64,000 nt of DNA, from the NCBI GenBank assembly GCA_016215405.1, contig JACRJQ010000005.1, positions 11,560 through 75,559 of the forward strand, read 5' to 3'. Of the stretch, positions 1 through 64,000 are shown piece by piece. The notes beneath the pieces were generated by a model. The model worked only from the letters and a program-made list of their open reading frames with translations, was not told the DNA's origin and did no database searches. Source of the stretch: Candidatus Tayloriibacteriota bacterium. Lineage in GTDB: Bacteria > Patescibacteriota > Minisyncoccia > Phycocordibacterales > UBA6065. How positions within the stretch are numbered: the stretch's first letter is position 1; the number at the start of each line of letters is the position of its first letter. The translations under genes were made by a program, and so were the position numbers.

Positions 1-19
1 CAATGCTATAATCTCCCCA

Positions 20-1699
20 ATGGTAAAGAGGATATTCTCCTTCGTCGGCAAAGAGATCAGCGGTCTTCACGAGGCCGCGTATCTTTTGGCGCTCTCCTCG
101 GTCGCGTCGCTCTTGTTCGCCCTCGTAAGAGACAGGCTCCTCGCGCACATGCTCGGCGCAGGCGCAGACCTCGACGTCTATTTCGCCGCGTTCCGAGTGC
201 CGGATTTCATATTCGTCGCCGTCGCCTCTCTCGTCTCTACGTCTATCCTCGTGCCGTTCCTCATAGAGGCGAGGCAGAAGGGAGAGGACGAGCTGAAGTC
301 GTCGATCGAGAGCCTTTTCCGCGCTTTTACGTTCCTCATCGTGGTCGTATCTATAGCTGCCGCTGTCTTTATGGAGCCGATACAGAGGGCGTTGTTCCCG
401 AACATATTCGCGGCGGGCAAGGGAGCTGACCTCGTCCTCGCGTCCCGCATACTCCTCCTTTCGCCTATCCTGCTCGGTTTCGGCAGCTTCTTCGCGTCTA
501 TAACCCAGATGCAGAACCGTTTCCTCGTCTATGCCCTGGGAGCCCCTCTCTACAATATCGGCATCATCCTCGGGATCCTCTTCTTTCTGCCGTTCTACGG
601 CGTCACAGGCCTCGTCTGGGGGGTCGTCCTCGGCGCCGCGCTCCTGCTTTGCATACAGCTGCCTCTCGTTATCCGTGACGGACATTTCCCGACGTTCTCG
701 TTCTCGTTCGAGTGGGCGAGAGTGAAGCAAGTCGCAAGGCTTTCGATCCCGCGCACCATAACCTTATCGTCGCAGCAGCTCTCGACCCTCGCCTTGGTCT
801 CCTTCGCGTCGTTTCTCGGCGCGGGTTCCATATCCATATTCAACCTCTCGTTCAATCTCCAATCGGTACCGCTCTCCATCATAGGCGCGAGCTATTCTTC
901 TGCAGCGTTCCCGATGCTCGCTCGCTTTATGGCGGAAGGGAATAGGGAGGCGTTCCTCGGCAAGATGATATCGGCCGCGAAGCACGTGATCTTCTGGGCC
1001 GTGCCGCTCTCGGCGCTCTTCATCGTATTGCGGGCCCAGATAGTCCGAACGGTCCTCGGGTCCGGCGCGTTCTCGTGGTCCGACACGCGCCTCACTTCCG
1101 CCGCCCTAGCTCTCTTCGTAGTCTCCGCGGCGGGACAGTCTCTTATCCTCCTTTTCGTCCGTTCGTTCTATGCGGAAGGGAAGACCGCGAAACCCCTCCT
1201 TATCAACGCGATATCAATGGCCGTCACCGTAGGTCTCGGCTTCCTCCTCATCAAGCTCTACCATCTCGTGCCGCTCTTTAGGGATTTCACCGAGGCGCTC
1301 ATGAAAGCCGAGGGTTCGAAGGATTCGTCCGTGCTCATGCTCCCTCTGGCGTTCTCTATCGGGACCTTCCTCAATCTCTTCCTCCACTGGGTCTCGTTCG
1401 GCAGGGAGTTCTCCGGGTTCACGAGACCCGTGCTTAAGACCGCATTCCACTCCGTCGGGGCGTCGCTTATCGGGTCTCTCATCGCATATAGGTCGCTTCG
1501 CCTTTTTGACGACGTATTCGACCTCTCTACAGCTTTCGGCATCTTCATGCAGGGCCTCTGCGCAGGCGTGGTCGGCATCGTCGCGATCGCAGCCGTCCTC
1601 GCCCTCCTGCGCTCGCAGGAGCTTCGAGATATCAGCGCCGCTATCCATGAAAAGGTCTGGAAGGTCGATCGCTCGTCTCTCGATAAGCTGCCCTCATAG
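20..1699 (+). CDS. murJ: Lipid II flippase MurJ (MviN family)
   Basis: 559-aa polytopic membrane protein; N-terminus (GKEISGLHEAAYLLALSSVASLLFALVRDRLLAHMLGAG, DLDVYFAAFRVPDFIF) matches the MurJ/MviN family pattern; ~14 predicted TM segments. Confidence 0.85.
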   Translation: MVKRIFSFVGKEISGLHEAAYLLALSSVASLLFALVRDRLLAHMLGAGADLDVYFAAFRVPDFIFVAVASLVSTSILVPFLIEARQKGEDELKSSIESLFRAFTFLIVVVSIAAAVFMEPIQRALFPNIFAAGKGADLVLASRILLLSPILLGFGSFFASITQMQNRFLVYALGAPLYNIGIILGILFFLPFYGVTGLVWGVVLGAALLLCIQLPLVIRDGHFPTFSFSFEWARVKQVARLSIPRTITLSSQQLSTLALVSFASFLGAGSISIFNLSFNLQSVPLSIIGASYSSAAFPMLARFMAEGNREAFLGKMISAAKHVIFWAVPLSALFIVLRAQIVRTVLGSGAFSWSDTRLTSAALALFVVSAAGQSLILLFVRSFYAEGKTAKPLLINAISMAVTVGLGFLLIKLYHLVPLFRDFTEALMKAEGSKDSSVLMLPLAFSIGTFLNLFLHWVSFGREFSGFTRPVLKTAFHSVGASLIGSLIAYRSLRLFDDVFDLSTAFGIFMQGLCAGVVGIVAIAAVLALLRSQELRDISAAIHEKVWKVDRSSLDKLPS

Positions 1700-1749
1700 G
1701 CTTCGAAAGCTTCAATTTTCGGCGTTTTCTGTTAGTATGACCCTTACCT

Positions 1750-3558
1750 ATGGATATCTCGCGCATACGGAATTTCAGCATCATAGCCCATATAGACCAC
1801 GGCAAATCCACCCTTGCCGACCGTTTGCTTGAGATAACCGGAACGATAGAGAAGAGGAAGATGCAGGAGCAGGTCCTCGACTCGATGGAATTGGAGCGCG
1901 AGCGAGGCATCACCATAAAGATGCAGCCGGTGCGCATGGAATATTCTCTCGACGGGGCGGACTACGTGATGAACCTTATCGATACGCCCGGACATATCGA
2001 CTTCTCATACGAGGTCTCTCGGGCCCTCAAGGCGGTCGAAGGGTCGATACTCCTTGTGGACGCGACCCAGGGCGTGCAGGCGCAAACCCTCACGACCCTC
2101 ACTATGGCTCGCGAGTCTGGGCTCGTCATCATCCCTGTCGTGTCGAAGATCGATTCGCCTTTGGCGCGCACCGACGAGGTGAAGATGGAGATAGCCCAGC
2201 TTTTGAATATCGACCTCGACCTCATATTGGGAGTATCGGGAAAGACAGGGGAAGGCGTACCCGAGCTCCTTCGGGAGCTCGTGAGGCGCGTGCCGGCCCC
2301 TAAGACAGAGGTCGCGATCGACGGCAAGGACTTTCGTTCGCTCGTTTTCGATTTTCAATATTCGAACCATCGAGGAGTCACCGTCTACACGCGCGTCATG
2401 GACGGGACGGTCGAGAAAGGGGACACCCTCATATTCCGCGTCGCGAACGAGACGTTCATAGTGAACGAGGTCGGCATATTCTCGCCGGACGAGATGCCGA
2501 GGGAGGCATTGTCAGCTGGGGAGATCGGCTATATCGTGACCGGAGTCAAAGAGCCGGGCATCGCCTCTGTGGGAGACACTATCACGGCCCTCCGCTCTGA
2601 CCTCGATCCGCTCCACGGCTATATGAAGCCTGCTCCCGTCGTGTGGGCATCTATCTATCCTGAGAGCCAGGACGATCTGACGCTTTTGCGACAAGCGCTC
2701 GGTCGCCTGTCGCTCTCCGACTCTGCGTTCACATATGAAGAAGAGTCCTCAGGCACGCTCGGTCGCGGATTCCGCTGCGGATTCCTCGGGATGCTCCATC
2801 TCGAGATCATAACAGAGCGCCTGCGCCGCGAATTCAACCTTAATCTCGTCGTCACGACACCTTCTATCACATACGAGGTCACTTTCAAGAACGGCAAAAA
2901 AGTCATCGTCTATTCGCCGCCTCTGTTCCCGGACGAAGGAGATATAGCGAAGATAGAGGAACCGTGGGTCGAGCTCAAGATAATAACGCCGAACGACTAT
3001 ATCGGCGCCCTCACCCAGATAATCTTCGAGCACGAAGGCGTCTCTGACCATATGGACACATGGGGAGCGGGAAGGACGGCTATAACCGTGCACATGCCCC
3101 TGCGCGAACTCATGAGGAATTTCTTCGATAACGTGAAGTCTGTCACATCGGGCTACGCATCGATCTCTTACCAGCCCACCGTGATGAAGGTCGCCGACGT
3201 GGCGCGGCTCGATATACTCATCGGCGAGGAGGTGGTGCCCGCGTTCACCCGCATCGTCGCGCGGACGAAAGCCTATGAAGAGGCCGAGAAGGTCGTCGAG
3301 AAGCTCGAACAGATACTCCCTAAGCAGATGTTCGTGACGAAGATCCAGGGTAAGGCGGGAGGACGCATCCTCGCTTCGCGTACCAAGGCGGCGCTCAAGA
3401 AGACGGTCACGGCGCATCTGTCGGGAGGCGACATAAGCCGCAAGAAGAAGCTCTGGAACATCCAAAAGGAAGGAAAGAAGCGCATGCTCGAGCGCGGGCA
3501 GGGCGATATAAACATCCCTCAGGAGGTGTTCGTGAAGATGATGAGGATGGGGGAATAG
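1750..3558 (+). CDS. lepA: Elongation factor 4 (LepA)
   Basis: N-terminal GTPase motifs IRNFSIIAHIDHGKSTLADRLL, DTPGH; length 602 aa; characteristic LepA C-terminal domain. Confidence 0.95.
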   Translation: MDISRIRNFSIIAHIDHGKSTLADRLLEITGTIEKRKMQEQVLDSMELERERGITIKMQPVRMEYSLDGADYVMNLIDTPGHIDFSYEVSRALKAVEGSILLVDATQGVQAQTLTTLTMARESGLVIIPVVSKIDSPLARTDEVKMEIAQLLNIDLDLILGVSGKTGEGVPELLRELVRRVPAPKTEVAIDGKDFRSLVFDFQYSNHRGVTVYTRVMDGTVEKGDTLIFRVANETFIVNEVGIFSPDEMPREALSAGEIGYIVTGVKEPGIASVGDTITALRSDLDPLHGYMKPAPVVWASIYPESQDDLTLLRQALGRLSLSDSAFTYEEESSGTLGRGFRCGFLGMLHLEIITERLRREFNLNLVVTTPSITYEVTFKNGKKVIVYSPPLFPDEGDIAKIEEPWVELKIITPNDYIGALTQIIFEHEGVSDHMDTWGAGRTAITVHMPLRELMRNFFDNVKSVTSGYASISYQPTVMKVADVARLDILIGEEVVPAFTRIVARTKAYEEAEKVVEKLEQILPKQMFVTKIQGKAGGRILASRTKAALKKTVTAHLSGGDISRKKKLWNIQKEGKKRMLERGQGDINIPQEVFVKMMRMGE

Positions 3559-3676
3559 ACCTGGAGGCTGTCTCGTCTGGTCTGTCGTCGGTTTGCGGGA
3601 GTCGGAACTTTTCAGTCACATGTCGCGTTATATAGGTAGCTCGACATTACAAAGCGCTTAATTTCGCGAGAGAGGA

Positions 3677-4081
3677 ATGCAAAGCATCTATAGGGCATAC
3701 GACGTGCGCGGCATATATCCGGACGAGGTGAACGCAGAGAGCGTAAAGAAGATAGGCAGGCAGTGCGCCCGGATATTCGAATCGGGGAAGGTCGTCATAA
3801 GCCAGGACGGGAGGCACGGCGGCGCGGAGCTGCGCCGCGCCTTTTGCGAAGGTCTCCTCGAAGAGGCTGGGCGCACTGGCAGAGAATTCGAGCTCATACA
3901 GGTGCCTTTATCCACATCCCCTATGTTCTACTATCTCGTTGGATATTACAGGGCTTCTGGCGGGGCGATGGTCACGGCTTCGCATAATCCAAAGGAGTAT
4001 AACGGGATAAAGGCGGTACGGCGCGAAGGAGATTCCGTTATGTTCGTAAGCGGCACCGAGATAGGAGCGATAGAACTCTAG
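3677..4081 (+). pseudogene. Phosphomannomutase/phosphoglucomutase, N-terminal domain I fragment (active-site TASHNP); split from downstream ORF by frameshift plus TAG
   Basis: Contains the PGM/PMM catalytic Ser motif TASHNPKEYNGIK; ends at a TAG at 4079-4081 exactly at the domain I/II boundary; next ORF starts 3 nt later in another frame. Confidence 0.65.
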
Positions 4082-4083
4082 CG

Positions 4084-4980
4084 ATGAATATGGACCACCA
4101 CGTCAGGGCATATGCCGATTTCCTCGAGTCGAAGACAGATCTGAGGATGCCGCTTAAGGTCGTATGCGACTTTTCGAACGGCCCGACCTCCATCGTCGCG
4201 CGCGAGCTCGCGCGAAGGCTCTCGTCGAGCCTGCACATGGTGCCGATGAACGATTCGGTGCACCCCGATTTCCCGGCCCACGGCCCAGACCCCTCGGTCC
4301 CCGCGGCGGCGACCGAGATAGGGAAAAAAGTCGTGGAGACCCGCGCGGATCTCGGCGTCATATTCGATGGCGACGGCGATCGCGCGGTCTTCGTAGACGA
4401 AAGGGGCGTGCCCGTGCCGCCCGTCGCAGTCGCCCTGTTCCTCATGAAGAATATCCCGGGCCCGCACGTCCTCGACGCCTTGCTTTACGAAGCGGCGACG
4501 CATCTCGATCCTAGCCTCATAGGAAGCATCTTCGCCTCTAAGGTGGGCAGGTTCTTTATAAGCAGGACGATGAGGGAGAAGGGTGCCTCGATCGGCGCCG
4601 AATTCTCCGGGCACTTTTTCTTTAGAGATTTTTTCGGGCTCGATTCGGCCCTCCTTACGATGATTTCGGTCTTGAACCTGATATCTCGCACGGAGGCTCG
4701 CGCCTCGTCGTCTTTCTCGAGATACGGCGGGCACTCCGTAGTAGCGGCTAAAGCCTGCCTCTCGAGGCCGTTCTCTTCTGTCGCGGAGGATATCAAGCTC
4801 TCCGTATCTTCCCAAGGCCCGCGAATATCGGAGTTAGACGGCCTGACCGTCGATTTCGGAGACAGATGGGTGAATCTGCGGCCCTCGAATACCGAACCGG
4901 TGATAAGGATAACGGCAGGGGCGCCAGATCCCATCGTCGCAGAAGCGCTCGGGGAAGAGTTTAGAAAGGCTGTCGCCTAA
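4084..4980 (+). pseudogene. Phosphomannomutase/phosphoglucomutase domains II-IV (C-terminal part of split gene)
   Basis: Motifs FDGDGDR (metal-binding loop), GAEFSGH, C-terminal domain IV; together with 3677-4081 reconstitutes a ~430-aa PMM/PGM. Confidence 0.65.
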
Positions 4981-4984
4981 ATCG

Positions 4985-5008
4985 AAAGCCGGCTCGAGGC
5001 CGGCTTTT
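4985..5008. terminator. Intrinsic terminator hairpin AAAGCCGGC-TCGAG-GCCGGCTTTT
   Basis: Perfect 9-bp GC stem followed by T-run directly after the PMM ORF stop. Confidence 0.7.
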
Positions 5009-5013
5009 CGCTC

Positions 5014-5121
5014 TTAGTAGAGGGACGGAAGGTAGGCGAGTATCATCGACAGGATGATAAGGACGCATATGACGCCCCAGACGATCGCTACTTTCTTTCG
5101 GTGGTTCGGATTGAGAAGCAT
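5014..5121 (-). CDS. Small hypothetical single-TM membrane protein (35 aa)
   Basis: ATG..TAA ORF MLLNPNHRKKVAIVWGVICVLIILSMILAYLPSLY; hydrophobic core with N-terminal basic residues; not in the supplied ORF track (too short). Confidence 0.3.
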   Translation of the reverse strand: MLLNPNHRKKVAIVWGVICVLIILSMILAYLPSLY

Positions 5122-5182
5122 TGTGTAATGGGTTAAAGTAAGTGCATGGTAGCGCGTTTCGGTCCCGATTTCAACATTCTAC

Positions 5183-5566
5183 ATGAGAGAGTTCGAGGAA
5201 CGCAGAAAGGTGAAGAAGCTCCTGCATTCGCGGTACGCGATAGCGGCTTTACTCGTCGTGCTCCTACTTCTATCTCGTGGCGTTTGGGGCGCCTACCAGA
5301 AATACGCGAGGTCTGAGGAGATAGCGCAGAGGATCGAGGAGGAGTATTCTACGTTGCAGGAAAAAGAAGCCTCGCTTAGGTCCGCCCTTTCGGATCTGGA
5401 GACCGAAGAAGGGAGGGAGAGAGAGGTCCGCGATAGGTTCGGCGCCGTCAAAGAGGGCGAGAGGCTCATCATCCTCGTCGACGACGAAGCGCCCGCGAAA
5501 CAGACCGTTCGCTTCGAGTCGAGGGGGCTCTGGCAGAGGATAAAGGATCTTTTCACGCGAGATTAG
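5183..5566 (+). CDS. Septum formation initiator-like protein (FtsB/DivIC family)
   Basis: 127 aa, N-terminal TM (AIAALLVVLLLLS) followed by a coiled-coil (EEEYSTLQEKEASLRSALSDLETEE); FtsB/DivIC-like architecture. Confidence 0.5.
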   Translation: MREFEERRKVKKLLHSRYAIAALLVVLLLLSRGVWGAYQKYARSEEIAQRIEEEYSTLQEKEASLRSALSDLETEEGREREVRDRFGAVKEGERLIILVDDEAPAKQTVRFESRGLWQRIKDLFTRD

Positions 5567-5627
5567 TTTAGTGGTAGAACTGGTGCTTCCCAAGCATCGG
5601 GCGCGGGTTCGATTCCCGCATCTCGCA
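5557..5627 (+). tRNA. tRNA-Gly (anticodon CCC)
   Basis: Cloverleaf: acceptor GCGAGAT/ATCTCGC, T-arm GGGTTCGATTCCC, anticodon loop TTCCCAA; no encoded CCA. Confidence 0.8.
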
Positions 5628-5687
5628 CTATTGGCGGAGATGAAATTTTTGTTGCCTAGTCCCTCAAGAGAGGGTAAATCGGGTATA

Positions 5688-5933
5688 ATGCCATCTATGA
5701 AAAAAGTAGAGATATATTCGACCCCGGTATGCAAGTATTGCAATCTTGCGAAGAATTTCTTTAAGAAGAACAACGTATCGTATACGGAATACGACGTCGC
5801 TTCTGACGGAGCGAAGAGGGCTGAGATGGTGGAGAAATCCGGCCAGCTCGGGGTGCCGGTGATCGATGTAGGCGGCGACATAGTCGTAGGCTTCGACGAA
5901 GCGGTCCTCAAGCATCTATTGGAGGTGAAATAG
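5688..5933 (+). CDS. Glutaredoxin-like protein (NrdH/glutaredoxin family, CxxC = CKYC)
   Basis: ~81 aa thioredoxin fold: KVEIYSTPVCKYCNLAKNFF...GQLGVPVIDVGGDIVVGFD; -10-like TATAAT overlaps the ATG. Confidence 0.7.
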   Translation: MPSMKKVEIYSTPVCKYCNLAKNFFKKNNVSYTEYDVASDGAKRAEMVEKSGQLGVPVIDVGGDIVVGFDEAVLKHLLEVK

Positions 5934-5960
5934 GCGGATATCCGTCCGATCGGTTTTAGA

Positions 5961-6000
5961 CCATGCAAAAACACTGGCTTAAGGCCAGTGTTTTTGCATG
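5961..6000. terminator. Long perfect hairpin (17-18 bp stem) CCATGCAAAAACACTGGC-TTAAG-GCCAGTGTTTTTGCATGG
   Basis: Seen directly; lies between the convergent glutaredoxin gene (+) and tRNA-Arg (-), abutting the tRNA 3' CCA. Confidence 0.6.
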
Positions 6001-6075
6001 GTGCCCTCAGAAGGAATCGAACCTACATCTCATCCTTAGGACGGATTTGCTCTATCCATTGAGCTATGAGGGCGC
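5999..6075 (-). tRNA. tRNA-Arg (anticodon CCU, tentative) with encoded CCA
   Basis: Minus-strand cloverleaf GCCCTCA..D-arm GCTC/GAGC..anticodon arm AATCC-GTCCTAA-GGATG..T-loop TTCGATT..TGAGGGC-A-CCA; one stem mismatch, so anticodon assignment is moderate. Confidence 0.55.
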
Positions 6076-6152
6076 GAAAATGACTATAGCACAGGAGACG
6101 GGCCGGCCCAAGAGCTTCCATTTCCCGGTCTGAAGCGTATACTATCCTTATC

Positions 6153-6587
6153 ATGACAGGACAGATCAAAAGGGTCTTGTTTCTCGCCGCTCTGGTATCG
6201 TTCGCAGCGATCGCCGTGTTCGGCGGATGGGATATCGTCGTATCGCAGGGCTTGGATATGCCTGGCTGTCTCGCGACGTCGCTTAACGGCTTTGATTGCC
6301 CGAGCGTGCCCGGCACTTTAGGCTTCCTCAATTTCCATATAAAGCCCCTCGCCGATTTCTCTTCGGGAGCCTTCAGCGCGGCGATATCCGCGCTCTCCGC
6401 CCTCGCGCTCCTGGCTGTGGCCGTCTGTTTCGCGTCGGCGCCCTCGAGGCTCGCCGCTATCGAGGAGGGCGCGCCTGCCGCCGCGGCGCTTACGACCGAG
6501 AGCGGCTTCACTCCTCTTCAAAAGTCGGTCTCTGTGCGATGGCTCGCGCTTTTCGTTAACAGCCCGGCAGACATACAGGGCGCCTAG
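6153..6587 (+). CDS. Hypothetical membrane protein (2 TM, Cys-containing loop)
   Basis: 144 aa; N-terminal TM, CLATSLNGFDCP loop, second TM; coding-like codon usage; sits upstream of ccdA in a thiol-disulfide gene cluster. Confidence 0.4.
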   Translation: MTGQIKRVLFLAALVSFAAIAVFGGWDIVVSQGLDMPGCLATSLNGFDCPSVPGTLGFLNFHIKPLADFSSGAFSAAISALSALALLAVAVCFASAPSRLAAIEEGAPAAAALTTESGFTPLQKSVSVRWLALFVNSPADIQGA

Positions 6588-6659
6588 GCGGCTTTTAACA
6601 GCTCGCCGCCTCGCGCCCTACGGTCCCGCCTCTGCGGGATTTTCTCTTGTCTCTACCTT

Positions 6660-7442
6660 ATGAACAAAAAACTCGTATCTCTCATAGTTCTGGCGGTCCT
6701 CCTGTTCGGCGTCGCGGCTTTCTTCGGTTCAGGGAGCGTCCGCGGGCTCTCGCTCTCTGAAATGGGTCCGGGAAACCCCTGGTTCCTTCCCCTCGTCCTC
6801 GTCTCGGCCCTTATAGACAGCGTCAACCCTTGCGCGATCTCGATCTTGCTCATCAGCATCGCGTTCTTCGTGAGCATGGGATTCTCCCGAGCAGGCATGC
6901 TCAGAGCCGGCGGCGCTTATATCGCCGGGATATTCGCCGTCTACGTGCTCATCGGGCTCGGGATACTGCAGGCTCTGTCGATATTGAACGTGCCTCATTT
7001 CGCTTCGAAGATAGGCGCGGTCATAATCGGCATCCTTGGCATCCTCGGAGTCCTGGGGGTCCTTTTCCCGAACTTTCCCGTTAAATTCAAGATCCCGAAC
7101 GCCGCGCACGGGCGGATCGCCCTTCTCATGAAGAAGGCGTCGGCGCCCGCCCTGTTCTTTCTCGGCGGGTTCATAGCCCTCTGCGAATTCCCGTGTACGG
7201 GCGGGCCCTATCTCCTGATCCTGGGCCTCCTGCACGATTCAGGGACCTACGTATCCGGCCTCTGGTACCTTTTGGCCTACAATCTCGTGTTCGTGCTTCC
7301 TCTCGCCGTCATACTCCTTATCGGAAGCGAGCAGGGGCTCCTCGAGAAGGTGAAGGCGTGGAAATCTGCTGAGACGGGAAAGGCGAAGCTGTGGGGAAGT
7401 GTCGCTATGATCGCCCTCGGAATCGTGATATTCATCCTTTAA
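6660..7442 (+). CDS. ccdA: Cytochrome c-type biogenesis/thiol-disulfide transfer protein CcdA (DsbD transmembrane domain family)
   Basis: 260 aa, ~6-8 TM, two conserved Cys in TM segments (VNPCAISIL and CEFPCTGGP), typical CcdA/DsbD-beta. Confidence 0.8.
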   Translation: MNKKLVSLIVLAVLLFGVAAFFGSGSVRGLSLSEMGPGNPWFLPLVLVSALIDSVNPCAISILLISIAFFVSMGFSRAGMLRAGGAYIAGIFAVYVLIGLGILQALSILNVPHFASKIGAVIIGILGILGVLGVLFPNFPVKFKIPNAAHGRIALLMKKASAPALFFLGGFIALCEFPCTGGPYLLILGLLHDSGTYVSGLWYLLAYNLVFVLPLAVILLIGSEQGLLEKVKAWKSAETGKAKLWGSVAMIALGIVIFIL

Positions 7443-7460
7443 TCGGTTAAACGCAAAACA

Positions 7461-7961
7461 ATGAACACAAAAGAAAAGTTCGAAAAGCTGGTAGAGAGGG
7501 CGTCCGAGCTCAAGAAGTCGGGGACGCTGGACCTCTCGATGGAAGAGGACCTCTCGATCGCCGTCATGAATCTTATTAGCCTCGAGGAGCATCTCTTCTT
7601 TACGGCGAAGAAGACCGGGAAATCCGAGTATCTCGGAATGCTCGACGAGGTTCGGTCGATGAGGGCAGACCTCCTCGGCAAGATGATAACCAAAGGGGAG
7701 GGAGAGACATGGTGCGTATCGAAGCACCTTTTGGCGGCGGCGATGCGCCTTATGGAAGTAGGCACGAAGCTCCGTTCGAAAGGGAAGATCGAGGAGGCGG
7801 ACGACGCGTTCGCGAAGGCCTATAAATCCTATTCGCTGTTCTGGGCGGTGCGCCTCGCGAACCAGGAATCGGAGAGGGGAGAGGGCAAGGCCGAAGAGAA
7901 GAAGCCGTGGACGGTGGACGATATAGTTAATAGCCTAGTAGATTGCTGCAATGAAAAATAA
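7461..7961 (+). CDS. Hypothetical protein (cytoplasmic, C-terminal CC pair)
   Basis: 166 aa, no recognisable motif; overlaps the next gene start by 11 nt (operon coupling). Confidence 0.45.
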   Translation: MNTKEKFEKLVERASELKKSGTLDLSMEEDLSIAVMNLISLEEHLFFTAKKTGKSEYLGMLDEVRSMRADLLGKMITKGEGETWCVSKHLLAAAMRLMEVGTKLRSKGKIEEADDAFAKAYKSYSLFWAVRLANQESERGEGKAEEKKPWTVDDIVNSLVDCCNEK

Positions 7962-8322
7962 ACTAAACCTCATACTGATACTTTTAGCGCTCGCGGTCGC
8001 GATAGGCCTTATCGCCTATCCGAAGCTCAAGCAGAGGTCGGACGTCTCTCTCGACGGTTTCGCGCAGTGTCTCGCGGACAAGGGCGCGACCATGTACGGC
8101 GCCGCTTGGTGCTCGCATTGCCAAAGGGAAAAAGCCGCGTTCGGAGGGTCGTGGAGGCTCGTCCCTTACGTGGAGTGTCCCGAGAATACGAAGCTCTGCG
8201 TCGATAAGGGGATCAAGGGCTATCCTACCTGGATATTCGACGACGGTAGGCGCTTCGAAGGGGAGCAGGGAATCAAAAAGCTATCGGAAGTGAGCGGGTG
8301 CCCTTTACCGGAGGGAAGATAG
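7951..8322 (+). CDS. Membrane-anchored thioredoxin-fold oxidoreductase (CxxC = WCSHCQ)
   Basis: 123 aa, N-terminal TM anchor then thioredoxin-like domain with WCSHC active site and additional Cys pairs; ResA/DsbA-like partner for CcdA. Confidence 0.65.
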   Translation: MKNKLNLILILLALAVAIGLIAYPKLKQRSDVSLDGFAQCLADKGATMYGAAWCSHCQREKAAFGGSWRLVPYVECPENTKLCVDKGIKGYPTWIFDDGRRFEGEQGIKKLSEVSGCPLPEGR

Positions 8323-8742
8323 CTACCTAGAGGACCTGATCTTCTCGATCTCTGCCTTAAGGGAGCGTATCTCGTCGCGCACGTGCCGTAAGGTCACGGA
8401 TTCCTCCTTTACGAGCTCTTCTGTCGTCTCTTCGAGCTTCTTCTCGCGCCTGAGGCCGGAGAGTATGATGCGGTCGCCGATGAAGACCGATACCATGAGA
8501 CCCGTGAGCATGAGGCCGAGGGTCGATACCACCACTTGGACGGGACCATAGAAGAAGTAGGACAGGACGGGTACGCCCGAATACATGAGGATGTCCGCGG
8601 TCTCCCAGACTCCGCGCCAGAAAAGGACGACGCCTACGCCGCCGACGATCGAATACGGTATAGGATGCCTTGAAAGGTGCTCTCGGGCGAAATCTTCGAG
8701 CTTGTCGAATACGCGGACGGTCGAATGGTATGCCTTATTCAT
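8323..8742 (-). CDS. Hypothetical membrane protein with C-terminal coiled coil
   Basis: 139 aa, two TM helices then EETTEELVKEESVTLRHVRDEIRSLKAEIEKI. Confidence 0.45.
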   Translation of the reverse strand: MNKAYHSTVRVFDKLEDFAREHLSRHPIPYSIVGGVGVVLFWRGVWETADILMYSGVPVLSYFFYGPVQVVVSTLGLMLTGLMVSVFIGDRIILSGLRREKKLEETTEELVKEESVTLRHVRDEIRSLKAEIEKIRSSR

Positions 8743-8824
8743 GCTTTAGGTGTTTATAGGGCGCCTCGCGGCGTGAAAGTCTGTCTCGAATATAGTACTA
8801 TAAGTTAACAAGTTTCGAAAATAC

Positions 8825-9793
8825 ATGAAGAAAATCCTCGTTACCAGAGAGATACACGCGCTCGGCATCGATATGCTCAAGGCGAAGGGCTACGAGGTGG
8901 ACGTAGCGTCGGGGGATAGGCCTAAGACCCAAAAGGAGCTCATAAGGCTCGTAAAGAAGAAGCCCTATGACGCGGTCGTGACGATCCTCACCGACCGCAT
9001 CGACAAGGCCGTGTTCGATGCCGCGCCTCAGGCGAAGATCTTCGCGAATTATGCGGTCGGATACGATAACGTCGATATAGCCGAAGCTAAGAGGAGGGGC
9101 ATCGTCGTCACGAATACGCCCGGGGATTACTCCGGATGCGTCGCCGAGCACGCGATCGCGCTCATGCTCGCCCTGACGACGAGACTCGTCGAGGCGGACG
9201 CGTTCACGCGGAAGGGGAGATTCAAGGGATTCGCCCCCTTGGCGTTCCTCGGCACCGACCTTCGCGGCAAGACTTTGGGTCTTGTCGGCGCGGGCAGGAT
9301 AGGGGAGCTTCTGGCGAGGTTCGCTTCGAGGGGGCTCGACATGAAGGTCCTCTACAGCGACGTCGTAAGGAACGCGAAGATAGAGTCGGAATACGGAGCG
9401 GTCAAGGCGAGCCTCGACGAGGTGCTCCGCGCTTCGGACGTGGTGAGCCTTCATGTGCCGCTTCTACCTGCGACGGAGCACCTTATCGACGCCTCGAAGC
9501 TCTCTCTCATGAAGAAGACGGCGTACCTCATAAACACCGCGCGGGGCAAGGTCGTCGACGAGAACGCGCTCGTGAGGGCCCTAAAAGCCGGCCAGATCGC
9601 CGGAGCCGGGCTCGACGTGTTCGAGTTCGAGCCGAAGCTCGCGGCAGGTCTTTCGAAGCTCAGGAACGTGGTGCTCACTCCGCATATCGCCTCTTCCCGA
9701 GAGAGCGCGCGCTCGGAGATGGCGAGGATCGTCGCCTCGAACGTGATCGACTTTCTGGAAGGAGGGCAGCCGCTTAACATCGTTAATCCTTAA
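8825..9793 (+). CDS. D-isomer-specific 2-hydroxyacid dehydrogenase (glyoxylate/hydroxypyruvate reductase-like)
   Basis: NAD-binding GLVGAGRIG, catalytic region NTARG...D...HIASS; 322 aa. Confidence 0.85.
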   Translation: MKKILVTREIHALGIDMLKAKGYEVDVASGDRPKTQKELIRLVKKKPYDAVVTILTDRIDKAVFDAAPQAKIFANYAVGYDNVDIAEAKRRGIVVTNTPGDYSGCVAEHAIALMLALTTRLVEADAFTRKGRFKGFAPLAFLGTDLRGKTLGLVGAGRIGELLARFASRGLDMKVLYSDVVRNAKIESEYGAVKASLDEVLRASDVVSLHVPLLPATEHLIDASKLSLMKKTAYLINTARGKVVDENALVRALKAGQIAGAGLDVFEFEPKLAAGLSKLRNVVLTPHIASSRESARSEMARIVASNVIDFLEGGQPLNIVNP

Positions 9794-9797
9794 CCCT

Positions 9798-10439
9798 ATG
9801 GAACCGCTCCCTGGAAAGCTCATACTCGTCCGCCATCACGAATCGGAATGGAATAAGGCGGGCCTGTGGACGGGCGTGCGCGACAGGCACCTGACCGACT
9901 ACGGCTTTCAAAAATCGGCAGATATGGGTTTCCTTTTGAGGGACGTAAAGATCGGAAAGGCCTTCTCTTCCATGCAGGTCAGGGCTATAGAGACCCTGTC
10001 GTCCATGCTCGAGGCAATGGGGCAGTATAGGGTCGATATAGAGCATTCGAAGACCTTAAACGAGCGCGATTACGGCGAATATACGGGCAAGAGCAAATGG
10101 GACATGCAGAAGCTCGTGGGCGAGGAGACATGGAACAAGATACGCCGCGAATGGGACTATCCTGTGCCCGGAGGCGAGACGCTCAAGATGGTCTATGAGC
10201 GCGCCGTCCCGTTCTATCTCGAGAAGATATTGCCCGACGTGCGCCTCGGGACGAACGTGCTCGTGGTCGCTCACGGCAATTCGTGCCGCGCGCTCATAAA
10301 ATACATCGAGAGCGTCTCGGACGAGGGCGTATCGAAGGTCGAGATGCCCTTCGGCGGCATCCTCATCTACTCTCTAAACGAGAAGGGCCGCATGGTATCG
10401 AAGTCAGAGAGGCTCATAGAATCCCACGTAAACGCATGA
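9798..10439 (+). CDS. gpmA: 2,3-bisphosphoglycerate-dependent phosphoglycerate mutase
   Basis: Histidine phosphatase motif LVRHHESEWN, second His in VAHGNS; 213 aa. Confidence 0.85.
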   Translation: MEPLPGKLILVRHHESEWNKAGLWTGVRDRHLTDYGFQKSADMGFLLRDVKIGKAFSSMQVRAIETLSSMLEAMGQYRVDIEHSKTLNERDYGEYTGKSKWDMQKLVGEETWNKIRREWDYPVPGGETLKMVYERAVPFYLEKILPDVRLGTNVLVVAHGNSCRALIKYIESVSDEGVSKVEMPFGGILIYSLNEKGRMVSKSERLIESHVNA

Positions 10440-11236
10440 CGTCTTCAAAAGCGGCGATAGTGGCGACGGTCGGCCCGGTCTCTTCGGAATTCGAGACCCT
10501 TTTCTCTATGGCGAAGGCAGGTATGGACGTCGCCAGGCTCAATTACGCGTGGGGCTCGCGCGAAGAGAAGGAGGAGTTCATAAAGGCCATACGCAGAGCG
10601 GGAGACGCCTTAGGCAGGAGGATACCTATACTGGGAGACCTTCCCGGGCCTCGCATACAGGGCGAGGGCGGCCACACATACGACCCGGCAGGGAGCGTCA
10701 TAACTCCCGAAGATAGGGCTTTCATCCATTTCTCTGTAAAGCAGGGGATAGAGTATCTGGGCGTTTCGTTCGTGGGCAGCGCCCGGGATATCGAGGATTG
10801 CAGGAAGATAGTCCGCGAGGCGAAAGGGAAGCAGCGCATCGTCGCGAAGATCGAGCGCGTCGAAGCCCTGGTCCATCTCGACTCGATCATCGAAGCGGCG
10901 GACGCGATAATGGTCGCCCGGGGAGATCTCGGGAACGAGGTCCCTCTGGAGCGGATCCCTTTCGTCCAGGCCGATATAGTCTCGAGGGCGAATAGGGCAG
11001 GAAAGCCTGTCATCGTCGCGACCGAGATGCTCCTCTCGATGGTCGAGTCAGCCCGTCCCTCGAGGGCGGAGGTGACCGACGTGGCGAACGCGATACTCCA
11101 AGGAGCCGACGCCATCATGCTCTCGGACGAGACCGCCCGAGGCAAGCATCCCGTAGAGGCCGTAAAGGCCATGGAGAGGATAGCCTACGAAGCCGAGAGG
11201 CACCTTTCTGGAAAGAGGAGGTTCCTTAAGCTCTGA
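10436..11236 (+). CDS. Pyruvate kinase-like protein, barrel (A) domain only, lacking B and C domains
   Basis: PK motifs AAIVATVGP, GMDVARLN, KIE, MVARGDLG, KPVIVATEMLLSM, PSRAEVTDVANA, DAIMLSDETARG; only ~15 aa where the ~100-aa B domain normally sits; ATGA overlap with gpmA stop; the longer ORF 10283 start is not supported. Confidence 0.7.
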   Translation: MTSSKAAIVATVGPVSSEFETLFSMAKAGMDVARLNYAWGSREEKEEFIKAIRRAGDALGRRIPILGDLPGPRIQGEGGHTYDPAGSVITPEDRAFIHFSVKQGIEYLGVSFVGSARDIEDCRKIVREAKGKQRIVAKIERVEALVHLDSIIEAADAIMVARGDLGNEVPLERIPFVQADIVSRANRAGKPVIVATEMLLSMVESARPSRAEVTDVANAILQGADAIMLSDETARGKHPVEAVKAMERIAYEAERHLSGKRRFLKL

Positions 11237-11273
11237 TACTAAAGAAAAAGCCGCGCTACGCGCGGCTTTTTCT

Positions 11274-11795
11274 TTAGTATTCTATGCCTCGTACGGCCTT
11301 GCCTCCTTTGGCGAAGGGATGCTTCACCTCTCTCATATAGGTGACGAGATCGGCTTTCTCTACGAGCTCCTCAGGGCAGTCCCTGCCCGTCACTATTACG
11401 TGCTCTACGTAAGGGGCGATGTCGTCGATGAGCTTCATAGCGGCTTCGAAGCCTATGAGGTCGAGCTTCATGGCGTTGAGAAGCTCGTCAAGGACGATCA
11501 TGTGCCAATTCCCAGATCGCGCTTCGGAGCGCGCGTATTCCATGCCTTCCGCCGCCGCCTCGGCATGATCTTCGCGCGTCAGGGTGTCTCCCTGTATGCC
11601 CACGAATCCCTTGCCGACCTTCCGTATCTTGAAATATGGCGAAAGCCTGTCGCAGGCGACGTCTTCTCCCGATATCCACGGTCCCTTTATGAATTTGACC
11701 ATGAGGGTCTTCTTTCCCACGCCGGCCATCCTCATGCTCTGTCCGACCGCCGCCGATGTCTTGCCCTTGCCGTTGCCCGTGAATACGATAAGCAT
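11274..11795 (-). CDS. Cob(I)yrinic acid a,c-diamide / cob(I)alamin adenosyltransferase (CobA/CobO/BtuR family)
   Basis: P-loop-like VFTGNGKGKTSAAVG plus the rest of the CobA fold; 173 aa; adjacent to nrdJ. Confidence 0.85.
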   Translation of the reverse strand: MLIVFTGNGKGKTSAAVGQSMRMAGVGKKTLMVKFIKGPWISGEDVACDRLSPYFKIRKVGKGFVGIQGDTLTREDHAEAAAEGMEYARSEARSGNWHMIVLDELLNAMKLDLIGFEAAMKLIDDIAPYVEHVIVTGRDCPEELVEKADLVTYMREVKHPFAKGGKAVRGIEY

Positions 11796-11800
11796 GTCTT

Positions 11801-14131
11801 TTAGGCTATCTCGCAGACGCCCGAGACGCAGGCGAGCTCTTTTTTGACGTCGAGCTCGTTGGTCCGCTCGTATGTGATTATCTTCGAGTAGTCGATGTGG
11901 GCAAGTCGGGCCGAAAGCTCTTCGTACTTCTCCTGGGTGATCGTCTCATACGGCGCGAGCTGGTAGACATGGTTGTCGCGGGGAAGGAAAGAGAGGCCTC
12001 CGACGATGTCCCAATTCTTGTATACCCAGTTGCCGACCTCTATCCATTCTTCCTCTCCTACCGATATGGTCACCGACGGATTGTGATCGGTCCAGTTTAC
12101 CTTCACCTTTTTCCAGAATTCGAGGAGCTCGATCGCGGTAAGGTCGTTCTTGTACACAGAGTCGTCGGGGGCCTTGACCGGGAATTCCAGTACGTAGGTC
12201 GAGGCGTTCTCGGCCGATTGCCCGACCTCAGGGTAGTAGGGCACGCCCTGGTCCTTGAGCATCTTGAAGAGGGAATCTGTGGCCGAGATGCGTACGCGGC
12301 GGATGTAGTATTTCGAATGGCGCGGGTGCATGCCGGAGGAGCAGTCGACGGTCTGAGAGACCGTTCCCGACGGCTTTACGCACGTGATGCAGGTCGAGGC
12401 GTTTATGCCGAAGCGTGCGGCGTACTCTTTGTTGACCTGTTCGGTGACCTTCCTCATCTCCCGCAGGGTCTCCTCGTCTCGAACGGCCGGAGAGTCCCAT
12501 TGGCCGGTGATCGAAACGCCGAGGAGTCTCTCCTCCTCGCATCGCTCCTTCCATTCTTTCGAGAGGTAGGGGAAGTAGGTGAGGGTGGACTGATACGTGC
12601 CGAGGATGGTCGCGAGCCTGGTCTTTCGCAGAAGCTCCGCCTTCGTGTCTTCCTTGCGGGCCACGACCTCGGATAGGTTGCAGAACTGCTTCGACTGGAG
12701 GATTATCTCGCCGCACGGGTTCGTTCCGATAGGGCCGATGACGTTCCCGTTGAGGTCGAGATAGCCCTCGTGCTTCTTCCATGCCTCTATGCGGCGGGGA
12801 GGGAGGGTCTTTGCGAGAGACCCTCGATTGAATATGCCTCGCTCTCCGGAGCCCGATTTCATAAGGGCGACCCACTCGTCCATGAATTCGGTGTTCGAGG
12901 GCTTCGTCACGTATACGGCGGAGTTGTTTGAGAGCATCCTTTGAGGCTCGGTCTGATAGAAGGCGCCCTTCTTAGCGTCGCGGACGTCGGTATCGTCGAG
13001 GTCAGAGAGCGAGATCATCGCGGAGCGGCGAACCCCTCCCGCGACCACGCAATCTCCGATCATGCAGATGATATCGTGTATGTCTATGTTCCTGAGGCGC
13101 TTTCCTTGGCGCGAGAGCATCTTCTGGCGCGTGAAAGCGAGCAGACGCCTCAAAGGCTCTGGTCCCGACGCTTTGCCTCCCATGGTCTTGAGCCTTGTTC
13201 CGACCGGCCTGATCTGGCTGAAGTCGAATTCGACGTCGCTGCCCTCGACCCAGGCCTTGACGCCGGCCGTAAGGGAGTCCGCCCAGCCTTCTTTGCTGTC
13301 TGCGATCACATAAGTAGGCAGCTTCTTGCCTGTTTGGATCTTGATCTGGGCGAACCTCTGCACGTTCTGGCTCTCGACCGAATAGCCTACTCCCGTGCCG
13401 CACATAGATATGTACATGATCTCGGCGAGGTCTTCGAACCTTTCTGGCGCGATGAACGAGCAGTTGTAGGCGCAGACGTGCGTCTTGCGCGCGGCAGGTC
13501 CCGCGAACTGCAGGAGGCGCATCGACGGCATGATCTCCTGCTTGAGTATCGCCTCGCGGATCTCCTCGTACTCGCTCTCGGTGAGTTTGTCGCCGGCATT
13601 CTCCTTCATGAAGTCGATGTATCGCCCGACCGTCTCTATCCACGTCTCTCGGCGCGATTCGGAATCGATCCAGCGCGCGTAGGTGCGGTAATAGACGAAT
13701 TCGCCGAGCGAGTTCCTGAAATACGTCTTGCTCTCGAGGGCGAGCTTTCGTACATGCTCGGGGACCTCTACTCCGGTCTCGCGCAGCTTCGCCCTCTTGT
13801 CGCGATAGAGGATGAAGGCCTTTGCCGTCTGGACGTATTCTCCGAGGATGAGCTCTCTTTCTATGGTGTCTTGGACTCCTTCGACGGTAGGGACGAAATT
13901 CTTGTACTTCGCCGCAATCGACGCGATGTCGTCGAACACCGCGTCCGCGACCTTCTCGGCCTCTTGGAGCGACCCTTCCTGGGCCGACCTCATCGCTTTG
14001 TCGATGGCCGTCACTATCTTCTGGGGGTCGAACGCCGTTATGACGCCGTTTCGCTTCATGACCCTCTTTACGAGAGCCTCTCTCGACATGTCATCAGGCT
14101 TTCCCCACAGATTCTTTTGTTGCGACGGCAT
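11801..14131 (-). CDS. nrdJ: Class II (adenosylcobalamin-dependent) ribonucleotide reductase NrdJ with N-terminal ATP-cone
   Basis: ATP-cone VKRVMKRNGVITAFDPQKIVTAIDKA; RNR barrel motifs incl. NPCGEI, SNLSE; true start taken as MPSQQK (ATG at 14131), not the upstream in-frame extension. Confidence 0.9.
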   Translation of the reverse strand: MPSQQKNLWGKPDDMSREALVKRVMKRNGVITAFDPQKIVTAIDKAMRSAQEGSLQEAEKVADAVFDDIASIAAKYKNFVPTVEGVQDTIERELILGEYVQTAKAFILYRDKRAKLRETGVEVPEHVRKLALESKTYFRNSLGEFVYYRTYARWIDSESRRETWIETVGRYIDFMKENAGDKLTESEYEEIREAILKQEIMPSMRLLQFAGPAARKTHVCAYNCSFIAPERFEDLAEIMYISMCGTGVGYSVESQNVQRFAQIKIQTGKKLPTYVIADSKEGWADSLTAGVKAWVEGSDVEFDFSQIRPVGTRLKTMGGKASGPEPLRRLLAFTRQKMLSRQGKRLRNIDIHDIICMIGDCVVAGGVRRSAMISLSDLDDTDVRDAKKGAFYQTEPQRMLSNNSAVYVTKPSNTEFMDEWVALMKSGSGERGIFNRGSLAKTLPPRRIEAWKKHEGYLDLNGNVIGPIGTNPCGEIILQSKQFCNLSEVVARKEDTKAELLRKTRLATILGTYQSTLTYFPYLSKEWKERCEEERLLGVSITGQWDSPAVRDEETLREMRKVTEQVNKEYAARFGINASTCITCVKPSGTVSQTVDCSSGMHPRHSKYYIRRVRISATDSLFKMLKDQGVPYYPEVGQSAENASTYVLEFPVKAPDDSVYKNDLTAIELLEFWKKVKVNWTDHNPSVTISVGEEEWIEVGNWVYKNWDIVGGLSFLPRDNHVYQLAPYETITQEKYEELSARLAHIDYSKIITYERTNELDVKKELACVSGVCEIA

Positions 14132-14234
14132 ATAGTTTAGTAATTTCGTAATAGTGAAATCATTATAGCGATATACCCGCCGCAGCGAAGGGAAAAAGAG
14201 TGGATAACTCAAACCGCAGAGAGGTAAGCGCCAT

Positions 14235-14615
14235 ATGTCAAACGAAAAAGATCCTCGCTTGAAAAGCTCAGCGCCCCTGATATACTGGAAAACGTTAAAT
14301 ATCGAAACCGTGAAATCACCTCTACCACAGGAGGCATACCAGCGAAACGCCCATATATATAAGATATTGGCGAATTCGAAGCGTCTCGAGGTGCTCAATC
14401 TCCTCAAGAAGAGGGAGCTCTCCGTAGAGGAGATGCTCAAGATCACGAAGCTCTCCAAAGCTAACCTCTCTCAGCATCTCGCGCTCTTGCGCCACAACGG
14501 TCTTGTTCACACAAGGAGGGTGGGGCTCAATATATACTATAAGATCGTCGATCCAAGGATCGTCGAGCCGTGCAAGATACTCCACAGCCTCCGCCACAAG
14601 CATCTCGTCATGTAG
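14235..14615 (+). CDS. ArsR/SmtB-family transcriptional regulator
   Basis: wHTH: IYKILANSKRLEVLNLLKKRELSVEEMLKITKLSKANLSQHLALLRHNGLV; divergent from nrdJ. Confidence 0.75.
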   Translation: MSNEKDPRLKSSAPLIYWKTLNIETVKSPLPQEAYQRNAHIYKILANSKRLEVLNLLKKRELSVEEMLKITKLSKANLSQHLALLRHNGLVHTRRVGLNIYYKIVDPRIVEPCKILHSLRHKHLVM

Positions 14616-14625
14616 CGAGGATGAG

Positions 14626-14648
14626 GCCCGGGACACCCCGGGCTTTTT
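14626..14648 (+). terminator. Intrinsic terminator GCCCGGG-ACAC-CCCGGGC-TTTTT
   Basis: Perfect GC stem plus T5 after arsR. Confidence 0.8.
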
Positions 14649-14714
14649 CGCGTCCGAGAGGCCGCGGCATTTACTTTGGCGCGCTCATGTAGTTCAGTAA
14701 TTTATAAACATTGA

Positions 14715-14903
14715 AACTATAGGCGAGTGGTGCTACGCTCGGAAGTACCATCGGTTGTTGGAAGTGAGGTATCATCCCTCCACTGTGCCGCAACGGTAAA
14801 GTCCGCCCGAAGAGGGCGGAACGAGTCCGGTCGTCAGCCGATGCGTATCCCGAGCAGGAACGAGTAGCGCCTTCGCGCATACCTGCTTCGGCAGGATTTT
14901 TTT
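14715..14903 (+). ncRNA. Probable cobalamin riboswitch with terminator expression platform
   Basis: ~190-nt ORF-free structured leader containing B12-box-like CCCTCCACTGTGCCGCAACGGTAAAG and GGTG...GGAAG elements; ends in hairpin CCTGC-TTCG-GCAGG + T7 immediately before the ATG of a DUF4430 gene (a classic cobalamin-riboswitch-regulated gene). Confidence 0.5.
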
Positions 14904-15410
14904 ATGAAAAACAATTCGCGCATAGCTCTAAGCATCGCCTTCGCGCTTATCCTGTTCTCGACAGGAGCGGTCTTTTCGCGCCGCCCGCTCGTCGCCGAAG
15001 CGCCCGAGGCGCCGTCCTCCTCAATCCAGGCGAGGGAGGTCGTAGCGCCGTCTCCTCGCGAGGAGGCCCCTCTTCTGAAAAAGGCAGGGACTAGGACAGC
15101 GGAGGACGTCGCGCATGGAGAGGCTATGAGCGTATCGGTTTCGATAGGAGGCGAGGCTCGAGAAGCTCTGGTGCCGATCGGCGCCACCGCGTACGACGCC
15201 ATGGCGCTCCTCAGAAAGCAGGGAAAGGCGGAATACGAGTCGACATACTATCCGTCCCTCGGCCACTTCATAAAGGAGATCGCGGGGAAGGAGAACGAAG
15301 GAGGGTATTATTGGACGCTCTATATCAACGGAGAGTATTCGGAGAGAGGAGCTTCGTCCGCCGTCCTTACCGACGGCGATAAGGTCGAATGGAGATATGA
15401 GAATAAATAA
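14904..15410 (+). CDS. DUF4430-domain secreted protein (predicted cobalamin-binding, transcobalamin beta-domain-like)
   Basis: Signal/TM anchor then DUF4430 signature YYWTLYINGEYSERGASSAVLTDGDKVEWRY. Confidence 0.65.
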   Translation: MKNNSRIALSIAFALILFSTGAVFSRRPLVAEAPEAPSSSIQAREVVAPSPREEAPLLKKAGTRTAEDVAHGEAMSVSVSIGGEAREALVPIGATAYDAMALLRKQGKAEYESTYYPSLGHFIKEIAGKENEGGYYWTLYINGEYSERGASSAVLTDGDKVEWRYENK

Positions 15411-17352
15411 TCGAATGAAAGCATCTAGGGGGGTAGAGACCGCAGCTGTCGCCTTTTTCGCCGTCGCATCGTCCTTTTTCGTGGGAACGCCTTTCGCCGA
15501 GGCTCAATCGACGAGCACGCCGTCAGCGACTATAAGGCTCTCCATCGAAACGGCCACCACGACCCTTTTCGACGCCGAAATCGAGGTCCTGGCGTGTCCG
15601 GAGTCCGCATCGAGCACTCCGTTTTTGACCGGATACTGCGCCGTAGAGTCTTCGGGGCTCGATACGACGTGGTCGCCCTGGGGAGATATGCTCTTCCTCG
15701 ACGGCATCGCGGGATCGAACAACGATTTTTCGGCGGGGCTGTCTTGGAACTGGTTCTCTGACCTCGAATACGGCCAGACTTCTCTCGATGAGCATATCCT
15801 CGTAGAGGGGGAGAGCCTCCTTGTCGCCATAGGAAGGATGCCGCTTAAGATGTCTTTCGCGACCACGACCCCGGAAGTGGGCGCTACAACGACCGTCTCC
15901 GTATTCGAATTCGGCTTCGACGCGGGATGGAATCCGGCATGGCTCCCTTCGTCTACTACGACGGTGCTCTTTGCGGGCACGCCTCTCATCACCGACGCGA
16001 ACGGGCACGCCGATATCGTCGCGACGTCGACCGACAGCATCGCCGTCATCGCCGAGAAGGGCGGATTCATATCGGCGAGGGCGTCGCTTGCCCCCCGCGC
16101 CGCCGCGGTCCCTGCCCAAGAAAGCGAGCCTCAAGAGCCGCAGTCGAATTCGCAAAACCAGGAAAGCTCGGTGGTCGTATCTTTCCATCGCGCGATCGAC
16201 GCGGCGAAGGCGATATCGTTCCTCGCCGCGAATCAGAGGGAAGACGGCTCGTTCGGTTCCGACCTCTATACCGACTGGGCGGCGATCGCCCTGGCGACCG
16301 CCCCATACTCTGAGGCGCGCGATAAAGCGTCTAGGTATCTCTCTTCTTCCGCGCTCGCGAGCGGGTCGGCGACCGATTACGAGCGCAGGGCGATGGCTCT
16401 TATGGCGCTTAACATCGACCCGAGGACGGGTACGTCGGTCGATCACATAGCGAAGATCGTAGGATTCTTCGACGGAGAGCAGATAGGCGACAAATCTCTC
16501 GTTAACGACGACATCTTCGCGATATTTCCGCTCGCGAAGGCGGGATTTCTCGCGTCTGACGAAATACTAAAGAAGACCGTATCGTTCATCCTCTCGAAAC
16601 AGCGGGAAGGAGGGTCGTGGGAGGGGAGCGCCGACCTTACCGCCGCCGCGATCCAGGCGCTCTCATTGACGCCTTCTCTAGAGGGCGTAGGAGGGGCGCT
16701 CTCGTCCGCCAGAGGGTATCTCATGTCGCTTCCGAGATCCGAAGGAGGCTTTGGGAATTCCTACACGACGAGCTGGGCGCTCCAGGCGATAGCCGCTCTC
16801 GGAGAGAGCCCTTCCGCTTGGATGCACGAGTCCCTCGATCCGAACGACTATCTCTATGGCCTGCAGAAGGGCGATGGCGGGATAGGAGACGTCTCGCTCG
16901 GACAAAGCTCGAGAGTCTGGGCGACCTCTTATGCCGTACCGGCGTCATTAGGTAGGACGTGGGGGAGCATCCTTTCTTCGTATTCGAAGCCCCCGGGAGA
17001 GGAAGCGAGAGCGCCGCAGGCCCTCGTCGCGGCGCGGGAGCCTGAAGAGTCTAGCAGCGCCGCTACCACGACGTTGCCCGTCATTTCGCCCGTCCCTGTT
17101 CCGTTGCCTGAGCCTTTGGCCTTGATAGATGAGCCTGCGGCGTACAGCGAGACGCAGGAGGACCTTTCGGGGCCTACGCCCACGGTAGAGCCGGATATTT
17201 CGTCGAGGGAGCCGGCGAAGGAAGGGGAGTCTCTCGCCGCAGCTTTTGCGGCGGGCGGCAAGGAAGAGGCCAAGACGAGAGAGCTGGTCTTCATGCTCGC
17301 TCTGTTTCCTGTGGGAGGCTTCGCGGCTCTTTGGATTATAAAATCGCTATAA
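15397..17352 (+). CDS. Large surface protein: N-terminal DUF4430-like domain + prenyltransferase/squalene-cyclase-like alpha/alpha-toroid repeats + C-terminal TM anchor (transcobalamin-like architecture)
   Basis: Signal peptide; WNWFSDLEYGQTSLDEHILVEGESL (DUF4430-like); repeats DGSFG, EGGSWEG, EGGFGNS, DGGIGD typical of prenyltransferase alpha-toroid; Pro/Glu-rich linker; C-terminal LALFPVGGFAALWIIKSL anchor; 14-nt overlap with upstream gene. Confidence 0.6.
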   Translation: MRINNRMKASRGVETAAVAFFAVASSFFVGTPFAEAQSTSTPSATIRLSIETATTTLFDAEIEVLACPESASSTPFLTGYCAVESSGLDTTWSPWGDMLFLDGIAGSNNDFSAGLSWNWFSDLEYGQTSLDEHILVEGESLLVAIGRMPLKMSFATTTPEVGATTTVSVFEFGFDAGWNPAWLPSSTTTVLFAGTPLITDANGHADIVATSTDSIAVIAEKGGFISARASLAPRAAAVPAQESEPQEPQSNSQNQESSVVVSFHRAIDAAKAISFLAANQREDGSFGSDLYTDWAAIALATAPYSEARDKASRYLSSSALASGSATDYERRAMALMALNIDPRTGTSVDHIAKIVGFFDGEQIGDKSLVNDDIFAIFPLAKAGFLASDEILKKTVSFILSKQREGGSWEGSADLTAAAIQALSLTPSLEGVGGALSSARGYLMSLPRSEGGFGNSYTTSWALQAIAALGESPSAWMHESLDPNDYLYGLQKGDGGIGDVSLGQSSRVWATSYAVPASLGRTWGSILSSYSKPPGEEARAPQALVAAREPEESSSAATTTLPVISPVPVPLPEPLALIDEPAAYSETQEDLSGPTPTVEPDISSREPAKEGESLAAAFAAGGKEEAKTRELVFMLALFPVGGFAALWIIKSL

Positions 17353-17356
17353 ATCT

Positions 17357-17887
17357 ATGAACAAGAAGAACGTCTTATTATTCTCTCTCGGCCTCATCGC
17401 CCTCGGCGTCCTAGGCAGGCTCGCGCCGCATCTTTGGAACGCGACCCCCCTCGGCGCGATCGCTCTGTTCGCGGCGTCCTATTTCGGGCTGCGCATGTCG
17501 CTTCCTGTGACGCTGTCGATCCTTTTCATAACGGATCTCGCCATCGGGTTCTATGATTGGAGGATCATGGCATCGGTCTACGCCTCGTTCGCCCTCGCCG
17601 CTATCCTAGGCAGGCTCACGTCCCGCTCGCGCGCGCCGTACAAGGTCGGCCTCGCGGTGCTCGGCTCTTCGACGCTCTTTTTCCTCGCGACCAACCTCGC
17701 GGTCTGGCAATTCGGGACGATGTACCCGCACACGCTCTCTGGCCTCGCAGACTCCTATATCGCCGCGCTCCCGTTCTTCAGAAACTCGATCATAGGGGAT
17801 TCCATGTACGCCCTAGCTCTTTTCGGGTCCTATGAGCTCTACCTCTCTTTGAGGCCCTCTGCCGCTAAAGGAGCCGTTGCAGCCTAG
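17357..17887 (+). CDS. Small polytopic membrane protein, ECF-transporter S-component/BtuM-like (putative cobalamin permease)
   Basis: 176 aa, ~6 TM, N-terminal WNATPLGAI motif reminiscent of ECF S-components; last gene of riboswitch operon. Confidence 0.45.
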   Translation: MNKKNVLLFSLGLIALGVLGRLAPHLWNATPLGAIALFAASYFGLRMSLPVTLSILFITDLAIGFYDWRIMASVYASFALAAILGRLTSRSRAPYKVGLAVLGSSTLFFLATNLAVWQFGTMYPHTLSGLADSYIAALPFFRNSIIGDSMYALALFGSYELYLSLRPSAAKGAVAA

Positions 17888-17940
17888 GGTCCTGGCCCCC
17901 TGTATCTTGTTTTCGGGCCTTTTTTGGGTATACTTCTCAC

Positions 17941-18237
17941 ATGACTCCTGAAGAACATCGGATGCTCGTAGAAGCGCGCGATCTGGCCTTAGAGAACGCA
18001 AAATTGCTCAAGAGCCTACGCCGGTCGCATCGAGCAGGGACGATACTTCGAGTCATATATTGGGTTGCCATCCTCGGCGTGTCTTTCGGCGCATACTATC
18101 TGATACAGCCTTACGTAGATATGCTAAAGGGGTCCTTCGGCAATATAGGCGGCATAGGCAGCGTATCTCCGAAGGCTATGACGTTCGAGGGCGCGCTGGA
18201 GAACATAAAGGCCATAAAGGATATATATTCTCAATAG
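17941..18237 (+). CDS. Hypothetical small membrane protein
   Basis: 98 aa, one TM (VIYWVAILGVSFGAYYLI); TATACT-N6-ATG leaderless-type start. Confidence 0.45.
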   Translation: MTPEEHRMLVEARDLALENAKLLKSLRRSHRAGTILRVIYWVAILGVSFGAYYLIQPYVDMLKGSFGNIGGIGSVSPKAMTFEGALENIKAIKDIYSQ

Positions 18238-18244
18238 GCAGATC

Positions 18245-18317
18245 GCTTGGATAGCTCAGTTGGTAGAGCACTTCCCTGAAGAGGAAGGGGTCCCCAGTTC
18301 GAACCTGGGTCCAAGCA
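18245..18317 (+). tRNA. tRNA-Phe (GAA)
   Basis: GCTTGGATAGCTCAGTTGGTAGAGC..anticodon loop CTGAAGA..T-arm CCCAGTTCGAACCTGGG..TCCAAGC-A; no CCA encoded. Confidence 0.9.
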
Positions 18318-18490
18318 CAAAGAAAAAAGCGCCTCAGGGCGTCTTTTTCTTTGTGCTGGGAGGAAGCGCGGGGCGCTTCCTCCCAGGTTCGAAGCCCGAT
18401 TGAGCATCTTTTCGAGCCGTACTCGGCGAAGGAAAAATCCAATCGCGGGTACTGACCCCGTGGGGGTCGAGTCCTGGGTCCAAGCACAAC
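18318..18490 (+). repeat. tRNA-trailing element (Phe copy): terminator + GC hairpin + conserved core + 17-nt direct repeat of tRNA-Phe 3' end
   Basis: CCTGGGTCCAAGCACAA at 18304-18320 repeated at 18474-18490; core GGTTCGAAGCCCGATTGAGCATCTTTTCGAGC...GGGTACTGACC homologous to cores after tRNA-Glu and tRNA-Ser. Confidence 0.75.
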
Positions 18491-18548
18491 ACGAAAAACC
18501 CTCTTTGAGGCGATTCTCACGCAGGCTCAGTTCTCGTATAATGCTCTC

Positions 18549-19205
18549 ATGTTCATAGAGAGAAATATCTGCAATCCAGAGGCTAAATCCGGCTGGATAG
18601 AGGTCATCGCGGGCTGCATGTTCTCCGGCAAGACCGAGGAGCTCATCAGGCGCCTTAAGAGGAGCTCGATAGCGAAGCAGAAGGTGGCGATATTCAAGCC
18701 CAAGATCGATACGAGGTATCATCCCGAATTCGTCGTCTCTCACGACGCTAACAAGATCCATTCCATACCCGTCAAATCGTCCGCGGAGATACTCTCGCTA
18801 TCGGGCGAGTGCGACGTGGTCGGGATAGACGAAGCGCAGTTCTTCGATATGGGCATAGTCGACGTCGCGAACGACCTCGCGAACGCGGGGAAGAGGGTCA
18901 TCGTGGCGGGGCTCGATATGGATTACACCGGGAAGCCGTTCGGCCCTATGCCGTATCTCCTCGCTGTCGCCGAATTCGTCACGAAGGTGAACGCTATCTG
19001 CGCGAAGACGGGCGAGATCGGCTCCTATACCTACAGGCTCGAGGGCCACAGCGACGCTCAGGTCCTCGTCGGCGAGAAGGAGGCCTACGAGGCGCGCGGC
19101 AGGAGGGCGTTCTTCGACGGTATGAAAGAGCGCGGGGTTTACAGGCATGCGTCCTCTTCGAAGGCGAAGCCGAAGAAGCGAGCTAAAAAGGCCGCGATCA
19201 AATAG
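18549..19205 (+). CDS. tdk: Thymidine kinase
   Basis: P-loop [21 protein letters not shown]; Lys-rich C-terminal tail; TATAAT 8 nt upstream of ATG. Confidence 0.9.
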
Positions 19206-19216
19206 CCAGAGCGAAA

Positions 19217-19243
19217 AGAAAGACCGCCGTACGGCGGTCTTTC
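19217..19243. terminator. Bidirectional terminator GAAAGACCGCCG-TA-CGGCGGTCTTTC
   Basis: Perfect hairpin between convergent tdk (+) and hsp20 (-). Confidence 0.8.
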
Positions 19244-19246
19244 TTC

Positions 19247-19696
19247 TTATACCGACTTCACTCTCAGCTTGTTCTGTTTCGATTTGTCGACTTTCGGGAG
19301 CTTTATGGTGAGAAGGCCGTGCCGTTCCACCGCCTCTGCTTCCTCGACCTCTATCTCTTCGGGGAGCATGATGGTCCTGGAGAACGAGCCCCAATAGAGC
19401 TCCTTGTGGAAGTAGTCGTTCTCATGGACTTCGGCCGATTCCTCGCGCTTGCCTTTTATGGTGACCATGTCGCGGGTGATATTGATGTCGAGGTCTTCAG
19501 GCCTTACTCCTGCGACCATCGTCTTGAGCACGATCTCGTCCGGCGTCCTGTAGACGTCGACGGTGAGCTGTCCTTCCTCCTCGGTCTCCTCGAGGAGGCC
19601 TGACCGCGTATCCTCCTCTCGCGTCTCTACCGCTTCCTCCTCCATCTTTACCGTGCCGGTGAGGCGCTCGAAGAAAGACTTTTTTGATGGTTGCAT
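19247..19696 (-). CDS. Hsp20/alpha-crystallin family small heat-shock protein
   Basis: Alpha-crystallin domain VDVYRTPDEIVLKTMVAGVRPEDLDINITRDMVTIKGKR...GLLTIKLPK. Confidence 0.9.
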   Translation of the reverse strand: MQPSKKSFFERLTGTVKMEEEAVETREEDTRSGLLEETEEEGQLTVDVYRTPDEIVLKTMVAGVRPEDLDINITRDMVTIKGKREESAEVHENDYFHKELYWGSFSRTIMLPEEIEVEEAEAVERHGLLTIKLPKVDKSKQNKLRVKSV

Positions 19697-19697
19697 A

Positions 19698-20399
19698 TTA
19701 TTCTTTGGCTGTTATCTTCTTTATCCTCTCGAACAGAAGGAGGATGCCGAGGGCGGCCACCCAGACACAGGCGAAGACGAGAAAGGTCTTGCTTCCGTTC
19801 TCGTATATTATAAACACGTTGAAAAGCGCATGCAATCCGACCGCGAGGGCGAGACCGACGATTCTGCCCGCGACCTTCCACCCGAAGCTCCTGTAGAACT
19901 CCCGTCCGATGAAGTATCCGAGCACTCCGGAGGAGACCACGTGAAGGAGGCTCGCCCCGATGAACCTGAGGTTGCCCGCCACGAGAGAGCCTGCAGCGTC
20001 GCCGTCGATGAGAGGGTTGAGGATAAAGAGCGCGTTTTCGAGCGCCGCGAATCCGAGCGCTGCGGTTATGAGATATTCGAGAGCGTCGATCGGCTCGTCA
20101 TAGGCCTTGGTCCGCAGGGCAGTCGCCCAAGCCGCGCCGTATTTCGCGACCTCTTCTATGAGCGCCCATAGGACGAGCGTCGTCCCGGTCATGCCGAAAT
20201 GGCCCGCGACGAATTTCTCGAGGGGGTATACGAACGGCACCGCGAGCATGCCGCCCCAGAAAGCGAAGAGGATGCGCCCTCGCGGCTCTGGGTGGAGCTT
20301 GTCCTCCTGCACCCAGAACCAAAGCCAGAAAAGGGCGGGGAGGATGCCTCCGAGGAGGGCGTAGATCGCGAGATACCCTGTCGGCGTTAGATCGGCCAT
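19698..20399 (-). CDS. PrsW-family intramembrane metalloprotease
   Basis: Polytopic membrane protein with IEEVAKY (EExxK) and HALFN motifs characteristic of PrsW/CPBP-like proteases. Confidence 0.6.
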   Translation of the reverse strand: MADLTPTGYLAIYALLGGILPALFWLWFWVQEDKLHPEPRGRILFAFWGGMLAVPFVYPLEKFVAGHFGMTGTTLVLWALIEEVAKYGAAWATALRTKAYDEPIDALEYLITAALGFAALENALFILNPLIDGDAAGSLVAGNLRFIGASLLHVVSSGVLGYFIGREFYRSFGWKVAGRIVGLALAVGLHALFNVFIIYENGSKTFLVFACVWVAALGILLLFERIKKITAKE

Positions 20400-22567
20400 G
20401 TCTCTATTATAAGAGGCTTCTTATCCGGTACCGGCATGTCTTTCCATATCTCTTCGGTCACGAACGGTACGAATGGATGGAGGGCCTTCAGTATGTCGGC
20501 GAGAGTATGCAGGAGGAACTGCTTGCGCGACTTCTTTTCCGTGTCCGATCCCTTCGCCAGGATGTCTTTCGACCTCTCGAGTATGATATCCGCGAATTCG
20601 CGCCATGCGTACGCGTAGAGCTTTTCGGCGACGAGGTAGTATTTGTATTCGTCCATCTCCCTCGATATCTCCTCCATGACGGCGCGCCTCTCCGCCGTGA
20701 GCTTCTCGTCATCCGCAGAGAACGCCTTGAAGCCGGGCTCGAGCGTCTCTCCTTCGGTAGAGGAGAGGACGAAGCGAGCGATGTTCCAGAGCTTGTTCGC
20801 GAAGTTTTTGTAGGCGCGGATCTTGTCCTCGGACATCTTGGTATCGTTTCCCGGTCCGGTGCCTACGATAAGCGACATGCGGACCGCGTCCGTGCCGTAT
20901 TTACCCGCCATATCGAGAGGGTCGATGATATTGCCGAGGGACTTCGACATCTTCTGGCCTTTCGCGTCTCGGACGAGGCCGTGCAGATAGACGGTCTTGA
21001 AAGGGACCTCGCCCATGAGGTATTGGGACATGAGGATCATCCGCGCTACCCAGAAGAAGATTATATCGTAGCCCGTCTCGAGTACCGCCGTAGGATGATA
21101 CGTCGCGAGGTCGGAGGTCGTCTCGGGCCAGCCGAGGGTCGAGAACGTCCAAAGGCCCGACGAGAACCAGGTATCGAGGGTGTCTTCGTCCTGCGTCCAA
21201 CCTTCTCCCGGGCTTGCGAGCGAGACCTTGAGCTCTTCGCCCTTATACCAGACGGGGATCCTGTGCCCGAACCAGATCTGGCGGGATATGCACCAATCTC
21301 GCAGGTTCGATATCCAGTTCGAATACACCCTCTCGAATCGATCGGGTATGAACTCGATATGCGAAGGCCCTTGAGGAATCACGTCGAGCATGAGCTCTTT
21401 GAGGGACTTGCCGCCGCGGGCAGGGATCTTCTTGTTCACGTCTACGAACCACTGGTTCATGATCTGAGGCTCGATCACTCCGCCTGTGCGTTCGGCCGTC
21501 GCTATGTTGTGGGTATAGTCCTCTTCCTTTTCCAGGAGGCCTTTCGCGGCGAGCTTCTCTACGATCTTCTTCCTCGCGTCGGATATTTTTATGCCGGCGA
21601 ATTCGCCCGCGATAGGGAGGAGCTTGCCGTATCTATCTATGATCTGCTCCTTATCGAGCTTGTGCCGCTCCGCGATATCGAAGTCTACGTTGGAATGCCA
21701 CGGCGTTATCGTCATCACGCCGGTCCCGAACGCCATGTCGATCGACTCGTCCTTTATGACGGTCGCCTTTATCGGGCCGTTGATCCATTCGAGGTCGATC
21801 TCTTGTCCGTGCGAATAGGCCGTATACCTCTCGTCCTTCGGGTGCATCACGACGTATTTATCGCCGAACTTCGTCTCTGGCCTCGCCGTGCCGATGGTGA
21901 ACGGACCGTATTTGAAATAGTAGAACTTCGTCTTCTCCTCGGCGTAGACGATCTCGTCGTCGGAGATGGTGGTCTGGCCTTTAGGGTCCCAGTTCACTAT
22001 GCGGTGGCCGCGATAGATGAGGCCGTCGTCGTACATGCGCTTGAACGCTTCGAATACCGCTTTGCCGCGCTTTTCGTCGAGGGTGTACGCCTCGCGAGAC
22101 CAGTCGAGAGAAGCGCCCATCTTCTTGGTCTGGTTCACGATCGTGTCATGGCTCTCGAGGGCGAACTCGTTCACGCGCCTGAGGAGCTCCTCGCGGCCGA
22201 GGTCCTGACGGCGCTTGCCCTCTTCTTTATAGATGATGCCCTCGACCTTCGCCTGGGTCGCGATCGCGGCGTGGTCGGTGCCCGGAAGCCAGAGGGTCTT
22301 ATAGCCTTTCATGCGCTTGTGGCGGACCATGATGTCCTCGATGACGAGCATCGCGGCATGGCCGATGTGAAGCGTCCCTGTCACGTTCGGAGGAGGCAGG
22401 ACGATGGAGAAAGGCTCTTTATGCCGCGGGGGGAGCTTGTCGGGATTGAAATAGCCCGAACCAAGCCACATCTCGTAGATCGCGTCTTCGACCGCCTTCG
22501 GGTCGTACGGCTTTAGGAATTTCTGCGGAATGTTCGGCTCAGGGAAGGCCTCTTTCTTTGGCTCCAT
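20387..22567 (-). CDS. valS: Valyl-tRNA synthetase (short form without C-terminal coiled coil)
   Basis: Class I HIGH (LHIGHA) and KMSKS motifs, editing domain, DHAAIATQ; 726 aa. Confidence 0.95.
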   Translation of the reverse strand: MEPKKEAFPEPNIPQKFLKPYDPKAVEDAIYEMWLGSGYFNPDKLPPRHKEPFSIVLPPPNVTGTLHIGHAAMLVIEDIMVRHKRMKGYKTLWLPGTDHAAIATQAKVEGIIYKEEGKRRQDLGREELLRRVNEFALESHDTIVNQTKKMGASLDWSREAYTLDEKRGKAVFEAFKRMYDDGLIYRGHRIVNWDPKGQTTISDDEIVYAEEKTKFYYFKYGPFTIGTARPETKFGDKYVVMHPKDERYTAYSHGQEIDLEWINGPIKATVIKDESIDMAFGTGVMTITPWHSNVDFDIAERHKLDKEQIIDRYGKLLPIAGEFAGIKISDARKKIVEKLAAKGLLEKEEDYTHNIATAERTGGVIEPQIMNQWFVDVNKKIPARGGKSLKELMLDVIPQGPSHIEFIPDRFERVYSNWISNLRDWCISRQIWFGHRIPVWYKGEELKVSLASPGEGWTQDEDTLDTWFSSGLWTFSTLGWPETTSDLATYHPTAVLETGYDIIFFWVARMILMSQYLMGEVPFKTVYLHGLVRDAKGQKMSKSLGNIIDPLDMAGKYGTDAVRMSLIVGTGPGNDTKMSEDKIRAYKNFANKLWNIARFVLSSTEGETLEPGFKAFSADDEKLTAERRAVMEEISREMDEYKYYLVAEKLYAYAWREFADIILERSKDILAKGSDTEKKSRKQFLLHTLADILKALHPFVPFVTEEIWKDMPVPDKKPLIIETWPI

Positions 22568-22599
22568 AGTATGAAAAATATAGCAAAATAAGGGCTTTT

Positions 22600-23085
22600 T
22601 TACAAAAAGACGGCGCGCACTTAGGTCTGTGCGCGCCTCTTACGGTTCGTTTCGACGGATGTCGCGGTTGGCTCGCGCTATCTTCATGGAACCGATCAGA
22701 CTGCAAGAGCGATAAGGATATCTCCCGGCCAACGAGAGTGCTCCTACTACGCGGCCGCGATTCGAAGCGTTTAACGTCTCCCGCTCGCTTCTCTCCGACC
22801 GGTTCCGCCGATAAGTATATCAGAAAAGAAAACCGCCGCGCTCCTTGAAGGAGACGCGGCGGAAAGGGATGGGCGGCCTGGTTGAGAGTCAGGCCGCCCG
22901 CTCCTGCCGTAAGCGAGATTCGTGCGGAACACCAGACGGTTGCGAAGGCGAATGCACGAGCCCGGGCGGTAGCGAGGCGCCGGTTCGAGGCTACCACGAC
23001 CCCGATTAACCAGACATGCGATGGTCTTTGAGAAACGCCCCAAGACCGCGCTACGACGAAGAGCCGACAAGAGACATACTACTTT
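22600..23085 (-). ncRNA. Unassigned GC-rich structured ncRNA candidate (possibly RNase P RNA; unverified) ending in an intrinsic terminator
   Basis: ~480 nt with no credible ORF between valS and tsaD; many stable helices (e.g. GGCGGCCTG..CAGGCCGCC, CCGCCGCG..CGCGGCGG); minus-sense terminator GGCGCGCAC-AGACCTAAG-GTGCGCGCC + T-run at 22612-22637; weak similarity to RNase P conserved strings (CCGGGCUC, GUAAGAG). Confidence 0.3.
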
Positions 23086-24264
23086 TTATCCTCTTTTCGT
23101 CAACTGTCGGCGACTTCCGAGGGGGAGAGACCCTGCGGCTTTGAGCTCGACGCTTGAAGGCTGGGCTTTATCCCGATTGAAGTATCCGGCGAGGGCTATC
23201 ATGAGGCCGTTGTCGGTCGAGTGGTCGATCTGGGGCAAAAGGAGCGCGATAGACGATTCCGAGGCGAGCTTCTGGAGCCTCTCGCGGAGCACTCTGTTCG
23301 CTATGACGCCTCCGCCTATGACGAGCGACCTTGCCGCGAAGGCATCGATCGCCTTTCGCGTCTTCTCGACGATCACGTCCGCCACCGAATCCTCGATGTC
23401 CCTCGCGTATGCCATCTTCCTCTCGTCAGAGAGGGCTCCCTCTTTTCTTGTGGCATACAGGACGGAGGTTTTTAGACCCGAGAAAGAGAGGTCGAGGTCG
23501 TCCGAAGATATCATGGGCCTCGGAAGCGGGGTTTCGAGGGCGACGCCTCTCTCTCTCGCGATCCGAGCGAGCTCCGATATCTTTGGGCCGCCGGGATAAG
23601 GAAGCCCGAGGATCCTCGCGGTCTTGTCGAAGCATTCGCCTATAGCGTCGTCGCGCGTCTCGCCGACGATCTCGTATGAGCCCGGCCTTTCCATGAGGAC
23701 TATCTGCGTGTGTCCGCCCGAGATGAGGAGGGCGAGGGAAGGATGCTCCGGCGAGACGAGCTTATAGCTCTTGCCCGAGCCGCGGATGAGGGCGGTGAGG
23801 ACATGGCCCTCCATGTGGTTGCAGGGGACGATAGGAAGCTCCCATATCGTCGCGAGGGCTCGGGCGAAATTTATGCCCACCCAGAGAGCTGGTTCGAGGC
23901 CGGGGCCCACCGTGACGCTGATGAGGTCGATATCGGGCCTTCGTATCTTCGAGACGCGCTCTTTGAACGCCGCGAGGAGCTCCGACTCTCGATCGAGGAT
24001 CATTCCAATGTTCTCAAGAATGTGAGAATGTGGGGCGTCTGAAGGGAGGAGCATGCCCGCCTCGGCGAGCGTCTTTTCGAGGACCGGCACGAGGTTTCTC
24101 TGGTGCTCTCGCTTGGCGAGCGTAGGGAAGACGCCGCCATATTCGGCGTGTATGTCTATCTGCGAGTGCACCGTGTTGCCGAGCACCTCGACTTCGGCGC
24201 CTTTAACCTCGATCAGGCTTATCGCGGTCTCGTCGCAGGAGGTTTCGATCCCGAGGATTCTCAT
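23086..24264 (-). CDS. tsaD: tRNA N6-adenosine threonylcarbamoyltransferase TsaD (Kae1/Gcp)
   Basis: MRILGIETSCDETAISLI N-terminus, metal-binding His pair, 392 aa with C-terminal extension. Confidence 0.9.
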   Translation of the reverse strand: MRILGIETSCDETAISLIEVKGAEVEVLGNTVHSQIDIHAEYGGVFPTLAKREHQRNLVPVLEKTLAEAGMLLPSDAPHSHILENIGMILDRESELLAAFKERVSKIRRPDIDLISVTVGPGLEPALWVGINFARALATIWELPIVPCNHMEGHVLTALIRGSGKSYKLVSPEHPSLALLISGGHTQIVLMERPGSYEIVGETRDDAIGECFDKTARILGLPYPGGPKISELARIARERGVALETPLPRPMISSDDLDLSFSGLKTSVLYATRKEGALSDERKMAYARDIEDSVADVIVEKTRKAIDAFAARSLVIGGGVIANRVLRERLQKLASESSIALLLPQIDHSTDNGLMIALAGYFNRDKAQPSSVELKAAGSLPLGSRRQLTKRG

Positions 24265-24329
24265 GGAGTAGTTCTAACATAAAGGCAATAGTTGGTCACG
24301 GATCTGGGGGCCTTTCCCTGGGGGCAGGG

Positions 24330-24485
24330 AGTTTTTTATGGATGGTCACGGGTCTCTTTGTGGTCAAAAGTCTTTTCTCGCCGTCGCTCGAAAAGCTTTC
24401 GACCCTGGCTCGCGGCCTCGCGAAGCGTTCGGCACCGCTCCGCCTCGCACAAGCTAAAATCCTGCCACAGGCAGGATTTTAGCTT
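24330..24485. repeat. Repeat-rich spacer: ~40-nt imperfect direct repeat (also at 24561-24600) plus 17-bp perfect hairpin CAAGCTAAAATCCTGCC-ACAG-GGCAGGATTTTAGCTTG
   Basis: Seen directly; CCTCGCGGCC(T/G)CGCGAA(G/A)CGTTCGGCA(C/T)CGCTCC occurs twice; hairpin at 24448-24486 abuts a tRNA-Val 3'-end fragment. Confidence 0.6.
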
Positions 24486-24663
24486 GTGCGCGGTATAGGA
24501 ATCTTTCCCTCGACTCGGATTCGCTCGTCAGCGAATCCGGTCTGGTCACCGCCTCGCGGCCGCGCGAAACGTTCGGCATCGCTCCGGCGTTCAAGTCCTA
24601 TACGCATATCTTCAAGACATGCTACCGCGCACGTAAAAACCGGCAGTCGCCGGTTTCTTTCTG
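24486..24663 (-). repeat. tRNA-trailing element (Val copy) bounded by duplicated tRNA-Val 3' end
   Basis: TGTGCGCGGTATAGGA (plus-strand view) at 24486-24501 and again at 24663-24678 (the real tRNA end); contains terminator AAACCGGCGACTGCCGGTTTTT and an inverted T-arm fragment GTTCAAGTCCTATAC. Confidence 0.7.
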
Positions 24664-24736
24664 TGCGCGGTATAGGACTTGAACCTATGACCCTCTCAAC
24701 GTCAATGAGATGCTCTACCAACTGAGCTAACCGCGC
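24664..24736 (-). tRNA. tRNA-Val (GAC)
   Basis: GCGCGGTTAGCTCAGTTGGTAGAGC..anticodon loop TTGACGT..T-arm ATAGGTTCAAGTCCTAT..ACCGCGC-A. Confidence 0.9.
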
Positions 24737-24778
24737 TTATGTAGAGACTACTCTACACGAAAAGACGTTTTTTTCAAG

Positions 24779-25132
24779 CTACTTTTTAGGCAGCGGAGGC
24801 GCCGGCGGGGGAGCGTCCTTGGGCTTGTCGAGCACCGTCGAGAGCCTCTTGATGACGAAGTAGACGACCGCGGCGAGGATGAAGAAATTGATGAGGAGCG
24901 AGAGCGTCTTGCCGTAGGCGATAGTCGAGCCGTTTATGGTGACGCCGAGATTCGCGAGGTCGGTAAACCGCGCGAACGCGAGGCCGATGATGGGGTTTAT
25001 CACGTCGTTCACGAACGAGCCGACGAGATCGGAGGTGGCCTTGCCGAGGATGAATCCCGTCGCGAAGCCTACGACTCCCTGTGTCCTTATAAAATGTATG
25101 AATCCGGCAAGCTGTTCTTTGAGCATGTACAT
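24779..25132 (-). CDS. mscL: Large-conductance mechanosensitive channel MscL
   Basis: FIRTQGVVGFATGFILGKA...VINPIIG TM1 signature, 117 aa with Pro-rich C-terminus. Confidence 0.85.
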   Translation of the reverse strand: MYMLKEQLAGFIHFIRTQGVVGFATGFILGKATSDLVGSFVNDVINPIIGLAFARFTDLANLGVTINGSTIAYGKTLSLLINFFILAAVVYFVIKRLSTVLDKPKDAPPPAPPLPKK

Positions 25133-25184
25133 ATATTACTACGGATCATCGCCTATATGGGAAACATGTGATTCGGTTCGGGCG

Positions 25185-25341
25185 GGGAGATTCGACCTCT
25201 ACTCGGTCAGTACCCGTTTCCCATTTTCTCGGATGGAAGTCCTCGAAAATACGGGAGAACGGCTTCGAATCTCCCACGCCGTGCCGCTGGCACGGCTCCT
25301 CTCCGCAAAATCAAAACGCGCCGATAGCGCGTTGGATTTTG
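25185..25341 (-). repeat. tRNA-trailing element (Ser copy) with degenerate tRNA-like fragments
   Basis: Minus-sense: terminator AACGCGC-TATCG-GCGCGTT+T-run, hairpin GGAGCCGTGCCAGCGGCACGGC, core GATTCGAAGCCGTTCTCCCGTATTTTCGAGG...GGGTACTGACC, then partial copy (TCGAATCTCCCC) of tRNA-Ser T-loop/3' stem. Confidence 0.65.
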
Positions 25342-25428
25342 CGGAGAGGGGGAGATTCGAACTCCCGAGGAGCTTGCGCCCCTGCCGGTTTTCGAAACCG
25401 GTGCATTCGACCACTCTGCCACCTCTCC
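25342..25428 (-). tRNA. tRNA-Ser (CGA), type II with long variable arm
   Basis: GGAGAGGTGGCAGAGTGGTCGAATGCACCGGTTTCGAAAACCGG..variable arm..GGGAGTTCGAATCTCCC..CCTCTCC-G. Confidence 0.85.
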
Positions 25429-25506
25429 GTGGGAATCTCAAATGCCCGAATATCCTATCACTTTTTGCCAAAATGGCAAAAAAAAGCTATATTTTGGCGG
25501 TTCGCC

Positions 25507-25578
25507 GGCCCTATCGTCTAATGGTTAGGACAGGAGCTTTTCAAGCTCTAAATCGGGGTTCGATTCCCCGTAGGGTCA
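25507..25578 (+). tRNA. tRNA-Glu (UUC)
   Basis: GGCCCTATCGTCTAATGGTTAGGAC..anticodon loop TTTTCAA..CGGGGTTCGATTCCCCG..TAGGGTC-A. Confidence 0.9.
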
Positions 25579-25750
25579 CAACGCGGCCGCCGAGAGGCGG
25601 CTTTTGCGTTGTGACCCTAAGTAGCGCCGGGGCGCGCTACGTCGGGGAATCGAAGCCTGTTTGAGCAAACTTTCGAGCTTTCTCAAGCGATGAAAGTTTC
25701 CAAACAGGGTACTGGTCATGTAAGGACCGATATTCCCCGTAGGGTCACAC
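25579..25750 (+). repeat. tRNA-trailing element (Glu copy) ending in 17-nt direct repeat of tRNA-Glu 3' end
   Basis: TTCCCCGTAGGGTCACA at 25564-25580 and 25733-25749; terminator GGCCGCC-GAGA-GGCGGC-TTTT, hairpin TAGCGCCGGGGCGCGCTA, core GAATCGAAGCCTGTTTGAGCAAACTTTCGAGC...GGGTACTGG homologous to Phe/Ser copies. Confidence 0.75.
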
Positions 25751-25784
25751 CAGGTGTTTTTTCGCTTCTCCAGAATCCTCCCAC

Positions 25785-25816
25785 AAAAAACCGCCCTCTT
25801 TTTCGGAGGGCGGTTC
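25785..25816. terminator. Bidirectional terminator AAAAAACCGCCCTC-TTTTTCGG-AGGGCGGTT
   Basis: GC hairpin flanked by A-run and T-run; downstream of minus-strand gene 25830-26603. Confidence 0.7.
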
Positions 25817-25829
25817 GCAAAGAGCTGTT

Positions 25830-26603
25830 TCAGGCATCGGCTATCGTTCGCGCTATCGCGTCGACGAATACGACCCTTTTTTCGTTGTCGGATGTCTCTT
25901 CAGGCATCCGCTTTCTCAGATAGGGAGCGATCTCTATCTGTATCGCCGCATCGAGCCCGTGATTCGATTTCGCGGCCCTCCTTACCAGGTATCCGCCGTT
26001 GTAGCAGTCGGGCGTACCGTCGGGTATCGCGGTCTCGGTCCCAGGGCAGAATACGCAGAAGCCTGCCTGCTCGAGCCTGTTTGCGATCTTTCGGTCGAAG
26101 TCGCCTCGCCGTATGGTCGTCCCGTTTCCCGTGCCGAGGATGGCGTCATAGCCGTGGGGCTTTGAGGCGTATCTTGGCTGATCCGCGAAGCCGTGCAGAT
26201 CGATGAGGACGGGCATATGACCGTATGCCGCGACCGACTCTTCTATGAGCCCGTCGATCGCGGCGTGGAATCTTTCGAACTCCTGAGCCAAGCGCGAGTC
26301 GCGAAACGGCCTCTTCCAGACGAGGCGGTCCTCGGGGTCTCGGTTCGTGTCGAGGAACCTCCTCGGGATCTGATTCCAGACCACCGCCGCGCGAGGGTCT
26401 GCCTTTCGGAATATCTCCATCGCGATCGGCATGACGCCGAGATCCTTTTTCGTGCTTTCAGTCCGAGCCTCGTATTCATGCTCGAAGAGGCTCTCTGTAA
26501 CGCCGTCGTGCTGGACCGCTATCACGCAGCGCGGCGGCGTCGGGCGCCGGACAGCGAGCATAAACTCGTCGTGGATGAATGTGCAAGGAACTGTTCTGTT
26601 CAT
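25830..26603 (-). CDS. N-formylglutamate amidohydrolase family (FGase, PF05013-like) zinc hydrolase
   Basis: DTNRD, PVLIDLHGF, ILGTGNGTT, AIQIEIAPYLRK pattern consistent with FGase family; 257 aa. Confidence 0.55.
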   Translation of the reverse strand: MNRTVPCTFIHDEFMLAVRRPTPPRCVIAVQHDGVTESLFEHEYEARTESTKKDLGVMPIAMEIFRKADPRAAVVWNQIPRRFLDTNRDPEDRLVWKRPFRDSRLAQEFERFHAAIDGLIEESVAAYGHMPVLIDLHGFADQPRYASKPHGYDAILGTGNGTTIRRGDFDRKIANRLEQAGFCVFCPGTETAIPDGTPDCYNGGYLVRRAAKSNHGLDAAIQIEIAPYLRKRMPEETSDNEKRVVFVDAIARTIADA

Positions 26604-26793
26604 TTTGGAACCTTTCGTTTGGTTTCGAGGCAGGCAAAACCGCCTCTACCAAGAGGCGGTTTTTTCGGATGAAAAACTCCGCCTCTTCTAGGACGCGAGA
26701 AGGGATCGGGCGAATCCTGACCAGGTGGAGATGGAGCGCGAGAGAAGCATGGCGGTATCATCGTAGCTTTGTTCCGCTCCTGAGGTCAAGCGC

Positions 26794-26820
26794 GAAAAAA
26801 CCGGCGTACGCCGGCTTTTC
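26794..26820. terminator. Terminator GAAAAAACCGGCG-TA-CGCCGGCTTTTC
   Basis: Perfect hairpin immediately downstream of minus-strand gene 26843-27241. Confidence 0.75.
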
Positions 26821-26842
26821 GATCTCGATGACGAGTTTCGAG

Positions 26843-27241
26843 CTAGACCTGGGGCGCTGCCGGATCCGCAGGGGCGGACGAGCCCTTGCCCGCTACCTTT
26901 ATGGCGCCGAAAAGGACGGCTGCGAGGACGAGGTGGAGCCAGTTGTCCGCGCCGTTAGCGCCCGCTATGCCGAGGAGAGCGCCTTCGCCCGAGTTGCCGA
27001 ACTGGAAGAATCCGACGAGAGCGAGGACGAGGTAGAGGAGGGAGGACGCGACCAGGGCCTTCTTCGAAGCCCCTTCGCTTTTTGCCGCCGCGAGCAGGGC
27101 CGCGCCGATCGCGAGGTGGACGATATCGTGGACGAGGTCAGCGCGGAAGAAGGAGTCCTCTCCTATGACGGGGTTCGGCACGAACCCGAGGATGCCGACG
27201 ATGATAAATATGACGCCGAAGATTGCACCTAACTTTTTCAT
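26843..27241 (-). CDS. Hypothetical small membrane protein (DUF4383-like)
   Basis: 132 aa, 3-4 TM, LVHDIVHLAIGAALL motif. Confidence 0.4.
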   Translation of the reverse strand: MKKLGAIFGVIFIIVGILGFVPNPVIGEDSFFRADLVHDIVHLAIGAALLAAAKSEGASKKALVASSLLYLVLALVGFFQFGNSGEGALLGIAGANGADNWLHLVLAAVLFGAIKVAGKGSSAPADPAAPQV

Positions 27242-27311
27242 GCTGTTCGTATTAATAGCATCGGTTAACGAATGCCTCGCATAATCATAGTACGGATTAG
27301 CCCTAATTTAT

Positions 27312-28586
27312 GTGAATAACTCTATGAAGATGCTCAAAGGGACGCCGTGGAAAGAGGGGGTGGAGATCGAGAGATCGCCTCTCTTGCAGGGGACGATCGA
27401 GGCCGACGCGGCTATCGTGGGCGGAGGCCTCTGCGGCGTGGTGACAGCCTATCTTTTGGCGAAGGCGGGCAAAAAGGCGGTCATCCTGGAAAAGAAAAAG
27501 GTCGGAGGCGGCGCGACCGAATACACGACGGCGTTTCTCACTCAGGTCATAGATACCGACATAGGCGACCTGCGCGAGATGTTCGGGGACGGCAAGGCAG
27601 CTCTCGTCCTCGAATCGCATCGGAAGGCGATCGACCTTGCCGAAGGCATAGCGCGCGAGAATGGGATCGAGTGCGAGTTTAGGCGCGTCCCGAGCTTTTC
27701 CTACGCGAACGACGACATCGAGAGGGAAGGGCTTTTGGCCGAGGCCAAGGCCGCCGAAGGCATGCCTATCGATATAGAGTTTCTAGAGGACGACGCGCTC
27801 GGATTCCCGAACCGCGGATATCTGCGGGCGGACGGCCAGGCGAAATTCCACCCGCTCAAATACCTCTCGAAGGTCCTCGATGCGGCGAAGAGGCTCGGCG
27901 TCGAGGTCTATGAGGATTCGGAAGTCCTCGACATCACGGGAAAGGGTCCATACGTGGTCGAGACCGCCGAAGGATCGGTCATCGCAGGCAAGGTCATAGT
28001 CGCGAGCTACGGCCCCCTCAAAAAGAAGCTCTATTTCAAAAAGGCCTTCTACGATTCATATGTCATCGAAGCAGAGGTTCCGTCAGGCGCTTTTCCCGAA
28101 GGCATCTATGAAGACAACATGGAGCCGTATCACTATTTTCGCGTGGACCCGATGGGAGAGAAGGATCGGATCATCATCGGCGGGGAGGACCACCGCTCGG
28201 ACGTGCCGGTAGACGAGCTCAAATCGTTCGCCGCCCTCATTGAATACGCCGAGGGGCTCTTTGCCGGCGTGCCCCACGGCATCGTCCGGAGGTGGAAAGG
28301 CCCCATCGTCGAGCCTGTCGACGGCTTGGCCTTCATCGGCCCGCACAAGGACCCGAATATCTACTATGCGACGGGATTCTCTGGTAACGGGATGACGTAT
28401 AGCCACATCGCCGCGTCCATCATCACCGATCACATCACGGGCAAGAAGAACAAGTATGCCGAGATCTATGACGCCCATCGAAAGCCCGCTTTCAAGCATC
28501 TCATCAAAAAAGGCCGCGATTACACCGAGGAATTCATAGGCGGAGCGGTGAAGAATAGCTTAAAACAGAGGAGAAAGAAGAGTTGA
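27312..28586 (+). CDS. FAD-dependent oxidoreductase (DAO family)
   Basis: Rossmann FAD-binding AIVGGGLCGVVTAYLLAKAGKKAVILEKK; 424 aa. Confidence 0.8.
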   Translation: MNNSMKMLKGTPWKEGVEIERSPLLQGTIEADAAIVGGGLCGVVTAYLLAKAGKKAVILEKKKVGGGATEYTTAFLTQVIDTDIGDLREMFGDGKAALVLESHRKAIDLAEGIARENGIECEFRRVPSFSYANDDIEREGLLAEAKAAEGMPIDIEFLEDDALGFPNRGYLRADGQAKFHPLKYLSKVLDAAKRLGVEVYEDSEVLDITGKGPYVVETAEGSVIAGKVIVASYGPLKKKLYFKKAFYDSYVIEAEVPSGAFPEGIYEDNMEPYHYFRVDPMGEKDRIIIGGEDHRSDVPVDELKSFAALIEYAEGLFAGVPHGIVRRWKGPIVEPVDGLAFIGPHKDPNIYYATGFSGNGMTYSHIAASIITDHITGKKNKYAEIYDAHRKPAFKHLIKKGRDYTEEFIGGAVKNSLKQRRKKS

Positions 28587-28629
28587 TTTTGCGCTATTGT
28601 AATAGTCTCGCTGTGGGTATACTGAATGT

Positions 28630-29322
28630 ATGTCTGCAGATATTGATCTATATGAAAAAGCAGCTGGTACCTATGATCGGCTTCAGATGCTTCGTCCTGA
28701 TTATTCGAGAGCAAAGACGATATTTTTAGACCTCGCCATCAAATATCTAAAAGGGAAGAAGGATATCTCCCTTGTAGATTTTTGCTCTGGTACAGGTGCG
28801 GATACTAAGCTTATCGCCGACCACCTTGAAATCGGTAATGCGATGCTTTTGGACATAAATGAAGAATTTCTCGAGATCGCGAAGAGGTCTAATATTCAGG
28901 CTAAGGTCGTGACCAAGACTGGAGATGTGCTCAGTCATAACTACCTACCTTCTGCCGATGCTGTCATCTCTATGTTCGCGTACCACCATGTTTCTGATGA
29001 CAGAAAAGCTTTATATGTTCAGAAGGCGAAGGATGCTTTGAAACCAGGAGGAATTCTTATTCTCGGAGAGATCTATATGCCTGACAAGAAGACGACTCTT
29101 GATTACTACAAGCAGTTGTACGCTTCGATTCCTCAGAAATCAGAGGAGCTCGAAAGTTTCCTAATGCAGACGGCCAGGAGCGAGGATTTCGAGTATAAAG
29201 TTTCGAGAGTGTTTGCGGAGAATCAATTCGCCGCGGGTGGTTTTACACTCCTTGAGTCCCGGAAGGTTTGGCCAAAAGACGGTTCTGATACCGGAACCTT
29301 CATAGAGATTTGGCGAAGTTAG
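28630..29322 (+). CDS. Class I SAM-dependent methyltransferase (in low-GC island)
   Basis: Motif I VDFCSGTGAD, motif post-I LLDIN, LKPGGILIL; GC content of 28590-29420 visibly lower (~40-45%) than flanks; TATACT-N6-ATG start. Confidence 0.8.
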   Translation: MSADIDLYEKAAGTYDRLQMLRPDYSRAKTIFLDLAIKYLKGKKDISLVDFCSGTGADTKLIADHLEIGNAMLLDINEEFLEIAKRSNIQAKVVTKTGDVLSHNYLPSADAVISMFAYHHVSDDRKALYVQKAKDALKPGGILILGEIYMPDKKTTLDYYKQLYASIPQKSEELESFLMQTARSEDFEYKVSRVFAENQFAAGGFTLLESRKVWPKDGSDTGTFIEIWRS

Positions 29323-29419
29323 CAACAATCTTTCCCGTCGACTCGTAATATTCGCGCAAGCTATCTTCAGACATACGGATGGGTAGCTGATTACAAGCGA
29401 TAGCGCGAAACTTAGAACT

Positions 29420-29662
29420 ATGAACACTAAAAAGATAGCGGCTTTTACCTCAGCCGTCACATTAGCCCTTTTCCTCGGCCTCGGAGCGACGTCGGCTTCC
29501 GCTCAGGTGGGCGATTATCCGCCAGGCACGCCAGGCACCGTCGGGGCACCTAATACCGGCGCGGGCGGGGAAGCGGTCATGAACATCGCGCTCCTCGCGT
29601 CTTCGGGGGCGATCGCTCTGGGCGGCGCGGCGTATCTTCTGCGCCAAAGGAGGGCCGCTTAG
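29420..29662 (+). CDS. Small secreted protein with sortase-type sorting signal (APNTG + hydrophobic segment + RQRRAA tail)
   Basis: 80 aa: signal peptide, ~25-aa mature part, PNTGAGG motif, hydrophobic stretch, basic C-terminus; immediately upstream of a sortase gene. Confidence 0.5.
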   Translation: MNTKKIAAFTSAVTLALFLGLGATSASAQVGDYPPGTPGTVGAPNTGAGGEAVMNIALLASSGAIALGGAAYLLRQRRAA

Positions 29663-29676
29663 CGCGAGCAAAGCAG

Positions 29677-30306
29677 ATGTCCATTCGGGCATCTGCTTTG
29701 CTCTCCTCTATGAAGGAGCTAAAGAGATTCTGCGCATTATGCATCACCCTTTTCGCCGTTCTTATGTTCGGTCGCACGCTCGCCATTTCTGCCTTCTATG
29801 CTCCCGAAACGGAGCTTTCCGCGGATCAGCCCCATCTGGAAGCCGCAGCCGCAGATTCGCGGTCATTGCCCGCGAGGCTCGCTATCCCGGCTTTGAGCAT
29901 CGATGCCCGTGTCGAGGCCGTCGGCGCGAATCACAGAGGCGATATGGCCTCGCCGTCTGATTACGACGACGTCGCATGGTACATGCACGGGACTATTCCC
30001 GGCGAACGCGGAAGCGCGGTGATCGCGGGACATCTCAATGACGGCCTAGGGCTTTCAGGGGCATTCGAGCGTCTCGGTGACGTTCGGATAGGCGACGACG
30101 TCCTCGTGGAGGACGAGGAGGGCCGGACGCTTCGCTTTGTCGTCGAGAGGATAGAGACATATGGCTACAGGTCCGTGCCCCTCAGAGAGGTTTTTGAAGG
30201 TGACGGCGCGCCGCGCCTCAATCTCATAACTTGCGCAGGGCGTTGGACATGGGACGGGAGGACGTATGACGAGCGGCTCGTCGTCTATACCCGACTCGCC
30301 GACTAA
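29677..30306 (+). CDS. Sortase family transpeptidase (class E/F-like)
   Basis: N-terminal TM, LAIPALSIDARV, catalytic His in VIAGH and Cys in LNLITC, Arg in RLVVY. Confidence 0.8.
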   Translation: MSIRASALLSSMKELKRFCALCITLFAVLMFGRTLAISAFYAPETELSADQPHLEAAAADSRSLPARLAIPALSIDARVEAVGANHRGDMASPSDYDDVAWYMHGTIPGERGSAVIAGHLNDGLGLSGAFERLGDVRIGDDVLVEDEEGRTLRFVVERIETYGYRSVPLREVFEGDGAPRLNLITCAGRWTWDGRTYDERLVVYTRLAD

Positions 30307-30360
30307 TCCGACCTAAGGGCTCGTTCTCTGGGATCGGTCCGCGGTACCGAGGGTTAAAAA

Positions 30361-30380
30361 CAGTATCATATATGATACTG
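30361..30380. promoter_or_regulatory. Perfect 20-bp palindrome CAGTATCATA|TATGATACTG (candidate operator) upstream of M23 peptidase gene
   Basis: Seen directly; ~75 nt upstream of TATAAT-N7-ATG of gene 30457. Confidence 0.4.
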
Positions 30381-30456
30381 CCTGAAGTATGGGAAAAGCG
30401 TCGGTCGAAAAGCCGTAAAGGCGCCTCTAAGGCACCTGAGAGGTATAATTACCCAT

Positions 30457-31305
30457 ATGAAGCGGGCCATCCTCTTATCTATCGCGCTCTTAGCCTTTTC
30501 CCTTGCGGAGGGCGCCTTCGCCGCGACCATAAGCGTGATGCCGGAGAAGCCGATACAGGGAGATCCGCTCATGATCAGGGTCGAGGGCCTCTCCGCCACG
30601 ACCACGGTCAAAAGCATCTCGTTCGACGGCAAGGCGCTCGGCATAGTCTCGTACACGGCACCGACGGCGTTCTACGGCATCGACATCAATAAGAAGGTGG
30701 GAACGTATGTAGTTAGGGCGACGCTTTCCGACGGGACGGCGATAGAGGAGGAGGTAAAGGTCGGCGCGAGGAGAAAGGCCGTCGCGCCCCTCGGCATCCC
30801 CGAGAAGCTCGGCGGGAATACCGCGACGTCGGCGGCCAAGCTCGTCGATACGCTCGCGATCGAGAACGCTTCGCTCCTCGGCCTGCGCACGGGCGGGCAT
30901 GCCTTTTGGACGAAGCCCTTTCGCTATCCGGTGTCAGACCCGATCGTGACGGACGAATACGGATATTCGCGAAAGACGGTGGGACAGACGATAACCCACA
31001 AGGGTACGGATTTCCGCGCGAAGGAAGGGACTCCCATCCTCGCGATGAATCGCGGCGTGGTACGCGTCGCGCGAGAAGGTCGCAACTACGGCAAGACCGT
31101 CGTCATCGATCATGGCTTGGGGCTTCAGACCTTCTACATGCATCTCTCGAAGATCAAGGTAAACGTAGGCGAATTGGTGCTTCCAGGGCAGGCGATTGGA
31201 CTTTCCGGCATGACCGGATACGCCGAATCGCCGCATCTGCACCTGACCGTCCGTATCAACGATATCTCGGTCGATCCTGTTACGTTCTTAGGATTCTTTA
31301 GATAG
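30457..31305 (+). CDS. M23 family metallopeptidase (LytM-like), secreted
   Basis: Signal peptide; HKGTDFRA...HLHLTV (HxxxD and HxH motifs). Confidence 0.85.
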   Translation: MKRAILLSIALLAFSLAEGAFAATISVMPEKPIQGDPLMIRVEGLSATTTVKSISFDGKALGIVSYTAPTAFYGIDINKKVGTYVVRATLSDGTAIEEEVKVGARRKAVAPLGIPEKLGGNTATSAAKLVDTLAIENASLLGLRTGGHAFWTKPFRYPVSDPIVTDEYGYSRKTVGQTITHKGTDFRAKEGTPILAMNRGVVRVAREGRNYGKTVVIDHGLGLQTFYMHLSKIKVNVGELVLPGQAIGLSGMTGYAESPHLHLTVRINDISVDPVTFLGFFR

Positions 31306-31368
31306 ATGTGCTAAGGTTCTTAGGCAAAAGAAACCAAGTCGAGTTTCTCGGTATATAGCAACAATCAC

Positions 31369-31566
31369 ATGAAAGGAACCATCAAGACTCTTACAGAGAA
31401 AGGATTTGGCTTCATCGCTCGCGAAGGCGAGACGAAGGACCTCTTTTTCCACTCGAACGACCTCCAGGGCGTCGCATTCGACTCTCTTAAGGTAGGAGAC
31501 GCAGTCACTTTCGACGTAGTCGACGGCCAGAAAGGCCCGGCAGCGGCGAACGTAAAGAAGGCGTAA
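31369..31566 (+). CDS. Cold-shock protein (CspA family)
   Basis: GTIKTLTEKGFGFIAREGETKDLFFH (RNP1/RNP2 motifs); followed by terminator AAAAGCCGCCC-GCAA-GGGCGGCTTTT at 31575-31599. Confidence 0.9.
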   Translation: MKGTIKTLTEKGFGFIAREGETKDLFFHSNDLQGVAFDSLKVGDAVTFDVVDGQKGPAAANVKKA

Positions 31567-31632
31567 CTCTCTGAAAAGCCGCCCGCAAGGGCGGCTTTTC
31601 CGTATGGTAATATATGAATCTATACTAAAGAC

Positions 31633-33084
31633 ATGCTTTCATTCATCAAACGCAAGAAGGTCATCATTATCATCATCGCGGTCGCCGTCATAGCGGTAGC
31701 CCTCGGCCTTAAGGCGCGCGGCAACGGGGGATACGAGACGACATCAGCGGTCCGCGGCGACCTCGTACGGACCGTGGAGCTCTCGGGCAAGGTCGTGCCC
31801 CAAGACGATGCCGACCTCGCCTTCGAGGTCACGGGCAGCGTCGCGAGGGTATACAAAAGGGTTGGCGACAGGGTCGCTGCGGGCGAGGTCATAGCCGAGC
31901 TCGACAAGGCGGCGACGAACGCCGACCTCATGAAGGCGCAGGCGGACCTCTCCGCGGCGAGAGCGGAGCTCGCAAAGCTCGAGGGGGGAGCGGACATAAA
32001 CGCAAAGATAGCGAGCTCCAGGAAATCGATCGTTCAGAGTATCCTCGACGCCTACACCGACGCCGACGACGCTATCTATAACAAGGTCGACCAATTCTTC
32101 GAGGACCCTCGCACCCCTAATCCGGAGATCATATTCTCCTTCGACGACTACGCGCTTCGAAACCGGGTGAATGCCGCTCGCGTCTCGGTGGGGAACACCC
32201 TCGCAGAATGGAGGGCGCGGACGGCCGACCTCTCGGTCACCACCTATGTCGAAGCCGACCTCGAAAGCGCAAAGGCGTCCCTCCGCGAGATATCCCTCTT
32301 CCTCGACGACGTGGCGAGGGCGGTCAACGCGTTCAAGCCCTCTACGTCCCTTACCCAGACGCAGATAGACAAATACCGCACCGACGTCGCGGCGGCGCGC
32401 CAGAACGTCAACGGAGCCTCTGCGACCCTCATCTCGGGCGAAGAGAGCCTCACTTCCGACGTCTCCGACGTGCCGGTCCAGGTCGCGCGGGTGCAAGCGG
32501 CAGAGGCGACCGTCGCCAACTACGCCTCGCGCCTCGCCAAGATGTCCTTGCGGTCGCCAATATCGGGCATCGTCTCGAAGCAGGACGCCAAGGCAGGGGA
32601 GGCTGTCTCGGCGAATACGGTCGTGGCGTCGGTCATAAGCGAAGGACTCAAGATGGAGGCGTACGTGCCTGAGGTGTCGGTCGCAGGCGTCGTCGAAGGC
32701 GCGCTGGCCGAAGTGACCCTCGACGCGTATGGCGACGACGAGCTTTTTAGGGCCAAGGTCGTGCACGTAGACCCTCGAGAGACCGTCCGCGACGGAGTCT
32801 CGACCTACAAGATCGACCTCGTATTCTCGGAATCAGACGAGCGCATCCGTCCCGGCATGACCACCAATATCGTCATAGAGACCATGAGGAAAGAAGGCGC
32901 GCTTCTCCTCCCCGAGAGAGCCGTCACGGGAGGCAAGGGGTCGAAGACCGTCCTCGTAAAGGATGCCGAGGGGAATATCTCTGAAAGGGAGATCCGCGAG
33001 GGCCTTACGGACACCAACGGCAATATCGAGATCCTCGAAGGGATCTCCGAGGCCGACACCGTCGTGCTTAATCCGAAGAAGTAA
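31633..33084 (+). CDS. HlyD-family periplasmic adaptor (MacA-like membrane fusion protein)
   Basis: N-terminal TM, coiled-coil hairpin, beta-barrel/lipoyl motifs (GKVVPQDDADLAFEVTGSVARVYKRVGDRVAAGEVIAELD). Confidence 0.8.
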   Translation: MLSFIKRKKVIIIIIAVAVIAVALGLKARGNGGYETTSAVRGDLVRTVELSGKVVPQDDADLAFEVTGSVARVYKRVGDRVAAGEVIAELDKAATNADLMKAQADLSAARAELAKLEGGADINAKIASSRKSIVQSILDAYTDADDAIYNKVDQFFEDPRTPNPEIIFSFDDYALRNRVNAARVSVGNTLAEWRARTADLSVTTYVEADLESAKASLREISLFLDDVARAVNAFKPSTSLTQTQIDKYRTDVAAARQNVNGASATLISGEESLTSDVSDVPVQVARVQAAEATVANYASRLAKMSLRSPISGIVSKQDAKAGEAVSANTVVASVISEGLKMEAYVPEVSVAGVVEGALAEVTLDAYGDDELFRAKVVHVDPRETVRDGVSTYKIDLVFSESDERIRPGMTTNIVIETMRKEGALLLPERAVTGGKGSKTVLVKDAEGNISEREIREGLTDTNGNIEILEGISEADTVVLNPKK

Positions 33085-33087
33085 CAG

Positions 33088-34335
33088 ATGCCGCAATTCA
33101 TCAGGATAGGATTCTTCCTCGCGCTCCGGCAGGTGCGCAGGGCGTCGAAATGGACCACGAGCCTCATCATATTCGTGATGACTCTGACGTTCCTCAACCT
33201 CGTCGTGGTCTCCGGTATCCTGGTGGGCCTCATAGAGGGCGCGGTCGAGGCGAACAAGACCTATTACACCTCGGATATCATAATCTCCAAGCTCGAGAAG
33301 AAAGACTATATAGAGCAGAGCCCTCTCGTCCTTAATATCATCCGCTCTATGCCCGAGGCCGAAGAGGTCTCTGCGCGCTATATCGAATCTGGCAGGGTAG
33401 AGGCGAACTACAAATCGGCGGCCAAGGAGGAGGAGATCGATTCCGCCGGAGGCACCTTCGCGGGCATCGACCCGGTGGCCGAAGAGAGGCTCACGGGAAT
33501 CTCCCGCTTCGTCATAGAAGGAGAATATCTCGAGCCTGACGATTACGACCAGGTCCTCGTAGGCGCGTACCTCCTCAAGAAATATTTTCCGGTCGAATCT
33601 CCCGGGTTCTCTACTCTCGATAACGTCGAGGTAGGGGACAAGATACGCGTCACCCTAGGCGACATCACCCGCGAGGTGCGCGTAAAGGGGATCGTGAAGT
33701 CGAAGGTGGACGAGCTCGCGTATCGCGTCTATTTCGTCGACAGGCAGTTCCGCGACCTCATCGGCCGCTCCGACTATAACGTCGACGAGATATCCGTGAA
33801 GATCCGCGAGGGCTCCGACGCCCTCGACGTAAAGGAGGCGCTTCTACGCGCGGGCGTCGGGCGCTATGCCCGAGTCCAGACGTTCGAGGATGCTCAGCCG
33901 AAATTCCTCAAGGATATAAAGGCGACCTTCGCCCTTCTCGGCAACATGATCAGCTCGATCGGCCTCGCCGTCGCGTCGATCACGATCTTCATCGTCATAT
34001 TCATAAACGCGATCACTCGCCGAAAGTTCATCGGCATATTGAAGGGTATCGGCATAAGCGGCAGGACGATCGAGGTCTCGTACATATTCCAGTCGTTCTT
34101 CTACGCGATCTGCGGGTCGGCGATCGGGCTCGCGCTCCTCTACGGCTTCCTGCAGCCCTATATCGCCGCTCATCCTATAAACTTCCCGTTCTCCGACGGC
34201 ATCCTCGTGGCCCCCGCCCTCGGCACGACGGTCAAGGTCGCCATCCTCGTGTTCACGACGATAATCGCCGGGTATATACCCGCGAGGATGATCGTCCGCA
34301 AGAATACACTCGATTCTATCCTAGGAAGAAACTGA
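33088..34335 (+). CDS. ABC transporter permease, FtsX/MacB-like
   Basis: 415 aa, N-terminal TM, large extracytoplasmic domain, C-terminal FtsX 3-TM bundle. Confidence 0.8.
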   Translation: MPQFIRIGFFLALRQVRRASKWTTSLIIFVMTLTFLNLVVVSGILVGLIEGAVEANKTYYTSDIIISKLEKKDYIEQSPLVLNIIRSMPEAEEVSARYIESGRVEANYKSAAKEEEIDSAGGTFAGIDPVAEERLTGISRFVIEGEYLEPDDYDQVLVGAYLLKKYFPVESPGFSTLDNVEVGDKIRVTLGDITREVRVKGIVKSKVDELAYRVYFVDRQFRDLIGRSDYNVDEISVKIREGSDALDVKEALLRAGVGRYARVQTFEDAQPKFLKDIKATFALLGNMISSIGLAVASITIFIVIFINAITRRKFIGILKGIGISGRTIEVSYIFQSFFYAICGSAIGLALLYGFLQPYIAAHPINFPFSDGILVAPALGTTVKVAILVFTTIIAGYIPARMIVRKNTLDSILGRN

Positions 34336-34336
34336 T

Positions 34337-35017
34337 ATGGAGCTCATCAAAGTAAAGAACCTCGTAAAGACATTCCAGAACGGCGATAAGGAGACGCACG
34401 TTCTTAAGGGCATCGATTTCTCGTGCGGAGACGGAGAGTTCATCGCCATCATGGGTCGTTCCGGAGCCGGCAAATCGACCTTCATGTATCAGATAAGCCT
34501 TCTCGACGAGCCGACTTCCGGCGAGATCGTCGTCTTCGATAAGAACACCCACTCCATGACCTCCGAAGAGAAGACGAAGTTCAGGCTCAACAAGCTCGGC
34601 TACGTGTTCCAAGACTACGCCCTCTTGCCCGACCTAACCGCCGTCGAGAACGTCGCCGTGCCCCTTATGATGCAAGGGAAGTCCAAGAGGGAGGCGTATA
34701 TCGAGGCGAAGGTCGCCCTCGAGCTCGTGGGCCTCGGACACCGGTTCGACAACCTGCCGTCCCAGATGTCGGGAGGCGAGCAGCAGCGCACCTCGATCGC
34801 GCGCGCCCTCGCGCACAAGCCTCGCATCCTCTTCGCCGACGAGCCGACCGCGAACCTCGACAACGAATCGTCGAAGACCATCATGGAGCTCTTCAAGCAG
34901 GTCCATGACTCGGGGCAGACCATAATCATGGTCACCCATGAAGAGGAGTATTCGAAGCTCGCGAAGAGGGTGATCCGGCTCGACGACGGTAGGATCATAA
35001 GCGATCAGAGGCAGTAG
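34337..35017 (+). CDS. ABC transporter ATP-binding protein (MacB/LolD-type)
   Basis: Walker A GRSGAGKST, Q-loop, signature LSGGEQQR, Walker B ILFADEPT. Confidence 0.9.
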   Translation: MELIKVKNLVKTFQNGDKETHVLKGIDFSCGDGEFIAIMGRSGAGKSTFMYQISLLDEPTSGEIVVFDKNTHSMTSEEKTKFRLNKLGYVFQDYALLPDLTAVENVAVPLMMQGKSKREAYIEAKVALELVGLGHRFDNLPSQMSGGEQQRTSIARALAHKPRILFADEPTANLDNESSKTIMELFKQVHDSGQTIIMVTHEEEYSKLAKRVIRLDDGRIISDQRQ

Positions 35018-35036
35018 CTTCGGCTCGCGTGATATC

Positions 35037-35921
35037 ATGAAAGGCACGATGGATAAGAGAGGATTCACCCTCATAGAGCTCCTGGTCGTGATATCGATAG
35101 TCTCGCTCCTCTCGAGCGTCGCGCTCGCAAGCCTCAATTCCGCTCGCGATAGGGCGGACCTAGCCGCAGGGAAGAGGTTCGCTGCCCATGCCAGGTCGGC
35201 TTTGGCCGCGAAGTCGGCGAATAACGCGCCTTTGGTGTATCTGACCTTCGATTCGGGATCGGGTGCTTCGAGCATCCTCAATTCGGGCCTGCTCTCGGGA
35301 AGCGTGGGCACCTGGAACGCCTCTTTTCAAGCCGACAGCTCTCTTTACGGGACCGGCCAGCACATGAGAGGCCCGACCGCGACCCTCTCGTACCCTCTAG
35401 TCTGGGCCGAGAGCGGCGGGTCGCGCATCGGACAGGCCATATCGGCGCTCGATTTCACGATGTCTATCTGGTTTAACCCGAACGGGAGCTCCTACGCCTC
35501 TGCCTGTGGCGGGCCGTGCAGGATAATATCGAACGCTCAAGACGGCAACAACACCTCTATGCGCATAACCACATCGGGCGCTATAACGTTCCTCATAGAG
35601 GGCACGCAGGTGCTCTCCTACGCGCTCTCGCCGAAGGATTCCTGGTATCACCTCGCGTTCACCTCCGCGAACAGAGGGTCGACCATCGACGTCGCTCTCT
35701 ACGTCAACGGCAGACAGGTCGCCACGGCATCCCGAGCGACGCTCTCTTTTTCTGCTCCGGTCTCGAACATATCCGTCGGAGGCGCCTGCTGCTCGAGCTA
35801 TGTCCTCCCGAACGCCCTCTATGACGACGCGGCGTTCTTCGATAGCGCCCTCCTCGCGAGAGATATACGCGAGCTCTATCTGGCGGGCGGCGGAGATAGG
35901 GAGGCTTTCGCCCGCAGGTGA
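35037..35921 (+). CDS. Type IV pilin-like protein with C-terminal concanavalin A/LamG-like domain
   Basis: Prepilin signal KRGFTLIELLVVISIV (cleavage G|F, E+5); C-terminal LamG-like beta-sandwich (SIWFNPNG...WYHLAFT). Confidence 0.7.
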   Translation: MKGTMDKRGFTLIELLVVISIVSLLSSVALASLNSARDRADLAAGKRFAAHARSALAAKSANNAPLVYLTFDSGSGASSILNSGLLSGSVGTWNASFQADSSLYGTGQHMRGPTATLSYPLVWAESGGSRIGQAISALDFTMSIWFNPNGSSYASACGGPCRIISNAQDGNNTSMRITTSGAITFLIEGTQVLSYALSPKDSWYHLAFTSANRGSTIDVALYVNGRQVATASRATLSFSAPVSNISVGGACCSSYVLPNALYDDAAFFDSALLARDIRELYLAGGGDREAFARR

Positions 35922-35966
35922 CTCGCCTCGGGCTGAAACCAAGGAGTTCTTCGACTCGTAGTTCTA

Positions 35967-36584
35967 ATGCAGGTCGCATTATCAGGCTATAACCATCGAA
36001 ACAGGATTATGAAAAATGCACTGCATTCGAACATCAGGATACTGGCGGCAGGCACCGTCATCGCGCTCATATCGGCCTTCGCGTTCCAGACGAACGCTCA
36101 AACGGTAACGGGCGGAGTGACGGGGACCCTTTCCGCTACGAGCACTTCGGCGACCTCGACCGAATTCGCGCTCTTGCAAGGAAGGATAGACGGCCTCGAA
36201 AGCGAGGTGGATGTCCTCCGAGCGGAGGTCGCGACTCTGCGGGCAACCGTGGCGCTGCTCATGGGGCAGATCGGCTCGGGCGGGACCGGCGGTAGCGGGA
36301 CCACCACGGCCACTACGAGCTCGTCCGTGAGCGTGAGCCCTCAGGGCGCTTCCGTGAGGGCCGGCACGTCCATCGACTTTTCAGGGCGAGGCTTCTGGTA
36401 TGACGAGCCGGTGAGGGTAACCGACGCATCGGGCGCCGTCGTAGGCACGGCCAGGGCGGACGGGGGCGGTAATTTCTCCACAGGGTCGCTGCCCGTATCT
36501 TCCGCGACGGGCAGCCGTTCTTACACCTTTACAGGGGGTTGGAGCGGCATGTCGAAGACGGTCTCATTTACAGTCACTCAGTAG
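35967..36584 (+). CDS. Hypothetical secreted protein (signal peptide, coiled-coil, Gly/Thr-rich beta domain)
   Basis: Likely start at internal MKNALHS (36009); signal peptide ending AFQTNAQ; heptad LESEVDVLRAEVATLRATVALL. Confidence 0.45.
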   Translation: MQVALSGYNHRNRIMKNALHSNIRILAAGTVIALISAFAFQTNAQTVTGGVTGTLSATSTSATSTEFALLQGRIDGLESEVDVLRAEVATLRATVALLMGQIGSGGTGGSGTTTATTSSSVSVSPQGASVRAGTSIDFSGRGFWYDEPVRVTDASGAVVGTARADGGGNFSTGSLPVSSATGSRSYTFTGGWSGMSKTVSFTVTQ

Positions 36585-36846
36585 CGACGGTCTCGGCGCA
36601 CGAGAAGCCCTCCTCGTAATTCGCGGAGGGTTTTTCGCGCTTGTAAAGAGACAAGCAGAGAAAGGCGCGCGTAGTATAGGGGTCGACCAAGCGGCAACTC
36701 ATTACAAGATCAATCCAACAGAAAAATGGCACGAAAAAACTCTAACGGAAGGAACCGGTCTCGATCGAGATCGGCGTCCCGTCCGAAAAGCGATTCCCGA
36801 CGACGATCGGAGGCCCAGAGGGAGCGCGAGGATATGAATTAAAAGA

Positions 36847-36876
36847 AAGACCGCCGGCCCTTGGGCCGGCGGTCTT
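36847..36876. terminator. Terminator AAGACCGCCGGCCC-TTG-GGCCGGCGGTCTT
   Basis: Perfect 14-bp hairpin downstream of minus-strand gene 36888-37328. Confidence 0.75.
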
Positions 36877-36887
36877 ATTCGCGCCTC

Positions 36888-37328
36888 CTAGAGGGCGCTT
36901 CGTCTCTTTTTTCCGAGGTCTGCGAATACGGTCGCGGCGAGGGCGATGATGACGATGTTCTTTATGATGTATTGGCCCTCGAGCGTCGGCACGAACGCCT
37001 GAGACCAGGTCATGTCCGGTAGGAGGAAGAGGGGCATTATGGTCGTCACCATGTGGACGGCGAGGAGGCCCATTCCGACCTTCTCGGCGCGAGGTATGAC
37101 GAACAGGATGCCGATGAGGACCTCGAGGAGGCCGAGGCACACTATGAACGTATCGGCGGACATGGGCAAGATGATGCCTAAGGTCCTGCCGAAGAGGTCT
37201 GAGACGAGGGGATTCGCCGGCGAGAGGCCGAAGAGCTTGAGCGACCCGAACCAGACGAATACCACGAATAGGGCGAAATGGGCGAATAAGAACGCGTTAT
37301 ACTCCGTCTTTTTCATTCCTTGGTTCAT
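36888..37328 (-). CDS. Inner-membrane protein, DUF417(YkgB)/DoxX-like
   Basis: 146 aa, 4 TM, VVFVWFGSLKLFGLSP motif. Confidence 0.4.
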   Translation of the reverse strand: MNQGMKKTEYNAFLFAHFALFVVFVWFGSLKLFGLSPANPLVSDLFGRTLGIILPMSADTFIVCLGLLEVLIGILFVIPRAEKVGMGLLAVHMVTTIMPLFLLPDMTWSQAFVPTLEGQYIIKNIVIIALAATVFADLGKKRRSAL

Positions 37329-37342
37329 GCCGTTATTGTAGC

Positions 37343-38263
37343 TTATTTAGCGTGGAGGTGGACGTAGATGTCCTCGAGGGCCTTTACGGCGTCTCCGGCG
37401 GCGATGTTGTTCTGATGGTAGAGGCCGTCGGTGCAATCGCCTGCGGCCCATATGCCCGACGTCGAGGTCGCTTGGGTGCGCGGGTCGACCATGATGCGCC
37501 CGAACGGGTCGAGGGCGACCGCCTCTTTCGCGAACGATGTCGTGGGGACGGAACCGATCTCTACGAAGATGCCCAAGACCGCGAGCTCTCGCGTCTCGCC
37601 CGAATCCTTGTCCTTATAGACGAGGGCGTTGGCGAATTTGCCGCCTTTGACCTCGACGGGGATCGCCCCGCGGAGAGCGTGCATCTTCGGGTTCGAGAGG
37701 ACTTTCTTTACGGTGACGGGATCGGCGCGGAATTCGTCGCTCCGGTTAAGGAGGGTCACCGACTTGCAATAGGCGAGGAGCTGGGCGGCCGATTCGAACG
37801 CCGCGTTTCCGCCGCCTATGACCGCGACGTCCTGGCCCGCGAACACCGGCCCGTCGCAGGAGGCACAATAGGTTATGCCCTTATGCTCGAACGCGTCCGC
37901 TCCGGGGACATCGAGCTTGCGGCGGGTCGATCCCGTCGCTATAAGGACGGTCTTCGCCTTGTACGAGCCTTTGTCGGTCGATATGTCGAATCCGTCTTCG
38001 GCTTTCGAGACGCCCTTCGCGAGCTCGCCCGCCTTTATATCGACTACGTCCGCGGCGTACGCCCTTAGGTGCGATTCGAGGGACTTCGCGAAGTCCGCGC
38101 CCGATATCTTTACCGTGCCTATCCAGTTCTCGATGCCTTCGGACACCGTCGATTGGCTCTCCCAGTCGCGGGTTATAAAGACCGTCTTAAGGCGCTTTCG
38201 GGACGCGTATACCCCTGCTGCTACTCCTGCAGGGCCTCCGCCGATGATCGCAAGGTCGTACAT
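37343..38263 (-). CDS. trxB: Thioredoxin-disulfide reductase
   Basis: FAD site IIGGGPAG, redox-active CASCDG, NADPH site VIGGGNAA, AAGDC. Confidence 0.9.
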   Translation of the reverse strand: MYDLAIIGGGPAGVAAGVYASRKRLKTVFITRDWESQSTVSEGIENWIGTVKISGADFAKSLESHLRAYAADVVDIKAGELAKGVSKAEDGFDISTDKGSYKAKTVLIATGSTRRKLDVPGADAFEHKGITYCASCDGPVFAGQDVAVIGGGNAAFESAAQLLAYCKSVTLLNRSDEFRADPVTVKKVLSNPKMHALRGAIPVEVKGGKFANALVYKDKDSGETRELAVLGIFVEIGSVPTTSFAKEAVALDPFGRIMVDPRTQATSTSGIWAAGDCTDGLYHQNNIAAGDAVKALEDIYVHLHAK

Positions 38264-38320
38264 AGTGGGATTAGTATAGCAGAGAAGGATGGGCGAGGTG
38301 CTCTAGACCTTTACGGGAAG

Positions 38321-38455
38321 ATATTTTCTTTTAGCCGATCCACGCTTTCTTTCCTGCGGAACTCGCGCCGTCGCGCTTCGTTAATCCCAACGAAGTAAGC
38401 GGACGGGGTATCAGAGAGAAGAAGGAAAAAGCCGCGCCTTAAGGCGCGGCTTTCT
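38321..38455. repeat. Intergenic repeat family copy R1 (between ftsZ and trxB)
   Basis: TTTCTTTTAGCCGATCCACGC...CTCGCGCCGTCGCGCTTCGTTAAT...GCGGACGGGGTATCAGAGAGAAGAAGGAAAAAGCC + hairpin GCCGCGCC-TTAA-GGCGCGGC; homologous to 47296-47450 and 44772-44930. Confidence 0.7.
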
Positions 38456-38466
38456 CGGTATGGATA

Positions 38467-39645
38467 TTACTTTTTCCTCCTAAGGAAGGCCGGGACTGCG
38501 CCCCAGTCGTCATCATCTTGGGAGATGGTAGGGATCGCTGACTTCTTGTCCTCGAGAGGGGACGCCTTTGGCTCGGGCCTGTCTTCCTTTATTACAGGGG
38601 TCGCCACCGCATTGTGTATCTTGCCTTTTGTCTCCTCCTTTTCCGGAGCGGAGAAGAGGGACTTCGCCTTTGCGGCGTGGGTCGCAGGGCCGTCGCCGAA
38701 TCCGGTCGCTATCACGGTCACTTTGACCTCGCCCTTCTTGAGCTTCTCGTCGCGGACGGTACCGAAGATGACTTTCGCGTTAGGGTCTATCGACTCGGTG
38801 ATTATCTTCGCCGCGTCTTGGATCTCGAACATGGTGATATCGTCGCCTCCGGCGATAGAGAAGAGGACGCCCTTCGCTCCCGCGATAGAGATGTCGAGGA
38901 GGGGCGAGGAGATAGCCATCTTCGCCGCGTCCTCTGCGCGCTTCTCGCCTGAGCCTACGCCGATGCCCATGAGGGCAGGACCCGCATTCTCCATGATGGC
39001 GCGGATGTCGGCGAAGTCGATATTGATGATGCCGGGGGTGGTGATGAGGTCAGAGATGCCTTCGACCGCCTGCTTTAAGACCTCGTCGCACATGGCGAAG
39101 GCGGCCTTCGCGGTCGTGTTCCTGTCGATGTTCGAAAGGAGCCTGTCGTTAGGAATTATGATGATGGCGTCGACTTCCTTCCTGAGGTTCTCGAGAGCTT
39201 GCTCCGCGATCTTCATGCGCTGCGCGCCTTCGAAGAAGAAGGGCTTTGTGACGACGGCTACCGTGAGAGCGCCGAGCTCCTTCGCTGTCTTCGCCGCGAC
39301 CGGAGCCGCGCCGGATGCCGTGCCGCCGCCCATACCGCCCGCGACGAACACCATGTCGGAGCCTTTGACAGCCTCCTGAAGCTCTTCCTTGGTCTCTTCG
39401 ATCGCCCTTCTCCCGATGTCGGGGTTCATGCCCGCGCCGAGGCCTTTGGTGAGATTCTTGCCTATATGGATCTTCTTCTTGGCGAGGGAGTGGTGGAGGT
39501 CCTGAGCGTCCGTGTTGACCGCGATGAATTCGACTCCTTTGACCTTGGAGTTGATCATGTGGTTTATGGCGTTCTTGCCGGAGCCGCCGATACCGAGGAC
39601 CTTTATCCTCGCGAACGTCTCTACTTCCGGTACGATGTTTGGCAT
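38467..39645 (-). CDS. ftsZ: Cell division GTPase FtsZ
   Basis: Tubulin signature GGGTGSGAAPV, T7 loop; start set at MPNIVPEV (39645) rather than upstream ATG 39708. Confidence 0.95.
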   Translation of the reverse strand: MPNIVPEVETFARIKVLGIGGSGKNAINHMINSKVKGVEFIAVNTDAQDLHHSLAKKKIHIGKNLTKGLGAGMNPDIGRRAIEETKEELQEAVKGSDMVFVAGGMGGGTASGAAPVAAKTAKELGALTVAVVTKPFFFEGAQRMKIAEQALENLRKEVDAIIIIPNDRLLSNIDRNTTAKAAFAMCDEVLKQAVEGISDLITTPGIINIDFADIRAIMENAGPALMGIGVGSGEKRAEDAAKMAISSPLLDISIAGAKGVLFSIAGGDDITMFEIQDAAKIITESIDPNAKVIFGTVRDEKLKKGEVKVTVIATGFGDGPATHAAKAKSLFSAPEKEETKGKIHNAVATPVIKEDRPEPKASPLEDKKSAIPTISQDDDDWGAVPAFLRRKK

Positions 39646-39795
39646 GAAATTAAAGGCTAAAAATGGTCGCGCGAGGGTAACTCGTTCGATTTGGTAAGGT
39701 GCGTACATGATACCAAAGAGCCCTCAAAATACAATAAGGCCCATATATCAGGCTCCAAACGGGGGGAAAGTCAAAAAGCCCCGCAGATGCGGGGT

Positions 39796-40971
39796 TTAAG
39801 GGAGGAATTGCTTGAACCAGCTTGCGATCTTCCTTATGGCCGTCGAGCCGCCTTTGGAGAGGCCTTGGTCGGCCGTGTCGTCGTTGCCGATGCCGAGGAT
39901 CGTGAGGCCGTAGGCGACGGACCACGATGCGTCCTTTATCCCGTCTTTGCCGGAAAGGCCCAAGGTCGCTATGCGGGAAGGGAGCTTGAGCGACGCCTTG
40001 GCGAGGTCGTCTATGGTCGCGAGGCCGGAGCCTCCGCCGGTAAGGATGATGCCCGCGGGGAGGAGGCCGTTGCGGTCTATCTTCTTGAGGTGAGCTTCGA
40101 TCAGGTCGAAGATGTCGGAGAGGCGGGCCGATATTATCTCGTCGAGCTTCTTTTTCGATATCTGCGCGTTCGAGAGCTGCCCGCGCTTGAGGCTCTCCGC
40201 CTCCTCGATAGGGAGTTTGAGGCCTAGGGCGATATCGTTCGTTATGTCGGTCGAGCCGATAGGGAACACCTCGAGCGAGACGGGCAGGTTGTTCTCGTAG
40301 ACGACTACCGATACGGTCTCTGCGCCGATGTTGGCGAGGAGGCAGCCTGCGACCTTCTGGTTCTTCGAAAGGCTGACCAGGGCAGCGGCGATAGGGGACG
40401 CGACGACGTCGAGGACTTCGATGCCGGCATCCGAGATGGCGTCGATTATATCGTCGAGGTGCTGAGAGAGGCAGGTGACGAAAAGGACCTTCGCTTCGAG
40501 CTTGTTGCCTTTCATCCCTTGCGGCCTCCCGAAGACGGGCTTGCCGTCGATCTTGTACGAGAGGGGCACGGTGTGGATGATGCGGCGATTGACCATCGAC
40601 GAGGAGGGGAGCGCGCGCTCCGCGGCGGAGACCGCCTTCTCTACGTCCATCTGCGACACCTCCGCGTCGCCTCGAGAGATGGCGACGGAGCCCGACGAAG
40701 CGACGCTCTGGAGGCTGATCCCTCCTATGGATATGAACGCCTTGCGGATCTTCGCGCCGGAGGCCTTCTCGGCCTGGGCGACCGCCTGCAAGACGGATTT
40801 GGTGACGTCGCGGGAGTTCACGATGTAGCCGTGGCGGAGGCCTTTCGATTCTGCGAAGCCCGCGCCTACGATACGAGGCATCGCGCGCGATTCGTCGGAG
40901 TCGCTTTCGGAAACGACGACTTTAACCTGGTAGGTCCCTATGTCTATTCCGGCTGCGATATGTTTTCTCAT
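39796..40971 (-). CDS. ftsA: Cell division protein FtsA
   Basis: Actin-fold N-terminus MRKHIAAGIDIGTYQVKVVV; start trimmed from ORF 41034. Confidence 0.9.
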   Translation of the reverse strand: MRKHIAAGIDIGTYQVKVVVSESDSDESRAMPRIVGAGFAESKGLRHGYIVNSRDVTKSVLQAVAQAEKASGAKIRKAFISIGGISLQSVASSGSVAISRGDAEVSQMDVEKAVSAAERALPSSSMVNRRIIHTVPLSYKIDGKPVFGRPQGMKGNKLEAKVLFVTCLSQHLDDIIDAISDAGIEVLDVVASPIAAALVSLSKNQKVAGCLLANIGAETVSVVVYENNLPVSLEVFPIGSTDITNDIALGLKLPIEEAESLKRGQLSNAQISKKKLDEIISARLSDIFDLIEAHLKKIDRNGLLPAGIILTGGGSGLATIDDLAKASLKLPSRIATLGLSGKDGIKDASWSVAYGLTILGIGNDDTADQGLSKGGSTAIRKIASWFKQFLP

Positions 40972-40978
40972 GAGAAGT

Positions 40979-41362
40979 TTAGATGCCGAACTCCTTGCGG
41001 AATTTCGCCTCTGTTCTCTCCATTGTAGCGCCATGGTCCATTCCTTTCAAATGCGCGAGGCCGTGCACGAAAAGGAAGGCGACCATATTCGCGGGAGTCC
41101 GTCCGAAATCCTTGGCCTGTCTTTTCGCCTCGAAGGGGTTTATGAACATCTCTCCTTCGCTCTCGTTTAGGGGAAAGGAGAGGACGTTGGGGATGTAGTC
41201 CTTGCCCTTCGTGCGGATGCTTATCTCGCGCGACTCCTCGTCGCCTACGAAGACGAGCGAGAGCTCGTAGCCCTCTCCGAGCATACGGTCCTTGATACGG
41301 GCGAAAGGCACGCGAGGGAGCGTGCCTTTGGTCTTGTTTATCAAAGAGAAGTTTGAAGCCAC
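40979..41362 (-). CDS. ybeY: rRNA maturation endoribonuclease YbeY
   Basis: Metal-binding HGLAHLKGMDH (HxxxHxxGxxH). Confidence 0.85.
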   Translation of the reverse strand: MASNFSLINKTKGTLPRVPFARIKDRMLGEGYELSLVFVGDEESREISIRTKGKDYIPNVLSFPLNESEGEMFINPFEAKRQAKDFGRTPANMVAFLFVHGLAHLKGMDHGATMERTEAKFRKEFGI

Positions 41363-41442
41363 TTTTCTAAGTCCGTCATCCTGAACCTGATTCAGGATCC
41401 AAATTCCTTGGATTCCGGATCGAGTCCGGAATGACAGAGAGA

Positions 41443-41697
41443 TTATCGCTTGCCTCGGCCGCGAGGAAGGTCTGGGTTGATCTTTCCGAGCTTGATCTGC
41501 TCGTTGCGGTCTTCGCGTCGCTTGATCGATTCGAGGGTCTTTATCTTTCGCTTGTAGTGCGAGAGGGTCCTCTCGTGATAGCGCTCTCCGCGGACGCGCG
41601 GGAGTATGCCCGAGCCCTGGACTCGCTTGGTGAATCGGCGGAGGAGGCCCAATGGGTTCTCCGTTCCGTTTCGAGATACTTCTACGTTCGTTGCCAT
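41443..41697 (-). CDS. rpsU: 30S ribosomal protein S21
   Basis: 84 aa basic protein with LRRFTKRV...HYKRKIK pattern of S21. Confidence 0.7.
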   Translation of the reverse strand: MATNVEVSRNGTENPLGLLRRFTKRVQGSGILPRVRGERYHERTLSHYKRKIKTLESIKRREDRNEQIKLGKINPDLPRGRGKR

Positions 41698-41873
41698 TCT
41701 GAAATCTAAAAAATATTAATTTAAACCGTCCTTCCTGGTCCCGCGAGGCACCGAATCGGGGCCGTTTGCGATAAAACTTACGAGACTTGTAGACCGATAC
41801 ATTACCACAAGGGCCCTATTTATTCAAGAAACTGAAGCTTTCGGCCGGCATAGCCTATCTGAGCCATAAAAAA

Positions 41874-41898
41874 GGTCCCAGACTCGCGTCTGGGACCT
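41874..41898 (-). terminator. Terminator GGTCCCAGAC-GCGAG-TCTGGGACC + T6 (minus sense)
   Basis: Perfect hairpin followed by TTTTTT on the minus strand after gene 41921-42517. Confidence 0.75.
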
Positions 41899-41920
41899 CG
41901 AAAGGCGTTGGGGCCTTGAC

Positions 41921-42517
41921 CTACGACAAGCTCACGAATTCCCATCCGTCAGGCTCGATATCGTGCACGCAATCGAGCGGGAAGGCGTCGATCTGTGTCG
42001 TCGTGAAGCGCACGAAGCGGATATCGCCGCGGACGTCCCGTAGGAAACATGCGTAGCGGATCCGCATGTCGCAGATATCGTAGAACTTCTTGAAGGTCGC
42101 GAGCGCGGGGATCTTGTCCGCGCCGATCTCTTCAAGGATGCTCTCCGCATCGAGCTTCTTGCGGAGCTTGCGCAGCGCGAGCCGCTCCGCTCTGACCTCC
42201 TTTTCGACTATGCCGTTGAAGGCTTGGACGAAGAGGGGATTGAGCTTCGCGTGTCGGAACGTCTCTTCGCCGGGGGCGAATTTGAGCTCGAACAGGTTGA
42301 GCCCTTGGACAGGGACGATCCGCGGCGGCCCGAAGGTCGGGTCTCCGCAGAGCCCGCTCTCCATGACGCGCTGGAGCTTCGCCTTGAAGGCCTTGCGGGC
42401 CTCAGGGTCGTCCTTGATGACGTCCTGCACGTTTCGGAAATCCACTCCGCGGATCTCCTCGATGACTTCGCGGGCGATCCCGAGGACCGCCCACATCTGA
42501 CCGATTGACATCTCCAT
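41921..42517 (-). CDS. Hypothetical protein (198 aa, no recognised domain)
   Basis: Coding-like ORF between hisS and rpsU. Confidence 0.45.
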   Translation of the reverse strand: MEMSIGQMWAVLGIAREVIEEIRGVDFRNVQDVIKDDPEARKAFKAKLQRVMESGLCGDPTFGPPRIVPVQGLNLFELKFAPGEETFRHAKLNPLFVQAFNGIVEKEVRAERLALRKLRKKLDAESILEEIGADKIPALATFKKFYDICDMRIRYACFLRDVRGDIRFVRFTTTQIDAFPLDCVHDIEPDGWEFVSLS

Positions 42518-42772
42518 GGTGTATCTCGCGCCTCGTGTACGCCCGTATCAGGTGCCTCGCCTCACTGTGCGAGAGCTTCTCCTGAGGCCGGGGTTCGACA
42601 TGGCTGCGAAACAAAGGCGCCTATGCCGAGGATAGGGGGCTTTGTTTCGCAGCCATACGGGGTTATCAATGTGCCTACTTATATATTATACCATATATAT
42701 AACTTTAATTCAAGTAACAGAGAGAGATGGGAAAAGGCCTGGCGCGCTTCGCGCGCCAGGCCTTTTTTCTCC

Positions 42773-44026
42773 CTAGACCCTGTACTTCTTCAACTTCGCC
42801 GCAGCTTCGGATATAAGGACCGTCTCTTGGGACCTTGTCTCGGCGTCGCGTACGATGATCGCGTTCTCCATCGCCTCCTTTTTGCCCATGATGACGACCG
42901 ACGGCGCTTGCATCTTCTCCGCCTGGCCGACCTGGCCCGCCATCTTGTCCTTCGCGAGGGAGTGGGCTACAGGGACCCGCGCCTTGCGCAGAGCCTCTAT
43001 GACCTTGAGGCTCTTGAGCTTCGCCTCGAAGCCGAGCTGCATGAAGCATATCTCCGGGTTCTGTATCTTCGCGATGGTCGATACCTTGAGATTCTCGCTC
43101 TTGACGGGCTTCTTGTTGAGGCAGATCGAGACGCCCACGGCAGGCAGCTCCTTCTTCTGGCCGAGCTTCTTCGCCAGCGCGTCGTAGCGGATGCCGATCG
43201 CGAGAGGGTGCGCCTTTGGATCGCTCGTGCGTATCTCGAATATGGTCTCGTCGCAATAGTCGCGGTTCGCGACGAGCGTGTTGTTTATGGAGTAGGGGAT
43301 CTCGAGGGTCTCGAGATATTCGAGCACCTCCTTGAAGTGCTGCCGAGACCTCTCGGAGAGGAAGTTTATGGAGCGCGGACATTCTCCGGCGAGCTTCTTG
43401 CAAGATTCATGCTCGCAGCCGAGAAGGGAGAACACGTCTTTCTTCATCGTCTCGCGGCACTTCTGCGGGAGGTTGGGGAGGTTCTTCTTGTAGTATGCCG
43501 CTATCTCGCGGGTGAACCTGGCGAGCGATTCCTTGTCGCCGATGGAGTTTATCTCCACATGCAGGTCCTTCTCGCCGGCGTCATCGAGCACGGCGAGGGA
43601 GGTCTGGATGAGGATCGCCTCGGCGATCGACTTGTTCGTGCCGATGATCTCGAGCCCGTAGTGGGACTCTTTCGGATTCGGCTTGCGCCTGTCTCCTACG
43701 AAAGGCTTCCTGTAGGCGAACATGAGGGGCTGGGAGAGCGTCCACATCTTCTCCTTCTCGTAGAGCCGCAGGAGAGCGATCTTTTCCTCGAGCCTCACAT
43801 GCGCGCCTTCGGCGTGCACGCTGCCGTCGACGACGATCTCGCCTTCGGATATCTTTCGAGCGTCCGCCGAATCGTCTGGGTGGATGTGAGGGAGGGCGAG
43901 AGGGGTGAAGCCGTAGAAGAGCGCGGCTTCGCCGACCTTGTCTACGTTCTCATAGGAGACGTATTTCGGCAGATCCATCCTCTTTCGCGCCTTCGCCCTT
44001 TTCTCCGCCTTTACTGCCTGTGACAT
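42773..44026 (-). CDS. hisS: Histidyl-tRNA synthetase-like class IIa synthetase
   Basis: Motif 2-like AYRKPFVGDRRKPNPKESHYGLEIIG, motif 3 GIRYDAL, C-terminal anticodon-binding SVVIMGKKEAMENAIIVRD; N-terminus divergent (HisZ-like alternative not excluded). Confidence 0.7.
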   Translation of the reverse strand: MSQAVKAEKRAKARKRMDLPKYVSYENVDKVGEAALFYGFTPLALPHIHPDDSADARKISEGEIVVDGSVHAEGAHVRLEEKIALLRLYEKEKMWTLSQPLMFAYRKPFVGDRRKPNPKESHYGLEIIGTNKSIAEAILIQTSLAVLDDAGEKDLHVEINSIGDKESLARFTREIAAYYKKNLPNLPQKCRETMKKDVFSLLGCEHESCKKLAGECPRSINFLSERSRQHFKEVLEYLETLEIPYSINNTLVANRDYCDETIFEIRTSDPKAHPLAIGIRYDALAKKLGQKKELPAVGVSICLNKKPVKSENLKVSTIAKIQNPEICFMQLGFEAKLKSLKVIEALRKARVPVAHSLAKDKMAGQVGQAEKMQAPSVVIMGKKEAMENAIIVRDAETRSQETVLISEAAAKLKKYRV

Positions 44027-44056
44027 ATCGGTTTGTTGAACGTTTATAAAAGGACC

Positions 44057-44710
44057 CTACTCCTTCGCTTCGACCGTGGTCGAAGCGACCTTTCCTGGCC
44101 AGAGGTCGAACCCTGAGAGGGGCAGGAGCCTCATGATGGGCCGGCCTACCACGTCGGATTTCGGCAAGGCGCCCCATACGCGCGAATCCGAGGAGACGAC
44201 GCGATTGTCGCCCATGACGAAATACTCGTCGTCCTCGAGGGTCTTCGTGAGGTCGCCGAAGGTGCGCGAGTGGATGTAAGGCTCGTTAAGGACGATGCCT
44301 TTCGGGTTATCGGCGTTCACGATCGTGACCTTGTCGTTCTTTACCACGACGGTCTCTCCGGGAAGGCCGATGAGCCTCTTTATGAAGTATTTCGAAGGGT
44401 CCTGCGGGTATTTGAATATGAGGACGTCACCGCGCTCTGGAGCCTTGAATCTGTAGGAGAGCTCGTCGACGATGAGGTATTCGCCGTCTGCGAAGGTCGT
44501 GTCCATGGAGGAGCCGTTCACGACGAACGGCTGCGCGACCCACATGCGGATCGGAAGGACGACGACGAGGGCGAGGATCGCGTAAGAGAGGAGCTCGCGG
44601 AAGAATCCGCTTTTCTTCGGCGTTTCGACGGTCGAGGTGGTTGGTGGGAGCTCCATGTAAAGGGTTCGATTGGTGAGGATAGTATAGGGGCGAGGTGAGG
44701 GTTGACACAA
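44057..44710 (-). CDS. lepB: Signal peptidase I
   Basis: Box B SMDTTF (catalytic Ser), box D KRLIGLPGE (Lys), box E GDNRVVSSDSRVWG. Confidence 0.85.
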   Translation of the reverse strand: MCQPSPRPYTILTNRTLYMELPPTTSTVETPKKSGFFRELLSYAILALVVVLPIRMWVAQPFVVNGSSMDTTFADGEYLIVDELSYRFKAPERGDVLIFKYPQDPSKYFIKRLIGLPGETVVVKNDKVTIVNADNPKGIVLNEPYIHSRTFGDLTKTLEDDEYFVMGDNRVVSSDSRVWGALPKSDVVGRPIMRLLPLSGFDLWPGKVASTTVEAKE

Positions 44711-44771
44711 TAGAATTTAGGGTGTTCTGGTGATAATCAGGCCATTTGTCTCTGTATTGAAGAATGAAAGA

Positions 44772-44930
44772 CAGTTTCTTTTAGCCGGTCCGCATTTTCT
44801 TCGCTCGAAGACGCAAGCGCCCTCGAAGACTCGGGTTCCATTCTCGCAAAGAAGAATGCGGACTCGGCGGCGGGGTTAAGAGAAGAGGAAGAAAGCCCTG
44901 TTTCAGCGAAGCTGAAACAGGGCTTTCTTG
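44772..44930. repeat. Intergenic repeat family copy R3 (between lepB and pth) with terminal hairpin
   Basis: TTTCTTTTAGCCGGTCCGC...GCGGACTCGGCGGCGGGGTTAAGAGAAGAGGAAGAAAGCC + hairpin GAAAGCCCTGTTTCAGC-GAAG-GCTGAAACAGGGCTTTC; second hairpin CTGAACACCTCAACCGGTTGAGGTGTTCAG at 44938-44968. Confidence 0.65.
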
Positions 44931-45025
44931 GGCCATTCTGAACACCTCAACCGGTTGAGGTGTTCAGGCTCGGCTAGGGCCTAGAGTCTATCTTGCTATC
45001 CTGCTTTCTTGCTATACTCATCGTC

Positions 45026-45664
45026 ATGATAATCATAGGACTCGGAAATCCTGGGGCGGAGTATGAGGGCACGCGGCATAACGCGGGCCGCGAGGCTGTC
45101 ATGAAGTTCGCGAAGAAGGCAGGCTTCGACGGATTCGAGTTCGACAAGAAGGCGCAGGCGTTGGTATCCGTTGGAAAGGTGGGGAAGACGAAGGCGACTC
45201 TTGTCCTTCCCGAGACCTTCATGAACAAGTCGGGGGCTTCGGCGGGCAAATTTGCGAAGGGCGCCAAGAAGATCAAAGACCCTTCGACCGGCAAATCGAT
45301 CAAAGCGTTCCCGGAGGTCATCGTCGTCCATGACGACCTCGACATCCCTTTGGGCAAGGCGAAGATGTCGTGGAACAAGAGCGCCGGCGGGCACAAGGGC
45401 GTGCAATCGGTCCTCAAGGCTTTAGGCACCGAGGCGGTCTTCCGCATTCGGATCGGCATAACTCCGGCCAAGGCATCGGGAGAGCTCAAGAAGCCTGACC
45501 ACGATACGATAACCGAGAACTTCATAGTCGCGGGATTCAAAGAGAAGGAGGCGCAAGAGCTCTCGAAGGTGACCAAGAAGGTCGTCGATTGCCTCGAGAT
45601 GGCCATCTCCGATTCTCCAGAGCGGGCGATGAGTGAGTACAACGCAGTATTCAGCAACCTATAG
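45026..45664 (+). CDS. pth: Peptidyl-tRNA hydrolase
   Basis: IIIGLGNPGAEYEGTRHNAG; TATACT-N7-ATG start; upstream in-frame ATG 44993 disfavoured. Confidence 0.9.
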   Translation: MIIIGLGNPGAEYEGTRHNAGREAVMKFAKKAGFDGFEFDKKAQALVSVGKVGKTKATLVLPETFMNKSGASAGKFAKGAKKIKDPSTGKSIKAFPEVIVVHDDLDIPLGKAKMSWNKSAGGHKGVQSVLKALGTEAVFRIRIGITPAKASGELKKPDHDTITENFIVAGFKEKEAQELSKVTKKVVDCLEMAISDSPERAMSEYNAVFSNL

Positions 45665-45985
45665 CTGATCGCGAGCGGGGTTTTACCGAGGCGAAACCTC
45701 GGTACAACGATAAAAAAGCGGCGCCCTGGCGGGGTGGGCGCCGCTTCGTCGGAGCTTGGAAAGATCTGGGGAGAAGGGCGGGCGGCGATCGGCTCCCAGC
45801 TTGGGACCTGTCGCGTTCGGCCGCCCGCCCTCTCCGCTATGCATGTCCGGTTGTCTGCCGCTATCACATGCGAAGGGGAGCGACCCCTTCCGGCTTTAAT
45901 ACGCGCCCTGAGGCGAAAATCGCTCAAGAGAAAGCCCCGAGCCTTACGGCTCGGGGCTTTCTCTTATCTGAGGCTTCGCTTTCGC

Positions 45986-47113
45986 TTACGCCTTCTTCTC
46001 TCCCGCGAACGAGAGGGTCATCTTCTGGTTCGTCGCGTCGAAGAGGGTTATCTTGAACGGATACACCTTTCCGAGCTCGAGGTGGCTTCGGAGCTTCTCG
46101 TCTGAGCCGAACTCAGAGACATGGACGAGGCCGGCGACGCCTTCTTCGATAGAGGCGAGCGCGCCGTGGCGGTTGAACTTGATGATCACGCCCTTGACCT
46201 GCATGTCCTTCTTGTACTTCTTCGCCGCGTCTGCCCATGGGTTAGGCTTGAGGGCCTTGATCGAGAGGGAGACCTTGCCTTCCTTGACCTCGATGACCTT
46301 CACGCGGACCTTGTCGCCCACCTTAAAGCGGGTCTTTGGATCTTCTACGAGCGCCCAGTCGATCTCGGATATATGGACGAGCCCTTCGAGCCCTTCGTCG
46401 ATCTTGACGAAGACGCCGAAGTCGACCATTCCGGTGACCTTGCCCTCGATCTCGTCTCCGACCTTGAACTTAGCGACCGCGGTCGCCTTGTCCTTGCCCT
46501 CTACGGGGTTCTTCTCGGAGAAGATAAGCTTGCCCTCCTTAGGGAACGCGCCGATGATCGATACGGAGAGCTTGGTGCCGACGAGCTTCTTGAGCTCTTC
46601 GAGGATGCGGTCCTTATCGCCGTCCTGCACGCGTGGGTAGTGCTCGGGCTTGAGCTGGGAAGCAGGGAGGAAGCCCTGGATGCCCTGCCACTCGATGATG
46701 AGGCCGCCCTTGTTCGCTTCTTTGATAGGGAGCTCGAGGACGCGCTTCTCAGCGATGGCCTGCTCTGCCTCCGTCCATATGAGGGCCTGGCGAGCCTCCT
46801 TGAGGGAGAGCTCGATGTAGCCTTCTTTGTTTGAAGGGTCGACGATCTTCGCCGAGACCTTGTCGCCGATGTTTATCTTCTTTATGACGTCGCGCGCGAG
46901 GATATACTCGCGGCCGAATATGATGCCGGTTCCGAACGGAGGAAGGTCGACGAATACGCCCTTCTTGTCGATCGCGATGACGGAGCCCTCGATGAGGTCT
47001 CCTGCCGACGGCGGGGTAGGGATAGAAGCCGAGAGCTTGCCCATGAGGGTGTTAGCCTTCGCTTCCATCTCAGGCGTCGTCTTTACCGCCTTCTTTGCTG
47101 TTTCTGGTGACAT
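45986..47113 (-). CDS. rpsA: 30S ribosomal protein S1 (four S1 domains)
   Basis: Repeated S1 OB-fold motifs (GxV..V...GxFV.L..G..GL.H.SE). Confidence 0.9.
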   Translation of the reverse strand: MSPETAKKAVKTTPEMEAKANTLMGKLSASIPTPPSAGDLIEGSVIAIDKKGVFVDLPPFGTGIIFGREYILARDVIKKINIGDKVSAKIVDPSNKEGYIELSLKEARQALIWTEAEQAIAEKRVLELPIKEANKGGLIIEWQGIQGFLPASQLKPEHYPRVQDGDKDRILEELKKLVGTKLSVSIIGAFPKEGKLIFSEKNPVEGKDKATAVAKFKVGDEIEGKVTGMVDFGVFVKIDEGLEGLVHISEIDWALVEDPKTRFKVGDKVRVKVIEVKEGKVSLSIKALKPNPWADAAKKYKKDMQVKGVIIKFNRHGALASIEEGVAGLVHVSEFGSDEKLRSHLELGKVYPFKITLFDATNQKMTLSFAGEKKA

Positions 47114-47295
47114 GAAATGAAAAAAGCCCGAAATTTCTTTTTGCGCAGTTTCTCGTGCCGTTGGCCTGCAAAAAGGGTTAATTTCAAGGGTGATTTTCCT
47201 TGTAAATACCGGTCAAACGGTGGTTTGGGCCGGTCAGGAGATACTATCACACATTAACTAAGTTTCAACTTATCTGAGGTATCCCAGGGATAGTC

Positions 47296-47450
47296 TTCTA
47301 TTTTAGTCCTTTTCCTTGGCGAGCACAGGTAATCCGCCCGAAGCGGATCCCTTTCAGCTCGCGCCGTCGCGCTCCGCTAATCTCGCCAAGGGAAATGGAC
47401 GGGGTTTGAAGACGGGAAATAACGAGGGCCGGTTCGCGAAAGCGAACCGG
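47296..47450. repeat. Intergenic repeat family copy R2 (upstream of rpsA)
   Basis: ...CTCGCGCCGTCGCGCTCCGCTAAT...TGGACGGGGTTTGAAGACGGGAAATAACGAGGGCC + hairpin GGGCCGGTTCGC-GAAA-GCGAACCGGCCC. Confidence 0.65.
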
Positions 47451-47467
47451 CCCCGCAGCAGTCAAGG

Positions 47468-47818
47468 TCAGGTTTTGAGCCTGGCCGAGGCCTCCCTCGA
47501 CAGTATCTCGAACGTCGGACCGAGCGGGTTTCCCGCCGATTCGAAGCTGATGCTCCCCGTCGACCAAAGAAAGATCTTGAATTCGATCATAGGGAGGCTC
47601 AGGACGATGCCCGAGCCTGCGCCGGTGATGACGACTTCGCCCGGCGATACGACTTTGCCGAACCAGGCGAGGTCGATGACGGCCGTATGAGGCACGAAGC
47701 TCAGTCTTTCGATGCAGCCGGTGAACAGGTCTCCGTCGTTCGCTATGAATTCGAGATATCTGCCGCGGAAATCCTCGCCCAGAGAGCAAAACTCGCTCCA
47801 CGACATCTCTTTTTGCAT
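47468..47818 (-). CDS. Hypothetical protein (116 aa)
   Basis: Coding-like codon usage; no recognised motif. Confidence 0.4.
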   Translation of the reverse strand: MQKEMSWSEFCSLGEDFRGRYLEFIANDGDLFTGCIERLSFVPHTAVIDLAWFGKVVSPGEVVITGAGSGIVLSLPMIEFKIFLWSTGSISFESAGNPLGPTFEILSREASARLKT

Positions 47819-47962
47819 TGAGGGCCTTTGTTGGATCCTCGCAAAAGTCTAGTTTCAGCGGAGGAGGCTGTCAATGTCGCGGACGGCTCGTCGGAAGAAG
47901 CCTCGCGAAGTCCGCCCCTTGTCAATCTAGATGCCGACGCGAAAATACTCTATACTCTCTTT

Positions 47963-48598
47963 ACTATGGTAATCACATATCTCGGCGGAGCGTTCATAAA
48001 GGTACAGTTCGGCGACATAACCATCGCGGTCAATCCCGTATCGAAGGATTCGAAGAAGCTAAAGCCGTCTCGCTTCGGCGCGGACATAGCCCTCGTCTCC
48101 CTCAATCACGCCGACTTCTCCGGCCTCGACCAGGTGTCGTTCGGCGAGAGGCAGGCGTTCGCGGTCACCGGTCCGGGCGAGTACGAGATAAAAGGAGTCT
48201 TCATAAAAGGCTTCAAGTCGGATTCCAAATACGGCGGGGAAGACAGGCTCAACACCGTCTATACCGTGAACCTCGAGAACATGAATCTCTGCTTCCTCGG
48301 CGCGCACGCGTCGAAGGACCTTCCGGCGGAGGTCGCCGAGTCGATCGACGATATCGACATCCTCTTCGTGCCGGTGGGCGCCGACGGGGTCCTTACGCCC
48401 GCTGACGCCGCAAAGCTCTCGGTGAAGCTCGAGCCGAAGCTCATCGTCCCTCTCTGCTTCGGGAACGCGACCGCTCTCAAAGCCTTCCTCAAAGAGGCGG
48501 GAGAAGAAGGGCAGAAGCCGCAGGACAAGCTTACGCTCAAGAAGAAGGACCTCGAAGGGAAGGACGGCGACGTCGTCGTCCTCGAGCCTGCGGCATAA
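47963..48598 (+). CDS. Metal-dependent hydrolase, beta-lactamase fold (UPF0173-like)
   Basis: MVITYLGGAFIKVQFGD N-terminus and HADFSG motif; start trimmed from ORF 47828. Confidence 0.65.
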   Translation, partial: TMVITYLGGAFIKVQFGDITIAVNPVSKDSKKLKPSRFGADIALVSLNHADFSGLDQVSFGERQAFAVTGPGEYEIKGVFIKGFKSDSKYGGEDRLNTVYTVNLENMNLCFLGAHASKDLPAEVAESIDDIDILFVPVGADGVLTPADAAKLSVKLEPKLIVPLCFGNATALKAFLKEAGEEGQKPQDKLTLKKKDLEGKDGDVVVLEPAA

Positions 48599-48626
48599 AG
48601 ACCGGCCTCGAAGCAGGCGAAAACAT

Positions 48627-48998
48627 ATGCTCGACTATCTAGAAAACCTCCGTAGAAAGCCCGAGCCTGAGAGGAAGAAGGCGATCTTCAGGATATCTTT
48701 TTCCGTGACTCTGGCAGTGCTCGCCGTATGGGGAGCATACATCTCCCTGCGCGTAAGCCGGACCGACTTCGCCTTTGACGCCTCGAAGGTGGGATACGAG
48801 GCTCCCGACCTCCGGTCGGCGTTCTCTGACTTCATCGATGGGCTGAGCGCCGCTTACGAATCGCGGGCCAAGGCAGAGGCTGACGCCGCTGCGGCGAAGG
48901 CCTTGGCGGAGAGCATGCCTGAAGAGACTCCTTCATCGCCTTCGGACGAGGCGCTTGCGACCACGACCCTCGATTCCTTAGAAGGGGAAGGCCTCTAA
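48627..48998 (+). CDS. Hypothetical membrane-anchored protein
   Basis: 123 aa, one TM (ISFSVTLAVLAVWGAYISL), Ala/Glu-rich tail. Confidence 0.4.
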   Translation: MLDYLENLRRKPEPERKKAIFRISFSVTLAVLAVWGAYISLRVSRTDFAFDASKVGYEAPDLRSAFSDFIDGLSAAYESRAKAEADAAAAKALAESMPEETPSSPSDEALATTTLDSLEGEGL

Positions 48999-49142
48999 AG
49001 CGCCTTCGTAGGGCCCTTTTTGCGGACCATTTCGCCTTTAAATCGACGTTTGTCAACTACTTGAAAAGGTCGGAAAATGCTATTATTTGCATACTAAAAG
49101 CTTGCACAGAGCCTTTTATTTTTCCCTTAAAAAGACTACACC

Positions 49143-51611
49143 ATGAGCCCTAAAGCCACCCCGCCGGATCCAAAGCTCCCGTTCGAGGAGAAGGGCATCA
49201 TACAGAGGTCCATAGTCACGGAGATGCGAGAGTCGTATCTCGATTACGCCATGTCGGTCATCACGTCCCGAGCGCTTCCCGACGTGCGCGACGGATTGAA
49301 GCCGGTGCATCGCCGCATCCTCTACGCTATGAACGAGATAGGTCTCACCGCGTCCGCAAAGACCAGGAAGTCGGCGACGGTGGTGGGCGAGGTGCTCGGC
49401 AAGTACCATCCGCACGGCGACGTCGCGGTCTACGACTCTATGGTCAAGATGGCGCAGGATTTCTCCATGCGATATCCCTTGATCATAGGTCAAGGAAACT
49501 TCGGCTCGATCGACGGCGACGGCGCGGCCGCTATGCGATATACCGAGGCGAAGATGTCGCGGCTCTCCGCAGAGCTCCTCAACGACCTGGAGAAGGATAC
49601 CGTCGAATTCCGTCCGAACTACGACAACACCAAGAAAGAGCCGTCGGTCCTTCCTGCAGCCGTTCCGAACCTCCTCCTTAACGGCACTTTGGGCATCGCC
49701 GTGGGCATGGCCACCAATATCCCGCCGCATAACCTCGGGGAGGTCGTAGACGCGACGATCCATCTCATCGAAGACAAGGACGCATCGACCGAAGATCTCC
49801 TTAAATACATAAAGGGCCCGGACTTTCCGACAGGAGGCAATATATATAACGAGAAGGATATCCATCACGCCTACTCGACAGGGAAGGGCGGCGTCGTCTG
49901 CCGTGGAGACGCGGAGATCGTCGAGACCAAGGCCGGGTCCTACCAGATCGTCATCACGTCGATCCCGTACCGCGTGGTCAAAGCCGACCTCATCGTCGCT
50001 ATCGCCGACCTCGTCCGCGACAAGAAGATCGAGGGCATAAAGGGCCTTCGAGACGAGTCTGCCAAGGATATCCGCGTAGTCATCGACCTCAAGCAGGGAG
50101 CCCATCCTCAGAAGGTCCTCAACTTCCTCTACAAGCACACCCAGCTCGAAGACACGTTCCATCTCAACATCGTCGCTCTGGTGAACGGCCGGCCGGAGAC
50201 CCTTTCGCTCAAATCGATCCTTGAGAGCTTTGTAGAGCACCGAGTCGAGGTGGTGAAGCGCCGCACCGCGTACGACCTTCGCGTCGCCGAAGCGCGGGAG
50301 CACATCCTCCTCGGCCTCAAGAAAGCCCTCGACCACATAGACGAGATCATAAAGCTCATAAAGAAGTCCAAGGACGTAGAGGACGCGAAGCAGGGCCTCA
50401 TGAAGGCTTTCAAATTCTCCGACCTGCAGGCTCAAGCCATCCTCGATATGCGCCTTCAGAAGCTCGCGGGCCTCGAGCGCAAGAAGATCGAGGACGAGCT
50501 TGATGCTGTCCAGATCCTCATAAAGGAATTGAAAGAGCTCCTCGCTTCGCCCAAGAAGATCCTTGCCGTCATAAAGAAGGAGCTCGCTGACATAAAGGCG
50601 AAGTACGGCGACGAGCGAAGGACCAAGGTCGTCCGCACCGGCGTTACGGCCCTTTCCGACGAGGACCTCATACCCGACGTCGAGAACGTGCTTGTCCTTA
50701 CCCAGGGCGGATACGTGAAAAGGACCGTGCCCGACGAGTACCGCAAGCAGAAAAGGGGAGGCGTGGGAGTCGTCGACCTCGATACAAAGGAGGAGGACTT
50801 CGTCACGAACCTCATTACCGCGAACACGCATGCGGACATGCTCTTCTTTACGAACAAGGGCAAGGCGTACCAGATAAAGATGTACGAGCTCCCTGAAGGC
50901 AGGCGGGCCACGAAGGGCAAGGCCCTCGTGAACTTCCTCTCGCTCGCGGATGACGAGAAGGTGACCTCCGTCCTTCCTATGCCGAAGGAATCCAAAGCTG
51001 CCGCGGCGCTTTCCCTCATGATGGTCACGAAGGACGGCACGGCGAAGAAGGTCAAAGCCGAGAGCTTCCACGACGTAAGGCGTTCGGGCCTCATCGCGAT
51101 AACCCTCGAGCCGGGCGACGCGCTCATGTCGGTATCGTTCGTGACTTCGGGCGACGAGATGTCCATCGTCACCGCCGAGGGCCAGTCCATACGGTTCAAG
51201 GAGTCGGACGTACGCGAGATGGGTCGCGGCGCCATGGGCGTGCGCGGCATAAGCCTCGCCAAAGGCGACTTCGTCATCTCTGCCGACGTCATAAAGAAAG
51301 ACCATAAGAATCCGCGTATCATGGTCATCTCCAAGAACGGATATGGCAAGACGACCGAGGCGGCCGAGTATAAGACCCAGAACCGAGGCGGCTCTGGCAT
51401 CCTTACCATGAACGTCACCGACAAGACCGGCCAAGTCATCGCCGCCAAGGTCGTGACGGAGGAAGACAACGAGCTTGTTGCCATGTCCAAGAAGTCCCAG
51501 GTGGTGCGCATCGATATAAAGGAGATCCCTGTCCTCGGCCGATCGACCCAGGGCGTGCGCGTGATGAAGCTGCGCGAAGGAGACTCTCTCGCTTCCGTCG
51601 TCTGTCTTTAG
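49143..51611 (+). CDS. gyrA: DNA gyrase subunit A
   Basis: [22 protein letters not shown], active-site Tyr region, C-terminal beta-pinwheel; 822 aa. Confidence 0.95.
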
Positions 51612-51708
51612 ACCAGAAGATAAAGGCCGCCGAGCTCCGCTCGGCGGCCTTTATCGTTGGGGATAATCCCATGCCGTGCGATAAGAGATTTATGTGTACA
51701 ATAGAGAC

Positions 51709-52164
51709 ATGAAAAAGATATTCTTCGCAGCAATCATTCTCGCTTCTCTCGCCTTTACTCAGCAGGCGTTCGCTCAGAGCCCTAACCCGGCGGCCCAGCC
51801 CCTCGCTCCGGGAGCCCCTATGCCTGGCGCTCAGCAGAGCAACGTCCTTACGGTAGACACGAGCGCGTGCAAGGCGTTCACTACTCAGGGCGCGTCCGCG
51901 ATCTTCAGCTGCTTCCTCGGGTTCCTCGAATACATAAGCATCATCCTTCTCGCCCTCGCCGTCTTCTACACCATGTATGCGGCGTTCAAGCTCGTCCAGA
52001 GCGAAGAGGGCAGGGACGAGGCGAAGAAGACCATCCTCTACGGAATACTCGCCATCTTCATCATGACCTCGGTCTGGGGCCTCGTGAACATACTCGCGAA
52101 CACCTTCAGCATCACAGGGAGCGCCAAGGCGCCAGTCCAGCTCGTTGGATCGAGCAAGCCGTAG
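51709..52164 (+). CDS. TrbC/VirB2-like small pilin-type membrane protein (paralog 1)
   Basis: Signal peptide, two hydrophobic helices, conserved WGLVNIL; TGTACAAT-N6-ATG promoter-start arrangement. Confidence 0.6.
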   Translation: MKKIFFAAIILASLAFTQQAFAQSPNPAAQPLAPGAPMPGAQQSNVLTVDTSACKAFTTQGASAIFSCFLGFLEYISIILLALAVFYTMYAAFKLVQSEEGRDEAKKTILYGILAIFIMTSVWGLVNILANTFSITGSAKAPVQLVGSSKP

Positions 52165-52236
52165 TCCTATCTCTATAAAAAGCCCTCGGTCCTCTCGGAT
52201 CGGGGGCTTTGCTTTGCGCCTAAGGCGCGGACGAGG

Positions 52237-53334
52237 TCATCTCTCGCGGGTCCAGATCTGCATCTGTTGGTCGGAGACGAGGCATATCCGGTGTGCGTTC
52301 CTGTAGAAGTCGATCCTGCCGCTCGGAGGGACCGGAACGTCGACGGGATCTCGCATCCCCCAGAAGTAGTGGCGGACGAACGTCTTTCCCGATTGGACGA
52401 CGACCGAGCGTTCCGCTTCTGAGAGCGACATCTTGGGCGATTCCATGCCCGGGGCAACCTGGCGGTAGGTCCATCTCTCCTTGGACAAGGCGCTCTCTCC
52501 TTTGGAGAGGGTTTGTCCGCCGAAAGGGCTCTCGAGCGGCGCAGGGACCGAGGCTGTCGCCTGGGACACCCTCGGCGCGCTCGCGGCTGGGTTTACGGGG
52601 AGGGGAGGCGGAGGAGGAGTCGCGGCTTCGAGCTTCGCCTTTACGGCGCCAAGCTCCAAGACGAGGTCGCTTGCCGCCTTTCGGGCTTCGGCCCTTATCT
52701 CGCCGAGGCCGTCTCTCACGGTCCCGACCTCCTGCGCGAGGCTCGCAACGGCGCTCTCGATAGTCGCCGCCTTTTCGGCGTAAGGGACGATCGTGCCGAG
52801 GTTGTTGCTTATGGCTTTCGTCGCCTCGGCCTGAGCCCTCTGGACTTCCAGATGGCGGACGTCGGACTCTTCGATGCGCGCGAGGATCGAGCGGTCTTTC
52901 GACCGTTCCTCGGCAAGCCGTCTCGCCTGGGCCTCGATAGATCCCGTGATCTTTCTTGTCTGCTCCGCGAACCTCAGGTCGAGGTCCGTCGCGTCGCGGA
53001 GGACGCCGACGCTCGCATCGACCTTCCACAAGGCGAAGCAGACGGCCGTCGCGACGAGCGCGAACAGGAGAAAGAACGCGAAGAGCCACTTGCCGGGCGA
53101 CGGCGTCGTCTTGCGGATCTCGGCGATGGCGTCGTCTATATGCCGATTGACGTTGTTCGTGAACGCCATAAGCATCTTGCGGTGCTCGCTTATCGGGGTC
53201 TCCTCCAGGATCTCGGGATCCTTGTCGGAGCTTGCGGGAACAGACGCGCTTGCGGAAGCCGTCGTGGCCGGACCGGCCGTAGCCGGGTCGGCGGCGCTGG
53301 CAGAAGCCTGCGCGGTAGGAGTATTGGATTTCAT
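52237..53334 (-). CDS. Hypothetical membrane protein with coiled coil and Pro-rich linker
   Basis: Start taken at MKSNTPTAQ; one TM (WLFAFFLLFALVATAVCFALW), long coiled coil, conserved-looking C-terminal domain. Confidence 0.45.
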   Translation of the reverse strand: MKSNTPTAQASASAADPATAGPATTASASASVPASSDKDPEILEETPISEHRKMLMAFTNNVNRHIDDAIAEIRKTTPSPGKWLFAFFLLFALVATAVCFALWKVDASVGVLRDATDLDLRFAEQTRKITGSIEAQARRLAEERSKDRSILARIEESDVRHLEVQRAQAEATKAISNNLGTIVPYAEKAATIESAVASLAQEVGTVRDGLGEIRAEARKAASDLVLELGAVKAKLEAATPPPPPLPVNPAASAPRVSQATASVPAPLESPFGGQTLSKGESALSKERWTYRQVAPGMESPKMSLSEAERSVVVQSGKTFVRHYFWGMRDPVDVPVPPSGRIDFYRNAHRICLVSDQQMQIWTRER

Positions 53335-53522
53335 GACAGGGGCAGACCGGATTTCGTTTTGATAGAACAGCAAAAGGCATGACAGGCGAAAGCCTCCCGA
53401 TGCACTGTTCCAACCTATATACGTCGGCGGGAGCGCAAATGTATCATTCGCGCCGCAGAGGACGCTCGGCACGGCCCTTCGGATGTGAACAAAGGAGAGA
53501 GGAACGGATGTATAATAGGGAT

Positions 53523-54050
53523 ATGTTCTCAGATCCAAGGCATAACATAGAGCAGCTCGGCCTCTCTGACGGGAAGGTCGTCGCGGACCTCGGGACCGGT
53601 TCGGGATTCTACGCTATCGAGGCGGCCCGCGCGGTCGCTCCTATGGGCAAGGTCTACGCCGTCGACATCCAGCGCGGGCTCCTCGATAGGCTTAAGGCGG
53701 AGGCGAACAGGCAGCATGTGAAAAACGTCGAGATCGTCGCCGGCGACCTCGAGAAGGTCGGGGGCTCTAAGGTCCGCGAGTCGTCTTGCGACGCCGTCAT
53801 CGCCTCTAACATACTTTTCATGATCGAAGACAGGAAATCTTTCCTTCTCGAGGCGAAAAGGATATTGAAGCAGGGAGGCAGGCTCCTCCTCGTCGACTGG
53901 TCCGCGTCGTTCTCCCAGATGGGCCCTCACCCCGAGCACGTGGTCTATAAAGACGACGCCCTTAAGCTCGCGAGGTCGATAGGGCTCGAGTTCGACCGCG
54001 AGATCCACGCGGGCAGCCACCATTACGGCCTCATATTCAGGAAAGCGTAG
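53523..54050 (+). CDS. Class I SAM-dependent methyltransferase
   Basis: Motif I VADLGTGSGFYA, VDIQ, LKQGGRLLLVDW; alternative start ATG 53508 (SD-like GGAGAG 8 nt upstream) possible. Confidence 0.75.
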   Translation: MFSDPRHNIEQLGLSDGKVVADLGTGSGFYAIEAARAVAPMGKVYAVDIQRGLLDRLKAEANRQHVKNVEIVAGDLEKVGGSKVRESSCDAVIASNILFMIEDRKSFLLEAKRILKQGGRLLLVDWSASFSQMGPHPEHVVYKDDALKLARSIGLEFDREIHAGSHHYGLIFRKA

Positions 54051-54111
54051 GCCAGGCTGGGGATGCGGAGGGCGCGCGAATCCTATATCATAAGGCTGTA
54101 GACGTCTTTTC

Positions 54112-55401
54112 ATGTCCCGATTCCAGACTATATTTCTCGGCATACTCATCGTCCTCGGCGTAGCGGGGGCCGTCGTTTTCGCGACCTCGAAGAATAGGGG
54201 CACCGAGAGCGCGACGCCCGTCGTCATGTGGGGCACGTTCCCGACGACCATGGTCGACGGGCTCCTTTCCGAAGCGAATCTCAACTACAAAGACACGGTG
54301 AACGTCTCGTATATCGAGAAGCCTTACGCCTCGTTCGAAAGCGAGCTCATATCCGCCCTTGCCCGCGGACAAGGTCCCGATATGGTCCTTATACCGCAAG
54401 ACCTCATCGTAAAGCAGCTCGACAAATACTACATCGTCCCGTTCGAGAGCTACTCCGAGCGCGATTTTAGGAACAGCTTCATCCAGGAAGGGGAGCTCTT
54501 CCTCGCGTCGACGGGCATCATAGGGTTCCCCCTTGCGATCGACCCGATGGTCATGTATTGGAACAGGGACATACTTACGAACGAAGGCGTATCTTTACCG
54601 CCTGCGTCGTGGACGGAATTCTTCTCTCTGGCGCCGAAGATAGTCAAAAAGGACGGGAACGGCAATATCAGCCAGGCGATCCTCGCGTTCGGCGAGTTTA
54701 GGAACGTCTCTCATGCCAAGGAGATATTATCCCTCCTCGCCATGCAGGCGGGGACCCCCATAGTGGCGAAAGCGTCTGCTGGAGGCTATCAGAGCGTATT
54801 CTCGGCGCGAGGGTCCGGGCTCGTGCCGGGCGAGGAGGCGGTCTCCTATTTCACGGAGTTCTCCAATCCGAGCAAGGCGTCGTATTCTTGGAACAGGTCG
54901 CTTCCTCTCGACAGGACTGCTTTCCTCGCGGGACGGCTCGCGTTCTATTTCGGGTACGCGAGCGAGCTTACGTCTTTGCGCGCGGCGAACCCGAACCTCA
55001 ACTTCGACGTAGCGATGGTGCCGCAGGTAGCGGGCAAGAAGCTCACTTTCGGCAGGATCCACGGCATCGCGCTCTTGAAGTCGTCTCCTAACGTCGCTTC
55101 GGCCTATCTCGCGGCGACCACTCTCGTCTCGTCGCCTCTGCAGCAAACCTGGGTCGCTAAATCGGGGTATCCCCCGGTCCGTCGAGACCTCCTCTCCGTC
55201 ATTCCGGGAGACGCCTATAAGTCCGTCTTCTATCAGAGCGCGCTCGTCTCCTCGGCGTGGCTCGACCCGTATCGCGAGGCGACTGACGGGATATTCCTAA
55301 GGCTCGTCGAGGGGGTCACCTCGGGCAGGCTGCGCGTCTCGGAAGCCGTCTCCGCGGCATCGACCGAGATACAGAGCCTTCTCCTTAACACGAACATATG
55401 A
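54112..55401 (+). CDS. Extracellular solute-binding protein (ABC SBP family 1-like), membrane-anchored
   Basis: N-terminal anchor then bilobal SBP fold; no cognate permease/ATPase adjacent; ATGA overlap with next gene. Confidence 0.7.
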   Translation: MSRFQTIFLGILIVLGVAGAVVFATSKNRGTESATPVVMWGTFPTTMVDGLLSEANLNYKDTVNVSYIEKPYASFESELISALARGQGPDMVLIPQDLIVKQLDKYYIVPFESYSERDFRNSFIQEGELFLASTGIIGFPLAIDPMVMYWNRDILTNEGVSLPPASWTEFFSLAPKIVKKDGNGNISQAILAFGEFRNVSHAKEILSLLAMQAGTPIVAKASAGGYQSVFSARGSGLVPGEEAVSYFTEFSNPSKASYSWNRSLPLDRTAFLAGRLAFYFGYASELTSLRAANPNLNFDVAMVPQVAGKKLTFGRIHGIALLKSSPNVASAYLAATTLVSSPLQQTWVAKSGYPPVRRDLLSVIPGDAYKSVFYQSALVSSAWLDPYREATDGIFLRLVEGVTSGRLRVSEAVSAASTEIQSLLLNTNI

Positions 55402-55898
55402 AAAAAATAACGAAGCTCTCGGCCTTTATATTCGTCCTCGCGGCGATCCTTCTGCCTCAGGCGAGAGAGGCATATGCCCAACCTGCCCAATCGGTGGGAA
55501 GCGATAACCCGGCGAACGTAGACGCCGACCCGAACCGGGCCGACGGAACGAAATTCCAGCTCGTGACCTGTACAGGCGTCGTCGACCCTCGTACGGGGAA
55601 GGGGGTCGAATGCGACTATAACCAGCTCATATCTACCGCGTATCGCGTCATCAAGTTCGTGCTCTACATGCTCATTCCGATACTCCTCGGCATGGTGCTC
55701 TTTACGGGCTGGAAATTCCTCACCGCCGGAGGCGACACCATGAAGCTCGAGAGCGCCAAGAAGATGCTCAAGCCCGTGTTCGTCGGTCTCGTGCTCATCT
55801 TCGGCGCTTGGCTTTTCGTATACACCGTTCTCGACAAGCTCCTCGCTCCGTCGATAGGCGAGATACAGAAGTCGAGCATAGTGCCACAAACAAAATAA
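55398..55898 (+). CDS. TrbC/VirB2-like pilin-type protein (paralog 2)
   Basis: Signal peptide, two TM helices, KKMLKPVFVGLVLIFGAW. Confidence 0.55.
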   Translation: MKKITKLSAFIFVLAAILLPQAREAYAQPAQSVGSDNPANVDADPNRADGTKFQLVTCTGVVDPRTGKGVECDYNQLISTAYRVIKFVLYMLIPILLGMVLFTGWKFLTAGGDTMKLESAKKMLKPVFVGLVLIFGAWLFVYTVLDKLLAPSIGEIQKSSIVPQTK

Positions 55899-55899
55899 T

Positions 55900-56337
55900 A
55901 TGAAAAAAACAATCCTTTCAGTGCTGGCCGCCGCGATCGTAGCGATACCTTCGTACGGCATAGTCGAGTTCGGATACGCCCAAGCCGACAAGCCCGTCAC
56001 CACCACGACCGACAAGCCGGTGACGACCGTGCCGGACAAGACCGTGACGACGGCCCCTTCGCCCGTCATGTCGACCTTGCCCAATCCCCTCAAGGTCAAG
56101 AGCATCTCCGAGCTCTTCTACGACATCGTCGATTTCGTCATAAGCCTCTCGTACGTCGTCATCGCGTTCTTCTTCCTCCTCTCGGGCTTTAAGTTCGTCA
56201 CGGCGCAAGGAAGCGACGACAAGCTCGGCGAGGCAAAGAAGATGTTCTTCAATACGGTGATCGGGGCGCTCATCATCGTCGGCGCCAATACGATAGTCGC
56301 CGTCGTGAGGAGCATCATAGAGAATCTCCAAAAATAA
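55900..56337 (+). CDS. TrbC/VirB2-like pilin-type protein (paralog 3)
   Basis: Signal peptide, TTTDKPVTT repeats, two TM helices. Confidence 0.55.
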   Translation: MKKTILSVLAAAIVAIPSYGIVEFGYAQADKPVTTTTDKPVTTVPDKTVTTAPSPVMSTLPNPLKVKSISELFYDIVDFVISLSYVVIAFFFLLSGFKFVTAQGSDDKLGEAKKMFFNTVIGALIIVGANTIVAVVRSIIENLQK

Positions 56338-56747
56338 TGAAAAAGATACTGATAGCGGGAATGATCGCGGTCGTAGCCCTGATGGGCCCACTGTCGTTCG
56401 CGCACGCCCAGACCCAGAGCGGCGGTACGTGCGAGAGCCTAAAGACGAACGGCCTCGGCGGCGTCGTGAACTGCGTCATCCTCCTCTTAGACTACGCGGC
56501 GATCGCCATCCTCGCCCTTTCGGTCCTCTATACGATGTGGGGCGCCTTCCTCATGGCCTCGAGCGAAGAGAAGAGGCAGCAGGGAAAGGACATCGTCATA
56601 TTCGGCATAATCGGGATATTCGTGATGACTTCGATATGGGGCCTCGTCAACATATTGCAGAGCACCTTCGGGCTCGAGGGTGGCCCTATAACGCCCACGA
56701 AGATCGACAGGACTCCGGTGAATATCCAGAACCCGTTGAGGTCCTAG
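56337..56747 (+). CDS. TrbC/VirB2-like pilin-type protein (paralog 4)
   Basis: Signal peptide; VLYTMWGAFLMASSEEKRQQGKDIVIFGIIGIFVMTSIWGLVNILQSTF. Confidence 0.6.
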   Translation: MKKILIAGMIAVVALMGPLSFAHAQTQSGGTCESLKTNGLGGVVNCVILLLDYAAIAILALSVLYTMWGAFLMASSEEKRQQGKDIVIFGIIGIFVMTSIWGLVNILQSTFGLEGGPITPTKIDRTPVNIQNPLRS

Positions 56748-56847
56748 CCATCGGGATATCCCCATAACGGGGCACAAAGCGGTTTTTCCCTGGTATAATC
56801 AAGGGGCAAAAGCTTTTTTGCAGCATTATAAGGATTTATCACAGCAT

Positions 56848-57213
56848 ATGAAAAAATTCGGCATTGTAGCGTCGGTTCTCGCGTTCCCATACCTCGCTTT
56901 CGCTCAGGTATCCGGCAACGTATCGAACCTCGACGGTATATTCCGCTTTATAAAGAGGCTTCTCGACACGGTACTTCCGCTCATCATAGCGCTTACCGTC
57001 GTCTGGTTCGTCTGGGGACTCTTCCGCATGTTCACCGCCTCCGACGAGGAGAAGAAGGAAAAGGCGAAGTCGACCATCATCTACGGTGTCATCGCTCTCT
57101 TCGTGATGATCTCGATCTGGGGACTCGTCAACATCCTCTATAACACGTTCCAGCTCGACTCGACGAACCGCTCGAACCAGGTCCAGCAGCAGCTTCCTAA
57201 CCTTCCGAGCTAA
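56848..57213 (+). CDS. TrbC/VirB2-like pilin-type protein (paralog 5)
   Basis: VVWFVWGLFRMFTASDEEKKEKAKSTIIYGVIALFVMISIWGLVNILYNTF. Confidence 0.6.
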   Translation: MKKFGIVASVLAFPYLAFAQVSGNVSNLDGIFRFIKRLLDTVLPLIIALTVVWFVWGLFRMFTASDEEKKEKAKSTIIYGVIALFVMISIWGLVNILYNTFQLDSTNRSNQVQQQLPNLPS

Positions 57214-57231
57214 GCGATAGCTCAAGGTATT

Positions 57232-57573
57232 ATGAACAGCTTTAAAGCGCTTCTCGTACCGCTTCTTTCGCTCGCGACCCTGGTCGCCGGCCTAAGCGGA
57301 CCGCTCGCTCTCGAGGCAGCCCCCGTGAACGCTTTGGAGCTTCGGCCTGTGCAAAAGCTTTTCGATCTCGTCATCAACCCTGTCGTAAGGCTCCTCTTCG
57401 CCGCAGCGGTGTTCTACTTCGTCTACGGCATCTGGAGCTACGTAAGGAAATCCGACGATCCGTCGGAGAGGGCGCAGGGGGGTAAGCACATCCTCTACTC
57501 GACCATAGGCCTCTTCATCATGATCTCCGTCTGGGGCATCATCGCGGTGATACAGAGGACGGTCGGACAATAG
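57232..57573 (+). CDS. TrbC/VirB2-like pilin-type protein (paralog 6)
   Basis: VFYFVYGIWSYVRKSDDPSERAQGGKHILYSTIGLFIMISVWGIIAVIQ; followed by terminator GACCGCCG-CATC-CGGCGGTC+TTTCGTTTT (57585-57617). Confidence 0.55.
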   Translation: MNSFKALLVPLLSLATLVAGLSGPLALEAAPVNALELRPVQKLFDLVINPVVRLLFAAAVFYFVYGIWSYVRKSDDPSERAQGGKHILYSTIGLFIMISVWGIIAVIQRTVGQ

Positions 57574-57691
57574 GTTCGAGAGCGAAGACCGCCGCATCCG
57601 CGGCGGTCTTTCGTTTTAGGAGATGGGGGATAAAAAAGGGACCCTTCGAGCTTGCGCTCTAGGGTCCCTCGCAGTCGCGGGCTTGGGGCTA

Positions 57692-58108
57692 TTAGGCCTT
57701 CGGCGCGCGAGTGATGATCTTGAGCCAGACAGAGTCTGACTTAAATCTCACTTCCTTCCAGTTCGGCGGCAACTGGATGCCGTCGGGATACCTCGCGGTC
57801 TCCCGATACTCCTCCTTGGAGAGAGGGTGGACGAGGGTGAGCTCGGCGACCAGGTCAGGGGGGCCCGACACGGTCACGATCTCTTCCTCGCTCCTCACGA
57901 TCGCTCGGGATGATTTCCCGGGCGCCGCCCATGTCTCGCGCTCTACGAGGCGAGACGCGGCTGGAGCCTTGTTCCCAGGCCCTTCTGTCTTCATCTTCGA
58001 TCTGACGACGGACGTGACTCCGTATCCGATCCAAGCGAGGAAGCAGATGGTGAGAAGCGCCACTCCCGGTCCATGCAGAGCAGTCCTTTTTTTCGCTGTC
58101 GCGCTCAT
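57692..58108 (-). CDS. Hypothetical membrane-anchored protein
   Basis: 138 aa, one N-terminal TM; 4-nt overlap with upstream gene. Confidence 0.4.
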   Translation of the reverse strand: MSATAKKRTALHGPGVALLTICFLAWIGYGVTSVVRSKMKTEGPGNKAPAASRLVERETWAAPGKSSRAIVRSEEEIVTVSGPPDLVAELTLVHPLSKEEYRETARYPDGIQLPPNWKEVRFKSDSVWLKIITRAPKA

Positions 58109-59583
58109 GGCCGACCTCCTTGTTGCTGACGGTTTTGGTTCCGGTTCCGGTTTTGGTTATGGCGGTTTTTGTTCTTGCCGCCACCGCCGCCACCGCCTGA
58201 TCCGGGGAGCTTGATTCCTGCCTTTTGGGCCGCCGCGACGAGAAGTCCGATGACCTCGTCCGCTTTGCCCTTGCTATCGATCGTGACGATAAGCTCGTCG
58301 CGGCTGATGTCGCCTTCCTGCGCCTGCACGGCTCGGAGCGCCTCTTTGGCGTCGAGACCGTGTTGACCGAGAAGGGTGATCAGATTTTTCGCCCGCTGAG
58401 CTTGCCGCCGCATATCCATATCCTGCGCTTTCGACTTGCCGATCTCGATCTTCAGGGCCTCGCGGGCCTCGATGATCGCTTTGTTCGTCGGCATCACCTC
58501 TTCGGTGATGACGGCGAGCACGTCGGCGCCGGATTCGGGACCATAGGTATTGTCGATAGCTTCGGAGATGTCGTGAGGTATTTCGCTCCCGGCGTCTTCC
58601 GCGTTACCGGCGATTACTATGATGTCCTTGTTCGGAATCGTCTTTTCGCGCATGTCGACCGCGATGTAATCCATGAACGGCAGGCACCAGTGATAGCCCT
58701 CGTCGGCGACGGCGTTCGAGACGCCGAGGCTTTCGATGCGTCGACCGAGGATCGTGAGGACACCCGCGTGTCCCGTATCGATCTTTTGCCAGCCGATCAT
58801 CGCGATCGCCGTCATCGTTGCCATAAGTGTGATCGTGGGAAAGACTCCCCAATCGGTCACCGCTGGCACCGCGAGGACGAACACGAGGACGAACGCGAGG
58901 CACGCGATAAACGACATCCAGGGCTGGATGGCTGGCTTCACAGCCGCCATCTGGCCTCCGGCGTCATTTTTCGCGAACGCTTCGTGGATGCACTTCCCGA
59001 TTTTCGTCTTTTGGGCGATGAGGGGATCCATCTCAACCCGTGAAGCGATCGCTCGCGTCAGGGAGGTTGAGTAGGCCACGATGGTCCGTTCGATCTGCTC
59101 GATCCCGCCAAAGCTCAGTGCTTTGAAAGGGTCTTTGATCCGATAGCGGATAGTCTGGTCGATCCGGACCTCGGCAGAGCCGGGGTCCTGGTCTTCCAGA
59201 TCCATCTCGCTCTCGTCCGTTTCTGGAGGTTGAGGCGGAGGCGTGGTCGATCCAAGCCCCATGTTTTCGAGCTCCTGGTTCGTTACCAGGGTCTTCGCTT
59301 GCGGAGGCGTCGAGGCAGGGGCTTGCGCTCCCGCCGCAGGCGCCGTCGAGGTCGCTGCAGGCTGTCCTGCGGCGGCCACTGTCGGTTGAGTTCCGGCCGA
59401 GGGTTCGGTCGGGGCTTGAGGGTTAGAGGGCATGTTCGGGATGTTGAGGTTCTGGGTCAGTGGTTTTTCAGTTCGAGGAGAGGCGGCCGGATGGGCTGCC
59501 TCGGTCCCGCTTTTCTCCGTGGTGATACCCACAGAGGAGAGCGGAGGAAAGCCACGTCGCCGCGGCTCGTTCGGTTGTGTCAT
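58105..59583 (-). CDS. SPFH/band-7-like membrane protein with low-complexity N-terminus and poly-Gly/Asn-Arg tail
   Basis: SPFH-like segments (EVRIDQTIRYRIKDPFKALSF...; IDTGHAGVLTILGRRIESLGVSNAVADEGYHWCLPFMDYIAV), TM, C-terminal GSGGGGGGGKNKNRHNQNRNRNQNR. Confidence 0.45.
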   Translation of the reverse strand: MTQPNEPRRRGFPPLSSVGITTEKSGTEAAHPAASPRTEKPLTQNLNIPNMPSNPQAPTEPSAGTQPTVAAAGQPAATSTAPAAGAQAPASTPPQAKTLVTNQELENMGLGSTTPPPQPPETDESEMDLEDQDPGSAEVRIDQTIRYRIKDPFKALSFGGIEQIERTIVAYSTSLTRAIASRVEMDPLIAQKTKIGKCIHEAFAKNDAGGQMAAVKPAIQPWMSFIACLAFVLVFVLAVPAVTDWGVFPTITLMATMTAIAMIGWQKIDTGHAGVLTILGRRIESLGVSNAVADEGYHWCLPFMDYIAVDMREKTIPNKDIIVIAGNAEDAGSEIPHDISEAIDNTYGPESGADVLAVITEEVMPTNKAIIEAREALKIEIGKSKAQDMDMRRQAQRAKNLITLLGQHGLDAKEALRAVQAQEGDISRDELIVTIDSKGKADEVIGLLVAAAQKAGIKLPGSGGGGGGGKNKNRHNQNRNRNQNRQQQGGRP

Positions 59584-59812
59584 AGAGGTAAGGGCGCGAA
59601 GGCCCGTTTAAGGTTGTGACTACGGTTGAATTTCCTCGAACTTAGGCCAGGGGCCCAGTCCTTTAGAAAGTGAGTTTTCAAGGAGCAGGGGAGAGCCGAG
59701 GCTCTACCATGTTCCGCTGTTAATTATACACCCTAATATACAAAAAGTCAAGTGTGTGTTCTTGTGCAGGCAGGGCTTCGTTGAGCCGTATTCGCGAAAA
59801 AGCCGCCCCTTC

Positions 59813-60163
59813 CTAGCGGAGGGAGGCGGCAGAGGCTTTCGAAAGGAGATCCTTGAGCGTTTCAAGGGAGAGGGGCTTTTGCAGGAATACGTGCGCCTCG
59901 TGGGGTCGAGTGATAGGCCTCGGCGATATGAGACAGCAATACGTCCGGGGGAAGTCGCGCCTTATCGACGAGACGAGAGTGAGGCCGTCTATATCGGGGA
60001 GGTGAGTCTCGGCTATAAGGAGAGGGAACCTGTATTCCGAGAGCAGGACCATCCCCTCAGAAGCGGTCCGTGCGAGCGCGAGGGAGCAGCTGAGCTGCGA
60101 AGCGAGCGCTTTTATGGCGCGTGAGGACGGCTCGTCGCCGTCGATTAAAAGAGCGGTTTTCAT
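59813..60163 (-). CDS. Stand-alone response-regulator receiver (REC) domain protein
   Basis: ALLIDGDE...LIAETHLPDIDGLTL...LQKPL; 116 aa, no output domain. Confidence 0.7.
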   Translation of the reverse strand: MKTALLIDGDEPSSRAIKALASQLSCSLALARTASEGMVLLSEYRFPLLIAETHLPDIDGLTLVSSIRRDFPRTYCCLISPRPITRPHEAHVFLQKPLSLETLKDLLSKASAASLR

Positions 60164-60247
60164 CGAAAATATCTTATCATGACGAGATAAAGAAAATATA
60201 AAAAGCCGCGGACCTTGAGGGTCCGCGGCGCGGCTATAGCCTGTAGA

Positions 60248-60622
60248 TCAAGCTGCCAGGCGGCGCTCGGCTTCCCGGAGGAGCTTTACGAGCCGCGACG
60301 GTTCGCTCGCCTTCGGCAGGAATTCATCGGCTCCGTGGCCCGGGAAGTGCTTTTCGAGCATATCCCCATGGACCGTGGTGGAGAAGATGATGAAGGCCTT
60401 GGGGTTCGCCGCGCGGATAGCGGGGAAGAGCGAGGGCCCTTTTCCGTCCGGCAGGTTCCCGTCGGAGATCACGAGGTCGGGCGCGTAGCCTTCGGCTAAG
60501 GCGAGCTCGGCGCTTTTGACGGTGTGGGCGACTCTGATCTCGGGCGATTGGAGCGTCCCTTGGCAGAACTGGACGAGCATGTCGGCGAGCTCTACGAGGT
60601 CTTCGACGATCAGTATTTTCAT
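60248..60622 (-). CDS. Stand-alone response-regulator receiver (REC) domain protein
   Basis: MKILIVEDLVELADML...DLVISDGNLPDGKG...FLPKA; 124 aa. Confidence 0.8.
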   Translation of the reverse strand: MKILIVEDLVELADMLVQFCQGTLQSPEIRVAHTVKSAELALAEGYAPDLVISDGNLPDGKGPSLFPAIRAANPKAFIIFSTTVHGDMLEKHFPGHGADEFLPKASEPSRLVKLLREAERRLAA

Positions 60623-60721
60623 GAGTGGTGGCGTGGTGGGTTGATGTGCGAGAGTCGGGAAGAACCGGCTCCGTTTTGGAAAATATCATTTTTGAGCGAG
60701 TTCGTCAATATGTGGCGGGAC

Positions 60722-60926
60722 GGAGCTCCCGCCCAAAACGAAAACAGCTCGTCGCTGTTTTGTTTGTGGGCGAGGGGGGGACTTGAATCTTACAGATTCG
60801 GTACAGGTTTTCTGTTTCCTCGGTTGGAAACCCTCGTAAACATAGAAAACCTTTTCGCGTCCCCCATGCAGAGCCACAGGCTCTGCTCTCGCCCAAAACG
60901 AAAACAGCTCATCGCTGTTTTGTTTG
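60722..60926 (-). repeat. tRNA-trailing element (Leu-UAG copy) incl. ~55-nt direct repeat of tRNA-Leu 3' end plus its terminator
   Basis: CGCCCAAAACGAAAACAGCTC(G/A)TCGCTGTTTTGTTTGTGGGCGAGGGGGG at 60722-60777 and 60889-60940 (167-bp period); hairpins AACAGC-GATGA-GCTGTT and GCAGAGCC-TGT-GGCTCTGC. Confidence 0.75.
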
Positions 60927-61007
60927 TGGGCGAGGGGGGACTTGAACCCCCATGCCTTGCGGCGCTAGCTCCTAAGGCTAGTGTGTCTGCCATTTCACCA
61001 CCCGCCC
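60927..61007 (-). tRNA. tRNA-Leu (UAG), type II
   Basis: GGGCGGGTGGTGAAATGGCAGACAC..anticodon arm CTAGC-CTTAGGA-GCTAG..variable arm..GGGGGTTCAAGTCCCCC..CTCGCCC-A. Confidence 0.85.
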
Positions 61008-61094
61008 GACGTAGAGAGCTTAGCATAAACTACGGCGGAGGGAATCTCGGCGTACAGCCGAAGCCTGATCGGCGCGAGCGCGCAGCTCGATTGA

Positions 61095-61303
61095 ATCTCG
61101 ATCCCTACACATACGTCCAGCGGACATGCGCGTAGGGATATCTCTCTCGATTTAAATTTTCTCGTCAGAAAATTTAGTCTGGGTACCGCCTCGCTCCCGC
61201 CGGAGACCGGCAGGCCCCGTTTCGGCGTTCGATCCCTACACGCAAGCCTAACAGGCTTGCTAGGGCGGGCACGAAAAAACGGCCGGAGCCGTTTTTTCTC
61301 GTG
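61095..61303 (-). repeat. tRNA-trailing element (Lys copy) with direct and inverted partial copies of tRNA-Lys T-arm/3' end
   Basis: Minus-sense: terminator AAAAAACGGCTCCGGCCGTTTTTT, hairpin GCAAGCC-TGTT-AGGCTTGC, T-arm-like GTGTAGGGATCGAACGCC, GGTACCCAGAC, hairpin AAATTTTCT-GACG-AGAAAATTT, partial copies ATCCCTAC (61127-61140, 61098-61110). Confidence 0.6.
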
Positions 61304-61376
61304 TCCGCCCTGTAGGGATCGAACCTACGACCTTATCCTTAAGAGGGATCTGCTCTACCAACTGAGCTAAGGGCGG
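61304..61376 (-). tRNA. tRNA-Lys (CUU)
   Basis: CCGCCCTTAGCTCAGTTGGTAGAGC..anticodon loop CTCTTAA..GTAGGTTCGATCCCTAC..AGGGCGG-A (C1-G72 pair). Confidence 0.8.
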
Positions 61377-61538
61377 ATATATTCCGATGCTTGAGAAATT
61401 TACCAGAAAACGGCGAAATTGGCAATTTTTCAGGATGAGCCTTTGTATTCAAAGGCGAGAAGTGGGGTCGGGAGAACATCTGTTCTCCCGTGGAGGAAGG
61501 CAGGCGAAGCCGTCGGAAAACCAGGGGTTTCAGAGATG

Positions 61539-61620
61539 TGCCTGGGGTGGGCATCGAACCCACATCTCTTTCGAGACACGATTTTAAGTCGTGCGCGTAT
61601 ACCAATTCCGCCACCCAGGC
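61539..61620 (-). tRNA. tRNA-Leu (UAA), type II
   Basis: GCCTGGGTGGCGGAATTGGTATACGC..anticodon arm CACGA-CTTAAAA-TCGTG..variable arm TCTCGAAAGAGAT..GTGGGTTCGATGCCCAC..CCCAGGC-A. Confidence 0.85.
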
Positions 61621-61633
61621 GAATCTTACCGAG

Positions 61634-61705
61634 AGGCCACGGGGAGAATCGAACTCCCGCATAGAGATTTTGCAGATCTCCGAATTACCACTTTTCTACG
61701 TGGCC
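61634..61705 (-). tRNA. tRNA-Cys (GCA)
   Basis: GGCCACGTAGAAAAGTGGTAATTC..anticodon arm GAGAT-CTGCAAA-ATCTC..GGGAGTTCGATTCTCCC..CGTGGCC-T. Confidence 0.8.
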
Positions 61706-61786
61706 GTAGATCGACGAGATTCAGTATATCCGACTTTTAAAAATAATCGAGGAGCGCGGGAGGTCTGCTGCGACGGTCGCAAAAGG

Positions 61787-62110
61787 CTATCTCGACATGG
61801 CCGCGTCGATCTTCTGGCGGGCTTTCTCGCCGCGGTCTATCTCGAAGTCGAAGAAGGGGATCCTCATGAGCCGGGCGTTATATTTCACGTGGGCTCTGAA
61901 ATCGGAGCGCTTCCTCTTTATGAAGTCGAGGGCGGCCTCTTCCTGGTCTTCAGGCAGGACGGTGAAGTACACGGTCGCCAGGTTCCCTTTGTCGTTCGAG
62001 GAGACGCGCGTGACAGTTATCATCGATTTTCGGTTCGACTCCTTGGACAGATATTCCGCGGCGAGATGTTTCAGTATCTCCTCGAATCTTTCTTTTTTGT
62101 GCGTGGACAT
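61787..62110 (-). CDS. rbfA: Ribosome-binding factor A
   Basis: 107 aa KH-like RbfA; operon position downstream of infB. Confidence 0.85.
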   Translation of the reverse strand: MSTHKKERFEEILKHLAAEYLSKESNRKSMITVTRVSSNDKGNLATVYFTVLPEDQEEAALDFIKRKRSDFRAHVKYNARLMRIPFFDFEIDRGEKARQKIDAAMSR

Positions 62111-62114
62111 GGTT

Positions 62115-63644
62115 TTATTTCTCGACTACCGTAAAGTCTTCGATGACGTCTCCTGGGGCGAGCTCTATCTTCGCCTCGATCATGGCGCCGAACTCGAATC
62201 CTTCGGCGACCGATCCTGTCTTCACCTTGGCCTGCTGGAGCTCGCGGATGAGGCCGTCTCCTATGACGGTCTCGCGCCTGTAGATCTTTACCTTGTGGCC
62301 GATCGCTATCTCGCGGTCGGTCACTTTCCCTCCGATTATCTGCTTGTCCTTGGTGCGGCTGAAGAATTTGAGTATCTTCGCCTTGCCCATGACCTCTTCG
62401 ACCTCTACTTTAGGCGTCCTTTCAGCGACTTTCGCTTCGAGCCATTCCGCGAGCTTGTAGATTATGTCGAACGTCGCGGTCTCGATCCCGAGCCTCTCTA
62501 TCATCGCCGCTGCCTGGCTGTCGATCTTTACGTTAAAGCCCAAGATGACGGCTTCCTTGTTTCCGCCCGCGACCTTCACGTCCGATTCCGTTATATCGCC
62601 GATCGAAGCGAGGATCACTTTTACGGCGACCCTCTCGCTCTTTATCTTCCGGAGCTCGTGCTCTATCGCTTCGACCGAGCCTGTGACGTCAGCCTTTATG
62701 ATGACGGGGATGACCTTCTTCGCCTCTGCCTCGGTCGGCGCCGAGCCTGCAGGAGCCCTTTCCCTGACCAAGGCCTCTTCGACGTATTCTTCGACTCCGC
62801 GCTTGGAATCGAACGTGACGAAGCGCGACCCTATCTGGGGCGCTTTGTTCCAGCCGACGACTCGGACGGGGGAAGAGAAGGACGCCTCGGCGATCTTCTT
62901 GCCGGCGTGATTCTCCAGTATGCGGGTAGGGGAGTAGGCAGATCCCGAGGCGATGAACATGCCGGGGCCGATGGAGCCGTCTTTTATGATGAGCGTGGCC
63001 GAGATGCCTTTCTTTGGATCCCTGTGCGCCTCGATGATCGCGCCCTCCCCGAGCCTCGACGGGTCGCCCTTGAGGTCTCCGATCTCGGCCGTGAGCAGTA
63101 TCATGTCGAGAAGCTCGTCTATGCCCGCGCCTGTCTTCGCCGAAACCGGGACGTAGGATACGCTGCCGCCGTACCCCTCGAGATAGATGCCCGCCTCGGC
63201 TAAAGACACCTTGCATCTCTCGACGTTCGCTGCGGGCTTGTCGATCTTGTTCAAGGCGACGACGAAGGGCACCTTCGCCTTCTCTATCTCGCGATAGGCG
63301 TCGAGTGTCTGAGGCTTTACCCCGTCTTCGGCGGATACGACGAGGACGGCGACGTCGGCGGTGGTCGCGCCGCGCTCGCGCATGCCGGCGAACGCTTCGT
63401 GTCCGGGCGTGTCGATGAAGGTCATCCTCTCGGTCTTTCCGTCTTTCGTCCTTTCGACCTCGTAGGCGGATATCCGCTGGGTGATGCCGCCCGCTTCGCC
63501 GTCGACGATGTTCGTCTTTCGTATGTAGTCGAGGAGCGTGGACTTTCCGTGATCGATGTGCCCAAGGACCGCTACGACAGGTGGGCGCTTCGTGAGAGCG
63601 CCTGAAGTACCGCGTATTGCCTGCTGTTTGTTTTTTCCTGCCAT
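62115..63644 (-). CDS. infB: Translation initiation factor IF-2 (short form lacking N-terminal domains)
   Basis: G-domain VVAVLGHIDHGKSTLLD, DTPGHEAF, NKID; 509 aa. Confidence 0.95.
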   Translation of the reverse strand: MAGKNKQQAIRGTSGALTKRPPVVAVLGHIDHGKSTLLDYIRKTNIVDGEAGGITQRISAYEVERTKDGKTERMTFIDTPGHEAFAGMRERGATTADVAVLVVSAEDGVKPQTLDAYREIEKAKVPFVVALNKIDKPAANVERCKVSLAEAGIYLEGYGGSVSYVPVSAKTGAGIDELLDMILLTAEIGDLKGDPSRLGEGAIIEAHRDPKKGISATLIIKDGSIGPGMFIASGSAYSPTRILENHAGKKIAEASFSSPVRVVGWNKAPQIGSRFVTFDSKRGVEEYVEEALVRERAPAGSAPTEAEAKKVIPVIIKADVTGSVEAIEHELRKIKSERVAVKVILASIGDITESDVKVAGGNKEAVILGFNVKIDSQAAAMIERLGIETATFDIIYKLAEWLEAKVAERTPKVEVEEVMGKAKILKFFSRTKDKQIIGGKVTDREIAIGHKVKIYRRETVIGDGLIRELQQAKVKTGSVAEGFEFGAMIEAKIELAPGDVIEDFTVVEK

Positions 63645-63682
63645 GATATGCGGTCGCTATGTGATGCCGTCATCGAGGTCTA

Positions 63683-63973
63683 TTACGATTTGTGCGAGAG
63701 CTTCGCCTTTGCGAGGGAGATCGCTTTTCGCTCCTCCTCGGTGAGCTCTATCTCGGAGCCGAACTTCGCGAGAGGCTTAGCGAAGACGGAGACGCGCTCG
63801 CGGGTGTAGAGGGATGAGAGCACCGCTCCGTCGCCATCCTCCGATACGATCGCGGTCGCGAAGCTCTGGTTTCCCCCTAATCCGTCGCCCTTGAAGGCGT
63901 TGAAGCGGACGGTCTCGATCGAAGCTGGGGAGCGGCGCAGCCTCTTCTCGACCCCGACGAGGTACTTCTCCAT
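63683..63973 (-). CDS. Hypothetical protein upstream of infB (possibly YlxQ/L7Ae-like; may be N-terminally incomplete at window edge)
   Basis: 96-aa ORF in the nusA-infB operon position; weak AIVSEDGD / ELG-like resemblance to L7Ae family. Confidence 0.35.
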   Translation of the reverse strand: MEKYLVGVEKRLRRSPASIETVRFNAFKGDGLGGNQSFATAIVSEDGDGAVLSSLYTRERVSVFAKPLAKFGSEIELTEEERKAISLAKAKLSHKS

Positions 63974-64000
63974 CTCGGACTTGAACTTCTCGATCTCCGT

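Follow-up and report, generated by a model that had tools for sequence, protein, structure and literature searches.

The window, a 64,000-nt stretch of contig JACRJQ010000005.1 (positions 11,560 to 75,559, forward strand) of the Candidatus Tayloriibacteriota assembly GCA_016215405.1, carries on its minus strand a tRNA-Val(GAC) gene followed by tsaD. The 397 extra nucleotides between them (24265-24662) comprise an intact unit (unit 1), a truncated second unit (unit 2) and possibly a remnant of a third one. From the tRNA towards tsaD, the features are:

24663-24736, minus strand: tRNA-Val(GAC), called by ARAGORN and by the Rfam tRNA model RF00005 (70.9 bits)
24486-24662, minus strand: unit 1, intact, recognised by module order and repeats
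24633-24662, minus strand: terminator module of unit 1 (A-run, GC hairpin, T-run), directly after tRNA nt 74 and terminator-like on both strands
24623-24632, minus strand: A' of unit 1, GTGCGCGGTA, found as an inverted repeat and perfectly complementary to nt 65-74 of tRNA-Val (3' strand of the acceptor stem, discriminator, C74)
24604-24622, minus strand: P2 hairpin of unit 1, at the boundary of the acceptor-stem and T-stem complements
24589-24603, minus strand: T' of unit 1, GTATAGGACTTGAAC, exact complement of tRNA-Val nt 53-67 (15/15)
24501-24588, minus strand: core of unit 1, Val/Lys subtype, sharing its architecture with the copy behind tRNA-Lys in the window and with copies L033 and L038
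24486-24500, minus strand: sense copy of the 3' end of tRNA-Val on the distal side, TCCTATACCGCGCAC; it is the closing module of unit 1 and pairs with A' and T'
about 24337-24485, minus strand: unit 2, truncated, recognised by module order and repeats
24451-24485, minus strand: terminator module of unit 2, AAGCTAAAATCCTGCC-TGT-GGCAGGATTTTAGCTT, of the form AAAA-stem-TTTT
24446-24450, minus strand: GTGCG, A' remnant of unit 2, with P2 and T' deleted
24409-24445, minus strand: P4' hairpin copy of unit 2, 91% identical to that of unit 1
24337-24404, minus strand: putative 3' part of unit 2, with a layout resembling that in relative L025
24281-24337, minus strand: possible third, very decayed remnant, comprising a hairpin with an A-run (24311-24337) and another GTGACCA (24293-24299), in an 18-nt repeat
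24271-24279, minus strand: candidate extended -10 promoter, TGTTAGAAC, read from the sequence, 6 nt upstream of the tsaD ATG and within the inserted DNA
23086-24264, minus strand: tsaD (Pfam TsaD, 2.5e-75), at the far edge of the insertion

The 3' end of tRNA-Val is present twice. The proximal copy of the direct repeat TGTGCGCGGTATAGGA (24662-24677) consists of the last 16 nt of the tRNA (nt ~59-74 plus one base), and the distal copy (24485-24500) matches it in 16/16 positions at a spacing of 177, just as the initial annotation had described. A terminator and an inverted T-arm fragment had also been placed between the two copies; a terminator scan indeed calls a hairpin at 24637-24656, and GTTCAAGTCCTATAC at 24589-24603, i.e. 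T', matches 24670-24684 in 15/15 positions. The reported unit of about 40 nt recurring 150 bp further on does exist, but it is 34 nt long (24409-24442 and 24553-24586, 91% identity) with a spacing of 144; it is the P4' hairpin of units 1 and 2. Similarly, the perfect 17-bp hairpin said to abut the distal copy is present, with a 3' arm that runs into this copy, but its arms are longer (24443-24466 and 24470-24493, 24 nt each, 96%). It is the terminator module of unit 2 together with the 5-nt A' remnant.

All repeats listed in that annotation are present and above chance. When 24200-24800 was shuffled 300 times with its dinucleotides kept, the mean length of the longest exact direct repeat was 8.7 nt (maximum 14) versus 16 nt observed, and that of the longest exact inverted repeat 8.5 nt (maximum 14) versus the 21 nt observed around tRNA-Val. 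Moreover, the distal half of the locus (24265-24479) is reproduced by an independent assembly: the Logan contig L023 (SRR12113407), which begins within the unit 2 hairpin, is 100% identical to this interval. For 24480-24662, beyond that contig, the module order equals that of copies in other genomes; a look-up of the MscL product, aimed at a further contig spanning unit 1, gave no record.

A comparison with relatives revealed how the locus looks without the units. Three of them share the MscL / tRNA-Val / tsaD / aaRS / PrsW synteny, and in these genomes the tsaD ATG follows tRNA nt 74 after 1-2 nt; the conserved N-terminus of tsaD aligns to that ATG. Therefore, the 397 nt in the window represent an insertion, and, judging from the sequences, the direct abutment of tRNA-Val and tsaD looks ancestral. 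In principle, empty sites could also arise by precise deletion between the direct repeats and would then not be ancestral. The element behind tRNA-Ser(CGA) is absent at the same tRNA in L025 and L028, and the one behind tRNA-Glu(TTC) is absent in L028, with a different subtype present in L025. Probably, tsaD now uses a promoter located inside the inserted DNA. The candidate -10 element shows the same geometry as that of the thymidine-kinase gene (TATAAT, 6 nt, ATG); a promoter consensus scan did not call it.

The core of unit 1 consists of CGAAC-GCC, the P4' hairpin (24549-24588), the junction GGTGACCAGAC, the P5' hairpin (24516-24539) and AGUCGAGGGAAAGAU. Folding of its tRNA-sense strand gives -73.1 kcal/mol (z = -6.5). 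We considered CUGACGAG as part of a hammerhead ribozyme, which is defined by CUGANGA and GAAA strands in a three-way junction and a UH cleavage site; this reading was rejected, as CUGACGAG is the loop of the P5' hairpin with its covarying stem and has no Rfam match. In the putative 3' part of unit 2, TCCATA (24337-24342) would be the remnant of a T-A copy, as we term the sense copy of the tRNA 3' end, and GTGACCA (24343-24349) the junction motif; 24362-24404 form a long hairpin in which CGAG/CGAG makes up a symmetric tandem-GA motif. A similar layout is found behind tRNA-Val and tRNA-Glu in L025. The neighbouring stretch 24281-24337 could conceivably be a faint trace of a third unit.

It is important to note that units 1 and 2 have terminators that are unrelated in sequence, while their P4' hairpins are 91% identical. 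This mosaic favours separate events, or recombination between copies. The earlier proposal of two successive insertions is partly supported, insofar as tRNA-Val carries more than one unit and the locus is an insertion relative to the three syntenic genomes; tandem duplication with subsequent divergence is an alternative origin of unit 2.

Six of the ten tRNA genes in the window carry an element (Val, Phe, Ser(CGA), Glu(TTC), Leu(TAG) and Lys(CTT)). The family of tRNA-trailing elements assumed in the initial annotation is real, and further copies occur in other genomes of the candidate phyla radiation (CPR, Patescibacteria), a group of ultra-small bacteria. The copies at the other five tRNAs of the window are:

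18319-18487, plus strand: main-type copy behind tRNA-Phe (covariance model R1, 80 bits)
25175-25340, minus strand: main-type copy behind tRNA-Ser(CGA) (R1, 81 bits)
25580-25748, plus strand: main-type copy behind tRNA-Glu(TTC) (R1, 92.8 bits)
60766-60925, minus strand: divergent main-type copy behind tRNA-Leu(TAG) (R1, 42.9 bits), followed by another terminator and the beginning of a further unit
61120-61302, minus strand: Val/Lys-subtype copy behind tRNA-Lys(CTT), recognised by module order and junction motifs
61036-61110, minus strand: partial second unit behind the tRNA-Lys copy (R1, E = 0.13)

A motif scan of genomes returned 22 loci, 19 of them in CPR genomes, and in at least 15 of the loci the match lies 60-80 nt downstream of a same-strand tRNA; the matches L002, L008 and L021 were discarded as chance matches in coding regions. 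The scan and the covariance model gave about 30 copies across 19 further CPR genome loci, with 30 copies matched by the model; Saccharibacteria are among the carriers of the main type. At every locus with an annotated upstream tRNA, the copy lies downstream on the same strand and matches that very tRNA, and the same covarying core is found behind at least ten tRNA species in many CPR lineages. R1, the main-type model, failed to detect the units at Val and Lys even with filters switched off, so that these are assigned to the family by their common module order and junction motifs rather than by a score. A metagenome scan for the Val/Lys subtype gave 16 loci, of which only L033 and L038 are real; the other matches were rejected as chance occurrences in coding sequences. 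Viral contigs scanned with the main motif yielded no match. In Rfam 15, only the ten tRNAs of the whole window match at gathering score, and for 24200-25800, which holds the Val, Ser and Glu elements, no meaningful match to the elements appeared at E <= 10. No published description was found in the literature searched, the coverage of which is incomplete and does not prove novelty.

An intact unit comprises, in this order, a bidirectional terminator, A', P2, T', the conserved core and the T-A copy. The elements measure about 135-180 nt and sit exactly at the tRNA 3' end, after nt 74. A' is a 9-10-nt complement of the acceptor 3' strand (typically nt 66-74), T' a complement of the T arm of roughly 12-15 nt, and T-A comprises 15-20 nt. 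The distal tRNA 3'-end repeat is exact or nearly so over 15-18 nt at Phe, Glu, L004, L007, L010, L011, L012, L014 and L019. Most copies are headed by a terminator module of the same layout and unrelated sequence, a GC hairpin with a T-run and a preceding A-run, so that a bidirectional intrinsic terminator is predicted. Some copies lack the terminator and lie inside tRNA clusters (L018, L038). T', the terminator and the distal T-A copy are thus regular modules of every intact copy, and the view that the repeats reflect a rearrangement had to be abandoned. Nor is the Val locus alone in being rearranged, since truncated, tandem or mosaic copies with partial or extra units also occur at Leu(TAG), Lys, L006, L011, L012, L017 and L033.

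The terminal segments are tailored to the tRNA that they adjoin. Antisense segments reach a match score of 11.2 against the cognate tRNA versus 7.1 against non-cognate tRNAs, and sense segments 14.8 versus 6.8. Where A' is intact, the complement of nt 66 precedes P2 and that of nt 65 follows it, which puts P2 at the point where a tRNA branches (Phe, Glu, Ser, Val, Lys, L001, L004, L010, L015, L017 and L019). We rejected an origin of P2 from the tRNA anticodon arm, as tRNAs unrelated to each other are followed by the same P2 variant, GGAAGCG...CGCTTCC. The view that A' copies the 5' strand of the tRNA is not supported: A' extends over nt 73-74 as well, and in the tRNA-Glu copy an A:U pair stands in place of the G.U of the tRNA.

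Covariation together with the G:U bias shows that it is the tRNA-sense strand that folds. The alignment comprises 30 sequences, 22 of which have the three search motifs fixed by construction. Paired cells make up 92.1% as against 68.8% in shuffles, double changes occur in 169 cells as against 51, and slid controls reach a covariation score of at most 0.18, compared with 0.618 for the alignment. On the tRNA-sense strand, there are 38 G:U versus 9 A:C combinations. In the fold of this strand, A' and T' pair with T-A and close the core with a helix that copies the acceptor/T-stem stack of the tRNA; P2 leaves this stack at exactly the position of the tRNA body. The folded species may be either RNA or single-stranded DNA.

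The core is a three-way junction that includes a tandem-GA or k-turn-like hairpin. In the main type, GAAG and GUACU form the junction strands, which differ from those of a hammerhead. One clade has TTTT-C-GA-G ... C-GAA/GAU/GGU-GA-AAAA, a k-turn sequence pattern (TTTCGAG being part of the search pattern), and another one a symmetric CGAG/CGAG motif without a bulge. The k-turn-like motif C-GAA-GA / C-GA-G and the conserved junction nucleotides are also present in copies matched by the model only. In P4, C-GAA-GA opposite C-GA-G corresponds to the Kt-7 pattern of K-turn RNAs such as T-box stem I, SAM-I and box C/D, and one subtype has the symmetric tandem G.A; unlike in these RNAs, the likeness is local, as the rest of the fold resembles none of them, and the kink is putative.

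How can these features be explained? With modest confidence, we favour the view that the family is a non-autonomous, protein-less insertion element specific for tRNA 3' ends, with a structured core, of which one intact, one truncated and perhaps one vestigial unit lie at tRNA-Val. The T-A segment would serve as homology or attachment core, by which a unit may enter the cognate tRNA gene, be lost, or duplicate through recombination between two T-A repeats. The tRNA and its neighbours would remain functional thanks to the terminator and the regenerated tRNA-like 3' end, such that the insertion is tolerated, and the folded core would be needed by the element, or by a trans-acting factor, to persist or to move. 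At tRNA-Val, at least two such events would have stacked units at one site.

Truncated, tandem and mosaic copies that lack an ORF are signs of selfish DNA. The units contain no ORF, and all their neighbours are housekeeping genes. A Pfam search of 50 of the 67 ORFs in the window gave only housekeeping functions and no integrase, reverse transcriptase, transposase or L7Ae. As none of the three enzymes was found in the tested ORFs or beside the copies, no mobilising enzyme is known for the element, which counts against this view. Within one genome, cores behind different tRNAs share 94-97% identity, and compensatory changes distinguish their P2 stems; this pattern fits recent transposition no better than it fits gene conversion among copies of long residence, or selection exerted by a host factor. 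In being short, multi-copy, non-coding and hairpin-rich, with decayed and tandem copies, the units resemble MITEs, REP/BIME, Correia and the IS200/IS605-derived PATEs. They differ in their tRNA 3'-end specificity, in an RNA-like covarying core and in ends that are tailored to the target instead of fixed terminal inverted repeats: the inverted segments vary from copy to copy, being target sequence, and the apparent duplication is 15-20 nt of tRNA.

A bolder proposal, which we regard as tentative, is that of an undescribed class confined to CPR, a structured RNA or single-stranded DNA module that homes to tRNA 3' ends and carries both strands of its target. It would fold into a replica of the acceptor/T-arm helix of the tRNA around the conserved junction core, which might be catalytic or protein-binding, and it could be cut, circularised or re-inserted by tRNA-processing or recombination enzymes of the host, without a protein of its own.

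It appears rather unlikely that the units are host genes for tRNA-like non-coding RNAs, derived from tRNA transcripts and cut out by RNase P and 3'-end enzymes. The A':A and T':T pairings would then mimic the cognate minihelix, the core would bind a protein or ligand, and absences in relatives would reflect gene loss. An RNA would agree well with the strong covariation and the sense-strand G:U bias, with the k-turn-like motif and junction nucleotides retained in model-only matches, and with P2 exactly at the tRNA branch point; the spread of the family across CPR and the near-identical cores within a genome point in the same direction. Yet most copies are preceded by a terminator, which argues against strong co-transcription with the tRNA, the exceptions in the tRNA clusters of L018 and L038 being more in keeping with an RNA gene. 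Many copies are truncated, tandem, or devoid of A' or the distal copy, the same tRNAs are unoccupied in close relatives, the tRNA-Val/tsaD abutment looks ancestral, and related genomes can carry different subtypes on one tRNA. Like the tRNA-like domain of tmRNA, mascRNA, viral TLS and bacterial YrlA, the units imitate the acceptor/T-stem stack, from which the rest branches at the position of the tRNA body (the junction of nt 7/66 to 49/65). In contrast to those structures, a three-way junction core takes the place of the T loop, the sequence is copied from the adjoining tRNA, no Rfam family matches, and the helix extends over the discriminator and nt 74, so that no free NCCA-type end is left. 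In addition, neither ARAGORN nor the Rfam tRNA model called the units.

Another model, which we deem improbable, invokes a folded single-strand mimic of the target. The element would move as single-stranded DNA or as a circle, A'/T' and T-A would rebuild the 3' end of the tRNA gene, and a tyrosine recombinase of the host would perform the exchange with the chromosome. One strand exchange followed by replication would yield precisely the order tRNA, terminator, A', P2, T', core and T-A, and it would explain the antisense and sense target copies, the helix end at nt 74 and the flanking direct repeats. A folded single strand is known as recombination site from the attP(+) of CTX-phi with XerCD and from integron attC with IntI. 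As in these systems, paired inverted segments imitate or form a site and the structure signal is strand-specific, a likeness of geometry only; here, a tRNA 3' end takes the place of dif or attI as target, the core is conserved, a linked recombinase is missing and the single-stranded state is hypothetical. The strand-specific G:T bias is what one would expect of a folded single strand. GCGAAGC / ACGAAGT-type motifs form very stable DNA mini-hairpins, and in several copies they replace the terminator, which, where it stands ahead of the element, speaks against an RNA role. On the other hand, the k-turn-like bulge varies (GAA, GAU, GGU) with the GA pairs kept, which fits an RNA k-turn better than a DNA mini-hairpin, and this model offers no obvious role for a P2 placed at the tRNA branch point. 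Furthermore, neither a recombinase nor a replication protein nor a free circular form came to light, and the viral contig scan was empty.

Direct repeats of 15-20 nt of a tRNA 3' end are the classic att signature of tyrosine integrases. The units could accordingly be scars of integrase islands or prophages, with the repeats as attL/attR cores and the DNA between them as the remainder after internal deletion. This is very improbable given one covarying core behind at least ten tRNA species in many CPR lineages and a uniform unit size and module order. There is no integrase in the vicinity and no sign of a larger island: the Val repeats are 177 nt apart, and within the 8-kb loci there is no second, distant copy of a tRNA 3' end. 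What the units do share with tRNA-targeting integrative elements is insertion at the tRNA 3' end, regeneration of this end and a 15-20-nt repeat at the far boundary; they are set apart by their size of about 135-180 nt, the lack of integrase and cargo, the use of one core for many tRNAs and the antisense target copy. An assembly artefact or chance repeats deserve practically no credence, for the break of the Logan contig within the unit 2 hairpin, which leaves only 24265-24479 covered, is outweighed by repeats far above shuffled expectation, by the identical distal part in that independent assembly and by a unit 1 module order that recurs in unrelated genomes.

If mobile, the units would represent a rare protein-less, site-specific element with targeting segments that match a different tRNA in each copy. 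This would raise the question of how the antisense-tRNA match is made, and it may offer a simple natural case of target recognition by mimicry or base pairing. As host RNAs, the units would constitute an abundant, unannotated class of tRNA-linked structured RNAs, present at six of the ten tRNAs in this window; CPR make up a third of bacterial diversity. For genome annotation, it is relevant that the units bring terminators and new promoters into the space between a tRNA and an essential gene (tsaD, for example), that they break short-read assemblies at tRNA loci, and that they could be mistaken for integrase att scars or pseudo-tRNAs.

The 3′ flanks of all ten tRNA genes in the window were read. 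One order of modules recurs behind six of the ten (Phe, Val, Ser, Glu, Leu(TAG) and Lys), and the element is absent from the flanks of the Gly, Arg, Leu(TAA) and Cys genes.

Modules of the element, in order from the tRNA
1, terminator: A-run, GC-hairpin, T-run
2, A′: complement of tRNA nt 66-74
3, P2: hairpin
4, T′: complement of the T-stem 3′ strand plus T loop
5, core: 80-100 nt
6, T-A: sense copy of the tRNA 3′ end

The A′, T′ and T-A segments of each window copy correspond to the tRNA that the copy follows. Segment scores are higher with cognate than with non-cognate tRNAs (antisense, 11.2 versus 7.1; sense, 14.8 versus 6.8). The segments are specifically tailored to their own tRNA. Nine of the ten tRNA genes (5557-61705) carry nt 74 (C) without the rest of the CCA end; only tRNA-Arg(CCT) at 5999-6073 encodes it in full.

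The Val locus had been singled out in the initial annotation for its repeats. The duplicated tRNA-Val 3′ end proved to be an exact 16-nt direct repeat (24485-24500 and 24662-24677, 177 nt apart), the inverted T-arm copy is exact over 15 nt (24589-24603), and a terminator-like hairpin indeed lies between the latter and the tRNA. The proposed 40-nt direct repeat exists but is shorter, with 34 nt at 91% identity (24409-24442 and 24553-24586) spaced by 144 nt, whereas the reported 17-bp hairpin is longer, its arms measuring 24 nt at 96% identity, 21 nt of them exact. The longest exact repeat, direct or inverted, averaged below 9 nt over 300 dinucleotide shuffles and never exceeded 14 nt. Assembly artefacts are an unlikely source of these repeats; an independent Logan contig (L023) matches 24265-24479 exactly.

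Features of the tRNA-Val locus
24663-24736, minus, tRNA-Val(GAC) (ARAGORN and Rfam tRNA model)
24633-24662, minus, terminator of unit 1 (intact)
24623-24632, minus, unit 1 A′
24604-24622, minus, unit 1 P2
24589-24603, minus, unit 1 T′
24501-24588, minus, unit 1 core
24486-24500, minus, unit 1 distal T-A
24451-24485, minus, unit 2 terminator (the earlier "perfect hairpin")
24446-24450, minus, unit 2 A′ remnant, 5 nt, lengthening the unit 2 hairpin against the end of the distal copy
24409-24445, minus, unit 2 copy of hairpin P4′ (the earlier "40-nt repeat")
24362-24404, minus, unit 2 tandem-GA hairpin
24343-24349, minus, unit 2 GTGACCA
24337-24342, minus, unit 2 TCCATA remnant
24293-24299, minus, second GTGACCA, part of the 18-nt repeat D4, preceded by an A-run and hairpin (24311-24337)

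Unit 2 has lost P2 and T′. It is a mosaic rather than a recent tandem duplicate of unit 1, since the terminators of the two units show no sequence relationship whereas their P4′ hairpins share 91% identity. The second GTGACCA, together with its A-run and hairpin, may represent a third vestigial unit. The short-read contig L023 breaks within the 21-bp hairpin of unit 2 (its position 1 is window 24479), and elements of this kind are a probable cause of breaks in short-read assemblies at tRNA loci.

The Val locus is surrounded by housekeeping genes, namely MscL, tsaD, a class I aaRS and PrsW, and synteny around tRNA-Val is kept in four relatives (TsaD 61-66% identical). In three of them (L024, L026 and L028) the tsaD ATG follows nt 74 of tRNA-Val by 1-2 nt, versus 397 nt in the window, and the conserved TsaD N-terminus aligns to this tRNA-adjacent ATG. 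Judged by this sequence comparison, the Val locus is an insertion. The tRNA-Ser(CGA) and tRNA-Glu(TTC) sites, occupied in the window, are empty in L028, and the tRNA-Ser site is also empty in L025, the fourth relative, whose tRNA-Val unit lacks P2 and T′ and resembles a unit behind its tRNA-Glu. Thus, the same tRNA can be empty or hold different subtypes among related genomes. In L025 the whole tRNA-Val gene, with promoter and degenerate trailing unit (2178-2500), is inverted relative to MscL and tsaD.

Because two terminators now separate the tRNA promoter from tsaD, this gene is probably transcribed from a candidate promoter of its own, TGTTAGAAC (24271-24279), 6 nt before the ATG. The thymidine-kinase promoter in the window has the same geometry. 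TATAAT boxes lie 6-7 nt before the ATG of the thymidine-kinase gene and of an ORF behind tRNA-Gly (18520-18551 and 5680-5700), so leaderless transcripts seem common in this genome. In L024, L026 and L028 a TTGAAA-N17-TAAAGT promoter stands upstream of tRNA-Val (2426-2503 in each; compare window 24262-24264), and these three loci have no separate tsaD promoter. This suggests a tRNA-mRNA co-transcript in the relatives, in which tRNA 3′ processing would generate the end of a leaderless tsaD mRNA.

The family is spread across the CPR. A genome scan with three core motifs, one genome per species, yielded 22 loci, 19 of them in CPR/Patescibacteria MAGs (Saccharibacteria, Paceibacterota, Lloyd-, Nomura-, Kaiser- and Taylorbacteria); three were dismissed as chance matches in coding sequence. 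At least 15 have the match 60-80 nt downstream of a same-strand tRNA, including Tyr, Gln, Ser, Arg, Glu, Ile and Lys. The covariance model of the main-type core, R1, detects 30 copies in the window and the scan loci, among them tandem second and third units (L006, L017) and the divergent Leu(TAG) copy. By design, the three search motifs do not vary among the 22 sequences picked by pattern; the eight copies found by the model alone still retain UCGAA(R), GUAC(U) and the P5 loop UGUAA, and most keep the GA motif. Behind one tRNA-Lys of a Kaiserbacteria MAG stand three tandem units of differing subtypes (L017:2675-2986, minus), with a weak further match across the tRNA on the opposite strand (3141-3239, plus). 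Several copies in MAGs of Saccharibacteria, Kaiser-, Nomura- and Taylorbacteria (L007:4527-4545, L013:~4990-5016, L014:4247-4263, L018:5594-5609 and L019:~2332-2348) have short GCGAAGC / ACGAAGT-type motifs in place of the terminator, with A′ degenerate and T′ retained. Two units without a called upstream tRNA (L033:2759-2973 and L006:2300-2478) are preceded by an AAGTTCG(A/G)ATTTTGT-like stretch that may be the 3′ half of an atypical or decayed tRNA.

In the predicted fold of the tRNA-sense strand, A′ and T′ pair with T-A. In five of the six window copies it is predicted to be more stable than its complement; for Val unit 1 the values are -73.1 kcal/mol (z = -6.5) versus -64.2 for the opposite strand. 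The R1 alignment has 92.1% of cells paired versus 68.8% in shuffles, 169 versus 51 cells changed on both sides, and a covariation score of 0.618 versus at most 0.18 with slid partners. The covariation therefore indicates a folded single strand under selection, and the excess of G:U over A:C (38 versus 9) identifies the tRNA-sense strand as the folding one. The core is predicted to form a three-way junction in which the T′:T helix meets two hairpins, P4 (long) and P5 (short), with GAAG and GUACU as the junction strands in the main type. In one clade P4 has TTTT-C-GA-G opposite C-GAA/GAU/GGU-GA-AAAA, the sequence pattern of a Kt-7-type k-turn; in the other clade the tandem G.A is symmetric (CGAG/CGAG). 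As A′ (complement of nt 74-66) ends at nt 66 and T′ starts with the complement of nt 65, P2 branches at the acceptor/T-stem boundary in copies with preserved A′, where the tRNA body leaves the minihelix. The discriminator and C74 are paired with A′ as well; hence, the helix stops exactly at the insertion junction, with no free NCCA-type tail.

Most likely, the units are non-autonomous insertion elements with specificity for the 3′ ends of tRNA genes: they vary in presence among relatives, are flanked by repeats, contain no ORF and occur in many copies, of which some are decayed, mosaic or arranged in tandem. T-A would be the core at which recombination lets a unit enter, be lost or duplicate, and the terminator and regenerated tRNA-like end would render the insertion harmless. 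A host gene family for a tRNA-like RNA would agree with the structure, but terminators, decay and empty sites do not fit. A folded single-stranded DNA target mimic, similar to CTX-phi or integrons, would account for both target strands being carried and for the helix end at the junction; however, neither an enzyme nor a free form was found, and the k-turn-like variation fits it less well. Integrase scars are unlikely. As to what might move the element, no integrase, reverse transcriptase or transposase was found among the 50 window ORFs tested, the loci showed no larger islands, and viral contigs gave 0 motif matches.

Cores behind different tRNAs of one genome can be 97% (L004:1543-1639 and L011:5083-5179) or 94% (L003:7781-7875 and L015:7351-7444) identical, closer than same-tRNA copies across genomes (75-81%). 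In these pairs the P2 stems show compensatory changes and the targeting segments are wholly different. Either gene conversion between copies already in place or a recent spread accompanied by retargeting could explain this pattern.

The element matched no Rfam family, and no published description was found in the full-text papers searched, an incomplete set, so that a prior one is possible. The closest known kinds are site-specific miniature insertion elements and tRNA-like structures, and there is a real chance that the family is a new class of element.

The Val and Lys units keep the usual module order around a distinct, rarer core: CGAAC-GCC, P4′, GGCGGT(G/A)(A/C)CCAGAC, P5′ (loop CUGACGAG), then AGUCGAGGGA(A/G)A. 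As they receive no R1 score, their kinship with the main type is based on architecture. A metagenome scan for this subtype added only L033 and L038, the latter lying between tRNA-Pro and tRNA-Gly. Elsewhere in the window, phosphoglucomutase occupies two adjacent plus-strand ORFs in different frames (3677-4081, domain I; 4084-4980, domains II-IV), so the gene may be genuinely split, or a frameshift or sequencing error may account for the break.

Follow-up and report, generated by a model that had tools for sequence, protein, structure and literature searches.

In the window (the whole 64,000-nt stretch of a Candidatus Tayloriibacteriota contig that was analyzed), the tRNA-Ser(cga) and tRNA-Glu(ttc) genes both have a homologous element behind them on the strand of the gene, and the same family is also found behind tRNA-Phe. 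Each element carries the 3' third of its own tRNA twice, as a reverse complement and as a direct copy. The preliminary description of this DNA recognized the homology of the trailing elements but overlooked this defining feature. The homology extends far beyond the window: there is one element family, and each member trails its tRNA on the tRNA strand. The elements are here called tRNA-tail modules, and they apparently constitute a previously uncatalogued family of the Patescibacteria (CPR).

A module is non-coding and ~140-170 nt in size, with a core of ~95 nt. Its parts follow one another in a fixed order: the tRNA, an intrinsic-terminator hairpin, an antisense segment (S') split by a GC-rich hairpin (hairpin B), a three-way-junction core, and a second repeat (DR2). 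S' is the reverse complement of positions ~54-76 of the module's own tRNA plus the trailer, with hairpin B inserted, and DR2 is a sense copy of tRNA positions ~56-76. The antisense copies of the tRNA 3' end went unmentioned in the preliminary description. The core consists of a junction strand GAA(G), a hairpin (H2) with a k-turn or tandem G.A, the strand GUACUG, and a 5-bp hairpin (H3) with a GUA loop. The parts at the two loci, followed by the other modules in the window, are:

25184..25195, minus strand: DR2 of the Ser module, T part only (TCGAATCTCCCC), a direct repeat
25195..25213, minus strand: Ser junction strand GUACUG and H3 hairpin (ACC-GAGUAGA-GGU)
25214..25263, minus strand: Ser long hairpin H2, with a symmetric tandem G.A internal loop (type b core)
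25264..25275, minus strand: Ser S'(T) GGGAGATTCGAA, the exact reverse complement of TTCGAATCTCCC; inverted repeat
25278..25296, minus strand: Ser hairpin B (GCCGUGCC-AGC-GGCACGGC)
25298..25306, minus strand: Ser S'acc GCGGAGAGG, the exact reverse complement of the acceptor 3' strand CCTCTCCGC
25315..25333, minus strand: Ser terminator-like hairpin directly 3' of the tRNA (terminator scan and inverted repeat)
25341..25428, minus strand: tRNA-Ser(cga) (ARAGORN; Rfam, 58.6 bits)
25452..25493, both strands: divergent promoter-like sites, TTGCCA-17-TATATT on the plus strand and TTGCCA-16-TAGGAT on the minus strand
25507..25579, plus strand: tRNA-Glu(ttc) (ARAGORN; Rfam, 65.5 bits), whose final 18 nt (25563-25580) are copy 1 of the direct repeat (DR1)
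25571..25619, plus strand: Glu long palindrome, in which the acceptor 3' strand and trailer pair with their complement (inverted repeat, 14/14 complementary)
25585-25602 and a T run, plus strand: Glu terminator-like hairpin inside the palindrome (terminator scan)
25610..25619, plus strand: Glu S'acc TGTGACCCTA, the exact reverse complement of the acceptor 3' strand, discriminator, and CA
25621..25640, plus strand: Glu hairpin B, GC-rich, which splits the antisense segment at the T-stem/acceptor boundary
25643..25654, plus strand: Glu S'(T) CGGGGAATCGAA, the exact reverse complement of the T-loop and T-stem 3' strand (TTCGATTCCCCG); inverted repeat and 5' strand of helix H1
25655..25708, plus strand: Glu long hairpin H2, with a k-turn-like internal loop (CUUUC-GA-GCUU ... 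AAGC-GAU-GA-AAG)
25709..25728, plus strand: Glu junction strand GUACUG, then H3 hairpin (GGUC-AUGUAAG-GACC)
25732..25749, plus strand: Glu DR2, the second copy of the tRNA 3' end, 100% identical; 3' strand of H1 and of the outer acceptor-like helix
18319..18490, plus strand: module behind tRNA-Phe(gaa), with a type a core and a 16-nt direct repeat
24300..24662, minus strand: two tandem modules behind tRNA-Val(gac), with core type 'c', unlike the Ser and Glu cores
60725..60925, minus strand: module behind tRNA-Leu(tag), with core type 'd' and a 42.5-bit match to model R1
61040..61302, minus strand: type c module and a partial second unit behind tRNA-Lys(ctt)

The tRNA-Ser and tRNA-Glu genes are divergent, with the promoter-like sites in the gap between them, and a promoter scan of the locus revealed no such site ahead of the Ser or the Glu element. 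A GC-rich hairpin with a T run, the signature of an intrinsic terminator, stands right after each tRNA (25585-25602 on the plus strand; 25333-25315 on the minus strand). The Glu direct repeat had been described as 17 nt long with a spacing of 169. The spacing is correct, but the exact repeat (ATTCCCCGTAGGGTCACA, at 25563-25580 and 25732-25749) is one base longer, 18 nt; by our own estimate, the chance expectation of an 18-mer repeat within 1.1 kb is ~1e-5. The copies of the tRNA 3' end that flank the insert measure 18/18 nt for Glu, 12 nt for Ser, and 16 nt for Phe. The partial repeat of the Ser copy, TCGAATCTCCCC only (25184-25195), was also absent from the preliminary description; the acceptor part of its DR2 has diverged (GCCCGAACC vs CTCTCCGC). 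The Ser, Glu, and Phe cores quoted there are present as written. Their shared pattern, TCGAAGCC-N40-70-GGGTACTG, occurs at exactly three sites in the window (18389-18454 on the plus strand, 25208-25268 on the minus strand, and 25650-25714 on the plus strand) and in none of 100 shuffles. In all, modules stand behind 6 of the 10 tRNAs of the window, and the copies 3' of tRNA-Val, Lys, and Leu(tag) are additions to the earlier account. The repeat of the tRNA-Leu(tag) module is ~62 nt long and takes in the terminator.

Could the trailing elements simply be further tRNA genes, which would explain their similarity? A tRNA or tRNA pseudogene was taken to be an ARAGORN cloverleaf or a match of at least 29 bits to the Rfam model RF00005. 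Neither ARAGORN nor RF00005, even at E <= 10, called one in 25165-25340 or 25580-25750, and the claim of similarity stands. The 'pseudo-tRNA' miscalls that had been predicted for the Ser copy did not occur with ARAGORN or the Rfam tRNA model. Among Rfam 15 families, including ribozymes, T-box, Y RNA, tmRNA, group I/II introns, and riboswitches, only tRNAs reached the gathering threshold; the window was scanned at that threshold and 25100-25800 at E <= 10. A full-text literature search found the module undescribed in the papers retrieved.

The module appears to fold as RNA. On the tRNA-sense strand, S'(T) and the T part of DR2 are shown or predicted to form a closing helix (H1). Likewise, S'acc and the acceptor part of DR2 are shown or predicted to form an outer helix where DR2 is intact. 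The resulting fold is, again as shown or predicted, a copy of the tRNA acceptor/T arm in which the junction replaces the T-loop. The RNAalifold consensus was a three-way junction with compensatory changes in 18 of 26 pairs. A model-based alignment gave changes on both sides in 22 of the 26 pairs, 92.1% paired cells compared to 68.7% in shuffled controls, and a covariation score of 0.618 compared to 0.200 in shuffled and at most 0.18 in slid controls, the alignment being one that was itself fitted to the structure model. In other words, compensatory changes exceed those in shuffled and slid controls, which is the generic criterion for a conserved structured RNA. Furthermore, the folding-energy z-scores were -6.1 for Glu and -4.25 for Ser. 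The possibility that the RNA is made from the opposite strand was rejected, because the sense strand folds more stably than the antisense strand in 47 of 49 copies and G.U pairs would turn into A.C. The preliminary description had proposed a shared CGGGTACTGACCCG stem-loop. It is not a conserved hairpin: its GGG is paired at the base of H2, and the sequence 3' of GTACTG folds into the separate covarying hairpin H3; covariation supports these other helices. At the sequence level, a k-turn pattern is found in 32 of 49 cores, including Glu (GC-GAU-GA-AAG) and Phe, where a kink-turn was defined by a C-stem, a 3-nt bulge, tandem G.A/A.G, and an NC-stem (Kt-7-like C-GAA-GA-A opposite C-GA-G). The Ser core displays a symmetric tandem G.A loop in place of the k-turn.

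Pattern scans identified ~60 further copies, almost all of them in Patescibacteria (CPR) genomes, and every locus comes from a metagenome assembly. In the genome collection, 19 of 27 matches were true copies, and the remaining 8 correspond to the chance expectation. The hosts of the 19 were metagenome-reconstructed genomes of Saccharibacteria, Paceibacterota, and Lloyd-, Kaiser-, Nomura-, and Taylorbacteria, along with one labeled 'bacterium' and one labeled 'uncultured bacterium'. About 40 of 66 metagenome matches were true copies, and viral contigs yielded zero pattern matches. In both the genome-collection and metagenome scans the copies were tRNA-linked, lying 3' of a tRNA on the same strand, and 12 tRNA isotypes have a module behind them. 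At every locus the second repeat follows the first after ~130-210 nt or a multiple of that, there is no distant repeat copy, and no ORF fits in between. The genes downstream vary (MscL on the same strand, FGase convergent, TK on the same strand). A role as regulator of the downstream gene was rejected because these neighbors differ in identity and orientation.

Each module is matched to its cognate tRNA. The seven variable S' bases are the exact complement of the cognate tRNA in 30/39 copies and carry at most one mismatch in 35/39, whereas only 0.1% of non-cognate S'/tRNA pairings are exact. The S'acc 8-mer is exact in 14/39 copies. A 12-nt antisense match within 80 nt of the tRNA was found for 25 of 39 tRNAs (the first 19 genome-scan loci and the window).

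The module is also a cassette that is gained and lost, as is evident from empty orthologous sites, tandem arrays, different core types at orthologous loci, and near-identical cores within one genome. In the syntenic relatives L029 and L031, tRNA-Val abuts tsaD and tRNA-Phe lacks an element. In L030 an element is present on tRNA-Arg(cct), and the tRNA-Arg(cct) of the window is without one. The TsaD homologue nearest to that of the window genome is only 66% identical. Tandem arrays comprise three units in L022 and two in L008. The same kind of locus carries type b in L056 and type a in L069 and L090, which amounts to a cassette swap. Cores on different tRNAs of one genome are 97% identical in one pair (L006_Ser and L014_Gln) and 94% in another (L005_Gln and L020_Arg). 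The block of identity in these pairs is exactly TCGAAGCC through TCGA, the flanks being tRNA-specific, and TCGA borders the near-identical cores on both sides. L014 (Gln) retains a Ser-type S'acc remnant, which is a relic of transfer.

What, then, is the module? The reading that we favor, although with somewhat less than even confidence, is a protein-less, RNA-structured insertion cassette that lands at tRNA 3' ends and duplicates them. The cassette would land in or after the T-loop-to-3'-end segment of the tRNA gene. Duplication of the target segment would leave the tRNA intact and with its own terminator, and the arms would stay matched to the tRNA through DNA-level copying, the likely route being template switching in the quasi-palindromes of the terminator and the palindromic T-loop TTCGA(A). 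Transcription would reach the core only when it reads through from the tRNA promoter. A mature tRNA copied by reverse transcription is an unlikely source, since S' corresponds to the genomic ..ACA and trailer and not the CCA end. The conserved core fold suggests that the RNA does something, either for the spread of the cassette or for the cell. However, neither an enzyme nor an autonomous master copy was found, and no known mechanism copies a target both inverted and direct around a cassette. The copies of the window genome are only ~70% alike, indicating no recent burst there, and gene conversion alone could explain the within-genome near-identity. The closest relative of the Glu copy is a tRNA-Glu copy in a different genome (85%), a closeness that suits long vertical association or function as well as it suits mobility. 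In the window, terminators separate the tRNA from the element, whose transcription is putative. Covariation of an RNA containing G.U pairs, together with retention in streamlined genomes of ~1 Mb, favors a cellular function over pure selfishness.

A serious rival is a host-serving tRNA mimic or antisense RNA, encoded in cis as a functional part of the tRNA transcription unit, mostly inherited vertically and often lost; we regard it as possible but on the doubtful side. In one version, S' would be an antisense clamp or switch that acts on the precursor or 3' fragments of its own tRNA by exchanging S':tRNA and S':DR2 pairing. In another, the S' and DR2 helices would present the junction on an acceptor/T-arm scaffold as a decoy or processing substrate, with RNase P/Z, the CCA-adding enzyme, or a k-turn-binding protein as candidate partners. 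The junction and covarying helices are kept across distant CPR classes, and orphan copies whose tRNA is lost still retain H1. S'(T) is exact in 30/39 copies vs 16/39 for DR2(T), which points to a constraint that runs via the tRNA. The whole-transcript MFE comprises two alternative pairings. Saccharibacteria-type copies lack a terminator before the element and have one after DR2, placing the element inside the tRNA transcript. The Glu copies are orthologous between genomes, and in a streamlined genome more than half of the tRNAs carry a module. All of this suits a host function. On the other hand, close syntenic relatives do without the module at the same tRNAs, the acceptor parts frequently decay, several unrelated core types fill the same place, the terminator precedes the element in the window, and no partner protein or ligand has been assigned. 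A catalytic or guide RNA is a further rival, and we consider it a long shot: the junction would be a ribozyme or an RNA-protein scaffold, S' would dock on the 3' third of the cognate tRNA, and DR2 would be a bound product, spare part, or autoinhibitor, for example in cleavage/ligation or T-loop modification. The guide-hairpin-guide arrangement around the T-stem/acceptor junction resembles H/ACA pockets, H2 holds a k-turn, the invariant junction strands adjoin bases facing U54-C56, and cis-encoded guides in archaeal pre-tRNA introns provide a precedent. Yet Rfam returned zero matches to ribozyme or guide-RNA families, the strand order is unlike that of the hammerhead, the guide is already occupied in cis, and C/D or H/ACA proteins are not known from bacteria. 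An RNA-guided device specific for its own tRNA likewise seems unlikely: S' would dock the k-turn/junction core on the T-loop-to-3'-end segment of that tRNA or its precursor, DR2 would serve as spare or decoy, and the segment would be cleaved, ligated, modified, or sequestered by the core, either unaided or together with a k-turn-binding protein.

Two other origins were considered. The module could be a degenerate tandem tRNA duplicate whose D and anticodon arms collapsed to a hairpin, with an intron-like cassette in the T-loop, so that the 'antisense' segments are merely the 5' strands of stems. Duplication of tRNA genes in tandem is frequent, the parts stand in the order of a tRNA (S'acc, hairpin, T-stem 5' strand, insert, T-stem 3' strand, acceptor 3' strand), and the full-transcript MFE resembles a tRNA with a T-loop insertion. 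However, the complementarity of S' takes in T-loop bases 57-60, the discriminator, and the trailer (..ACA, AACGC), unlike that of tRNA 5' strands, and G2.U71 of tRNA-Glu is A-U in the element (GACCCTA vs GGCCCTA). Moreover, hairpin B bears no similarity to D or anticodon arms, and tRNA models score nothing there. The duplicate origin is thus largely contradicted, and we hold it to be improbable. Even less credible are attL/attR scars left by integrase-mediated integration of a phage or genomic island whose cargo has since been deleted. Direct repeats of the tRNA 3' end do flank the insert and pile up in tandem, and flank continuity with empty sites is possible, but the same ~95-nt core with the same boundaries stands behind 12 isotypes. 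None of the ~60 loci holds an integrase or cargo between the repeats, no cargo lies within 5 kb or more, viral contigs gave zero matches, and antisense copies and RNA covariation are foreign to att sites. These findings contradict the scar origin.

If true, the findings add an uncatalogued class of structured RNA behind many tRNA genes of the Patescibacteria, whose genomes are among the most streamlined known, and every module would be tailored, through a sense and an antisense copy, to the 3' third of the particular tRNA it follows. If the module is a protein-less mobile cassette whose arms are copied from the target, genetic elements would have a new way to move, and the annotation of tRNA flanks would be liable to errors. 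If it is a host RNA, tRNA processing, quality control, or mimicry would gain a new layer in a vast and uncultivated section of the bacterial tree. An RNA-guided device would amount to a system of tRNA surveillance or repair based on RNA or, just as well, to a mobile ribozyme that retargets itself; each would be a novelty among bacteria. The conserved junction, with its k-turn and invariant GAA and GUACUG, offers a compact target for biochemistry and structure work.

Several known systems resemble the module in part. The archaeal pre-tRNA-Trp intron encodes a box C/D guide, which has C/D boxes and needs fibrillarin/Nop5. Like the module, it is a k-turn RNA within a tRNA precursor and antisense to its own tRNA, but it is archaeal, lies in an intron rather than a trailer, and has defined C/D boxes with fibrillarin/Nop5. 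The only sub-threshold Rfam match was sX4, a Xanthomonas sRNA (RF02223; 41.7 bits vs a gathering threshold of 70, E 3e-7). Its model describes a tRNA-Ser and a trailer that folds back at its 3' end to pair with the T-arm region; the score comes mainly from the tRNA-Ser part, and the core is not shared. T-box leaders have a conserved structured core, a long hairpin that contains a k-turn, and short variable stretches that fit one cognate tRNA. However, they lie upstream of aminoacyl-tRNA synthetase genes and match the anticodon and NCCA, whereas the module lies downstream of tRNA genes, matches ~20 nt of the 3' third, and has neither a T-box match in Rfam nor a downstream expression platform. 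tRNA mimics (viral TLS, Y RNA/YrlA, the tRNA-like domain of tmRNA, and mascRNA) share with the module coaxial acceptor- and T-stem-like helices built from both RNA ends. The module differs in having a three-way junction for the T-loop and no free NCCA end; its helices copy the neighboring tRNA instead of being generic, and Rfam gave no match to these families.

Among ribozymes, a hammerhead requires a three-way junction with, 5' to 3', CUGANGA, then GAAA, then the cleavage-site strand. It was rejected because the module's junction strands, GAA(G), GUACUG(A), and 0-1 nt, run in the reversed order, CUGANGA is absent, and there is no Rfam match. Other small ribozymes do not fit the junction motifs and gave no matches. 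Group I introns in tRNAs of Patescibacteria interrupt the anticodon loop (position 35/36), exceed 200 nt, and match Intron_gpI (PMC13011429). They resemble the module in phylum, in being ORF-less, structured, tRNA-linked, and patchily distributed, and in having a guide-like segment complementary to the exon. In a group I intron one would expect a P3-P9 core containing a G-binding site, a host gene that is interrupted, and an Intron_gpI match; at the module the tRNA is uninterrupted, the core is ~95 nt, and Intron_gpI does not match, so this identity was rejected.

Analogies to IS200/IS605-type elements, IS110 bridge RNA, and TnpB guides were rejected, as the module has no ORF and its left-end hairpin sequences are not conserved. 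MITEs and REP-like repeats are likewise short, non-coding, hairpin-rich, multicopy, and placed after genes near terminators. Unlike theirs, the module's termini are copied from each target tRNA and are not conserved between copies, modules are strictly tRNA-linked and co-oriented, and G.U covariation favors one RNA strand. Derivation from a MITE or IS was rejected because there are no conserved terminal inverted repeats and no fixed short duplication, the duplicated length ranging from 8 to ~95 nt. Integrative elements that use tRNA 3' ends (phages, ICEs, and genomic islands) are also flanked by direct repeats, leave the tRNA intact, and generate tandem 3'-end repeats on re-insertion. In contrast to them, the module is only ~170 nt long, is without integrase or cargo, and contains the reverse complement of its target, and one covarying, RNA-like core serves at least 12 isotypes.

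The tRNA-Ser and tRNA-Glu genes form a divergent pair. Each is trailed, on its own strand, by a non-coding unit of ~140-170 nt (here called the module). The preliminary description had noticed these trailers, and its observation is real. It gives a first glimpse of a module family that is widespread.

Features of the window
25341-25428 (-): tRNA-Ser(cga), called by ARAGORN and the Rfam tRNA model
25452-25493: promoter-like sites, found only in the spacer between tRNA-Ser and tRNA-Glu
25507-25579 (+): tRNA-Glu(ttc), called by ARAGORN and the Rfam tRNA model
24300-24662 (-): modules with a type c core behind tRNA-Val
61040-61302 (-): module with a type c core behind tRNA-Lys
60725-60946 (-): tRNA-Leu(tag) module

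Behind tRNA-Glu, the previously noted direct repeat spans 18 nt without a mismatch (ATTCCCCGTAGGGTCACA, 25563-25580 and 25732-25749, spacing 169 nt). The homologous cores are also present: the pattern TCGAAGCC-N40-70-GGGTACTG has three matches, and no more, in the 64 kb (in the Phe, Ser, and Glu trailers) and none in shuffled sequence. An ordinary second tRNA gene does not account for the similarity, since tRNA finders were silent in both trailers even at E <= 10. The proposed CGGG/CCCG hairpin was not borne out and is absent from the covariation-supported helices.

Read on the strand of its own tRNA, the module has the same order of parts in the Ser and Glu trailers.

Parts of the module
Part 1: terminator-like hairpin, immediately 3' of the tRNA
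Part 2: S'acc, the 3' arm of the terminator/acceptor palindrome
Part 3: hairpin B, GC-rich
Part 4: S'(T), exact reverse complement of the T-loop and T-stem 3' strand
Part 5: conserved core, consisting of GCC, long hairpin H2, GGGUACUG, and short hairpin H3
Part 6: DR2, sense repeat of the tRNA 3' end, starting at ~position 56

The lower stem of the terminator hairpin extends as a perfect palindrome that runs on into the 3' strand of the acceptor stem; in Glu (inverted repeat I5) its arms are TAGGGTCACAACGC and GCGTTGTGACCCTA. In S'acc, the acceptor 3' strand, the discriminator, and the following genomic bases recur as an exact reverse complement. S'(T) takes in the tRNA-specific loop bases 59/60 (Glu CGGGG-AA-TCGAA, Ser GGGAG-AT-TCGAA, Phe CCCAG-GT-TCGAA). 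DR2 is complete in Glu (18/18 nt), and its T part alone remains in Ser (TCGAATCTCCCC). Because the S' segments copy ...ACA plus the trailer and not a CCA end, they derived from the gene or precursor and not from the mature tRNA.

How closely does a module match its own tRNA? The match was scored in 39 non-redundant copies, each next to a tRNA and together representing 12 isotypes.

Match of module segments to the cognate tRNA
Seven variable bases before TCGAA, exact complement: 30/39 (non-cognate pairings, 0.1%)
The same seven bases, at most 1 mismatch: 35/39
Acceptor-strand complement, exact 8-mer in the spacer: 14/39
Acceptor-strand complement 8-mer in the spacer, at most 1 mismatch: 21/39
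DR2 T part, at most 1 mismatch: 29/39
DR2 acceptor part, exact: 20/39

Furthermore, among all tRNAs in the window and the first 19 loci of the genome scan, 25/39 have a 12-nt antisense of their own T-loop and stem within 80 nt downstream.

With tRNA-Phe, Val, Lys, and Leu(tag), which are trailed by the same architecture, 6 of the 10 window tRNAs carry modules. Val and Lys share a core type different from that of Ser, Glu, and Phe, and Leu(tag) has a third. The Val/Lys core reads GAA-CGCC-GGAGCG..GCGAG-GCGG-U(G)ACC(C)AGAC and is followed by a hairpin in whose loop UGACGA is conserved; tRNA-Val has two tandem units, the second without the T-arm antisense. Related type c cores lie behind Val, Glu, and Arg(cct) in L030, a syntenic relative of the window. 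In Leu(tag), a segment of ~62 nt comprising the tRNA 3' end, terminator, and acceptor antisense is duplicated (60946-60885 and 60787-60725), and the duplication thus extends beyond the tRNA end alone. The module-less tRNA-Arg(cct) of the window is followed at 5955-6002 (-) by a terminator palindrome (ACCATGCAAAAACACTGGC / GCCAGTGTTTTTGCATGGT) that runs 4 nt into the encoded CCA end. This genome seems to favour terminator palindromes that extend into the 3' ends of its tRNAs.

Aligned together, 22 cores give the fold of a three-way junction. Helix H1 is S'(T) paired with DR2(T), which copies the tRNA T-stem and continues into the loop; H2 is the long hairpin; and H3 has 5 bp, with a GUA triloop in 34/49 copies. 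Invariant strands (GAA(G), GUACUG(A), and 0-1 nt) make up the junction. H2 shows a Kt-7-like k-turn pattern (C-NNN-GA-A opposite C-GA-G) in 32/49 copies including Glu and Phe, and a symmetric tandem G.A loop in 13/49 including Ser. A covariance model built from the alignment found 30 copies in the sequences examined, every one in a tRNA trailer. In an alignment fitted to the model, and with statistics that ignore phylogeny, 92.1% of cells were paired (68.7% when shuffled), 22/26 pairs changed on both sides, and the covariation score was 0.618 (0.200 in shuffles, <=0.18 in slid controls). Folding z-scores were -6.1 (Glu), -4.25 (Ser), and -4.7 (Phe). The structure is assigned to the sense strand, because this strand out-folds its complement in 47/49 copies (mean 4.5 kcal/mol) and its many G.U pairs would become A.C on the opposite strand.

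Small hairpin motifs recur around the modules. GCGAAGC, the sequence of a very stable mini-hairpin, or ACGAAGT is found, often repeated, in spacers (L010, L017, L019, L023, L024) and cores (L006, L022, L023) of loci from other genomes and metagenomes. In Saccharibacteria-type copies this motif takes the place of the terminator between tRNA and module. Five loci (L026, L056, L057, L069, L097) have an extra mini-hairpin (AAGCGTACTCGCG or AAGGGTACTCCCG) between H3 and DR2, which echoes the junction-strand GUACU motif.

Scanning one genome per species for the exact pattern gave 27 loci. Nineteen were true copies, in metagenome-reconstructed Saccharibacteria, Paceibacterota, and Lloyd-, Kaiser-, Nomura-, and Taylorbacteria, and in genomes labelled 'bacterium' (L026) and 'uncultured bacterium' (L021); the remaining 8 are the number that chance predicts. 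The same scan gave 66 loci in metagenomes, ~40 of them true, and none in viral contigs. The window genome is itself metagenome-derived, and its TsaD (NCBI MBI5134002.1) has nearest homologues 62-66% identical. Nearly all copies follow a co-oriented tRNA at a distance of 20-130 nt, and in the collections scanned the module is restricted to Patescibacteria.

L026 carries a LOOT RNA (Rfam RF03000; 197-316, +; 55.2 bits, gathering score 46.4) ~550 nt from a module. Upstream of an orphan module in L026 (~1040-1093, -) lies a ~55-nt tRNA-like mini-hairpin set (GGAAGGA...TCCTTCCA, GTTCGTAAG loop), on which ARAGORN and Rfam make no tRNA call and with which L097 shares an identical stretch. In L074 (- strand), a metagenomic CPR-like contig, an ARAGORN 'tRNA-Stop' (anticodon UUA) lies at most 82 nt upstream of a perfectly matched module starting at oriented position 965. 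It could be a suppressor or recoding tRNA.

Three syntenic relatives (L029, L030, L031; MscL-TsaD-aaRS-PrsW-HSP20(-TK), ~65% TsaD identity) were compared with the window. In L029 and L031, the tsaD start codon is abutted by a tRNA-Val that is the same as the window's in L029 and almost the same in L031, and tRNA-Phe is without the element. In other words, tRNA-Val and tRNA-Phe of these relatives are empty sites. L030 has modules on Val, Glu, and Arg(cct), the last without one in the window, and none on Ser or Phe. The L029 tRNA-Val and tRNA-Phe (9926-10001, 15322-15397) encode CCA and abut or overlap the tsaD and tdk start codons (CACCATG); tRNA and mRNA must be cut from one transcript.

The closest core pairs of the whole set come from one genome and different tRNAs: L006_Ser and L014_Gln (97% identical, one contig), and L005_Gln and L020_Arg (94%, one reconstructed genome). 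The identity block spans exactly TCGAAGCC to the TCGA 3' of H3, and the flanks are tRNA-specific. The Gln copy keeps a Ser-type S'acc remnant (GCGAGGAGAG, compared with GCGGAGGAGAG in L006). The L014 sequence points to a past transfer from tRNA-Ser to tRNA-Gln in which the T part was re-specified. The window Glu core has its nearest match (85%) behind a tRNA-Glu in another genome, and the window's three type a/b copies are only ~70% alike. Tandem arrays of 2 or 3 units, duplications taking in the terminator (Leu(tag) in the window, L016), and orphan copies with no detectable tRNA also occur; one orphan locus type has a type b core in L056 and type a in L069 and L090. Every copy examined lacks both an ORF and a distant second repeat. 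Downstream of one module in L007 (~6295-6400, -), three successive tRNA 3'-end copies (GAGTTCTCCTCTCCAG, GAGTCTCCTCTCCAGC, AAGTCTCCTCTCTAGC) are separated by AT-rich stretches, a pattern suggestive of several rounds of insertion and decay.

What has been observed comprises the anatomy, the match to the cognate tRNA, a conserved fold of the sense strand, confinement to Patescibacteria in the collections scanned, and gain and loss with exchange of cassettes. What is the module? The leading reading, quite possibly correct, is a cassette that encodes no protein and inserts into tRNA genes at the segment from the T-loop to the 3' end. Insertion would duplicate this segment, so that the tRNA and its own terminator stay functional. 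Templated copying at the DNA level would probably keep the arms complementary to the tRNA. It would act in two quasi-palindromes, one centred on the terminator and the other on the T-loop TCGA, which flanks the core at both ends. In the predicted whole-transcript MFE structure, which resembles a tRNA with a T-loop insertion, S' clamps the first 3'-third copy and DR2 completes the tRNA body; this predicted fold is consistent with a self-neutralising design. An RNA-level role is implied because the junction is conserved, and a host-serving tRNA mimic or antisense RNA is a possible, if rather doubtful, reading. The module resembles tRNA mimics in having acceptor/T-arm helices but differs from them in lacking a T-loop or NCCA end. 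The remaining probability is divided among att scars, a guide or ribozyme, and a degenerate duplicate of the tRNA.

The module was also set against described elements. No Rfam model, T-box RNAs included, reached threshold on the module; a hammerhead and a group I intron were rejected as well, and so was a MITE because its conserved termini are lacking. The group I intron of Patescibacteria tRNAs (PMC13011429) is a different element, which sits in the anticodon loop. No description of the family turned up in the non-subscription full-text literature searched. The Ser and Glu trailers are members of a widespread, apparently undescribed family with a putative role. Like T-box RNAs, the module has a conserved core, cognate-matched segments, and a k-turn. 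Like tRNA-targeting integrative elements, it duplicates its target and accretes in tandem, but unlike them it does so with neither integrase nor cargo.

Follow-up and report, generated by a model that had tools for sequence, protein, structure and literature searches.

A previously uncatalogued folded repeat is scattered through small Parcubacteria (CPR) genomes and has three copies near trxB, lepB and rpsA

The window, by which we mean the whole 64 kb stretch of DNA analysed here, has a GC content of about 57% and belongs to a CPR bacterium of the Parcubacteria/Paceibacteria group, the FtsZ protein encoded in it being at most 87% identical to proteins of MAGs from that group. Three segments, 38321-38455 (R1), 44772-44930 (R2) and 47296-47450 (R3), had been singled out in a preliminary description as an intergenic repeat family, and all three were found at these positions, each lying 5' (in gene sense) of the minus-strand gene to which it had been assigned, namely trxB (38263..37343), lepB (44710 or 44656..44057) and rpsA (47113..45986). 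R1 occupies the spacer between ftsZ (39708..38467, minus strand) and trxB, the order on that strand being ftsA, ftsZ, trxB. To the right of R2 the conserved gene is pth on the plus strand (45026-45664), the orthologue of which in the related locus L010 is Pept_tRNA_hydro, and R2 therefore sits in the spacer between the divergent genes lepB and pth. A 317-aa minus-strand ORF (44974-45927), considered as the neighbour of R2, was rejected as a spurious shadow of pth without a Pfam match.

The segments had been called free of ORFs, which holds for real genes, but two mechanical ORFs (47298..47801 on the minus strand and 47316..47690 on the plus strand) overlap R3. Neither has support as a gene, and the second had no homologue among 160 related loci. 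The same applies to a 116-aa ORF next to R3 (47818..47468), for which neither a Pfam match nor a homologue among the 160 related loci was found. That the segments do not code for protein, as had been proposed, is the best fit to the evidence. The divergent spacer between rpsA and the lactamase-B gene, to which 47455-47827 belongs, contains about 600 nt more than in close relatives, and this surplus is made up of R3, a hairpin and the 116-aa ORF. As for the starts of the genes, a TATACT box stands 5 nt before the start of pth and another one 9 nt before the ATG of trxB; judged from the position of these boxes, mRNAs in this organism may be leaderless or nearly so. Elsewhere in the window four paralogous gene ends (52012-52083, 56574-56645, 57055-57126 and 57469-57540) share 69-76% DNA identity. 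They possibly encode a common hydrophobic C-terminal segment, which, if so, would suggest a small family of secreted or pilin-like proteins.

The likeness among the three segments is uneven. An end motif had been described for all three. The 17-mer TTTCTTTTAGCCGRTCC is exact in R1 and R2 (38325-38341 and 44775-44791), its only two sites in the 64 kb (chance expectation 0.3 at no more than three mismatches), whereas R3 carries only a weak version of the 5' motif, TTCTATTTTAGTCC. The internal GCGCCGTCGCGC…TAAT block had been attributed to R1 and R2 and is in fact common to R1 and R3, R2 and R3 having been swapped: CTCGCGCCGTCGCGCT and GGACGGGGT each occur at exactly two sites in the window, in R1 and in R3, as parts of a 48-nt match of 79% identity. 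When the terminal GC hairpins were removed and local alignments were compared with 1000 shuffles, R1-R2 (z=9.1) and R1-R3 (z=14.1) were significant, with 0 of 1000 shuffles reaching either score, but R2-R3 was at background (z=0.2). Thus, the family of three is held together by R1. No further copy of R1-R3 was detected in the window by blastn or nhmmer.

A shared 3' module had also been reported. All three segments do end beside a strong GC hairpin, but the accompanying purine tract (AGAG-AAGA-GGAA) is only partly specific, being the pyrimidine tail of terminator-like hairpins that are read on the minus strand; no other site of the region looks as much like a terminator on that strand as these three GC hairpins do. 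A purine tract followed by a GC hairpin is generic terminator anatomy, and R1-R3 could on this account be ordinary GC-rich terminator regions that resemble one another by chance. The exact 16-17-mers shared between the segments, the z values of 9-14 obtained with the hairpins excluded and the match of R3 to an independently built model (E 1e-20) make the probability of such a coincidence next to negligible. The likeness clearly extends beyond generic GC hairpins and further copies are present elsewhere, contrary to the outcome under which the preliminary description would have abandoned the family.

A search for the P3 hairpin found it with compensatory stem changes in many loci of relatives, and individual folds of these relatives gave one common architecture of about 90-125 nt. 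A long closing stem (P1), the sequence of which differs from copy to copy, encloses a conserved asymmetric three-way-junction core. The junction usually reads GGAG-N-CACG and leads into the hairpin P2, which has the loop YUGCUR and often a bulged U; then follow CUC, the hairpin P3 (GCNC-CGUC-GNGC), UCCGA…CUCC and the return strand of P1. MAFFT and RNAalifold applied to loosely trimmed copies recovered P3 only, and the structure was therefore set by hand. With this hand-set structure the family displays strong covariation. In eight hand-picked sequences 85% of the cells pair, compared with 66% after shuffling and 38-49% with slid partners; in 51 sequences the figure is 83%, compared with 56% and 42-50%, respectively, and double changes are seen in 32 of the 33 pairs. 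U·G closing pairs recur in P2. A pseudoknot between ACG of the junction and CGU of the loop was rejected, as two compensatory cases (L028 and L016) were set against about eight breaks.

The first covariance model gave 19 full matches in 80 ftsZ-centred loci and the window, with R3 scoring 69 bits. The second, built from the 51 sequences, gave 33 matches in 25 of the 81 ftsZ-centred loci (window included), at a host GC content of 0.27-0.65. At least 120 stretches were retrieved by a scan of metagenomes with the P3 pattern, and 40 full model matches were obtained in 80 of them, the host GC range of the family being 0.27-0.70 overall. No family match was found in the scan of viral sequences. The whole window, searched against Rfam 15 at the gathering threshold, yielded only tRNAs, and permissive Rfam scans of R1, R3 and one intact relative returned only sub-threshold chance matches; the literature searched contained no account of an element of this kind from CPR bacteria. 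R1-R3 are three copies of a structured, non-coding interspersed repeat that is lineage-wide in Parcubacteria/Paceibacteria.

The three copies differ in their state of preservation. R3 (47293..47413, plus strand) is an intact member of the family, both by model score (69.2 bits, E 1e-20; 58.6 bits with the second model) and by fold, and it was the only full match in the window when the covariance model was run with filters off. Its outer helix joins GTCTTC (47293-47298) to GAAGAC (47408-47413) and its P1 joins 47306-47323 to 47382-47400; the junction CACA (47324-47327), the P2 hairpin (47328-47351) and P3 (GCGC-CGTC-GCGC, 47361-47372), followed by TCCGCTAAT, lie between the arms. R1 and R2 are placed in the family because of their sequence similarity (R1-R2 and R1-R3) and not by a full model score. 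In R1 (38325..38421, plus strand), a diverged member, the model matches P3 alone, locally, with 12.9 bits. R1 begins with the outer motif TTTCTTTTAGCC (38325-38336), has imperfect P1 arms (38337-38351 and 38393-38404), a short P2 (TTCC-TGC-GGAA, 38351-38361, 4 bp with a UGC loop, this P2 and the arms being judged by eye), an exact P3 (GCGCCGTCGCGC, 38365-38376) and an additional hairpin (38376-38395), and ends with GGGGT and the purine tract (38405-38421). R2 (44775..44885, plus strand), a decayed or variant copy without a model match, is recognised by its similarity to R1: the outer helix pairs TTTCTTTTAGCC (44775-44786) with GGGGTTAAGAGAAG (44872-44885), P1 pairs GGTCCGCATTTTCTTC (44787-44802) with GAAGAATGCGGACTC (44851-44865), and the interior (44803-44850) has lost its match to the family core. 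R3 is therefore intact, R1 is half decayed and R2 has lost its core. In the outer helices of all three, according to the fold and to the reading of the sequence, G·U pairs occur on the plus strand only.

Separate hairpins of terminator form, with a GC-rich stem and a U tract, adjoin the three copies. The one abutting R1 (38425..38456, minus strand) has 14 pairs and the tail CTTCTTCTCT, and lies directly past the ftsZ stop (38467). A 19-bp hairpin (44889..44929) abuts R2 in the spacer of divergent genes, where no gene converges on it that it could terminate. The base of this hairpin (AAAGCC…GGCTTTCT) and that of the R1 hairpin are homologous, and right after it, in the same spacer, comes a second perfect hairpin, GAACACCTCAACCGGTTGAGGTGTTC (44937-44972). 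The 13-bp GC hairpin abutting R3 (47425..47454, minus strand) is located 13 nt past the stop of the unsupported 116-aa ORF. The idea of element plus terminator as a universal unit was nevertheless rejected, since most copies elsewhere have no terminator-like hairpin nearby. After the element's own P1 there are on average only 3.7-3.8 T in 10 nt, so that the signal for a U tract in the direction of the upstream gene is weak and inconsistent; A- and T-tracts flank a few copies (L153) on both sides. At 36831-36924 of the window a hairpin GCGCC…GGCGC and TTCG come after a terminator hairpin (GACCGCCGGCC…GGCCGGCGGTC), with a weak model match (17.2 bits, E 0.005); this is probably a mere pair of hairpins and no member of the family.

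In related genomes the element is multi-copy and its presence varies at orthologous sites. Five copies, two of these in tandem pairs, were found in L121, and three each in L153, L010 and L009; copies from one genome are 81-90% identical, whereas the identity of their flanks, 51-60%, does not exceed background. Between ftsZ and trxB the element points the same way as ftsZ in five loci (L008, L009, L010, L011 and L027); it is inverted in the window, and six loci (L002, L003, L005, L007, L012 and L013) lack it. Between lepB and pth an element is present in the window, L001, L062, L058, L028 and L037, where R2 has the same site and orientation as the intact members of the five relatives, and the spacer is empty in L014, L003, L009, L010 and L008. 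Between rpsA and the lactamase gene the spacer measures about 100 nt in L003, L005 and L014 versus 714 nt in the window. At the site 3' of pth, L008, L009 and L010 share the flanks and the outer base of P1, and the cores are opposite in orientation and different in subtype. All three copies in L010, including the one at the 3' site of rpsA, have a 6-bp P3 with a CTTC loop, whereas the L009 orthologue of the latter has the common 4-bp CGTC form. Because all copies of L010 share a form of P3 that the L009 orthologue lacks, we infer that copies are homogenised within a genome. The genes flanking the element are heterogeneous (PilB-type ATPase, RuvB, Fic, RhuM, rpsA, pth and ftsZ).

These observations bear directly on the suggestion, made in the preliminary description, that the repeats form a conserved leader. 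A cis-regulatory leader, riboswitch or attenuator of trxB, lepB and rpsA would agree with the location of all three window copies 5' of these genes. The element is, however, often absent from the orthologous upstream regions in close relatives and the family lies beside unrelated genes elsewhere. Furthermore, promoter-like -10 boxes are located between the element and both lepB and rpsA, with TATACT in that place for trxB, the conserved core strand is antisense to all three genes, and no riboswitch or leader of Rfam was matched. The element has no fixed position or orientation that would tie it to the 5' UTRs of one particular gene family, and we rejected the leader as very improbable.

The suggestion of a REP-like module or a MITE, made in the same place, is the best fit to a structured element that has several copies per genome, occupies orthologous sites in some relatives but not in others and takes either orientation. 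Two attributes of MITEs were observed: dispersed copies with insertion polymorphism, and terminal inverted repeats in the form of the P1 arms (15-25 bp). The base of P1 is common to the copies of one lineage (GCGAAAGGAA…TTCCTTTCGC in L008-L011; GTCC…TTTCTT in the window and L001), and the middle of P1 varies between copies. A third attribute, target-site duplication, was not detected, direct repeats of at least 5 nt being found in 25 of 65 copies versus 21±3.7 in permuted data. The motif CTCG flanks 11 of the 65 dispersed copies (3.2 expected) in the arrangement …(A)CTCG-P1…P1'-CTCGCTT…, the bracketed copies being those of L016, L027, L037, L058, L062, L107, L116, L126, L136, L146 and L149; the copy in L028 has TCATTCG on both sides in place of CTCG. 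This bracket could be a fixed attachment core or a part of the element ends. The loci covered showed no transposase, RAYT or integrase beside the copies, and tblastn with Y1 query sequences revealed no Y1 transposase/RAYT in 1.76 Mb of loci (10-20 kb per genome); one match with E=0.39 lay antisense to a LexA-like gene. On the L121 contig, which has five copies, an IS1595-type transposase gene (75-998, minus strand) lies 345 nt from the repeat copy at 1343-1426.

Taken together, the R1-R3 family is probably a non-autonomous mobile structured repeat of the MITE/REP/ERIC kind. Such an element would be copied into new intergenic sites, would be inverted or replaced between relatives and homogenised within a genome, and would then decay. 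The conserved core would most likely be the part that is recognised, as a folded single strand, by the factor moving or maintaining the repeat, and the long hairpin would be tolerated at the boundaries of genes, where it might serve as a terminator or an insulator. Besides the missing general target duplication and the missing enzyme gene beside the copies in the loci covered, several observations argue against a mobile repeat. The most conserved part is the internal core and not the termini, the reverse of classical MITEs; the core, the loops and the bulged U are conserved over hosts of 27-70% GC, as for a functional RNA; a hairpin follows all three window copies on the plus strand, where the case of R2 would suit an independent transcript; G·U pairs in the outer helices of R1-R3 are confined to the plus strand; and copies on one contig mostly have the same orientation (14 instances versus 3 with different orientations), although these counts are not independent.

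For this reason, that is, because the termini vary, general target duplication and an enzyme were not found, the core is conserved and each window copy has a hairpin after it on the plus strand, we have retained the explanation that the family functions as RNA, either as independent small RNA genes or as protein-binding or processing elements within transcripts. The repeats would then be paralogous genes rather than selfish DNA, and the small-gene form would consist of a promoter, the three-way junction and a terminator. Strong covariation is in line with this, as is the conservation of loops, junction and bulged U at very different GC contents. The hairpin that comes after every window copy on the plus strand, even after R2 in its divergent spacer, the plus-strand-only G·U pairs of the outer helices and the recurrent U·G closing pairs of P2 point in the same direction, and so does the P3 that changes in concert within a genome, possibly co-evolving with a trans factor.

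Other features are harder to reconcile with a functional RNA. The element takes either orientation relative to its neighbours, even at the same orthologous site, and among long ORFs ending within about 40 nt of it 12-13 gene ends are co-oriented and 12 convergent. G·U pairs are not in excess over A·C (65:84 in model-aligned pairs, and 32:55 in P1, where 106 mismatches are transversions). In 54 of 57 cases the reverse complement has the more stable fold, by 6 kcal/mol, which is probably a composition effect of the shared purine-rich core. The choice of a strand by wobble pairs or folding energy was dropped, as neither of them gave a clear strand. Several copies are separated by only 17-36 nt from a divergent start codon, so that there is no space for a promoter, and no conserved promoter was found upstream of R1-R3. 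Most copies elsewhere lack a terminator-like hairpin beside them. On balance, a role as RNA is possible but unlikely, and we continue to favour the mobile repeat.

Of all the evidence that the wider family is, or formerly was, mobile, the most telling comes from members linked to tRNA genes, since a tRNA 3' end repeated in direct orientation is the classical footprint of site-specific integration. These type B members begin GGTCACG…CGCGACC and lie directly 3' of a tRNA gene, with the conserved strand opposite to the tRNA in nine of ten cases. The inserts, of 70-130 nt, encode nothing. They stand between the tRNA 3' end and an exact direct repeat of it, which has its start in the T-loop and is 16-20 nt long (31 nt in L157), as seen in L051, L099, L108, L157, L022, L042 and L090. 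The closing stem consists of this tRNA-end repeat and its complement, and thereby copies the T-arm and acceptor end of the tRNA that precedes the element; because it is built from the repeat, the stem varies with the neighbouring tRNA (Ser, Val, Leu, Gly or Glu). Near the dispersed (type A) elements no third copy of the stem was found, and R1-R3 are without direct repeats of the tRNA type.

Two diverged relatives of the tRNA-linked kind are present in the window, having initially been listed as an unrelated repeat pair. The first (24488..24615, plus strand), which is type-B-like, lies downstream of tRNA-Val (24736..24663). Its closing stem pairs GCGCGGTATAGGA with TCCTATACGC, its core on the tRNA strand reads GCCGGAGCG…CGCGAGGCGGTGACC with the hairpin loop CTGACGAG, and its end is formed by the tRNA-Val 3' end in a 15-nt direct repeat (TCCTATACCGCGCAC). 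The second (61125..61260, plus strand) lies downstream of tRNA-Lys (61376..61303). The segments 24470-24665 and 61105-61305 align over about 190 nt and were judged by eye to be roughly 65-70% identical, the 81% obtained by columns for the two-row alignment being inflated; their hairpin stems (GGATTCG/CGAATCC versus AAATTTT/AAAATTT) differ by compensatory changes around the conserved loop CTCGTCAG.

Other tRNA 3' ends of the window are also repeated. A 55-nt direct repeat of 96% identity (60725-60779 and 60885-60939, 160 nt apart) comprises the 3' end of tRNA-Leu(tag) and a terminator hairpin, with about 105 nt of unrelated insert between the copies, and resembles the footprint that a small insertion or an integration event would leave at the 3' end of a tRNA gene. 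Downstream of tRNA-Glu (25507-25579), the segment 25580-25661 contains an inverted copy of the tRNA's own 3' end (GTGACCCTA…GGGGAATCGAA), interrupted by the hairpin GCGCC-GGG-GCGC and weakly matched by the model (17.6 bits, E 0.004); this may be a degenerate element.

The anatomy of the tRNA-linked stem raises a more specific mechanism within the mobile interpretation, namely that the element is a folded single-strand recombination site, the core of which is read by a recombinase, the stem imitating the double-stranded target and integration taking place at matching sites. A stem that is a direct copy of the tRNA 3' end plus its complement and co-varies with the adjacent tRNA is consistent with this, as is the orientation to the tRNA, fixed in nine of ten cases, and strand choice in attC and IS608 hairpins depends on features of this type, a bulged base and asymmetric loops. 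Against it stand the type A copies, which have no third stem copy nearby, the lack of attC ends (GTTRRRY) and the lack of an integrase or transposase beside the copies in the loci covered; the proposal is drawn from anatomy, and we consider it quite unlikely. A broader alternative, which we put forward only tentatively and do not hold to be likely, is that the repeat is a miniature integrative module with a core read as folded single-stranded DNA or RNA and a stem serving as target copy or guide, or else a new class of functional RNA. The reader of such a module could be a recombinase or a reverse transcriptase, and the RNA could be protein-binding or catalytic, hitch-hiking through CPR genomes.

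The genomes of CPR bacteria, Parcubacteria among them, are tiny, and few mobile elements or non-coding RNAs have been recognised in them. A structured multi-copy element, found throughout the class at the boundaries of core genes (ftsZ, rpsA, lepB, pth and tRNA genes), shows that even such genomes still harbour and tolerate proliferating DNA. The repeat family can serve as a marker when genomes are compared or the quality of an assembly is judged, and poses a tractable problem in the search for the recogniser of its conserved core; the tRNA-linked subfamily, the stem of which copies a tRNA end, may expose an unusual choice of target. For annotation, it keeps R1-R3 from being labelled as leaders or sRNAs of trxB, lepB and rpsA.

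Among known systems, TIGR arrays, integron attC sites, hammerhead and other ribozymes, the K-turn and tRNA-like folds were set aside on anatomy. The tRNA-linked subfamily resembles tRNA-targeting integrative elements in having the tRNA 3' end, from the T-loop onwards, on both sides as a direct repeat, and folded attachment sites (integron attC, CTX phage attP) in its hairpin with bulged bases. However, the whole insert is only about 70-130 nt long, encodes nothing and has no integrase in view, the dispersed R1-R3 are without such direct repeats, and the RYYYAAC…GTTRRRY consensus ends of integron attC are absent, the neighbours being housekeeping genes.

REP sequences and REPINs with their RAYTs are comparable as extragenic palindromes. 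They lie at the ends of genes in both orientations, form clusters or tandems, lack target duplications and are homogeneous in sequence within a genome, and REPs are recognised as folded single strands. The R1-R3 family differs in having neither a GTAG-type 5' tetranucleotide nor a symmetric doublet of one short palindrome; the anatomy of REP/REPIN does not fit because the core is asymmetric. A RAYT-like gene was not seen in the 1.76 Mb of loci, which, covering only part of each genome, is a weak test.

ERIC and the Correia elements of Neisseria are likewise imperfect palindromes of about 100-150 nt in intergenic, often transcribed spacers, multi-copy and in either orientation, with insertions polymorphic between relatives and a long hairpin that can affect mRNA ends; ERIC is, moreover, conserved across genera. 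In the present family, by contrast, the termini vary and an internal asymmetric three-way-junction core is conserved, there is no TA or general target duplication, and the host belongs to the CPR. No similarity in sequence to ERIC or Correia was apparent. In the Bacillus cereus group, a structured subgroup of the bcr repeats is interspersed near gene ends and has a predicted, conserved RNA-like structure with compensatory changes. The resemblance to these repeats is one of kind only, the host phylum being unrelated and the sequence and fold different. Thus, the R1-R3 family resembles ERIC, Correia, REP and bcr repeats in kind, and differs from them in its conserved asymmetric three-way-junction core within a variable stem, in a sister subfamily that copies tRNA ends and in its CPR host.
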